A stretch of DNA of 63,371 nucleotides, the filler included, from Octopus bimaculoides (taxonomy: Eukaryota): assembly GCF_001194135.2 (NCBI RefSeq). It is 6 parts of 5 records of this genome, joined end to end, with 100 filler letters (N's around TTAATTAATTAA, not from the genome) between each part and the next. Parts side by side here need not be neighbours in the genome. Positions count along the whole stretch, not along the records: positions 25,879 to 37,237 come from NC_068997.1; 5 more parts are not named here. One strand, given 5' to 3'. The translations under genes were made by a program, and so were the position numbers. Shown piece after piece: positions 1 to 63,371 of this stretch; within the stretch, counting starts at the first letter, position 1, and the number at the start of each line of letters is the position of its first letter. Under the pieces are notes generated by a model. That model worked only from the letters and a program-made list of their open reading frames with translations, was not told the DNA's origin and ran no database searches.

Positions 1-1770
1 ATCTGCAGCAAGAAATTAAATTAAGTTTTTACGAACATTCGAAATGAAGATATCAAAAATGTGGAGAATCGATTCGTATCATGAAAATCGATTCGTATGA
101 GGAGCTGTGGAAGCGATCTTACGTCTCATTTGATGCAAAAAGTAAGCCTGAGTGACTGTCATCGCCCACATTAATGGATAATATAAACTCATAAAAGCAC
201 AACTCCCAAAGTGAACAAAACAGAACACACACACACAGATTACGAACGTTTAAACACAAATACATTTACACAAGTTACATACATGTACAATTAAAAAAAT
301 ATATTTTTAACTATTAGTTCCACTTCATCATTGACATGTAATTAGCTAAATATTATTATGTCGCTCATGTGTAATTAAGAGAAGCTAATGAAGACATGCA
401 AAAAGAGATATCAAGAGATGGATAATAAGCATGTTCGTGTACAGTAAATATAACTATTATAGAGGAAAGGGGGTGCTACGTGTCTGCTTCTCTGCTGAAA
501 GAAATCCGACATGGTATCTTAACATTTGTGATGTATTTATTATATACTTGCTGGGAAAGCCTGGTATTTTACAGTGGAGAGATTGAATCTTTGACTCATA
601 CTGAAGAAATCATGACATGTCGGTTTCGACGACAAGGGTTGCAGTTGATTCAACAAACGGAACAGCCTGCTCGTGAAATTAAACTACGTGTGTGTGTGTG
701 TGTGTGAATGTATGTATGTATGTAGTACAACGCATTACAACATAACGGCTTCAAGAATAAAATACGTTAANNNNNNNNNNNNNNNNNNNNNNNNNNNNNN
801 NNNNNNNNNNNNNNNNNNNNNNNNNNNNNNNNNNNNNNNNNNNNNNNNNNNNNNNNNNNNNNNNNNNNNNNNNNNNNNNNNNNNNNNNNNNNNNNNNNNN
901 NNNNNNNNNNNNNNNNNNNNNNNNNNNNNNNNNNNNNNNNNNNNNNNNNNNNNNNNNNNNNNNNNNNNNNNNNNNNNNNNNNNNNNNNNNNNNNNNNNNN
1001 NNNNNNNNNNNNNNNNNNNNNNNNNNNNNNNNNNNNNNNNNNNNNNNNNNNNNNNNNNNNNNNNNNNNNNNNNNNNNNNNNNNNNNNNNNNNNNNNNNNN
1101 NNNNNNNNNNNNNNNNNNNNNNNNNNNNNNNNNNNNNNNNNNNNNNNNNNNNNNNNNNNNNNNNNNNNNNNNNNNNNNNNNNNNNNNNNNNNNNNNNNNN
1201 NNNNNNNNNNNNNNNNNNNNNNNNNNNNNNNNNNNNNNNNNNNNNNNNNNNNNNNNNNNNNNNNNNNNNNNNNNNNNNNNNNNNNNNNNNNNNNNNNNNN
1301 NNNNNNNNNNNNNNNNNNNNNNNNNNNNNNNNNNNNNNNNNNNNNNNNNNNNNNNNNNNNNNNNNNNNNNNNNNNNNNNNNNNNNNNNNNNNNNNNNNNN
1401 NNNNNNNNNNNNNNNNNNNNNNNNNNNNNNNNNNNNNNNNNNNNNNNNNNNNNNNNNNNNNNNNNNNNNNNNNNNNNNNNNNNNNNNNNNNNNNNNNCTG
1501 AAGCTTCGTGGAATTTGAACTCAGAACGTATCGAATCAGAACAAATGCCACAAAGCATTTTGGCCGATTCTCTTATGACCCTCTGAAGCCACTGCCCTAA
1601 GATAATTTTTCCTAGTTTAGATACAAAGCCAGTAATTTTTAGGGGAGGGGTTAGTCGATTAACTGGATTCAGAGAATTGACTGGTATTTTTTGTTGACTC
1701 CAGAAGAATGAAAAGCCTAGAGTAGAAAAGAATATATGTGCGTATGAGTATCTGACATTTTTTTAATATG

Positions 1771-2130
1771 TTACTTGTTTCGGTCATTACACTGTGGCCA
1801 TGCTGAGGCACCACCTTGAAGGATTTTTAATCGAATGAATCGACCCCAGTACTTATTTTCTTTTTATTCTATCGGTGTCTTTTGCTGAACCGCTAATTTA
1901 CGGTGATGTAATCACACTAACACCGGTTGTCAAGAAGTGTTGGGGGTAAACACAGGCACAAAGACACACGCACACAGATACATATGTACATACACGACAG
2001 GCTTCTTTCAGTTTCTGTCTACCAAATTCACTCACATGGCTTTGGTCAGCCTAAGGCTATAGCAGAAGATACTTGTCCAAGGTGCCATGAAATGGGTCTG
2101 AACCCAGAACCATGTAGCTGGACAGCAAAC
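1771..2130 (-). mobile_element. tRNA-derived SINE, family A (old copy)
   Basis: Homologous along its length to 18098-18494, including the central microsatellite and the ...ggccgcagtcaaatgactgaaacaagtaa tail. Confidence 0.8.
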
Positions 2131-2157
2131 TTCTTAGCACACACACACACACACATA

Positions 2158-2427
2158 TTTACTTGTATCAATCATTCGACTGTGGCCATAAAGGAATACC
2201 AGATTGAAGGGTTTAGGCGAACATAGAGACGCCAGTATTTACATTTTTTGAAGCCTGGTACTCATTTTATCGGTTCCATTTATGCCGAACCGGTACGTTA
2301 CGCGGACGTAGGACGTAAACAAATCGACACCAATTATCAAGCATTGGACTAACACAGAAACATGCACACACAGATATACATGCACACACACATTTGTGTA
2401 TCTATGTATCTGTCAGCCAATCTATAA

Positions 2428-2465
<38 letters not shown>

Positions 2466-2855
2466 GTAGCTATGTTTCTATATACGATAGGATTCAACAT
2501 AGTTTCCTATTTCTTTATTGCCCACAAGGGGCTAAACATAGAGGGGACAAACAAGGACGGACAAAGGGATTAAGTCGATTACATCGACCCCAGTGTGTAA
2601 CTGGTACTTATTTAATCGACCCCGAAAGGATGAAAGGCAAAGTCGACTTCGCGGAATTTGAACTCAGAACGTATCGGCAGACGAAATATCGCTAAGCATT
2701 TCGCCCGGCGTGCTAACGTTTCTGCCAGCTCGCCTTCGACATAGTTTCCGTCAACCAAATTCACTTCCAAGACATTAGTCAGCCTGGGGGCTATAGTATA
2801 AGATACTTGCCCAAGATGCAGCGCAATGGAACTAAACGAAACGGAAACCATGTAN
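2158..2855 (-). mobile_element. SINE family A interrupted by a family B copy
   Basis: Family A tail at 2158-2400 and head at 2750-2855, separated by the B insertion. Confidence 0.75.
2508..2738 (-). mobile_element. tRNA-derived SINE, family B, full length with an 11-bp TSD
   Basis: Head GAAGGCGAGCTGGCAGAAACGTTAGC...GAGTTCAAATTCC (A/B-box-like). TSD ACATAGTTTCC at 2497-2507 and 2739-2749. Confidence 0.9.
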
Positions 2856-3374
2856 NNNNNNNNNNNNNNNNNNNNNNNNNNNNNNNNNNNNNNNNNNNNN
2901 NNNNNNNNNNNNNNNNNNNNNNNNNNNNNNNNNNNNNNNNNNNNNNNNNNNNNNNNNNNNNNNNNNNNNNNNNNNNNNNNNNNNNNNNNNNNNNNNNNNN
3001 NNNNNNNNNNNNNNNNNNNNNNNNNNNNNNNNNNNNNNNNNNNNNNNNNNNNNNNNNNNNNNNNNNNNNNNNNNNNNNNNNNNNNNNNNNNNNNNNNNNN
3101 NNNNNNNNNNNNNNNNNNNNNNNNNNNNNNNNNNNNNNNNNNNNNNNNNNNNNNNNNNNNNNNNNNNNNNNNNNNNNNNNNNNNNNNNNNNNNNNNNNNN
3201 NNNNATATTGTATATTATATTACATATTGTATATTCCATATTCTATATCCCACATTGGTTTTGCAGGAATATAAATAAAACATAAAAAACAGACAGTGTT
3301 GGAACTCTTTTAAACAAAATAATATATTCCTCTATACACAATCATACAAAACCCCTTTTTTTGTATTTATTTTT

Positions 3375-3445
<71 letters not shown>

Positions 3446-3723
3446 TATATATATACATATATGGAGAAGAGAGAAAGTATAAATGTATATGTATGTATGT
3501 ATGTATTTATGTATGTATTTATGTATGCATGTATGTATGTATGTATGTATGTAATGTATGTATGTGTGTATGTATGTATGTATGTATACGTGTATGTACG
3601 TATATGAATGGCATTTAAGCCTGATAGGTTCGTATGACTGATGATAAGTCGATGCTAAAAGCAAACTAAGTAGGTCTACAGTTCTATGACCTTCTGATAA
3701 ATGAGCACGTAGAAATGTCTTAC

Positions 3724-3840
3724 CTCTATAACATTTGTCATCGGTTTCACCGTCTTTGGTGCATAATGCCTTTGCCAACAGTGTGTTCGGTGATAAATCG
3801 TCTGAATCAGCTGCGTATCCATTTGACAAAAGCAGTTTAT
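3724..3840 (-). CDS. Internal coding exon of an unidentified gene (paralogous exon copy A)
   Basis: Bounded by cctcttcttctaacAG| and G|GTAAGA; 117 nt, phase 1-1; encodes xKLLLSNGYAADSDDLSPNTLLAKALCTKDGETDDKCYRx. Homology to copy B stops at the splice sites. Confidence 0.8.
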
Positions 3841-3929
3841 CTGTTAGAAGAAGAGGTGTGATGGGGGAGAAAACACAGGACAAGTTTTGATAAGAATTAA
3901 TATTTCCATATAAAAGAAAACAAGAGAAA

Positions 3930-4217
3930 CAGAACAAAACAAAACAAAACAAAGCAAAATCGACTCCTTTCCCTTCTCATCATCATCATCATTAAAACTC
4001 TCCTCTTCCTTCGGTTTCTCCTCCTTGTCCTCTGCTTTATCATCATCATCATCATCGTCATAAAAATCCTTCTTTTCTTCCACTTAATATCATCGTCGTC
4101 ATCATCATCATCATCATCATCGCCATCGAAATCTTCCTTCACGTTTTTTTCCTCCTCCATCTCCTTCTCAACCATCAACTCCCTCCTCCTCCTCCTCCTC
4201 CTCCTCCTTATCATCAT

Positions 4218-4249
<32 letters not shown>

Positions 4250-4320
4250 TCATCATCAGTATTGTCGTCATCGTCACCGTCGTTGTTGTCACCGTAGTTA
4301 CCTTCATCGCCATCGCATCT
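3930..4320. repeat. Compound trinucleotide microsatellite (CAT/CCT/CAC)n, preceded by (AAAAC)n
   Basis: Direct inspection; it explains the poly-D/M/R ORFs. Confidence 0.9.
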
Positions 4321-5260
4321 ACACGATCACCCAAATCCACGAATCACGTCACCATCAGAATGTCCTTGAACGTAATGGCTGTTCTTCTTACCTTAATTGC
4401 TATGTCTTAAGAGTATTCCTCTAAGTGCNNNNNNNNNNNNNNNNNNNNNNNNNNNNNNNNNNNNNNNNNNNNNNNNNNNNNNNNNNNNNNNNNNNNNNNN
4501 NNNNNNNNNNNNNNNNNNNNNNNNNNNNNNNNNNNNNNNNNNNNNNNNNNNNNNNNNNNNNNNNNNNNNNNNNNNNNNNNNNNNNNNNNNNNNNNNNNNN
4601 NNNNNNNNNNNNNNNNNNNNNNNNNNNNNNNNNNNNNNNNNNNNNNNNNNNNNNNNNNNNNNNNNNNNNNNNNNNNNNNNNNNNNNNNNNNNNNNNNNNN
4701 NNNNNNNNNNNNNNNNNNNNNNNNNNNNNNNNNNNNNNNNNNNNNNNNNNNNNNNNNNNNNNNNNNNNNNNNNNNNNNNNNNNNNNNNNNNNNNNNNNNN
4801 NNNNNNNNNNNNNNNNNNNNNNNNNNNNNNNNNNNNNNNNNNNNNNNNNNNNNNNNNNNNNNNNNNNNNNNNNNNNNNNNNNNNNNNNNNNNNNNNNNNN
4901 NNNNNNNNNNNNNNNNNNNNNNNNNNNNNNNNNNNNNNNNNNNNNNNNNNNNNNNNNNNNNNNNNNNNNNNNNNNNNNNNNNNNNNNNNNNNNNNNNNNN
5001 NNNNNNNNNNNNNNNNNNNNNNNNNNNNNNNNNNNNNNNNNNNNNNNNNNNNNNNNNNNNNNNNNNNNNNNNNNNNNNNNNNNNNNNNNNNNNNNNNNNN
5101 NNNNNNNNNNNNNNNNNNNNNNNNNNNNNNNNNNNNNNNNNNNNNNNNNNNNNNNNNNNNNNNNNNNNNNNNNNNNNNNNNNNNNNNNNNNNNNNNNNNN
5201 NNNNNNNNNNNNNNNNNNNNNNNNNNNNNNNNNNNNNNNNNNNNNNNNNNNNNNNNNNNN

Positions 5261-5325
<65 letters not shown>

Positions 5326-5444
5326 TGTATGTATGCATATAAGTATGTATATATTTGAACGTGCCTGAGTATGAGTTGGTATGTATGTACATGTACCTAT
5401 ATATATGTAGATTCACATATCCATGTATATATGTATGCATGTGC

Positions 5445-5772
5445 ATTAGCTCACTGGTTAGTGACGGGGTCACAAACATGAGGTAGTGAGTTCGATTCCC
5501 GGACCGGGCTGTGTATAATATTCTTGAGCAAGACACTTTATTTCACTTTGTTCCAGATCACCTCGGCTGTAGAAATGAGTTGAGATGTCACTGATGCCAA
5601 GCTGTATTAGCTTTTGCCTTTCCCTTGGATAATACCAGTGGAGGGAAGGAGGGAGGCTGGCATGCATGGGCGGCGGATGATCTTCCATAAAAATCCTTGA
5701 CCGGACTTGTGCCTCGGGGAGTAGCTTCCTAGGTGCTGTCCTATGGTTACTCTTGACAGAAGGATGTCTTTA
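5445..5772 (+). mobile_element. tRNA-derived SINE, family C (old copy)
   Basis: Homologous to 8634-8967 (gttcgattcccggaccggg...ttcttgagcaagacactttatttcac...). Confidence 0.8.
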
Positions 5773-6775
5773 CCTGATATATGTAGGAGGATAAGCAGCT
5801 GAAATAACACCCAATGTATGATTATGGAACTTTTTGACTTTTAAATGACAAAAAATTACAAAGGTGACTGACACTCTAAGTGCTATGCACGAAACTCTCG
5901 GTCCTTGAGACTCTATAGTAANNNNNNNNNNNNNNNNNNNNNNNNNNNNNNNNNNNNNNNNNNNNNNNNNNNNNNNNNNNNNNNNNNNNNNNNNNNNNNN
6001 NNNNNNNNNNNNNNNNNNNNNNNNNNNNNNNNNNNNNNNNNNNNNNNNNNNNNNNNNNNNNNNNNNNNNNNNNNNNNNNNNNNNNNNNNNNNNNNNNNNN
6101 NNNNNNNNNNNNNNNNNNNNNNNNNNNNNNNNNNNNNNNNNNNNNNNNNNNNNNNNNNNNNNNNNNNNNNNNNNNNNNNNNNNNNNNNNNNNNNNNNNNN
6201 NNNNNNNNNNNNNNNNNNNNNNNNNNNNNNNNNNNNNNNNNNNNNNNNNNNNNNNNNNNNNNNNNNNNNNNNNNNNNNNNNNNNNNNNNNNNNNNNNNNN
6301 NNNNNNNNNNNNNNNNNNNNNNNNNNNNNNNNNNNNNNNNNNNNNNNNNNNNNNNNNNNNNNNNNNNNNNNNNNNNNNNNNNNNNNNNNNNNNNNNNNNN
6401 NNNNNNNNNNNNNNNNNNNNNNNNNNNNNNNNNNNNNNNNNNNNNNNNNNNNNNNNNNNNNNNNNNNNNNNNNNNNNNNNNNNNNNNNNNNNNNNNNNNN
6501 NNNNNNNNNNNNNNNNNNNNNNNNNNNNNNNNNNNNNNNNNNNNNNNNNNNNNNNNNNNNNNNNNNNNNNNNNNNNNNNNNNNNNNNNNNNNNNNNNNNN
6601 NNNNNNNNNNNNNNNNNNNNNNNNNNNNNNNNNNNNNNNNNNNNNNNNNNNNNNNNNNNNNNNNNNNNNNNNNNNNNNNNNNNNNNNNNNNNNNNNNNNN
6701 NNNNNNNNNNNNNNNNNNNNNNNNNNNNNNNNNNNNNNNNNNNNNNNNNNNNNNNNNNNNNNNNNNNNNNNNNNN

Positions 6776-6840
<65 letters not shown>

Positions 6841-7177
6841 CATTATCAGAAACTAACGGAATAAAAAAAAAATCCAGGCATATATCCGAAGATCTAATAC
6901 ATATTTATCAACAGAGATGTAATGTGTTTATGGAAACCGGTTAACCATACAGACATAGATATATACATATGCACTCACGCCTCCCTGTATTCTGCTTTCT
7001 GTTGACGTTCATGCACTTGAATATATAAATATCAAACAGATGGGATTGTGCTTCAGTGTATATTTTATGCTTTGATACATATATTTTACATATGCTTCTT
7101 TCTTTCTAAACATTAGCTTTCAATTGATCTGTGTCTTAATTGTCACTTTGTTTAATGACAACGCTGTGACACTGTCT

Positions 7178-7229
<52 letters not shown>

Positions 7230-7576
7230 CCTTTCTTTCTCTTTCATATATATATATATATANNNNNNNNNNNNNNNNNNNNNNNNNNNNNNNNNNNNNN
7301 NNNNNNNNNNNNNNNNNNNNNNNNNNNNNNNNNNNNNNNNNNNNNNNNNNNNNNNNNNNNNNNNNNNNNNNNNNNNNNNNNNNNNNNNNNNNNNNNNNNN
7401 NNNNNNNNNNNNNNNNNNNNNNNNNNNNNNNNNNNNNNNNNNNNNNNNNNNNNNNNNNNNNNNNNNNNNNNNNNNNNNNNNNNNNNNNNNNNNNNNNNNN
7501 NNNNNNNNNNNNNNNNNNNNNNNNNNNNNNNNNNNNTAATCAACTTAATCCCCTCCCGCACAAGCTGCCCTTGTGG

Positions 7577-7609
<33 letters not shown>

Positions 7610-7630
7610 CATCATCATCATCATCATTTC

Positions 7631-7760
7631 CACCGAGGTTGACTTTGACTTTCATCCTTTCGGGGTCGATTAAATAAGTACCAGTTGCGTACTGGGGATC
7701 GATCTAATCGATTGGCCCCCTCCCCCAAAATTTCGGGCCTTGTGCCTAAAGTAGAAAAGA
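7631..7760 (+). mobile_element. SINE family B, 3' part with (ATT)n tail
   Basis: gactttgactttcatcctttcggggtcgattaaataagtaccag...ccttgtgcctaaagtagaaaaga followed by (ATT)n. Confidence 0.8.
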
Positions 7761-8633
7761 TTATTATTATTATTATTACTATTATTATTATTATTATTAT
7801 TATTATTAGTCTACATTTATAATGTTATAAAGTTATACCACTCTGAACGTAGTTTATTGAGCACTTTATTAGATTTTTGCTATAAAGATACATTCCTTTT
7901 GAATTTTGAAATACTGTTAGTCCAACTACTTTAAGCTACACACTTGCACGTGCACGCATGTGTGCATGTGAGTTTGTGCGTATGTATTTATGTGTGTGCG
8001 TTTGTGCATGAATGTATGTATGTAAGTATGTATGTACGTGTGTATGTGTGTAACTGCAAGCCATGCTAACGAATGAAGTTATTTCCTTTTTAGTTGATAA
8101 CCAGGAGGACGCAGGATTAGCAAAATCTATAGAGCATCTACGAAATACCTTATGCCTCCTTTACGTGCTGAGTGCAAATCAACCGAGATTCAGATTAACG
8201 CTTTATTCTATCGTTCTTATTCAACTTTATCTTCCGCGTTTAATCTATTTAATCTAGGAGCTCGATTTAATCTATTTTACTCTCTCATCAAAACGTGCGG
8301 GCCGTGCAAAGAACTAGCTGATTATTATTGATATAGATTCAAATTATTTGTACCGTAATTTTGTGACTTATATAGACATTAATATAGATAAGGAATCGTT
8401 TAAATGAAATGTCTGAATGTCTCAGATGAGTTGAATTTAATAATTTCTTACATTGATAGAGAGTCACAAAATTTTGGCGGGAATTGGCTAGTCGACTAAA
8501 TCAAAAACAGTATCTCCGTTATAGTTTATTTAATCTACCTCGGAAGAAGGAAAGACAAAGTTGAAATACTGACTGCGGTGTAATTTGAACTCAGAATAAG
8601 AAGGGCTCTATGTAAATATCGCAAAGTATTTAT

Positions 8634-8967
8634 GAAGGCGCATGGCTCAGTGGCTAGAGCGTCGAGCTTACGATCGTGAGGTTGTGAGTTCGAATCCGGG
8701 ACCGGGCTGCGTGTTGTGTTCTTGAGCAAAACACTTTATTTCACGTTGCTCCAGTTCACTCAGCTGTAGAAATGAGTTGCGACGTCACAGGTGCCAAGCT
8801 GTACTGGCCTTTGCCTTTCCCTTGGTTAACACTGGTGGCGTGGAGAGGGGAGGCTGGTATGCATGGGCAGCTGCTGGTCTACCATAAACAACCTTGCCCG
8901 GACTTGTGCCTCAGAGGGTAACTTTCTAGGTGCAATCCCATGGTCAGTCATGACCGAAGCGGGGTCT
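8634..8967 (+). mobile_element. tRNA-derived SINE, family C, full length, inserted into a minus-strand family B copy
   Basis: tRNA-like head GGCGCATGGCTCAGTGGCTAGAGC...GAGTTCGAATCC. It is flanked by family B body (8465-8630) and B head (8968-9005). Confidence 0.88.
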
Positions 8968-9169
8968 CAGCATTTGGTCCGATGCTCTAACGATTCTTGC
9001 AAAGCCACGAAGTTATAATTTATTGGATTATTAACTTCATCTTTTAAATTTTAGAAGCTTTAAAATATCTATACGTATACCTTCTTTTCTCCTTTTTATT
9101 CCTGTCGGACCTACAGTCTTATGGGATCGGATTTAATTGGATTTTCATGGCGTTTAAGTCAAGAGTAGA

Positions 9170-9363
9170 AGACTTCCACCCGCTGAACGAAAAGTCTGTC
9201 CGTCACAAGGATAATCCCTGTTTGTCATCCTTAGCTGAATGTATTGGAGCAACATGAAGTGAAGTGCACTGTTCAAGGACACTTTGTATCGCCCGGTCCA
9301 AGACTCGAATTTACTGACTAACGACCATGAGGCCAACACTCTATACGTTAGTCGCGCGCCTTC
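9170..9363 (-). mobile_element. Old tRNA-derived SINE with a family C-like head
   Basis: Reverse complement tgaaggcgcgcg...aaattcgagtcttggaccgggcg...gtgtccttgaacagtgcacttcacttcatgttgctcca. Confidence 0.55.
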
Positions 9364-10210
9364 AAAGATCTACAATACTTTTCACTTAAGCCTAGAAAAA
9401 CTGGTGCCGGTTTGTGTTGGCAAAAATTAACCAATGATGTTCACGAGTTTGAATAAATCAGTATGCTATGGATGACTGGAACCTTATGTTCCAGGAATGA
9501 GCTTTCCAACTACTGAAATTTTTTCATTTCTCTCTCAGACGAAGAGTTAGTGTCGAAACGTCAGGTTTCTTCATCTTCCATTCCCAATAATCATGAGCTA
9601 TATTATTTTTCAATCAGTTTGGTCTTCGATCATCAACAGATGCCTTATTCATGGTTATTATAGAATACCAGAATGAATGAGAACGAGAAACATTCATTTC
9701 CAAACAGTCATAATTAGGTCATTGAATCATGTACAAAGCGCATGTTAGTGGACTAATAGCAAAGGTAGGACATTATTACTCTTTGTTCATAAATACAAAC
9801 GTTCCTTGTTCGAATCCAGTCAGGTATTTACATACACATCCAAGGGAAAAGGTATACCTGATGTTGCTTAGAGATCAAATTGGAATTTCTATTTGACTGC
9901 ATAGTTTGGAGACTTTAATTAATCACTACAAAAATGTGAGGGAAGGATAATAGAATGTTTCTATCATAGTCACAAGGCTGGAAATTTGAAAGGGTATAGA
10001 TGATTAAATCGTTGCCTGCGGGACATTTATTTTATCGAACTTGGAAAGACGACAGGCAAAATTTACCTCAGCGGGATTTGAATTTAAAAAACCAAGAAGC
10101 AGAAAGAAATACAGCAAGACATTTGCACGATACCCAAATGATTCTGCCAATCAATGGAATAATATGAGTGTTAAATTAGAAATAAATGAAAATAAGATCA
10201 AAACGTTTAC

Positions 10211-10330
10211 CTCTGTAACATTTGACGTCAATTTCTCCATCTTTGGTGCACAGTGCCTTTGCCAACAGCGCTGCGTTGGGTGATAAATGGTCCGAATCAG
10301 TTACATATCCGTTTGTCAAAACAAGCTTAT
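10211..10330 (-). CDS. Internal coding exon of an unidentified gene (paralogous exon copy B)
   Basis: Bounded by ttgttttttcAG| and G|GTAAAC; 120 nt, phase 1-1; encodes xKLVLTNGYVTDSDHLSPNAALLAKALCTKDGEIDVKCYRx. It is 31/40 identical to copy A, with many synonymous differences. Confidence 0.8.
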
Positions 10331-10626
10331 CTGAAAAAACAAATACAGACAATACATATTAAAACAACAAAATAAAAACAAAAGGGTTTGTAGTTTGATG
10401 GATTTTTAGCATTTAAAACAAGCAGTCGAAAAATACAGACAAAACAAAATCAGAACAGTTTCATTAACATCCGGTGTACTGTAATCATCAAGACACCTTT
10501 CTACAAAAGATGCAACTCATTTTATTTATTCGTTTATTTTTTCAGCTGAGTGGACTGGAAAAGTGCTTTGTTATTTCATTTTCATGCTCTTCCTCCAATC
10601 CTCTCCCAGTCCTTCTCCCGCAAATC

Positions 10627-10682
<56 letters not shown>

Positions 10683-10735
10683 TNNNNNNNNNNNNNNNNN
10701 NNNNNNNNNNNNNNNNNNNNNNNNNNNNNNNNNNN

Positions 10736-10774
<39 letters not shown>

Positions 10775-10978
10775 AATATTCCCTCTGCTCATGTCCTTCC
10801 GACAAGTGTTGACCTACAACAGTTTAAGAGGAATATTGATGGCATCGTGCTCATCGGTCTAGGAGGGCCTGTAAAGGGTCACAGACAATGACCCACCCTC
10901 CAGATTCAATAGGGACACATACACATATATTTATACATATATTATAAATATGTATATATATATGTAGCATATATATAT

Positions 10979-11014
<36 letters not shown>

Positions 11015-11042
11015 ATATATATATACAGTTTATATATATATG

Positions 11043-11913
11043 CAGGGTGCGGTGAATAATTTGTCGTCTAAATTACGCAAAAATGAAAATAACACTGACA
11101 TCTCATTTTAACATATATATTTACTAAAATTACATAAAAATATCTTTAAATACTAAAGGGTAAATTTATTCAATAAAATCGTCATTGGCTTCGACCACGA
11201 TCTCCAGACAACTTCGGAATCTCCTGCGACTCTTCTGGACGTCTTCTTGCCATAATCCTTGCTTTCAGTTCATCTTTGGTATTACAAGGAGCTTTGTTGG
11301 TCTCTCGTTCAACTGCGCCCCACACATAACAATCAAGGGGGTTGCAGTGTGGGGAATTAGGTGGCCAGATATTAGGAGTGATGTGGTCGTATAAATTGTC
11401 TGACAGCCATGACTGGGTTCTCCTTGCTAGTGTGGCATGGTGCAGAATCGTGTTGCCAGATGTAGGGTCTTCCAGCAGCCACCCTCTTGATCCAGGGCAG
11501 CACTACCTCTTCCATGCACTTGATGTAGGCCTCCCTGTTGAGTCTTAGGCCATGTGGGAAGATGAATGGAGACATAACGTCGCCATCACTAGTGATCACT
11601 CCAAACGCCATGATGTTGACTGGATGTTTGATTTTTATCACACTCGGTATATGTCTTCAGATTGCACTGTCGTCAGGTTGACACCCAAATACTTTGAAAT
11701 GTTCGCATTTGAGCTTCCGGTGCGAATGCCAAGCAGTACAGCATGACATTTCCAAATTTCTGGCGGAGTGAATTGCGTCATGGTGCTGTTTTTCTCACAG
11801 ACGGTGCCCAACTGACCTTACTATACTGTGTAGTCAACAAAATCAAAAACAAACAATGCACATGCATGAAATAAAATATATAAAAGGGCGGGCAATTTAC
11901 CCATCACACCGTG
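11043..11913 (-). mobile_element. Tc1/mariner-superfamily maT-like (DD37D) transposon relic, internally deleted
   Basis: Transposase C-terminal part KHPVNIMAFGVITSDG...WQHDSAPCHTS(frameshift)RRTQSWLSDN...WPPNSPHCNPLDCYVWGAVE...DDFIE*. After correcting one frameshift there are 37 residues between the last two Asp. Diverged TIRs: CAGGGTGCGGTGAATAATTTG / CACGGTGTGATGGGTAAATTG. Confidence 0.85.
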
Positions 11914-25460: not shown

Positions 25461-25778
25461 CACAAAGGAGTATCCAAAAGTAACCGGAAACGTACTCTGT
25501 GTGACAAGCCCGTTGTAGTTTCTGCTAGGAAAAACAGCGGCTGAAACAGTTGTCATGCTTCAAACAGCTTACAAGGACGCTGCCATGAGTAAAACACAAA
25601 GTTTTCGAGTGGTTTTCTCGCTTCGGGAATGGTCACTTGACGCTTGAAGACCAACCTCGTTCAGGGTGACTGTCAACCTCCCCGAACGAATGAAAACATC
25701 ACGAAAATGCATCAACTGATCTTGGAGGACATTCGCCGAACAATTGGAGAACTTGTTGATATGACTTGTGTGTCCTGT
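25461..25778 (+). mobile_element. Mariner transposon 5' fragment (truncated at a gap)
   Basis: Degenerate N-terminal HTH: GKTAAETVVMLQTAYKDAAMSKTQ(fs)VFEWFSRFGNGHLTLEDQPRSG*LSTSRTNENITKMHQLILEDIRRTIGELV. Confidence 0.8.
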
Positions 25779-25878
25779 NNNNNNNNNNNNNNNNNNNNNN
25801 NNNNNNNNNNNNNNNNNNNNNNTTAATTAATTAANNNNNNNNNNNNNNNNNNNNNNNNNNNNNNNNNNNNNNNNNNNN
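25779..25878. other. 100-nt assembly gap padded with TTAATTAATTAA (also 37238-37337, 47745-47844, 52612-52711, 59882-59981)
   Basis: Identical 44N + TTAATTAATTAA + 44N structure at five sites. The pad gives stop codons in all six frames, which marks it as an artificial spacer. Confidence 0.95.
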
Positions 25879-25927
<49 letters not shown>

Positions 25928-26450
25928 ATATTTAGTATCACAACATGGTGAGAGGAAGGAAAATAAGGTTAGAGTGTCTCCACTCACTATGTTGCACTAC
26001 TTAACCATCCTTTCTGATTATGGATTTACAAAAAGAAGGCCTGATCAAACAGGATTTAACTAGACCATCCCACACTCCTGGACATAATGAACAATAACTT
26101 TCTTCCACTGTTTAACCTATATCTCTCCGATGACAGGATACCCAATTTACAGAGTCCTCGCTCGATGTGATACCCCAATAACTGGGATATCCCAGAAACA
26201 GCTGTCGGAGACTATTTTTAAAATTATTTTTACCATTCGTTATGTAGTTAAATTAGATTGAATTAAATTAAATTAAATGTCCTCATCACGCCTTGCCTAG
26301 TTGCTTGCTTTTCCTCTCTATTTTAACCTACACCTACTGGCTCAAAGGGAAGCCACCTTTAGCATAACTATTTAAATTTATATATACATATGTATATGCA
26401 TGAATTTAGTTGTATATATTTATATATATGTGTGTATATATATATGTATG

Positions 26451-26502
<52 letters not shown>

Positions 26503-27319
26503 NNNNNNNNNNNNNNNNNNNNNNNNNNNNNNNNNNNNNNNNNNNNNNNNNNNNNNNNNNNNNNNNNNNNNNNNNNNNNNNNNNNNNNNNNNNNNNNNNN
26601 NNNNNNNNNNNNNNNNNNNNNNNNNNNNNNNNNNNNNNNNNNNNNNNNNNNNNNNNNNNNNNNNNNNNNNNNNNNNNNNNNNNNNNNNNNNNNNNNNNNN
26701 NNNNNNNNNNNNNNNNNNNNNNNNNNNNNNNNNNNNNNNNNNNNNNNNNNNNNNNNNNNNNNNNNNNNNNNNNNNNNNNNNNNNNNNNNNNNNNNNNNNN
26801 NNNNNNNNNNNNNNNNNNNNNNNNNNNNNNNNNNNNNNNNNNNNNNNNNNNNNNNNNNNNNNNNNNNNNNNNNNNNNNNNNNNCACACACACACATATAT
26901 CCATATATGTATATAAAATGTGAATGGTATTATATGATCTTACACAGTTTTAGTCTTCAAATTTGAGAAAGCAATAGTAAAAAATACAAGAAGTTTTTAT
27001 GTGTCATGAATATTTTTTGATAATTTGAATATTTAACAAAACAACTGTTGTGTTGCTAATTGTATTTATAAACCTCTAAACTATCGCAACAGCAGCCCTC
27101 ATCTATTTTACACCTTTCACTACACCCAATCCTGCTGCAACAACAGTTTTTGCCACCACATCTACAACAATCAAACTCATCAAATTTTAAGTGTTAACAA
27201 GTCCAGTGGCGAAAGTGTTCACACTTCCGTCACCGGTTCTGCTACAACCACTACAGTACACCATTTCATCTTTCAGTCACCTTTACCTTATCATATATGC
27301 TTTAAAACGGGTTCGAATG

Positions 27320-27435
27320 CTACTTCTTATTTTTCGTCACAACAACGAAAACAAGTACAACAACAAGAATAGCCAGAATGCAGACAACTCCGATTAGAAC
27401 TCCAAGTGCCACTTTTACTGTTGGGTCAGTTATCG
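27320..27435 (-). CDS. Laccase terminal coding exon: transmembrane helix and short basic tail
   Basis: Strong acceptor (cttttttcttctttatcttttcAG, AG at 27437-27436). Phase 1 joins in frame with the upstream donor, giving ...ENISEH-A-ITDPTVKVALGVLIGVVCILAILVVVLVFVVVTKNKK* (TAG at 27322-27320). The spliced CDS is 2121 nt, 706 aa. Confidence 0.88.
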
Positions 27436-27504
27436 CTGAAAAGATAAAGAAGAAAAAAGAACGATATGGAGTTTATTAGGTAGATACACAAACAACAATT
27501 TATA

Positions 27505-27685
27505 AGGGCACGTGGCCCGATGGTTAGGGGTGTTGCATTCACAATCGCAAGATAGTGGTTTTGATTGCAAGCCCGAAAAAAAAAAGTGGAGTGGCTGTGT
27601 GGTAAGTAGCTTGCTTGCCAACCACATGGTTCCGAGTTCAGTCTCACTGCGAGGCAGCTTGGGCAAGTGTCTTCTACTATAGTTG
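27505..27685 (+). mobile_element. Adjacent SINE heads (C-like, then A) in the laccase intron
   Basis: ggcacgtggcccgatggttaggg head, then ggagtggctgtgtggtaagtagcttgc...ttgggcaagtgtcttctactatag. Confidence 0.7.
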
Positions 27686-28050
27686 GACGGAGGGACCGGT
27701 TAAAATGCTAGGGGTTTGGTTTGGTTCAGACCTCCAAATAAAGAAGAATTGGAGCGAGGTGACGAGCAGTGTGACCCACCTAACTCAGACCTGGTCTGAG
27801 TGGCAGCTATCCCTGAAAAAAAAAGGGCTGAGTTCGCAGGAGTGTTTATCGCTTCTGTGATTATCTACCGCCTAACCGTCGTGCCTTGCCCCCATTCCTG
27901 GCTCATCAAGTTGGAGTAGCTGCTCATCCGCTTTTTGTGGGGTGACAGAAGTCCTATTATAAAGCGCTCTGTCTGCTGCGATCACCCACTATAGCGTGGG
28001 TTAGGGACGCCTTGGCTGTTGATGCAAAGACATGCGCTGAGGCTGTCGAT
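27686..28050 (+). mobile_element. L1/Tx1-clade LINE fragment within the laccase intron
   Basis: WTEGPVKMLGVWFGSDLQIKKNWSEV...WQLSLK(fs)...VFIASVIIYRLTVVP...RFLWGD...CCDHPL resembles the post-RT region of Tx1-like ORF2. It is homologous to 48897-49124. Confidence 0.75.
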
Positions 28051-28224
28051 ATTGGGTTCAAAAACCCATTTGGATAGAAAAAGTCGAAAGCTTTGCATGA
28101 GATCCGAACACACATTTCCATTTATGTGTTTCGAGATCAAGTTCGCAAAAATGAAATATTTCACGTTCTTTCGAAATTTTATCAAATTCTTACAACATGA
28201 ACAATATATAAATTTATGTATATG

Positions 28225-28455
28225 TGTAAGTGTATGTGTGTCTGTGTATGCGCCTTAGTATTTGTCCCCTATCTGACAACCGGAGCTGGTTTGTTTATGT
28301 TCCTTTAACCTAGTGGTTCAACAAAACCGACCGATAGAATTAGTAGCAGAATTAAAAATAAGTGCTAGTATTAATTTGTTTGACCAAATCCTTCAAAGCG
28401 GTGATTCAGTATGGCTGCATTCTAATGACTGAAACACGTAAAAGATAAAAGACAA
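28225..28455 (+). mobile_element. SINE family A 3' half in the laccase intron
   Basis: tgacaaccgg...gaccgatagaa...gtatggctgcattctaatgactgaaacacgtaaaagataaaag. Confidence 0.7.
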
Positions 28456-28559
28456 AGATATAAAAAAAATTAAAAAAAAAAAAACAAAGAAAGAAAGGAA
28501 AGAAAAGAAACGAGATTGCAGAGAAACGATAAAATAAGTTATTGAAAACTATTCCTTAC

Positions 28560-30564
28560 CGTGTTCTGAAATATTTTCATTTCCTTTTTCACACTTATTA
28601 GTATTGTTATTATTAGCATTTTTATCACCAACACCTTTTGTTTCTTCATAATAAACTCCTTTCTCGAAACTTCGACATACAGGGAAATTGTCAGGGATTT
28701 TTGGTAAGTGGGCATAAGATTCGTTAAGAACCAAAGCCATTCCATCTTTACTGTGTAATTCAATATGGCAGTGCATGATCCATACTCCAGGATTATCGGC
28801 CACTATTCTCACTACAACGTATCCACCTGTAGGGACCATAATTGTATCCTTTTGAGGGGCGTTTCGTAAATTCATTCCGGGGATGTTGTCTCCCTCCCAG
28901 TTGTTGTGTGACCAAGCTGCATCGTTACAATAGTTCATTTTCGGATCACCTCTGCAATCAATATCTTTAGTATCATGTATTATTTCTCCCGATGTTTCAT
29001 TGTATTTCGGAAAACCCATTTTAACTACATAAAATGAATGTCCGTGCATGTGTATGGGGTGAGAGAATCCCTTACCTTTTCCCAGGTTTGTCATTACAAC
29101 TTGAATTGTATCACCATGTTTCAGGTTTAATGAGTAAGTACACCGACACACTTTATCAACACCGCATTTGGTATTATCACACAGAGTATCTATTTCATTT
29201 GGTTGTGTTAAAGGGTTTACCGTGGGTTCCACGAACACACGACCATTTACTGATGCTGGTGTGTATCCTGGCTCACCAGGAAAAGCAAAATTTAAAAAAT
29301 ATTCCTCAAACTTCCCAGACTTGAATGGAGGTATAACAACAGGGTAATCAGATTTCAGGTCATCAAACTGTAAACACCGTTTAGTACTTTTCTCGGGATA
29401 ATAAAGAAAGGGACAGTTAAGTAAGACGCAGTTCTTCTGCTGAACACAATCAGAAACTGTGGAGTTGGGGTCTTCGTCCGGTGCACCCTTATAACGAAGA
29501 ATTACTTCAAATGTGTTATTTTTTCCACTTTCCATTGTTTTTCCACGAATCCAATAATTTCCGACAGAGTTATTTGCCTTCAATATAAAGTCAAATCTCT
29601 CACCTGGACTGAGGATGAAATAATCAACACCTATTGGTTTTAGGTCATAACCATCAGAGGCAATGACTACCATCTGGTGACCATCAACAGATACTTCAAA
29701 CGGGTAAAGGGACCCTGCAGCGATCACTCTAAAACGATATTCTTTACCAGATTCTACTTCAAAGGTAGTCAGCGGGGCCCCATTGTGTTTCCCTGATTCA
29801 TCATAATAGCGGCCTCGACCATTCACAAGACCAGAATGGAAATTAAAAAGACTAAAAAGCGCTCCATCAAGAGATTTGGAATTTTCAATGTTTTTACGGT
29901 TCCAATAGAGTCCGAAATCCATTTTTAAATAACTCACATCGGAATCCCAGTTATGGTTGTAGTCTGTTATTAACATCACATGTTCTTCCATTTTAGGGTT
30001 TGCCTTCTCGTGTATTATAAATGCACCAAATAGTCCCATAGTACGTTGTGTCCCAAGATGAGAATGGTACCAAAAGGTTCCAATTTGTGTGACATTAAAT
30101 TCATATCTGAACGACTGACCTGGTTGAATTGGACACTGTGAAACCCAAGGTACGCCATCCATATGAGGTGTTCCTTTTTGATGAATGCCGTGCCAATGTA
30201 TTGTTGTAGCTTCTGAAAATAATTGGTTTTCTACTTCAATGATGATTCTTTGTCCTTTATAAGCTTCTATTGTTGGTCCTGGAACTGTGCCATTAACTGC
30301 AATCACCATAACTGTCTCAGAAAAACCATCCATAGTAATAACTTCATCAGTTGGTATCGGTGGAGCATCCGTAAAATTAGTGACGTCATATCTGTAGAGT
30401 TTTCCATTATATGGTTGTACCAAACTCTTATTAACTAACATAGTTAATTTATAGGAAATTACCAGCTTAAACTCACACTCGTCGTCTTCCATACGACAGC
30501 CATGAGAATAAACTAATGGTGATAAGAGACCCAGGAGGAATATAATTACGTTGAAGTGAACCAT
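28560..30564 (-). CDS. Laccase-like multicopper oxidase, main coding exon (signal peptide plus three cupredoxin domains)
   Basis: Uninterrupted ORF with all four multicopper-oxidase copper motifs: HWHG, WYHSH, HPIHMHGH and HCHIELHSKDGM (Met axial ligand). The likely start is the ATG at 30564 (MVHFNVIIFLLGLLSPLVYSHG, signal-peptide-like), 24 nt downstream of a splice acceptor (tttacattttgttatttcAG, AG at 30590-30589). The exon ends at a phase 1 donor, CAC G|GTAAGG (GT at 28559-28558). Confidence 0.95.
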
Positions 30565-31164
30565 TGTTGAACCAGTGTGTGCAGATATCTGAAATAACAA
30601 AATGTAAATATGAGAAACACTGAAATCATCAAAGACGATGTGACAATTAAATCATGAAATATTTGTATGTTTTAAAGACGAAAGAATACCAACATATTAA
30701 AGAGAAGAAATGAAAATAAAACTCTGTGTGACAGGCAGACGACAGGGAGATCAATATTGTTTTGTTAGTAGGACATTTCAGCTGGAACAAATTTTTATCA
30801 GAAATTGTTGGAAACTTAAGAATTTCTGGTTACAGTCTTTTGTTTCTCTGTCCTGTATAGCTTACGAGATGATCTTTGTCAACAGTTGGTGACTAACCCT
30901 CAGGAATTAACGCTGGGAATATCTCAAGTATACCTGCCCAAGCAGAACTACAGGATGAAAAATTAATCCAGTGAGTGTCACTGTGTGATACGGTGTGGTC
31001 CAGGGATCTTGGTAAATCACTAAACATGGATGCCGGAGATTGATTACATAATCTGGTACAAGTTTGTTCGTTTTATTCTTGCGGCTGTCGTTTACTAAGT
31101 AAAATATTTTTGCAGGTGACAGTTTATTAGTTGAGTATATGTAGTAATGAGGAGACCCTCAAAT

Positions 31165-31312
31165 CCTGAATATCCCCGAGAACTACGCTAAGGGTACACG
31201 CGTCTGTGGAGTGCTCAGCCATTTGCACGTTAATTTCACGAGCAGGCTGTTCCGTTGATCAGATCAACTGGAACCCTCGACGTCGTAAGCGACGGAGTGC
31301 CAACACAGACAC
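31165..31312 (+). mobile_element. SINE family D 3' fragment
   Basis: tgaatatccccgagaactacg...gagcaggctgttccgttgatc...gacggagtgccaac. Confidence 0.85.
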
Positions 31313-31751
31313 AACACACTTATTGGTAAAATTATTCTCTGAAAATACTTTTATTTCTCTCAGTTAATCTCGAATATGACAAGTCCGGCGTAGCTTATGT
31401 TTTGTTTATGCAGTCCCATTGTTGGAAGTTAGATAGCAGCCTCTGTTTATGAGGTTGGCACACTTATGACGTTTGTTATTTGAATGCGTATGGGCGGAAG
31501 TCTCCGACATAGCAGAGTATTTCTTGATATAAAGTAGGTTAGGTTAGCCGGCGAATTGATAGAATCGTTAGAACTAGTAGGATAGAATTCCCTATACAGG
31601 AATTCTGAGTTCAAATCCTGCCGAAGTTCTCGTTTCTATTATCTTTTCGGAGGATGATAAATAATAAGTTAAAGTAATTTAAGGATTTAAAAAATGAAAT
31701 GAAATGAATGTAAATCACACGCGCACGCACACACACACATATATATATACG

Positions 31752-32008
31752 CGTGGCTGAGTGGTTAGGGCATTCGGCTCGCGATCGTAGCGTCGCGAGT
31801 TCGATTCCTGGCAACGTGTTGTGTCCTTGAGCGAGACATTTTTATTTCACGTTGCTCCAGTCTACTCAGCTGGCAGAAATTGGTTGTACCAGTAATTACA
31901 AAAGGGCCAGCCTTGTCGCACTCTGGGGTCGATTTGCTCGACTATAAAGGCGGTGCTCTAGCATGGCCGAAGTCAAATGACTGAAACAAGTAAAAAAGTA
32001 AAAGAGTA
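31752..32008 (+). mobile_element. Chimeric SINE (C-type head, D-type middle, A-type tail)
   Basis: gtgttgtgtccttgagcgagacatt...ctactcagctggc (C), aaagggccagccttgtcgcac (D), then tggggtcgatttgctcgactataaaggcggtgct...gaaacaagtaaaa (A). Confidence 0.7.
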
Positions 32009-32078
32009 AGTGTCATCATAGTCTGCTGGCTGTCATCATACTCCACAAAATAAAGCTGGAATAGTAATAATAATGATA

Positions 32079-32291
32079 ATCTTTTGTACACTAGGCACAA
32101 GGCCCGAAATTTTGGGGAGGGGGCCAGCCGATTAGATCGATTCCATTACGCAACTGGTACTTAATTTATCGAACCCGAAAAGATGAAAGGCAAAGTCGAC
32201 CTCAGCGGAATTTGAACTAAGATCGTAGTAACAGACGAAATAGCGCTAAGCATTTCGCCCAGCGTGCTAACGATTCTGCCAGCACGCCGCC

Positions 32292-32293
<2 letters not shown>
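32079..32293 (-). mobile_element. SINE family B, full length
   Basis: Reverse-complement homology to 35621-35838; CpGs retained. Confidence 0.85.
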
Positions 32294-32356
<63 letters not shown>

Positions 32357-32410
32357 GATGATGATGATGATGATGATGATGGTAGGGATGATGATGATGA
32401 TGATGATGAT
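32294..32410. repeat. (TAA)n(TGA)n microsatellite between two SINE B copies
   Basis: Direct inspection. Confidence 0.9.
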
Positions 32411-32575
32411 AAGGCCTGAAATTTTGTGGGGTGCGGACTAGTCGATTACGTTGACCACTGGTAGTAAATTTATCGAACCCGAACGGTGAGAGGCTAAGTC
32501 GGCCTCGGCGGAATTTGAACTCAAAACGTAATGACGGACGAAATGCTGCTAAACATTTTATCCGGCGTCCTAGGG
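32410..32575 (-). mobile_element. SINE family B, partial
   Basis: ggcggaatttgaactcaaaacgtaa...aaatgctgctaa; its tail runs into the (TGA)n/(TAA)n array. Confidence 0.7.
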
Positions 32576-32657
32576 CTATAAGACTGAGGAAAGGTCTAAT
32601 ATAATAATATATTCTGATACATATATACATACATGTGTGTGTGTGTATGTGTGTATG

Positions 32658-32690
<33 letters not shown>

Positions 32691-32971
32691 TCATATATGT
32701 ATATATATGTGTGTGTGTGCACGTGTGTCTATGTTCTCCTTTGTATGTGCGTGTTTGCGTATATGAGTGTATGAGCGCATATATCTATATACTTATATAT
32801 ATATATGTATACNNNNNNNNNNGTGCGTGTTTGCGTATATGAGTGTATGAGCGCATATATCTATATACTTATATATATATATGTATACACACACACATAT
32901 ATATATTTATATATATGTAAACACATACATGCACACATTCATACATACGCACACATACATACATACACATA

Positions 32972-33002
<31 letters not shown>

Positions 33003-35197
33003 GGAAATAATTCGAAGTGTCTATTGCTGAATAGAAAGAACTCAGTACAGAATATGAGTAGAGTGACGAGCCTATTTCCGTACGATAAAATCGATATGCG
33101 CAAGATGTCTTTCATATTTTTTCTATAATAATCAGCATATGACGAACGAAGTCGGGAAAATAGTAACGAAAGAGGATTCAATATGCGTGTATATATATNN
33201 NNNNNNNNNNNNNNNNNNNNNNNNNNNNNNNNNNNNNNNNNNNNNNNNNNNNNNNNNNNNNNNNNNNNNNNNNNNNNNNNNNNNNNNNNNNNNNNNNNNN
33301 NNNNNNNNNNNNNNNNNNNNNNNNNNNNNNNNNNNNNNNNNNNNNNNNNNNNNNNNNNNNNNNNNNNNNNNNNNNNNNNNNNNNNNNNNNNNNNNNNNNN
33401 NNNNNNNNNNNNNNNNNNNNNNNNNNNNNNNNNNNNNNNNNNNNNNNNNNNNNNNNNNNNNNNNNNNNNNNNNNNNNNNNNNNNNNNNNNNNNNNNNNNN
33501 NNNNNNNNNNNNNNNNNNNNNNNNNNNNNNNNNNNNNNNNNNNNNNNNNNNNNNNNNNNNNNNNNNNNNNNNNNNNNNNNNNNNNNNNNNNNNNNNNNNN
33601 NNNNNNNNNNNNNNNNNNNNNNNNNNNNNNNNNNNNNNNNNNNNNNNNNNNNNNNNNNNNNNNNNNNNNNNNNNNNNNNNNNNNNNNNNNNNNNNNNNNN
33701 NNNNNNNNNNNNNNNNNNNNNNNNNNNNNNNNNNNNNNNNNNNNNNNNNNNNNNNNNNNNNNNNNNNNNNNNNNNNNNNNNNNNNNNNNNNNNNNNNNNN
33801 NNNNNNNNNNNNNNNNNNNNNNNNNNNNNNNNNNNNNNNNNNNNNNNNNNNNNNNNNNNNNNNNNNNNNNNNNNNNNNNNNNNNNNNNNNNNNNNNNNNN
33901 NNNNNNNNNNNNNNNNNNNNNNNNNNNNNNNNNNNNNNNNNNNNNNNNNNNNNNNNNNNNNNNNNNNNNNNNNTATATATATATATATATATACGTACAT
34001 GTATGTATGTATGTATGTATGTATGTATGTATCTATCTATCTATATAAATATGCACATATATGTATATAACTATACATATATATATGTGTGCGTGTGTTT
34101 GCATGTATGTATGTATGTAGGTAGGTATATGTGTGTATATGTGTATATGTATACATGTTTTCCATGAGAAGTTATCATTTATAAAATCAATTATCAATTA
34201 ATATGAATTTTAGCAGATTACATGATTAACATTTACATGGATCACTTGGACAGTGACGCTGTGTGTGTGTGTGTGTGTGTGTGNNNNNNNNNNNNNNNNN
34301 NNNNNNNNNNNNNNNNNNNNNNNNNNNNNNNNNNNNNNNNNNNNNNNNNNNNNNNNNNNNNNNNNNNNNNNNNNNNNNNNNNNNNNNNNNNNNNNNNNNN
34401 NNNNNNNNNNNNNNNNNNNNNNNNNNNNNNNNNNNNNNNNNNNNNNNNNNNNNNNNNNNNNNNNNNNNNNNNNNNNNNNNNNNNNNNNNNNNNNNNNNNN
34501 NNNNNNNNNNNNNNNNNNNNNNNNNNNNNNNNNNNNNNNNNNNNNNNNNNNNNNNNNNNNNNNNNNNNNNNNNNNNNNNNNNNNNNNNNNNNNNNNNNNN
34601 NNNNNNNNNNNNNNNNNNNNNNNNNNNNNNNNNNNNNNNNNNNNNNNNNNNNNNNNNNNNNNNNNNNNNNNNNNNNNNNNNNNNNNNNNNNNNNNNNNNN
34701 NNNNNNNNNNNNNNNNNNNNNNNNNNNNNNNNNNNNNNNNNNNNNNNNNNNNNNNNNNNNNNNNNNNNNNNNNNNNNNNNNNNNNNNNNNNNNNNNNNNN
34801 NNNNNNNNNNNNNNNNNNNNNNNNNNNNNNNNNNNNNNNNNNNNNNNNNNNNNNNNNNNNNNNNNNNNNNNNNNNNNNNNNNNNNNNNNNNNNNNNNNNN
34901 NNNNNNNNNNNNNNNNNNNNNNNNNNNNNNNNNNNNNNNNNNNNNNNNNNNNNNNNNNNNNNNNNNNNNNNNNNNNNNNNNNNNNNNNNNNNNNNNNNNN
35001 NNNNNNNNNNNNNNNNNNNNNNNNNNNNNNNNNNNNNNNNNNNNNNNNNNNNNNNNNNNNNNNNNNNNNNNNNNNNNNNNNNNNNNNNNNNNNNNNNNNN
35101 NNNNNNNNNNNNNNNNNNNNNNNNNNNNNNNNNNNNNNNNNNNNNNNNNNNNNNNNNNNNNNGTGTGTGTGTACATATATACATATATATATGTATG

Positions 35198-35240
<43 letters not shown>

Positions 35241-35620
35241 TCACACACAGACACATATATATAGTGAGAGTGAGAGTGAGAGGTAGAGTGAGAGATTTAC
35301 GCACCTTATTTTCTTACTCTCTCATTTCTTTGTTCCCCCCTCCTCTTATTACATTGTATGTCAGATAGTGTCAAACACCGCTTGAGACATAACTTGTCTC
35401 ATTCTTCTACTCTTTCACAAGGAATATTAAGCTTTCGGTGAACGACGTTATTCAGATATTTGCATTATTTCACGAAGATATGTGTCATTTATTTTGTACA
35501 ATATATTATTATTATTTACTTATGTTTTATTAAAATATGCTTCGACTGCGATTAAGCCGTAAGAGCAGGTCTCATTTTGCATTTAAAAAAAAAATATTGT
35601 TTTTACTATGAGTTGCAGCT

Positions 35621-35838
35621 GTAAGGCAGTGAGGTGGCAGAATCGCTAAAACGCCGGGCGAAATGCCTAGCAGTATTTCGTCTGGTGCTGCGTTCTGAGT
35701 TCAAATTCCTGTCGAGGTCAACTTTGCCTTTCATCCTTTCGGGGTCGATAAATTAGTTACCAGTCAAGTACTGGGGTCGATGTTATCGACTTACCCCCAC
35801 CCTCAAAGATTTCAGGCCTTGTGCTTATAGTAGAAAGG
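35621..35838 (+). mobile_element. SINE family B with (GTT)n tail
   Basis: gaggtggcagaatcgctaaaacgccgggcgaaatgc...ccttgtgcttatagtagaaagg. Confidence 0.85.
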
Positions 35839-35841
35839 ATT

Positions 35842-35877
<36 letters not shown>

Positions 35878-36331
35878 ATTGTTATAGTTGCTTATTTGCT
35901 GTATTTTAGGGTATCCGTCATCAATATAACTGCTTTGTGTTTGCGCGTGTGTCTGTGAGGGGGCGGGATCGTGTACGTGCACGTGCTGGGTGTTTAATTT
36001 GAAATCGAATTATTCAGTTTAGAATATGTAAATTAAATAACTTAGTTAATTATCAAATTTTCAATTTGAATACATTAGATATATATATATATATATATAT
36101 AACAATTAGAAAATGGAGGATAATATGCTGAACCCAACTACTTGCAGACAATGTATCCCGTTGAATTCATTAATTTAATTCGTAGCTAAAGTGACAAAAA
36201 AAGAAAGAAAAAAAGGAAGAAAAAAAAAAACCAAAGCACAGGTGTCCATTACAAACTATGTTATTTTGCCAACCTGGTTTACATATAGAAGTACAAAGTA
36301 CATAAGGAATTAGAGGATGAACAGAAGTTTT

Positions 36332-36458
36332 ATCTTACAGCTGTTTCGGCCTAGTTTTAGCATGCCCCATTCTATTCGAATATTTCTTGCCAGAGTGATT
36401 ATCGGATGACATGTTGAAATGGACTTACATGCCCGAACCGCTAGGCCTCTTCAGAGAT
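36332..36458 (-). ncRNA. Type I minimal hammerhead ribozyme (Penelope-associated type), intact core
   Basis: Minus strand reads AUCU-CUGAAGA-GGCCUAG-(86 nt loop II)-CUAGGCC-GAAA-CAGCUG-UA-AGAU. All conserved core bases are present, with a 7-bp helix II, palindromic helix III (ACAGCUGU) and 4-bp helix I. Predicted cleavage is after GUA, between 36336 and 36335. Confidence 0.75.
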
Positions 36459-49525: not shown

Positions 49526-50532
49526 TACAAGATTCCCCACTGCTTCAGTCCTTTCTCAGCAGTGTTACTGTTCATCGATACATAGACCCGGGAATTCTCC
49601 TATTATGTTGCCTGTTGTGGTAGATATCTGCCAAGTGGTCTCCAAGCAAAGATTGTGCAGATCATAAATCCATGCGCCCACCAAAGACTGAAGTGTGGCT
49701 TTGTTACCACGTTACGCTCTGCCACTGAACCCCATTGAACTGCTTTCTTCCCGTTCACTCTTGAGTACGCGCCTCGGCTCTAACAATGCCGTCTTCGTAT
49801 TTGAAGAATTGTTCCAGGGGTAATGTGTTTATTGTAACACTTGTGTATTGGTGTTTCATTAAATACTTATTGTTTGTGTCTGTGGCTGTGTAGTTGATGA
49901 TGATTTTTGTTTGATTGGTTTAGGGGTGCTGTTCATGCTGTCAGTGTAAATTAGTATGTGTTTTCGTTGGGAAATATTTCCACACACACACACACACACA
50001 CATCGTTAGTTCCGTCTACCAAATTTACTCTCAAGGCTTTGGTTGACACGGGCCTATAATAGAAGAGACTTGCCAAAGGTGATGCGTAGCGGCTCTAAAC
50101 TCAATCATACCTGCTCTTATATGTGTATGTTTTACATAAATTTATGTTCTTTATCTTTTTTCTTTTACTTGTTTCAGTTATTTGACTGCGTCTTTCTTTA
50201 TAACAATTTTATTGACAGTAACTTGGAAGTTTCACCAGATATGTTTGACTCAAACCGTAAAATTTGAGTTTAAGTATCATTCTCTTCTCTTTCGGAGAGA
50301 ACGGAAAAATTAATTTGAATAGCTGGAAGGAAGATAGTAATTATGTTAGTGGGAAATATTTAGTTTGGGATGAAGAATGTGGGAGTGAGGGAGACCTGAC
50401 AAAAGTAATATATTTCAAAGTCAGGGTTTGTGAAGTAATCGTAGCAGATATTGCAAATTTTTATCTTGATTTGGGCACGAAAGTGGATAGTTAACTTTAC
50501 TCGCCCACCTCAACATTCGTGCACTTTTGCAG

Positions 50533-50569
<37 letters not shown>

Positions 50570-50659
50570 TCATTACTGGATATAGTATATATAGTCCTGC
50601 ATATAAAAACTTACTCGCGCATAAATACAAGCGTCTACACAAGCAAACACGCATTCTAT

Positions 50660-51360
50660 GAAGGCGCGAAGTTTGGTAGTTTGTGGTGTTCAGCTCACGA
50701 CCGTAAAGTTGTGTTTTCGATTCTCGGCGGTACGTTATGTCATTGAGCAAGACGCTTTATTTTACATTGCTCCAGTCTACTAAGCTGGCAAAAATGAGTT
50801 GAATCTGCAATTCATAGGGCCAGCCTTGTCACATTCTGTATTGCGCTGGATTTCTCTAAGAACTATGTTAAGTGTGTGGAGGCGCAATGGCCCAGCGGTT
50901 AGGGCAGCGGACTCGCGGTCTTACGATCGCGGTTTCGTATTCCCAGACCGGACGGTGTGAGTGTTTATTGAGCTAAAACAGCAGGGGATGTGGTGGCGAA
51001 CCCTGCTGTACTCTTTCACCACAACTTTCACTCTTTCTTCCTGTTTTTGTTGTACCTGTATTTCGAAGGGCCAGCCTTGTCACACTCTGCGTCACGCTGA
51101 ATCTCCCCGAGAACTACGTCAAGGGTACACGTGTCTGTGGAGTGCTCAGCCACTTACACGTTAATTTCACGAGCAGGCTGTTCCGTTGATCGGATCAACT
51201 GGAACCCTTGTCGTTGTAACCGACGGAGTACCACAACGATGTTAAGGGTACATATGTCTCTGTACCCTTAACTATACCACTTGCATGTTAATTTCACGAG
51301 CAGGCTATTCCGTTGACCAGATTAACTGGAACTCTTGTCGTCGTAACCGACGGAGTGCCA
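50660..51360 (+). mobile_element. Old C/D-hybrid SINE interrupted by a younger family D copy (50873-51238)
   Basis: The host runs to ...aagaactATGTTAAG (50865-50872) and resumes at ATGTTAAGggtaca (51239-51246), with a complete D element between. Confidence 0.8.
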
Positions 51361-51729
51361 GGGTTTAAATGTTTTTATCTATATTAATATACGCACATAG
51401 TAGATGCACATATACGGATACACATTACATACGGAACACAGATAGAAGTATATATTTACCAGTACCTTATATTTAAGGACTGGTTTTCCTAAATACCTTA
51501 GCCCATTGATGTCTATGAATATTCTTTTTATACGTAAAACGCTCCCTATTTTAATCATTCCCTTGAGCAGTTTTGTATCGGGGTCACTACAATTATGACA
51601 ATTTCTTTGAATATCACTCCTTCAAATGGTACCAGCTTTGGTACTATAAAAGAATGTTCATTTTATTTCTTTATTATTTCGCTCATAGAGTACTATATAA
51701 ATACATGCATACGTAAATACATATATATC

Positions 51730-51930
51730 TTTTAATTGTTTCAGTTATTAAACTGCGGTCACACTGAGGCACCACCTTGAAGAATTTTTAGTTAAATGAA
51801 TCGAGCCTAGGACTTATTTTGCCGAACTGTTAAGTTATGGGGACGTTAACAAACCAACGCCGGTTGTCAAGCAGTAGTAAGGGACAAACATATGCACAAA
51901 GACACGACTGGCTTCTTTCAGTTTTCATTT
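51730..51930 (-). mobile_element. SINE family A, internally deleted
   Basis: ttgtttcagttattaaactgcggtc...ccggttgtcaagc...ggcttctttcagtttt. Confidence 0.7.
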
Positions 51931-51997
51931 ACCAAATCCACTCTCAGAACAATGATACTGAACCCCAAACCATAAACCATTTTAAACCATAGAGCCA

Positions 51998-52045
<48 letters not shown>

Positions 52046-52104
52046 CCTCCCTCGCCATACAGACACACATGCATACACGCGCGCGCGCGCACACTTTTAA
52101 ATTC

Positions 52105-52260
52105 GAGCTTGGGTGTTTGGAAAGCTGTTTGCTTCCCAACCACATAGTACCGAGTTGAGTTCTACTGTGTCTCTTGGCTAAGTATCTTCAACTATAGCCA
52201 TGGGCCGACCAAAGCCTTGTGAATGGATTTTGTTGACAGAAACTGAGAGAAGGCCCTGTG
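52105..52260 (+). mobile_element. SINE family A 5' half
   Basis: agctgtttgcttcccaaccaca...ctatagccatgggccgaccaaagccttgtgaatggattt. Confidence 0.7.
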
Positions 52261-52566
52261 TGTGTGTGTGCTTGAGCGCGCGCGTGCGTGTGCGTATGCG
52301 TGCGTGTGTGTGTGCACATGCTAGGGCACCACCCTACAAGGTTTAGTCAAACAAATTGACCCCAGCACTTTCTTTTTAAAGTCTAGTACTTATTCGCTCG
52401 ATCTCTTTTGTCGAGCTGTTGTGAAGCGGTGGTTGTGAAGCGGTGGTCCTTGGGAACAAACTTGGACACAAAAACACACACTCACATATATACATGCATA
52501 TTTTCGTACATTCATACATACATATTCACACACACACACATATATTTATATATATATATATATCTA

Positions 52567-52611
52567 TCTATATATATAAAAATGAGAATGTGTGTCTGTC
52601 TGTCTGTCTGT
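52567..52611 (+). mobile_element. Helitron-like 5' terminus (truncated at a gap)
   Basis: A|TCTATATATATAAAAATGAGAATGTG followed by (TCTG)n, the usual layout of a non-autonomous Helitron 5' end. Confidence 0.5.
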
Positions 52612-52711
52612 NNNNNNNNNNNNNNNNNNNNNNNNNNNNNNNNNNNNNNNNNNNNTTAATTAATTAANNNNNNNNNNNNNNNNNNNNNNNNNNNNNNNNN
52701 NNNNNNNNNNN

Positions 52712-52759
<48 letters not shown>

Positions 52760-53429
52760 TATGTGTGTGCATATATATATAAATGATGGGCTTCCATACA
52801 ATTTCCGTCTACCGAATCCACTTACAAGGCATTGGTTGCTCCTAGGCTTTAGTAGAAGTCATTTCCCCAATGTGCCACGCAGAAGGATTTAACCGGGATT
52901 CACGTGATTGCACGCCTGCTCTAATTTACATTAATTTTTCTTATCTTTCTCTGGTCCATAAGACTAAGTACCTGTCAATCACAGAGATCAATAATCGATT
53001 GTTTCTTGTCATTAAAAATATAAGTATGTAGCTATGTTTAAAATCAATACTTATTCAGTGCCCATGTTAAAGTATTTGACATTAGAGAGATAAATATAAG
53101 TAATATTTTAATATATGCACCAAAAATATAATTTGTGTGGGGACGTAAATTGTATTGTATTGATTTCGAGATTGATTGGTACACGTTTATCGACTCGAGG
53201 AACCGCATTTCTGTGCGATATTTGAATATCGAATACAAATAGAGGTAACTAAACGCAGTAAGGCAATATATTCTGTCCTTCAGTTGATTCTGTTGTTCCT
53301 CCAGCACTGACATTGTGAATAACAAAATGCAATTAAAATTCGAGTATGTTGACCGGCGTTTTATTCATGTTGGATGACTAAATCAAGCATATATAAAAGG
53401 AATATGATTTTCCTCCAACGACAGGCAAT

Positions 53430-53737
53430 GAAGGCGTATGGCTCAATGATTAGAGCGTCGGGCTCACAATCATGAGATAGCGAGTTCGGTTCCCGGACCG
53501 AGCTATGTGTTGTGTTCTTGAGCAGAAATGAATTGCGACGTCACTGGTGCCAGGATATGTTGGCCTTTGCCTTTGCCTTGGATAACATCAGTGACTTGGC
53601 ATGGAGAGGGAAGGCTGGTATGGATGGGCGACTACTGGTTTTCCATAAACAACATTGCTCTGACTTGTGTCTTGGAGGGGAACTTTCTAGGTGCAATCTC
53701 GTGGTTATCCTTGACTGAAGCGGGGTCTTTATCCTTT
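53430..53737 (+). mobile_element. SINE family C
   Basis: gaaggcgtatggctcaatgattagagcgtcgggctcac...aactttctaggtgcaatc...gaagcggggtcttt. Confidence 0.85.
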
Positions 53738-53744
53738 TTATGAT

Positions 53745-53942
53745 AGGCAGAAGACGTGGAAGTTTGTGGGAGGCGAAGATTACTCGATTATATCGACCCT
53801 AGTACTCATATGGTACTTATTTTATCAAGCCTAAAAGGATGAAAAGAAGAGTTGACCTCAGAGGAATTTTGAGCTCAGAACGTAGAACTGGGAGGAAATA
53901 TCACTAAGCCTTTGACCGACAAGCTAATGATTCTACCAGCTA
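53745..53942 (-). mobile_element. SINE family B (old)
   Basis: ggtacttattttatcaagcctaaaaggatgaaa...gttgacctcagaggaattttgagctcagaacgt. Confidence 0.7.
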
Positions 53943-54206
53943 GGGTTATCTTTGTTAAAAAGCTCGTTTTATTAGTTATATGAGACTCTACCGTATAATT
54001 AAATACATCAAGGATTTTTGTCAGTTGTCAAGTGGTAGATAGACATACATATGTGTGCGAATATACATGTGTGTGTGTGTGTGTGTAAGAAGGCTCCTTT
54101 CAGTGAAAGACACTGCTACGCAGTAGGGCTGAACCTGAATGCAAATGATGTGAAAGAAAACTTCTTACCAGAAAGCTTTGCGTTCGCTTGTAAAATGGGA
54201 GTCGAT

Positions 54207-54288
54207 TAGCAGCGATAGGATTCGTTCCCACACCTCCAAAGAGACTGGTGTCTTAAACCAGCGACTTAGACCGCTCGACTATGCTGCC
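54207..54288 (-). pseudogene. tRNA-Leu(AAG) pseudogene
   Basis: 82-nt GGCAGCATAGTCGAGCGGTCTAAGTCGCTGGTTTAAGACACCAGTCTCTTTGGAGGTGTGGGAACGAATCCTATCGCTGCTA has a class II cloverleaf with anticodon arm CTGGT-TTAAGAC-ACCAG. The T-loop is GGAACGA instead of GGTTCGA, and there is an acceptor-stem mismatch. A TTTT tract lies just downstream. Confidence 0.85.
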
Positions 54289-55285
54289 ACGTATTGTAAG
54301 CGTAGTTCTGAAGGACAGTTATGATTATAATGAAATTGCATATAAAAGTCTTATAATTTCTGAGGAACACTTCTTGCCTTTTCAGATGTTAGCCCCGGTG
54401 ATATAGTTGTCTCTTTTCTTGTATGTAAGCTTGTGTCCATGGAAGACCACAAAACATATTCGTGCGTAAATAAATATGATTTCGACAGAGGTTAAAATCA
54501 CTTTGTTCGATACATCCGACTCGTCTATTCATCTTATTTTATATAGAGCGGACATTTTTGTTTTCAAACGATTAATTTTCTTTACAAAATTTGAAAACCA
54601 AAAATTACTTTCTTTAACATTTAAATTTCAAAGTATTTCCCATGTTTTGGTCATCATTTTATTTTGTTTAGTCTCGTCTATTTTTACTTTTATTTTATTT
54701 TATTTTTAACGTTTATGTCTTTCTGTTTATTGGCATGATATTTTTTTGTAGCAATGGTTTAGTAGCTTATAAAATTGTTAAATTTTATTCATATTCTATT
54801 GAGAAGCAGGTAAAAAAAAATCAATTTCCCCATACATGTATTAAAAAAATTCAGACATATTTTTCTTCAAAATGCAAACACCAAAGGTTAATTGCGACGG
54901 AATCAAAATTGCAGAGGACAAAAAGATAATCCTCGTTGTTTATCATGATTTTTCGTTTTGTTTTTTATTTAGTTTTTTCACAATTTCTTTTTTTATATTT
55001 TGTTGGTATGTTTGCTATTTCTGTCTGATTAATATGGTAGCTATAGAGAAAAGATCAAAGACGAATGTTAGTATAAATTTTCATTACTAGTTCTAGAGTC
55101 ATAATATTACTTAGTATAGATTTTAAAAATTGTCTGCTGAAAATGTGTTCATTGAATTACTTTCTTTAGAAACTAATATGACGTCACACAACTCACTACT
55201 TGTTACATGATCAGATAAATGCGGATCATTTCTTTGAAATATGACGTGAGTAATACTTCAAAGATGTCTACTCACAAACATGCAG

Positions 55286-55322
<37 letters not shown>

Positions 55323-55344
55323 TACAGAGAGAGAGAGAGAGAAT

Positions 55345-55355
55345 ATATATATTCG

Positions 55356-55427
<72 letters not shown>

Positions 55428-55513
55428 GTTAGGGTTAGGATTAGGGCTAGGGTGAATGGATGGATGGATGGATGGATGGATGGATGGATGGATGGATGGA
55501 CTGACAGACAAAC

Positions 55514-55607
<94 letters not shown>

Positions 55608-55610
55608 CGG
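55345..55610. repeat. Compound (GATA)n(GACA)n-(TTAGGG-like)4-(GGAT)n(GACA)n(GATA)n array
   Basis: Direct inspection. Confidence 0.9.
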
Positions 55611-57383
55611 AATGATATTTATAGTTCTTATTTGCGTATTCATATACTTTGCAGTCGTTAATATTAATTCTTTCTTTTGATGACTCTGCTCCTACACATC
55701 TCATTATATAAATAAATATCCAATCGTTGTTGTTGACCTTGAAACTAAGTGATATAAACGAACTCATAAAAATAGAGTCTGAGATACAGATAAAATATAG
55801 TATATTTTGTAGTATTTTATCTGCAGGAGAAATTTAGGTTCATGCATTTTTACCGAGGGAAATCAAGTGGAAAAATTTGATTCGTTTTGAGAAAACGAGC
55901 TTAATTTGTGAAGAAAAATGTTCTTCAATTCGTATGATTGCAACATGTAAAAACGTTTTCTTGCTACCAAAAATATTATACGGAAACAAGCATACTTTTA
56001 CGAACTCTAAACAGTAAAAAGTAAACATATTGAATTTCTCAATAGAAAACAGTATTTTATAATCAGAAAAATGCTTATTATGTGACTAAAATAGACAGTC
56101 ATTTGCTCGAATGACGATGGTTGTAACAACGGTAGCAATAACACAAACGTGTGTTTTACCAGGCAAAGGAATAAAGAGAAAGTTTGAATTGAAAGATAAG
56201 TAAAGACGAGCTCCCTTTCTTTTGCGCGTTAAAGCAGTTTCAAATTAAAGGGCTCTGGATATGAATTGTCTGAGAGAAAAGAGTCGGCCTGGTAGAGTTG
56301 GGTGACAAGAGGTGGTGTAGCTGTACTGCAGTTCTTGTCAAACAGTGTGAAGAAAGACGATATCCTACCGCTGCATCTCGAAAAATACAGGTGATATTTT
56401 CAAGCCATCAAAAGCCAATTAGCCCTTGTCCGACGTGTGGAAGAATGTCTTCCCCATTGACTGAAGTCGATATACAAAACGGACGACAAGGTGAAAAAGT
56501 ATACCATTCTAGAAGCTCTTAACACATTTTTTAGACGACTTTATCTAGGACAGAGATAAAGTATATCGTTTATCAGATTGTTATAACAATGAAGAAAATT
56601 GTTGGATCATAATGAAAGTAGTAGAAATTTGTTTTTGAGTGTGGAACATAAAGAGTTAGGTACTGAGGCACCTTACGAGCAGATGCTATTCACCGGAGTA
56701 ACGAAAAGGAGATATAAGGTCGGATGGGGTTTATATGGTTATGCAAATCTGATAACTACCAAAGTCCACGAAAGATTTCTGAAGCTGCTCCGTGTCCTGA
56801 GTTCAGAAAGAAAAAATTGAGTGTAGTAAGTCAAGACCAAAACACAAGCCGCTACACACGTCGAAGTAAATATAACAGGCTAACTTGCGTGCACCCGAAA
56901 TATAGCCTGTCACTTGCTGTAAGACTATGTTACCAATTACATCATATGTCGCTAACCTCCGCTTCTCTTTTCCTTTATCTATCTGTCTATCTCTGCAATT
57001 AGATGTTTAAATCATCTTTTTCTCTTATTTTCATCTTTAAAAAAGGATTAATGTTAATTATAATAAAAACAAAATCATATTTTAAAATAACCACTATAAC
57101 ACAAAACATCTAGTACGTCACGTTTGTAGAATCGTGCGAGGTAATAAAAAAAATAGAACGAAAGACAGTTTACAATACAAAGACGCCTCATCTGTACATA
57201 TTGCTCAACTACAGAGATTTTAATGAAAATTTTAAACGCATGTATACATTGCTTTGTGCCGATATGTGAACACGTATTGTTTACCAACTGTCTTCAGTGT
57301 AACGCAGTGTGTCGCAGGCATGATATGCACGACTCTTTGGAGAGGTTGAATAGATATTTCTAACATTAACTGATTTCGTCTAG

Positions 57384-57397
57384 AAAGAGAGAGAAAA

Positions 57398-57465
<68 letters not shown>
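57384..57465. repeat. (GAAA)n microsatellite
   Basis: Direct inspection. Confidence 0.9.
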
Positions 57466-57932
57466 GGAAGAGACCAACCGACACTAGTACATGACTAGTG
57501 TTTCATTTATCAACTCTGAAAAGGTGGAGAGTGAAGTTGACTTCGGTTTGATCCTAACACAGAAGGTGCAGAGACGAAACTTAGATCGCATTATCTATAC
57601 ATATACATACTACACACACACATACACACACACATACACACATATATGTACACATATACATATGTATATGTTTGTACATACATATATGTGTATGATGGAG
57701 GTGACAACTTTGCTGTTTCAAACGAATGAATGCCATAAAATAACTTCCTTTGGCGCACGCACACACACACATACACACACACACACACACGCACACACTC
57801 TAGGTAAAACTCCTGTACAAATTATACTATTTCTTGCTGTGTGCACGCGCAAAATTACAGCTCAAATCCAATTGAAATTACCTTTTTCTGTTCAGCAATT
57901 CGTGTTTGTGATGAGCGTATTTAAAAACCTGA

Positions 57933-58957
57933 TCTTCGATATAAGCTTAAAAGGAAGTTTTCTCAGAAATCCTGTCCTTTACCTGTTGTTTCTAGTGTGT
58001 CCAAGGTGACATTTTCGCTCTTCACACTTATTTGTTTCCTAAATTTCTTCGGATTCCTAGGTTTTCGATAGAGGAGATAACCATTTCGCCCAAATATCAC
58101 ATTTTCTATTCCAATTTTCACTCCTCACAACCCCAATTTCTTCATTTTTACTTTTTCCAAATTTTTTTCTTTGTAATCCACGGAGAAAAACAGAGAGTAT
58201 AAATCTTTAAGAATTTTCTTTTACTTAAAGAAATACTAAAATCTCCTTCCCAAACATCCACCCATCGCCTCACCACTTTCAAAAAGCTACAAACTCCCAA
58301 TGTTTCCTTTTAGCTTTTTGGAAAGTGGTGAAGCTTCTTCAAAAATGTCGTTTACCAGTTGTTTCTGGCCTGTCGGGTTTTCTGGTAGAGGTCTGATATC
58401 TTCTTACGTCTGCTATTTCAGTACAATTCTACGCATGCGTGAACCATCAGACGAAAGTGAAACATTGGGAGGTTTTAGCTTTTTGAAAGTGGGTAGGTGA
58501 TGGGCAAGCGAGATGAAGGAAGGAGCATTGAGTTTTTCTTAGGAAAATTAAACTTTAAAAATATATATATATTTCCCAAATTTGAAATCTTTGTATTTTT
58601 CTTCGTGGATAAAAAAAAAATTCGAAACAGTTACAAATTAAGAAATTGCGGTGGAGACGGGGAAGAAATTAAAATTTTGAAAACATGATTTCTGGGCAAA
58701 ATCGTATTAACCACCTTTTATACGGTGAAACAATACACAGTTTGTGATCCTTCCTAAGAACAGAAAGCACTTTCATGCAAACCCATGCAAATTTTACCCT
58801 CTTCCCTCTTCACTTTTAAACAAACAATAACTTCCATTACGCCAGTAATCCAATTCACTATATATCAGCTGTGCCGATTCTACTCATATGAAAGGAATAA
58901 ATAATACAATGTGGCTGTAGTTCATAACACCCGGGCAACGCCTGGATACATTGCTAG
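57933..58957 (+). mobile_element. Non-autonomous Helitron with a long internal palindrome (5' boundary tentative)
   Basis: 3' hairpin CCGGGCAACGCCTGG (58931-58945), then CTAG|T (58954-58957). Candidate 5' end A|TCTTCGATATAAGCTT at 57933. Confidence 0.6.
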
Positions 58958-59609
58958 TATATAATATAAGACAGTATTATATACAAGTTGCGGCTACCTA
59001 AGCTATCACATATATATACAAGTGGACAACCAAAAGAAAGAAGCACTCAACGCATTTATTAGGAATTAAATATATTGGATTCAAACTTTGGTCAAAGAGC
59101 AGCAATTCTGGGGTAAGGGTTAATTCGATTACATCGACTCCAGTGCAAAACTGGTACTTATTTTATTGATCTCGAGAGCAAAGTTGACTTCGGCGACTTT
59201 ACCTTTTGATTCGAGCCCTATGCAACTCTTGTATGCTCCTTACAAATACCTACCTCAGATGTGACCGGTTTCTGTCAGGAGACCATGAAACTTTGAGTTG
59301 TATGGGGGCCGAATCTGTGTGGCTGTGTTGTAAGAATTTTGCTTCTCAGCTACATGGTGCCGGGTTCAATTCCACTGCTTCGGAGAATGTAATTGTAACG
59401 ATTAGCGTCGTGAAATGTAACCATAACGATTAACGATAGTTATTTTATCGATCCTGAAAAAATGAAGACTTTGCCGTTTGATTCGGTCCCAGACAAGTTA
59501 GTCTCGTGCGCTCCTTACAAAAACCTAGATCAGGCGGCTGCCTCATTCCGACGAGATCGGTTTCTGTAAGGAGACCACGTAACTTTAAGTTTATAAGGGC
59601 CGAATTTGT

Positions 59610-59765
59610 GTGGCTGTATTGTAGGAAGTTTGCTTCCCAGCCACTTGGTACCGGGATCACTCTCACTGCGTGGCACTTTGGGTTAATGTCCACAACTATA
59701 GGTTCGGACCGATCAGTCTTGTGAGTGCATTTGGCAGATGGAAACTGAAAGAAGACCATCGTATT
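59610..59765 (+). mobile_element. SINE family A 5' half
   Basis: gtggctgtattgtaggaagtttgcttcccagccac...ggaaactgaaagaagaccatcgtat. Confidence 0.7.
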
Positions 59766-59797
59766 TCTTATAGCGGTGACGAGTGACAATTCTGTAG

Positions 59798-59881
<84 letters not shown>
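59798..59881. repeat. (AAT)n microsatellite
   Basis: Direct inspection. Confidence 0.95.
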
Positions 59882-59981
59882 NNNNNNNNNNNNNNNNNNN
59901 NNNNNNNNNNNNNNNNNNNNNNNNNTTAATTAATTAANNNNNNNNNNNNNNNNNNNNNNNNNNNNNNNNNNNNNNNNNNNN

Positions 59982-60023
<42 letters not shown>

Positions 60024-60484
60024 TTCACACATGTATGCATGTTAGCCCGTCAGTCTATCTATCTAAATACATGCGCGCGCGCACACACACACATATACAT
60101 ACACACACGCACGCACACACATACGCGCGCACACACACATATTTATACTTACATATGTAGACGCACATTCACATATATGCGTGTGTGTATTAATGTGTAT
60201 ACGTAAAATCAACTTGTTCAGAGAGTCCTTGTTTGAAAACATACTCAGACGCGAAAAGACATGAGAACAAAAAGGTTATTTTTTTCTATTATTTGCTCAA
60301 TCCTTTCTTTACTATGGTATTGTCAACATAATATATATTTCAGAAACGTAATGTATTGGTCAGTCGTTGTTTCAAATGCTTTTAAGAAAAAGTAGAAAAC
60401 TGAAAGATAGTGACATCCACAACTTCATATCTTGTTATTCCAGTGAAGCACAAGAAAAAGCATAAAATGACATACATCTACACA

Positions 60485-60516
<32 letters not shown>

Positions 60517-60723
60517 AATATACACATATAGGATGCACATGCGCACATACACATACATACTTATGTAGTGAAAGGTGTGAAAATGTATTAATAATATTAT
60601 AATATATCATTTATAGATATCCCAATATATACTATTTTGAATATATTCTCTACATACCAACAGAAAATGTCTTTTCTCTAACCTTGTTGGTTAGATAACT
60701 AAATCATAATTACATTGCACATG

Positions 60724-60930
60724 AAGGCGGTGTGCTGTCAGAATTGTTAGCACATCGGGCAAAATACTTAGCAGCATTTCGTTCGTCTTAATGTTCTGAG
60801 TTCAAATTCCACGGAGGCCAACTTTACCTATCGTTCTTTCGGGGTCGATAAAATAAGTACCAGTTGATTACTGGGTCGATGCAATCGACGTGCTTCCTGC
60901 ACTGAAATTTTGTACCAGAATTTGAAACCA
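60724..60930 (+). mobile_element. SINE family B
   Basis: gaaggcggtgtgctgtcagaattgttagcac...cggggtcgataaaataagtaccag. Confidence 0.8.
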
Positions 60931-61329
60931 ATAACTACATAGCACATGGGATGTGAGTACATACTTGAAATATGGTAGAATTCAGGCAATAATACGACAG
61001 TGCTTAATTCACAAGTTCAAAGTCTCGTCTACTTGAGTTTGTAACTATTGTACATATACGTCTGTCTTGTTATATATTAAATGGACTATTTCTCTTAAAA
61101 TGAAATGATTAGCAAGATTTAAAGTCTAAGTATTGGTGTGTGACGAAGTAGTTGCAGTACAGATCGGATGTAAAAGTCTCATTTTCTTTAATTATCAAAA
61201 TGCCAAGAAATAGAAGTTTCCTTTCATTTATTCGAAATTAGACCAATTTCTGAATTCTATTGATGTGTAATAGTCATCCAGGAATCTTTTTCAGTTTCCT
61301 TTTCAGTAGGAGTAGAAAAGCTTATCAAA

Positions 61330-62260
61330 AGTAATTGCATATCAAGCATAGATTTTTTTCTTCTGGGAATCCCATGAACAGTGATGCAAACATGGGTGCA
61401 ACTTTCAGACCCATTGCCACCCTTTTACCGAAAAAGAAATAATTTTCTAACACCAATTGTAATCCTTCAAGTAGGAATTGTTTTTAAAAACCTCTCCTGA
61501 ATTATGCTTAGGTATTTGTCTATCTAGAATCCCACAACTTCCAATCCTAATCCATAGGGGATATTTGTGCAGAGGCTGGTCAGAAGGAAACTAACCAGTA
61601 TTGTCTCTATTTTTATAGTTTCTGGAACGTGGTCCAGGAAATCTCTGTCATCTCGGATGAAGCTAGGAATCAGTTTCCATAATAGTTTTAATCTGATGTC
61701 CAGCATATTGCTTTAATCATTGGTATGATTTTGGTCATACAACAACTGGGCCTAATTTTAAATCAGACGATTTAGGAAGTTATATCTATAATGTATGGAG
61801 GTCCTTTAAGCTGTCCTGGATTTCGTCAGATTTATGAATTTTCGGTAGTCCATAAATGTTGCTTTGTTTTACCTCAAAATTAGTTAAGTGGACCAATTCA
61901 TTTGCCGTTAAATTGTTTTTGAATGTGTCCATTAATTTATCAGTTTTGTTCATTGTTTATCTGCATTTTAAGAGATTTCCTGTAATGGATCTTATCCATA
62001 ATTGTAACGACCTCACCTTTGTCAACTTCTTTAATGGTTATAGAGAAAGCTTTCTGCAGACTATGGCTTTTAATATTTTGTAATGTTTTATTTTATATAA
62101 TTTCAATTTGATGATTTTTCAGAAATGTTATATATTCTTATATGTGGTTATTCCTGTTCATCGGGTGTTTAAATTCTGTTTTTTTTTTATTATAAGTGAT
62201 GGATCTATGCAGTCCTTTCTTTTCGGAAAATTCCCATAGATAAGGTTTTCGACAGGCTTC
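61330..62260 (-). mobile_element. Penelope-like element RT relic
   Basis: ITIKEVDKGEVVTIMDK; GLPKIHKS; LDIRLKLLWKLIPSFIRDDRDFLDHVP...SFLLTSLCTNIP; GVAMGLKVAPMFASLFMG. These are PLE RT motifs with many lesions. Confidence 0.85.
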
Positions 62261-62917
62261 CTCACGATCTCTTGTGTCAAATTTTAGAGTTTGTGTGAAT
62301 TTAAAATCCATATGCTAAAAGTTTATTTCGTTGTGATAATTTTTTTACTTTAGGATCAGCTGCTATAGTTTTGAGTCATTCGTGTTTTCTTTCATTTTTG
62401 CTTGGAACTACTGTTTCTTAAAATGAAATTTAAAAAAACTGAGAACAGGAAAAAACGCTTATACAAACTCTTCCTTTCACTAAGCATGGGTTAATCTGCT
62501 TTGTTTTTAAAGATTATTTATATAATTAGTAACTTTTTAACTCCATTCATACTCACATAAGTATATGTCTGTACATACACACATATACATACGCATACAC
62601 ACACGCATGCACACGCACATGCACACACACATACACACATATACGCGCGCGCACGCNNNNNNNNNNNNNNNNNNNNNNNNNNNNNNNNNNNNNNNNNNNN
62701 NNNNNNNNNNNNNNNNNNNNNNNNNNNNNNNNNNNNNNNNNNNNNNNNNNNNNNNNNNNNNNNNNNNNNNNNNNNNNNNNNNNNNNNNNNNNNNNNNNNN
62801 NNNNNNNNNNNNNNNNNNNNNNNNNNNNNNNNNNNNNNNNNCGACACTTTCATTTTAATTCATACTAGGTTTTCATTAGCTAAAAATGAATAGTTTTATC
62901 TTACGTTAATTCTCTTC

Positions 62918-62960
<43 letters not shown>

Positions 62961-62974
62961 TTCCTTTCTTTCTT

Positions 62975-63010
<36 letters not shown>

Positions 63011-63333
63011 TCCATTTTTTTTCTCTTTTCCTCTCCATACATTTGATTGACACATAATTCAACACTTGATTTAACAAAATATTTTCTTATTTTTACCAGA
63101 AAAAGAAACCTTTTTAGCTTTTTACAATGATCAATCTTTCTTTTATTCTGTATTGACGAACTTCGTGTCTGAGTGTTTACACCTACACACATACATATAT
63201 ACATAAACATGCTTATACATACATACATACATACATACATATACACACATAAATACACATACATGTATATATATATATGCATGTATATTTATATATATGC
63301 ATATACATGTATATATATACATATACATGTACA

Positions 63334-63368
<35 letters not shown>

Positions 63369-63371
63369 TAT

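What the first reader, a model, noticed from the sequence alone, without database searches (positions are those of the whole stretch)
3724..10330. Two anciently duplicated, selectively constrained phase 1-1 exons of an unrecognised gene
Seen: exons of 120 and 117 nt lie 6.4 kb apart on the same strand, both with canonical splice sites and the same phase, and share 31/40 aa. I count about 11 synonymous codon differences and no homology in the flanking introns, which points to purifying selection. Both keep an LLAKALC-x9-CYR motif. I do not recognise the family. Inference: either mutually exclusive exons or consecutive units of a novel tandem cysteine-containing repeat protein (joined ...KCYR-D-KLLLSNGY...). 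No other coding exon is visible between them, but about 2 kb there is N.
Basis: partly seen in the sequence, partly recalled or inferred. Interest (0 to 1): 0.75.

Follow-up and report, generated by a model that had tools for sequence, protein, structure and literature searches.

The report
Duplicated exons of octopus secreted precursor
The two look-alike exons are real, neighbouring coding exons of a small secreted octopus protein that databases list only as "uncharacterized"; it looks like a peptide-hormone precursor found only in octopuses and cuttlefish, which is mildly interesting but not a new kind of biology.

Summary
On the minus strand, 10211-10330 (120 nt) and 3724-3840 (117 nt) are AG/GT-bounded phase 1-1 exons. 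They share 31/39 residues, have 11 synonymous-only codon differences (dN/dS about 0.1), and show no similarity beyond the splice sites.

All three assembly gaps lie inside the intron between them. An intronless 905-nt contig (L001) contains both exons at 100% identity and joins 10211 directly to 3840. They are therefore consecutive exons, not mutually exclusive ones.

The gene is the orthologue of Octopus sinensis LOC115219547 (138 aa, "uncharacterized"), also predicted in O. vulgaris. The protein has a hydrophobic signal-like N-terminus, two 40-aa C-x9-C units (these exons), and a basic tail. Exons 1, 4 and 5 lie outside the window.

Argonauta hians has the same two-unit, five-exon gene. Sepia esculenta transcripts have one unit. 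An exhaustive HMMER search found no credible relative beyond these, and there was no Pfam or PDB match.

The most conserved part is the tail: two invariant KR sites flank a 21-residue segment, followed by a C-terminal FFS[DE]W. I infer a coleoid-restricted prohormone-like precursor. Processing and function are untested. It is an ordinary exon duplication in an orphan gene.

The parts
10211..10330 (-). Coding exon 2 (unit 1, 120 nt, phase 1-1): (D)KLVLTNGYVTDSDHLSPNAALLAKALCTKDGEIDVKCYR. Acceptor AG at 10331-10332, donor GT at 10209-10210.
   Evidence: 100% identical to L001 443-562. Matches residues 18-57 of XP_029645612.1 except K19 in place of N. Splice sites.
3724..3840 (-). Coding exon 3 (unit 2, 117 nt, phase 1-1): (D)KLLLSNGYAADSDDLSPNTLLAKALCTKDGETDDKCYR. 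Acceptor AG at 3841-3842, donor GT at 3722-3723.
   Evidence: 100% identical to L001 563-679, directly following exon 2 in the transcript. 100% match to residues 58-96 of P0001.
3841..10210 (-). Intron between the two unit exons: 6370 nt as assembled, of which 1960 are N in three gaps. It holds microsatellites and dispersed repeats and no third unit.
   Evidence: The orthologous Argonauta intron is only about 355 nt.
10331..25778 (-). 3' part of intron 1. The signal-peptide exon and 5' UTR (L001 1-442) are not found here.
   Evidence: tblastn and blastn of P0001 and L001 against the window find no exon 1. The gene spans about 100 kb in O. sinensis and O. vulgaris. Argonauta intron 1 is about 16.5 kb.
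1..3723 (-). 5' part of intron 3. Exons 4 and 5, which encode the basic tail DISLPKEW...KRFFSDW, are not found here.
   Evidence: Argonauta intron 3 is about 16.7 kb. A 61-nt exon hidden in gap 771-1497 or 2855-3204 cannot be strictly excluded.

Best explanation
The two segments are coding exons 2 and 3, both included in every available record, of the orthologue of Octopus sinensis LOC115219547, read on the minus strand. By analogy with Argonauta the gene has five coding exons. It encodes a 138-aa secreted precursor with three parts:
- a hydrophobic N-terminal signal sequence (exon 1, outside the window);
- two tandem 39/40-residue units (the two exons of the finding), mostly acidic, each a predicted helix (LSPN..LLAKAL) followed by a C-x9-C loop that probably forms a disulfide;
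- a basic 42-residue tail (exons 4-5, outside the window).

The second unit arose by duplication of a symmetric phase 1-1 exon in the octopod lineage. This happened after the split from cuttlefish, where one unit is seen, and before the Octopus-Argonauta split. Both copies have since been kept under purifying selection.

Inferred mechanism (not shown): the protein enters the secretory pathway. Prohormone convertases cut at the two invariant KR sites and release a conserved-length 21-residue cationic peptide (Octopus AIQKKGLLERILQAKLNDQRS) and a C-terminal FFSDW peptide. The Cys-loop units would act as a propiece or as co-secreted products. In short, it is a coleoid-restricted prohormone-like or secreted-peptide precursor.

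Confidence by layer: gene structure and tandem use about 0.95; secreted protein about 0.8; KR processing into bioactive peptides about 0.45. The single figure given is for the whole statement.
For: Shown:
- Exon identity, splice sites and the direct B-to-A junction in an intronless transcript contig.
- 99% identity over 100% of the joined units to XP_029645612.1, plus the O. vulgaris model.
- Argonauta hians has the same architecture and the same phase 1-1 exon boundaries.
- A Sepia esculenta homologue with one unit appears in 37 RNA-seq assemblies; the species comes from PMC10442824 and PMC10466719.
- dN/dS is about 0.1 between the units.
- The N-terminus is MK plus a 14-residue hydrophobic core, with a maximum Kyte-Doolittle(11) value of 2.8.

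Supporting the prohormone inference:
- Invariant residues cluster in the tail: K109 R110 Q113 K115 G116 L118 L122 K132 R133 F134 F135 S136 W138.
- The segment between the two invariant KR sites is 21 residues long in all three genera and carries a charge of +3 or +4.
- By my count on the alignment, the tail is 64% identical between Octopus and Argonauta, against 52-54% for the units.
Against: - No processed peptide, tissue expression or receptor is known.
- No homology to any named neuropeptide, hormone, pheromone or defence family. Pfam, PDB and HMMER against 1.84 billion representatives were all negative.
- No amidation signal is present.
- The KK site is GK in Argonauta.
- The residues just after exon 1 (VQ|D) do not fit the -3/-1 rule for signal cleavage, so the cleavage site is unclear.
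- If the units were only a propiece, strong selection on them (dN/dS 0.1) would be unexpected. They are probably functional themselves.
- The AlphaFold model is unreliable (pLDDT 50.8).
Confidence: 0.55

Rival explanations
1. A secreted two-domain Cys-loop protein in which the 40-residue units are themselves the functional parts, for example a water-borne or mucus signalling, binding or defence protein. On this view the KR sites in the tail are not used for peptide release.
For: Selection on the units is strong within Octopus (dN 0.09 at dS 0.8). The cysteine pair and the LL..ALC helix are conserved as far as Sepia. The duplication was retained in two octopod families.
Against: The units diverge quickly between genera (52-54% Octopus-Argonauta, about 23% to Sepia), while the tail with its KR sites is the best-conserved part. 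No known Cys-domain family matches.
Confidence: 0.27
2. A host-defence (antimicrobial) peptide precursor: signal peptide, then an acidic propiece (the two units), then a cationic peptide released at KR.
For: The propiece is acidic in Octopus (unit net charge -1 and -3) and the 21-mer is cationic (+3 or +4). This layout is typical of many antimicrobial peptide precursors (background knowledge).
Against: The helical hydrophobic moment of the 21-mer is low in Octopus and Sepia (0.17 and 0.11). Argonauta unit 2 is basic (+2). The length and sequence are conserved, which is unusual for fast-evolving defence peptides.
Confidence: 0.08
3. Mutually exclusive exons: each mRNA carries only one of the two units.
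For: The exons have the same phase, nearly the same length and high similarity, which is the classic signature. Skipping either one keeps the reading frame.
Against: The only octopus transcript contig holds both, joined directly. All octopod models hold both. No single-unit or zero-unit octopus form exists among the hits in the 5.8-billion-cluster database, nor by exact look-up.
Confidence: 0.04
4. The similarity reflects a transposon, a high-copy repeat or non-functional pseudo-exons.
For: The window is rich in dispersed repeats and holds a Tc1/mariner remnant.
Against: There are only two copies in the window. Only one gene cluster per species turns up in 5.8 billion protein clusters. The exons are spliced into a complete ORF, their similarity is confined to the exons, and dN/dS is 0.1.
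Confidence: 0.01

Closest known systems
Octopus sinensis LOC115219547 (XP_029645612.1, UniRef100_A0A6P7T5Q4) and Octopus vulgaris CAI9733111.1, both listed as 'uncharacterized/hypothetical protein'
   Same: The two window exons encode residues 18-96 with a single difference, K19 instead of N. A transcript (P0003/L001) carries exactly the window's version.
   Different: Nothing of substance: this is the same gene in the same or a very close species. The window holds only exons 2 and 3 of it.
Argonauta hians Ahia01_000684900 (139 aa)
   Same: 58% identity. It has the same signal sequence, two units and KR...KRFFSDW tail, and the same phase 1-1 120-nt unit exons.
   Different: The intron between the units is about 355 nt against about 6.4 kb here. 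The units are much more diverged from each other (51% against 79%). KK is replaced by GK.
Sepia esculenta transcript protein P0006 (104 aa, unnamed)
   Same: It shares the signal sequence, one LL.SALC-x9-C unit, the KR-ALQKKGLL.RIL 21-mer followed by KR, and the C-terminal FFSEW.
   Different: It has a single unit and only 37-44% identity. Six to seven extra residues precede FFSEW.
Invertebrate neuropeptide/prohormone precursors in general (signal peptide, spacer or associated peptide, dibasic-flanked conserved peptides)
   Same: The overall layout matches, and conservation is concentrated on the dibasic sites and the peptides between them.
   Different: There is no sequence relationship to any named family, no amidation glycine, and no peptide repeated in many copies. 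Processing has not been demonstrated.

Membership tests
Orthologue of O. sinensis LOC115219547 (unnamed coleoid family) | Near-identical sequence over both unit exons, in the same order | tested here: met
   99% identity and 100% coverage of the joined units. 100% nucleotide identity to transcript L001.
Orthologue of O. sinensis LOC115219547 (unnamed coleoid family) | Remaining exons (signal peptide, KR-rich tail) present at the locus | not testable with these tools
   They are not in the 25.8-kb piece. The gene spans about 100 kb in the chromosome-level assemblies, whose DNA could not be fetched.
Orthologue of O. sinensis LOC115219547 (unnamed coleoid family) | Conserved exon-intron structure (phase 1-1 unit exons) | tested here: met
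   The Argonauta locus L012 has identical boundaries and phases.
Mutually exclusive exon pair | Same phase and similar length, adjacent, homologous | tested here: met
Mutually exclusive exon pair | The two exons never occur together in one mRNA | tested here: not met
   L001 contains both, contiguous. No single-unit isoform was found.
Prohormone / neuropeptide precursor | N-terminal signal peptide | tested here: inconclusive
   The N-terminus has an MK plus 14-residue hydrophobic core in all three genera. No dedicated predictor was available. The cleavage site is unclear in Octopus and canonical (AQG|) in Sepia.
Prohormone / neuropeptide precursor | Conserved dibasic sites flanking conserved peptides | tested here: met
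   KR109-110 and KR132-133 are invariant. The segment between them is 21 residues in all three genera, and the C-terminal FFS[DE]W is conserved.
Prohormone / neuropeptide precursor | Processed peptides detected, and expression in neurosecretory cells | not testable with these tools
   No peptidomic or expression data were reachable. Literature searches by sequence and by accession returned nothing.
Prohormone / neuropeptide precursor | Homology to a named peptide family | tested here: not met
   Pfam, PDB and HMMER against 1.84 billion representatives were negative.
Transposon or high-copy repeat | Many dispersed copies, or similarity extending beyond the ORF | tested here: not met
   Two copies in the window, one protein cluster per species, and similarity confined to the exons.

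The most novel reading that the evidence does not exclude
The gene encodes a previously undescribed peptide-hormone or neuropeptide system specific to coleoid cephalopods. It would yield a 21-residue cationic peptide plus an FFS[DE]W peptide, and in octopods a doubled disulfide-loop peptide, acting through an unidentified receptor. The octopod exon duplication would double the dose of the Cys-loop product or diversify it.
Probability: 0.3. Interest if true: 0.5.

Novelty: new member of a known kind. Interest (0 to 1): 0.3.

Why it matters
Lineage-restricted secreted peptides are candidate signalling molecules behind cephalopod-specific physiology and behaviour, and this family has no name, domain or literature. 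The locus is also a clean, datable example of symmetric-exon duplication: one unit in cuttlefish and two in octopods, kept at dN/dS about 0.1. As a genomic feature, though, it is an ordinary tandem exon duplication in a gene that annotation pipelines already predict.

Tried and rejected
- Pfam on the single units, the joined units and all family members gave nothing. The only hit was a sub-threshold CCB2_CCB4 match at E 0.11.
- PDB sequence searches with a unit and with the family profile gave only insignificant LapB/TPR matches at E 0.1 or worse.
- AlphaFold2 on the 5-sequence alignment gave pLDDT 50.8 and pTM 0.33. That is too poor for a fold search, so none was run.
- Rfam and tRNA scans of the window found nothing.
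- Literature searches by locus name, accessions and peptide strings found nothing relevant. A general search for cephalopod neuropeptide papers found no paper naming this protein.
- Genomic DNA of the O. sinensis and O. vulgaris loci could not be fetched because the gene range exceeds 100 kb. The true intron length and the positions of exons 1, 4 and 5 in Octopus therefore remain unverified.
- The HMMER hit P0005 is Physella acuta XP_059173645.1, with 20-residue FLTNGFTTDTNIISP.PQST repeats (E 1.5e-6 over 8 stretches). I treated it as a repeat-inflated, probably chance resemblance to LVLTNGYVTDSDHLSPN, not as homology.
- Gene conversion was considered as the reason the Octopus units are so alike. 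It is not needed: the distances are additive if the Argonauta branches are long.
Full report
**Observation**

The finding's two segments lie on the minus strand. Exon B is 10211-10330 (120 nt) and exon A is 3724-3840 (117 nt). Each is preceded by a pyrimidine-rich tract and AG, and followed by GTAA. Both are phase 1-1.

They translate to DKLVLTNGYVTDSDHLSPNAALLAKALCTKDGEIDVKCYR (B) and DKLLLSNGYAADSDDLSPNTLLAKALCTKDGETDDKCYR (A).

- They share 31 of 39 aligned residues, with one single-codon indel.
- 11 codons differ only synonymously, and 95-96 of 117 nucleotides are identical.
- Nei-Gojobori estimates are dN 0.09 and dS 0.8-0.9, so dN/dS is 0.10-0.12.
- Within the window the match has a tblastn E-value of 1.5e-16, and there is no third copy on either strand.
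- Nucleotide similarity ends within 3-4 nt of the exon edges.

**Gaps**

The N runs at 4429-5260, 5922-6775 and 7263-7536 total 1960 N. All lie inside the intron that separates the exons. The nearest gap edge is 588 nt from exon A and 2674 nt from exon B, so neither reading frame reaches a gap.

Whether the flanks are continuous matters only for the intron length, which is 6370 nt as assembled. Their order and orientation agree with the mRNA and with the orthologous Argonauta locus (see below).

**What the gene is**

Searching the joined units against 5.8 billion protein clusters gave one hit. It was Octopus sinensis XP_029645612.1 (LOC115219547, "uncharacterized protein", 138 aa), at 99% identity over 100% of the query. 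Its cluster also holds O. vulgaris CAI9733111.1 and a protein from a Logan assembly of run SRR32601320.

That assembly contig (L001, 905 nt) has no introns and carries the whole ORF. Window exon B equals L001 443-562 and exon A equals L001 563-679. Both are 100% identical, and the two are contiguous in the contig.

No exon hidden in the gaps is required.

The window's K19 (N in the two annotated models) matches L001. The source is therefore an octopus of, or very near, the O. vulgaris/sinensis group.

**Protein layout**

- Residues 1-17, MKLLTVFGFVC(V/G)LIFVQ: signal-like, with a maximum Kyte-Doolittle value of 2.8.
- Unit 1, then unit 2.
- Tail: DISLPKEWGSVIKRAIQKKGLLERILQAKLNDQRSKRFFSDW.

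Neither the 5' exon(s) (L001 1-442) nor the tail exons (L001 680-905) occur in the window. This is expected, because the gene spans about 100 kb in both chromosome-level assemblies.

**Relatives**

HMMER against all 1.84 billion representative proteins found only three further proteins.

- *Argonauta hians* Ahia01_000684900 (139 aa, 58% identity) has the same signal sequence, two units and tail. Its locus (L012) shows five coding exons: signal, unit 1, unit 2 and two tail exons. The unit exons are 120 nt each, phase 1-1, with the same boundaries, but only about 355 nt apart. Introns 1 and 3 are about 16.5 kb each.
- P0006 (104 aa) occurs in 37 RNA-seq assemblies. Two of them belong to Sepia esculenta larval studies (PMC10442824, PMC10466719). 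It has one unit (…LLISALC-x9-C…) plus the tail KRALQKKGLLGRILAARSEPSFVKRRENVSNFFSEW.
- A Physella acuta mucin-like protein matches only through its 20-residue repeats. I regard this as a repeat-inflated chance match.

Pfam and PDB give nothing. The family looks restricted to coleoid cephalopods.

The unit exon was duplicated after the octopod-decapod split and before the Octopus-Argonauta split. This assumes that the single unit in Sepia is ancestral, which rests on one decapodiform species.

**Evolution of the units**

| Comparison | Identity | dN |
|---|---|---|
| Octopus U1 vs U2 | 79% | 0.09 |
| Argonauta U1 vs U2 | 51% | 0.70 |
| Octopus vs Argonauta units | 45-54% | 0.36-0.48 |

These distances are roughly additive if the Octopus branches are short and the Argonauta branches long. 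Unit-specific characters support 1:1 orthology: LVL and the AA insertion in unit 1, KLLL and GETD.KCY in unit 2. Gene conversion is therefore not required, although it is not excluded. With only about 26 synonymous sites the dS values are noisy.

**Mutually exclusive or tandem**

All four octopod records contain both units. No shorter octopus form was among the database hits. Exact look-ups of the hypothetical one-unit and zero-unit isoforms found nothing. The symmetric phases would allow exon skipping, so minor isoforms cannot be ruled out without read-level data. Even so, the mutually exclusive reading has no support.

**How it probably works (inference)**

Across Octopus, Argonauta and Sepia the invariant positions cluster in the tail: K109 R110 Q113 K115 G116 L118 L122 K132 R133 F134 F135 S136 W138. 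Within the unit, D71, S74, L79, L83, C84 and C94 are invariant, and D97 follows at the start of the tail.

The two KR sites are invariant. The stretch between them is 21 residues in all three genera and carries a charge of +3 or +4. The protein ends in FFS[DE]W.

A signal sequence, followed by mostly acidic spacer units, followed by conserved peptides flanked by dibasic sites, is the layout of a prohormone or secreted-peptide precursor. I therefore favour secretion followed by convertase cleavage at KR.

The strong constraint on the units in Octopus suggests they are functional products too, probably helix plus disulfide-loop modules. The AlphaFold2 secondary structure agrees with that shape, but the model is unreliable at pLDDT 50.8.

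The low helical hydrophobic moment of the 21-mer in Octopus and Sepia argues weakly against an antimicrobial peptide. Nothing here shows processing, tissue of expression or a target.

**Known or new**

The gene model already exists in public annotation as an uncharacterized protein. No paper in the searchable library mentions its accessions or peptide strings.

The genomic feature, a tandem duplication of a symmetric exon inside a small secreted-protein gene, is a familiar kind of event. What is unclaimed is the family itself: a coleoid-restricted putative peptide precursor.

**Verdict**

Novelty and interest are modest.

Noticed in passing
window 14154-14384 and 14395-14625: Two 231-nt stretches are 100% identical and flank a 10-N gap (14385-14394). 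This is almost certainly an assembly or gap-closing artefact, not a biological tandem duplication (family D7).
   Followed up: partly
window 11372-11811 (-): Two adjacent ORFs look like a degraded Tc1/mariner-type transposase (…WQHDSAPCHTS…). The only support is a weak Sleeping Beauty HTH hit at E 0.016. They lie in intron 1 of the gene.
   Followed up: partly
window 13083-13348 and 18099-18378; related inverted copies about 1927-2226 and 17230-17487: This is a dispersed SINE-like repeat family, 81-89% identical between the direct copies. Its spurious ORFs share …GFGQPKAIAEDTCPRCH…. No tRNA or Rfam match was found.
   Followed up: partly
window 5460-5762 and 8658-8959: Two roughly 300-nt direct copies, 80-81% identical, of another dispersed repeat. 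Both lie inside the intron between the two unit exons (families D9 and D14).
   Followed up: no
window about 3960-4330: A dense run of ATC/CTC-type trinucleotide microsatellite lies just upstream (in mRNA sense) of exon A. It produces long fake ORFs rich in D, H and M on both strands and is not coding.
   Followed up: no
P0005 (Physella acuta XP_059173645.1), residues about 300-600: A snail membrane protein has about 15 copies of a 20-residue repeat, FLTNGFTTDTNIISP.PQST. This resembles the N-terminal half of the octopus unit (LVLTNGYVTDSDHLSPN) at E 1.5e-6 over 8 stretches. It is probably chance inflated by the repeats, but it remains unexplained.
   Followed up: partly
L012 (Argonauta hians) 26582-27176 versus window 3724-10330: The intron between the unit exons is about 355 nt in Argonauta and about 6.4 kb in the octopus window. 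The two Argonauta units have diverged far more from each other (51% identity, dN 0.70) than the octopus pair (79%, dN 0.09).
   Followed up: yes
window 10325-10327 (-), codon 19: The window and transcript L001 encode Lys at residue 19, where the O. sinensis and O. vulgaris reference models have Asn. L001 shares Gly12 with O. vulgaris. The source is a close relative or another individual of that species complex.
   Followed up: partly

What the first reader, a model, noticed from the sequence alone, without database searches (positions are those of the whole stretch)
27320..30564. The laccase is a membrane-anchored type I protein through a TM exon absent from the ORF track
Seen: a donor three codons before the apparent stop joins in phase, across a 1124-nt repeat-filled intron, to an exon encoding a ~25-residue hydrophobic helix followed by TKNKK (positive-inside). 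The T1 copper site has a Met axial ligand. Established: single-pass three-domain multicopper oxidases include yeast Fet3p (a ferroxidase), whereas most laccases are secreted. Inference: this could be a cell-surface oxidase for metal handling, pigmentation/melanisation or sclerotisation of hard tissue such as the beak.
Basis: partly seen in the sequence, partly recalled or inferred. Interest (0 to 1): 0.7.

Follow-up and report, generated by a model that had tools for sequence, protein, structure and literature searches.

The report
Octopus laccase-like oxidase with membrane anchor

Summary
On the minus strand a 2005-nt exon (30564..28560) ends at a CACG|GTAAGG donor. A 1124-nt phase-1 intron follows, then a TTTTCAG|CG acceptor and a 116-nt exon (27435..27320). 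That exon encodes AITDPTVK, a 25-residue hydrophobic helix, and TKNKK-stop.

The spliced 706-aa product is identical to RefSeq XP_014788227.1 (LOC106882161, Octopus bimaculoides). The read-through product is not in the collection.

- **Ortholog and paralog:** the O. vulgaris ortholog and an O. bimaculoides paralog keep the donor, acceptor and phase.
- **More distant species:** cuttlefish, abalone and the annelid Owenia have the same layout: one roughly 2-kb exon, a phase-1 intron, and a short exon for the membrane helix (TM exon).
- **Selection:** exon 2 is under purifying selection (dN/dS 0.09 and 0.20).
- **Family:** 70 of the 120 best homologues carry a C-terminal TM helix with more positive charge after it. 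All 120 have Met as the T1 axial ligand.
- **Structure:** AlphaFold gives three confident cupredoxin domains, a disordered linker and a terminal helix.
- **Closest structures:** a termite laccase, then ascorbate oxidase. Fet3p is distant, and its Asp409 position is Lys/Arg here.

No RNA or protein evidence was available. The proposed roles (metal handling, pigment, beak) remain untested.

Verdict: real, already annotated, low novelty.

The parts
28560..30564 (-). Coding exon 1 (2005 nt). It encodes residues 1-668 plus the first base of codon 669: signal peptide, three cupredoxin domains and the linker.
   Evidence: It is identical to the first 2005 nt of the public CDS of LOC106882161. The O. 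vulgaris ortholog starts at the same Met.
30502..30564 (-). Predicted N-terminal signal peptide, residues 1-21 (MVHFNVIIFLLGLLSPLVYS|HG).
   Evidence: The 19-residue hydropathy mean is 1.96 at residues 1-19. The model shows a helix at residues 2-13 with low pLDDT at 14-20. The segment is conserved in orthologs and paralogs. The cleavage site is inferred from the -3/-1 rule; no SignalP was available.
30001..30315 (-). Cupredoxin domain 1 (Pfam Cu-oxidase_3), with the HWHG (H123, H125) and HSH (H167, H169) copper motifs.
   Evidence: E 4.4e-45. The His residues are invariant in 67 relatives.
29482..29841 (-). Cupredoxin domain 2 (Pfam Cu-oxidase).
   Evidence: E 3.1e-30.
28720..29166 (-). Cupredoxin domain 3 (Pfam Cu-oxidase_2), with HPIHMHGH (H502, H505, H507) and the T1 motif.
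   Evidence: (E 4e-36).
28738..28773 (-). T1/trinuclear copper motif HCHIELHSKDGM (H598, C599, H600, H604, M609); the axial ligand is Met.
   Evidence: Read directly from the sequence. Met is present in 120 of 120 homologues and is invariant in alignment A1.
28561..28665 (-). Low-complexity, Asn/Lys/Glu-rich linker, residues 634-668, between the catalytic body and the membrane helix.
   Evidence: pLDDT is below 50 for residues 634-668. Linker length and sequence vary among relatives; the median distance from the T1 Met to the TM start is 52 residues.
28549..28551 (-). In-frame TAG reached only if the intron is not removed; the read-through product ends ...SEHGKE.
   Evidence: The read-through protein is not in the protein collection.
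27436..28559 (-). Phase-1 intron of 1124 nt, GT (28559-28558) to AG (27437-27436).
   Evidence: The donor and acceptor are conserved in the O. vulgaris ortholog and in paralog LOC106881493. A phase-1 intron sits at the same place in cuttlefish, abalone and Owenia.
27320..27435 (-). Terminal coding exon 2 (116 nt including the TAG at 27322-27320), residues 669-706.
   Evidence: It is 95.7% identical to O. vulgaris with no indels, against 88-89% with indels in the flanks. dN/dS is 0.09 against the ortholog and 0.20 against the paralog.
27338..27412 (-). Transmembrane helix, residues 677-701 (VALGVLIGVVCILAILVVVLVFVVV).
   Evidence: Hydropathy reaches 3.65. The AlphaFold helix spans 673-705 with block pLDDT of 79-95. 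The equivalent helix is present in 70 of 120 homologues.
27323..27337 (-). Short basic cytoplasmic tail TKNKK, residues 702-706.
   Evidence: Across the family, net charge after the TM averages +2.6 against -0.9 before it, and is higher after in 66 of 71.

Best explanation
**What it is.** This is the annotated Octopus bimaculoides gene LOC106882161. It has two coding exons and encodes a 706-residue three-domain multicopper oxidase of the animal laccase-like type.

**How it is made and placed (topology and activity are inferred).**

- The N-terminal signal peptide directs the protein into the secretory pathway.
- The three cupredoxin domains carry the full set of ten His and one Cys copper ligands and a Met-ligated T1 copper. 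They fold on the luminal, later extracellular, side.
- A disordered linker of about 35 residues follows.
- The last 38 residues come from a separate terminal exon joined across a phase-1 intron. They supply one transmembrane helix and a four-to-five-residue lysine-rich cytoplasmic stub.

**Result.** The product is a type I, cell-surface or endomembrane-tethered oxidase. It should oxidise small reducing substrates at the T1 copper and reduce O2 to water at the trinuclear cluster.

**Substrate.** The class is unknown. An organic reductant (phenol, catechol, amine or ascorbate) is more likely than Fe(II).

**Context.** The architecture is ancestral in Lophotrochozoa and not special to this gene.
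For: **Shown**

- The splice geometry and reading frame are as described.
- The spliced product is identical to XP_014788227.1 / UniRef A0A0L8FPK2. The public CDS range (3245 nt) is identical to window 30564..27320.
- Pfam finds Cu-oxidase_3, Cu-oxidase and Cu-oxidase_2.
- The copper ligands and M609 are invariant in 67 relatives.
- The O. vulgaris ortholog (91% identical) has the same junction, SEH|AITDPTV.
- The same layout occurs in an O. bimaculoides paralog, Acanthosepion pharaonis, Haliotis rufescens and Owenia fusiformis: one roughly 2-kb exon, a phase-1 intron of 783-4657 nt, and a terminal TM exon of 107-179 nt.
- Exon 2 is more conserved than its flanks and free of indels. Its dN/dS is 0.09 (4 synonymous, 1 non-synonymous change) against the ortholog and 0.20 (13 synonymous, 9 non-synonymous) against the paralog.
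- 70 of the 120 best homologues have a C-terminal TM helix. Across the 70 and the window protein, the median TM length is 24 residues and the median tail 23. Positive-inside holds in 66 of 71.
- The AlphaFold2 model has pLDDT 89 and pTM 0.84, a disordered stretch at 634-668 and a helix at 673-705.
- The best structural matches are termite laccase BP76 (8r7i) and ascorbate oxidase (1aoz).

**Inferred**

- Signal-peptide cleavage, the N-out topology and the substrate class are all inferences.
Against: - No transcript evidence was obtainable. No RNA-derived contig carries this protein, so use of the junction in vivo rests on the RefSeq model and on conservation.
- Two O. vulgaris paralog models (P0123 and P0124) were annotated as ending ...SEHGKE, the read-through form. 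A secreted isoform, or a different annotation choice, therefore exists in databases.
- No canonical poly(A) signal is visible downstream of exon 2 within the piece, though a 381-N gap lies there.
- No signal-peptide, TM or GPI predictor was available. Topology rests on hydropathy and charge.
- Fifty of the 120 homologues lack a TM helix. Some of these are truncated models, so the anchor may be dispensable for some family members.
Confidence: 0.85

Rival explanations
1. The main product is the unspliced, secreted 671-residue protein ending ...SEHGKE. The downstream hydrophobic exon is used rarely or never in this gene, or only as an alternative isoform.
For: The ORF continues three codons past the donor to a TAG. 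Two O. vulgaris paralog gene models end at ...SEHGKE. Fifty of the 120 homologues have no TM helix.
Against: - Exon 2 is under purifying selection in the spliced frame and is free of indels, unlike its flanks.
- The donor, acceptor and phase are conserved out to an annelid.
- The read-through protein is absent from the protein collection, while the spliced one is present.
- There is no AATAAA or ATTAAA for about 1.08 kb after the read-through stop.
- The conserved GKE-stop is simply the GGTAAGGAATAG donor region read as codons.

A minor secreted isoform made by intron retention is not excluded.
Confidence: 0.08
2. The C-terminal hydrophobic segment is a GPI-attachment signal that is cleaved off. 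The mature oxidase would then be lipid-anchored, as has been predicted for insect MCO1.
For: Insect MCO1 has a C-terminal 'transmembrane region' and is predicted to be GPI-anchored (PMC4593997). In octopods the tail after the hydrophobic run is only 4-5 residues. Small residues (A, T, D) lie upstream of the helix.
Against: - The hydrophobic run is 25-26 residues, which is long for a GPI signal.
- It is followed by three lysines out of five residues.
- Relatives in other molluscs, nemerteans and annelids have hydrophilic, basic tails with a median of 23 residues and up to 41. Such tails are incompatible with a GPI signal, and the exon is homologous across the family.
- No GPI predictor was available, so this was not formally tested.
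Confidence: 0.06
3. The hydrophobic exon is a chance open frame in AT/GT-rich intergenic DNA, and the splice sites are fortuitous.
For: Short T/G-rich stretches translate readily into Val/Leu/Phe runs. Tandem Repeats Finder reports a weak 9-nt periodicity, ACAACAACG, at 27339-27364.
Against: - The spliced product matches the public model exactly.
- Substitutions between species are mostly synonymous.
- The same exon, phase and position occur in five other genes from four other species.
- The AlphaFold helix has high confidence.
Confidence: 0.01

Closest known systems
RefSeq XP_014788227.1 / LOC106882161 'laccase-like' (Octopus bimaculoides); orthologs CAI9735105.1 (O. vulgaris) and XP_029646917.1 (O. 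sinensis)
   Same: It is identical in sequence (706 of 706 residues), with the same two coding exons and the same CDS range. The orthologs are about 91% identical and share the junction and TM tail.
   Different: Nothing differs; this is the same gene. No paper in the searched library mentions it.
Lophotrochozoan 'laccase-like' three-domain multicopper oxidases with a C-terminal anchor (molluscs, nemerteans, annelid Owenia); an unnamed clade seen only as database models
   Same: These proteins are 44-58% identical. All copper ligands and the axial Met are conserved. They share the layout of one large exon, a phase-1 intron and a terminal TM exon, and they are positive-inside.
   Different: Octopod members have a very short tail of 4-5 residues, against a family median of 23. 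About 40% of listed relatives lack the anchor; some of those are truncated models.
Insect multicopper oxidase-1 (MCO1)
   Same: It is an animal three-domain MCO with a signal peptide and a C-terminal hydrophobic anchor region (PMC4593997). The nearest solved structure to the octopus protein is also from an insect: termite laccase BP76, 8r7i.
   Different: MCO1 is about 800 residues and is predicted to be GPI-anchored. Orthology to the octopus gene was not tested. Its reported activities (ferroxidase or ascorbate oxidase) are not established for the mollusc clade.
Yeast Fet3p (PDB 1ZPU), a type I membrane ferroxidase
   Same: It has three cupredoxin domains, a signal peptide and a single C-terminal TM helix. 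It matches with sequence E 9.5e-42 and Foldseek E 8e-39.
   Different: - It is only the 43rd structural match, at 22% identity.
- The position of Fe(II)-binding Asp409, four residues before the T1 His (PMC9880977), is Lys here and Lys/Arg in 53 of 67 relatives.
- By my own recollection, Fet3p has a non-coordinating Leu at the axial T1 position, whereas this protein has Met.
- No Ftr1-like partner was examined.
Plant ascorbate oxidase (PDB 1AOZ) and fungal or plant laccases
   Same: These share the three-domain fold and the copper motifs. Ascorbate oxidase is the second-best structural match (E 3e-44). By my own recollection, it also has a Met axial ligand.
   Different: These are secreted, soluble enzymes without a membrane anchor, at 24-28% identity.

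Membership tests
Three-domain multicopper oxidase (laccase / ascorbate oxidase / ferroxidase superfamily) | Three cupredoxin domains in the order Cu-oxidase_3, Cu-oxidase, Cu-oxidase_2 | tested here: met
   Pfam E-values are 4e-45, 3e-30 and 4e-36. The AlphaFold model has pLDDT 89, and Foldseek E is down to 1e-46 against solved laccases.
Three-domain multicopper oxidase (laccase / ascorbate oxidase / ferroxidase superfamily) | Ten His and one Cys copper ligands in the motifs HxH, HxH, HxxHxH and HCHxxxH | tested here: met
   H123, H125, H167, H169, H502, H505, H507, H598, C599, H600 and H604 are all present. All are invariant in 67 relatives.
Three-domain multicopper oxidase (laccase / ascorbate oxidase / ferroxidase superfamily) | Copper-dependent oxidation of a substrate coupled to four-electron reduction of O2 | not testable with these tools
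   This needs an enzyme assay on the expressed ectodomain.
Lophotrochozoan membrane-anchored laccase-like MCO clade | C-terminal hydrophobic helix after the T1 motif, followed by a net-positive tail | tested here: met
   The window protein has a 25-26-residue hydrophobic run and the tail KNKK. Of the 120 best homologues, 70 carry the helix; positive-inside holds in 66 of the 71 anchored proteins, window protein included.
Lophotrochozoan membrane-anchored laccase-like MCO clade | The helix is encoded by a separate terminal exon behind a phase-1 intron, and the rest of the CDS lies in one roughly 2-kb exon | tested here: met
   The window shows this layout, as do five comparator genes from octopus, cuttlefish, abalone and an annelid.
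Type I single-pass membrane protein | Cleavable N-terminal signal peptide | tested here: inconclusive
   The N-terminal hydrophobic stretch (hydropathy 1.96) is followed by VYS|HG and is conserved in orthologs. No dedicated predictor and no experiment were available.
Type I single-pass membrane protein | Exactly one further TM helix, with the positive side cytoplasmic | tested here: met
   Only two segments exceed hydropathy 1.6 (residues 1-20 and 669-706). The tail charge is +3 against -1 before the helix.
Fet3p-type ferroxidase | Acidic Fe(II)-binding residues equivalent to E185, D283 and D409 around the T1 site | tested here: not met
   The D409 equivalent, four residues before the T1 His, is Lys498 here and Lys/Arg in 53 of 67 relatives. 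E185 and D283 could not be mapped because no residue-level Fet3p alignment was obtainable.
GPI-anchored protein | C-terminal hydrophobic signal with no hydrophilic cytoplasmic tail, preceded by a small-residue omega site | tested here: inconclusive
   The window tail is short (TKNKK) but strongly basic. Homologous exons in other phyla encode tails of up to 41 residues. No GPI predictor was available.

The most novel reading that the evidence does not exclude
The anchored laccase-like oxidases of molluscs, nemerteans and annelids may form an ancient, functionally uncharacterised class of cell-surface oxidases. They share a fixed two-exon design and a basic residue where ferroxidases carry Asp409.

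Two further possibilities follow.

- The clade may be homologous to insect MCO1.
- Skipping or using the terminal splice might switch the enzyme between a secreted form (...GKE-stop) and a tethered form.

No paper in the searched library describes a membrane-anchored mollusc laccase.
Probability: 0.2. Interest if true: 0.4.

Novelty: already known. Interest (0 to 1): 0.15.

Why it matters
**For the scan.** This is a positive control. A reader working from raw sequence reconstructed, to the base, a gene model that RefSeq already holds.

**For the biology.**

- Octopus 'laccases' should be thought of as tethered ectoenzymes and not as soluble haemolymph enzymes.
- Two O. vulgaris paralog models that stop at ...SEHGKE probably miss their last exon.
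- The anchor and the intron in front of it are old, shared by molluscs and annelids. The whole clade appears to have no published functional study in the searched library.

**Limits.** None of this changes current understanding of multicopper oxidases.

Tried and rejected
- **Transcript search by protein fragment:** a search with the last 127 residues, meant to find transcript-derived fragments spanning the junction, returned only two unrelated partial mollusc proteins.
- **Exact look-ups:** these show the spliced protein only on the genome assembly, with no short RNA-derived contigs. Junction usage therefore could not be shown directly.
- **Transposon domains in the intron:** a Pfam scan of four intron ORFs found nothing above noise. 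ARAGORN found no tRNA-like element. 'Repeat-filled' could therefore only be partly checked, using BLAST against about 46 kb of other octopus DNA.
- **Poly(A) signals:** the scan was uninformative. One AATAAA lies 40 nt before the acceptor, and none lies after exon 2 within the piece, which contains an N gap. The next is about 2.85 kb downstream in the public record.
- **Fet3p residues:** a residue-level alignment to Fet3p for E185 and D283 could not be obtained, because the PDB tool prints only the top alignments. Only the D409 position was assessed, by numbering relative to the T1 His.
- **ER-retrieval motif:** I considered whether the tail is a KKXX/KXKXX signal and rejected it. The tail is T-K-N-K-K, with Asn and not Lys at position -3, so it does not fit the canonical pattern (my own knowledge of the motif).
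- **Literature:** searches for mollusc or cephalopod membrane laccases and for the gene identifiers found nothing specific.
Full report
**What is in the sequence**

The piece (window 25879-37237) carries one long ORF on the minus strand, 28549..30600, 683 codons from a TTG. Pfam finds the three multicopper-oxidase domains Cu-oxidase_3, Cu-oxidase and Cu-oxidase_2, with E-values of 4e-45, 3e-30 and 4e-36.

Reading the minus strand and splicing it in a script confirms each element of the finding.

- The ORF ends GAA CAC GGT AAG GAA TAG.
- The exon can end at 28560 (CACG|GTAAGG), after the first base of a codon.
- The intron 28559..27436 is 1124 nt and ends in a pyrimidine tract and TTTTCAG.
- The next exon, 27435..27320, continues the frame as A-ITDPTVK-VALGVLIGVVCILAILVVVLVFVVV-TKNKK-stop.
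- From the ATG at 30564 the product is 706 residues.
- Only two segments are strongly hydrophobic: residues 1-20 and the last exon, where the 19-residue Kyte-Doolittle mean reaches 3.65.
- The T1 motif is HCHIELHSKDGM, so the axial ligand is Met609.

**It is an annotated gene**

An exact-sequence look-up finds the spliced 706-residue protein in the public collection. It is XP_014788227.1, LOC106882161 of Octopus bimaculoides (UniRef A0A0L8FPK2, 'Laccase'). The unspliced product ending GKE is not there.

The genomic look-up places the gene on CM046617.1. The called gene range is 3245 nt and is identical to window 30564..27320. The piece lies between N runs of that record. The exon is missing from an ORF list only because such a list cannot splice.

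**Is the splice real? Comparative evidence**

- **O. vulgaris ortholog.** The protein (CAI9735105.1) is 91% identical, 706 residues, and has the same junction SEH|AITDPTV. At the DNA level the donor AACACG|GTAAGGAA and the acceptor TTATCTTTTCAG|CGATAA are conserved, and the intron is 4657 nt.
- **O. bimaculoides paralog.** LOC106881493 lies about 65 kb away on the same chromosome. It has the same phase-1 junction with a 2480-nt intron.
- **Conservation of exon 2.** Between O. bimaculoides and O. vulgaris, exon 2 is 95.7% identical with no indels. The 150 nt before it are 89.4% identical and the 150 nt after it 88.0%, with many gap columns.
- **Selection on exon 2.** Four of the five substitutions are synonymous, giving dN/dS 0.09. 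The whole CDS gives 0.27. Against the paralog there are 13 synonymous and 9 non-synonymous changes, dN/dS 0.20 at dS 0.6. The exon is therefore selected as coding sequence in exactly this frame.
- **More distant species.** Gene models from the cuttlefish Acanthosepion pharaonis, the abalone Haliotis rufescens and the annelid Owenia fusiformis were mapped back onto their own DNA. All show one exon of about 2.0 kb encoding everything up to the linker, then a phase-1 GT-AG intron (3043, 1945 and 783 nt), then a 107-179-nt terminal exon encoding the hydrophobic helix and tail. The intron in front of the anchor exon is thus ancient in Lophotrochozoa.

**The anchor is the family norm**

- Of the 120 best homologues, 70 have a segment with hydropathy of at least 2.0 after the T1 motif. 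They come from cephalopods, bivalves, gastropods, a chiton, nemerteans and Owenia. All 120 have Met at the axial position.
- In the anchored set plus the window protein, the median helix length is 24 residues and the median tail 23 residues, with a range of 0-41.
- Net charge in the ten residues after the helix averages +2.6, against -0.9 before it. It is higher after the helix in 66 of 71 proteins.
- Octopods have unusually short tails: KNKK, KQRK and RKQKN.
- The long hydrophilic tails elsewhere in the family argue for a true transmembrane helix and against a GPI signal.

**Structure**

AlphaFold2 was run on a 67-sequence alignment. It gives mean pLDDT 89 and pTM 0.84.

- The catalytic body is confident.
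- Residues 634-668, the Asn/Lys/Glu-rich stretch, are below pLDDT 50.
- Residues 673-705 form one helix with block pLDDT of 79-95.

Foldseek against the PDB ranks the termite Neocapritermes taracua laccase BP76 (8r7i) first, at E 1.4e-46. Ascorbate oxidase 1aoz comes next, followed by many fungal and plant laccases. Fet3p (1zpu) is 43rd. Sequence search gives the same order: laccases and BP76 at 1e-65, ascorbate oxidase at 1e-54, Fet3p at 1e-41.

**Function**

One test bears on the ferroxidase analogy.

- Fet3p oxidises Fe(II) through E185, D283 and D409, and D409 is hydrogen-bonded to the T1 ligand His413 (PMC9880977).
- D409 therefore lies four residues before the first His of HPxHxHGH.
- In the octopus protein that residue is Lys498, in the context GKGKGFS-HPIHMHGH.
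- Across 67 relatives it is Lys in 41 and Arg in 12, and is not acidic in any of the listed majority states.
- This weakens a Fet3p-like iron site. The equivalents of E185 and D283 could not be mapped.

My reading is that this is a tethered oxidase of small organic reductants. That is an inference.

Membrane-anchored three-domain oxidases are also known in insects. MCO1 has a signal peptide and a C-terminal transmembrane region and is predicted to be GPI-anchored (PMC4593997).

**What remains open**

I found no transcript-level evidence for this gene.

- The exact protein occurs only on the genome assembly.
- A fragment search for junction-spanning products found nothing useful.
- Two O. vulgaris paralog models end at ...SEHGKE, the read-through form. 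Given the conservation above, these are more likely incomplete annotations than true secreted enzymes. A minor intron-retaining secreted isoform cannot be excluded.
- Poly(A) signal scanning was uninformative.
- 'Repeat-filled' describes the intron only loosely. There are an A-rich and a TG-rich tract and three short segments with non-collinear copies. About half of the intron aligns collinearly with the O. vulgaris intron.

**Literature**

Searches of the library found no paper that mentions this gene. None describes a membrane-anchored mollusc or cephalopod laccase. Laccase-type phenoloxidase activity in molluscs is discussed for the haemolymph of Biomphalaria, with a remark on residual activity from cell membranes (PMC4722754).

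**Verdict**

The functional speculation is open, and the ferroxidase variant is disfavoured. The gene model is already public and the architecture is the family norm, so novelty and interest are low.

Noticed in passing
L001 region / proteins P0123 and P0124 (O. vulgaris CAI9735110.1, CAI9735107.1): Two O. vulgaris paralog gene models end at ...SEHGKE. That is the read-through of the conserved GGTAAGGAATAG donor, without a TM exon. They probably lack their last exon in the annotation.
   Followed up: partly
L002 16534-16613 and L002 6001-10613; L006 (CM046617.1 49.05-49.15 Mb): The window gene, LOC106881493 and a further 746-residue multicopper oxidase gene lie within about 100 kb on one O. 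bimaculoides chromosome, forming a tandem cluster. LOC106881494 isoform X1 (873 aa, P0001) looks like a fusion of one and a half paralogs.
   Followed up: partly
window 31315-31668: This upstream block is 91.8% identical to O. vulgaris (L001 1815-2167). It is separated from the conserved gene-proximal block (31169-28534, 93.7%) by DNA that does not align. It may be a 5' UTR exon or a regulatory element.
   Followed up: no
window 28738-29070 (protein residues 494-501): The loop before the T1 His is G-x-G-K/R-G-W/F-S/A in nearly all 67 relatives. A conserved basic residue sits where Fet3p has Asp409. This could bear on substrate charge preference.
   Followed up: partly
window 36968-37237 (-): An ORF at the edge of the piece (...LLEIEDTVLNMGGSPLPVYGLLS...) resembles by eye the N-terminal region of Helitron/PIF1-type helicases. 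No Pfam family matched.
   Followed up: partly
window 26503-26883, 32813-32822, 33199-33973, 34284-35162: Assembly gaps (N runs) are flanked by TA/TG/CA microsatellites. A long AAC/GAT (poly-Asn/Asp-like) microsatellite lies at 32264-32419. The same gaps are present in the public record.
   Followed up: no
window 27472-27477 (-): The only AATAAA on the gene strand between the read-through stop and the end of the piece lies 40 nt upstream of the acceptor. It is conserved in O. vulgaris but not in the paralog, so it is probably coincidental.
   Followed up: partly
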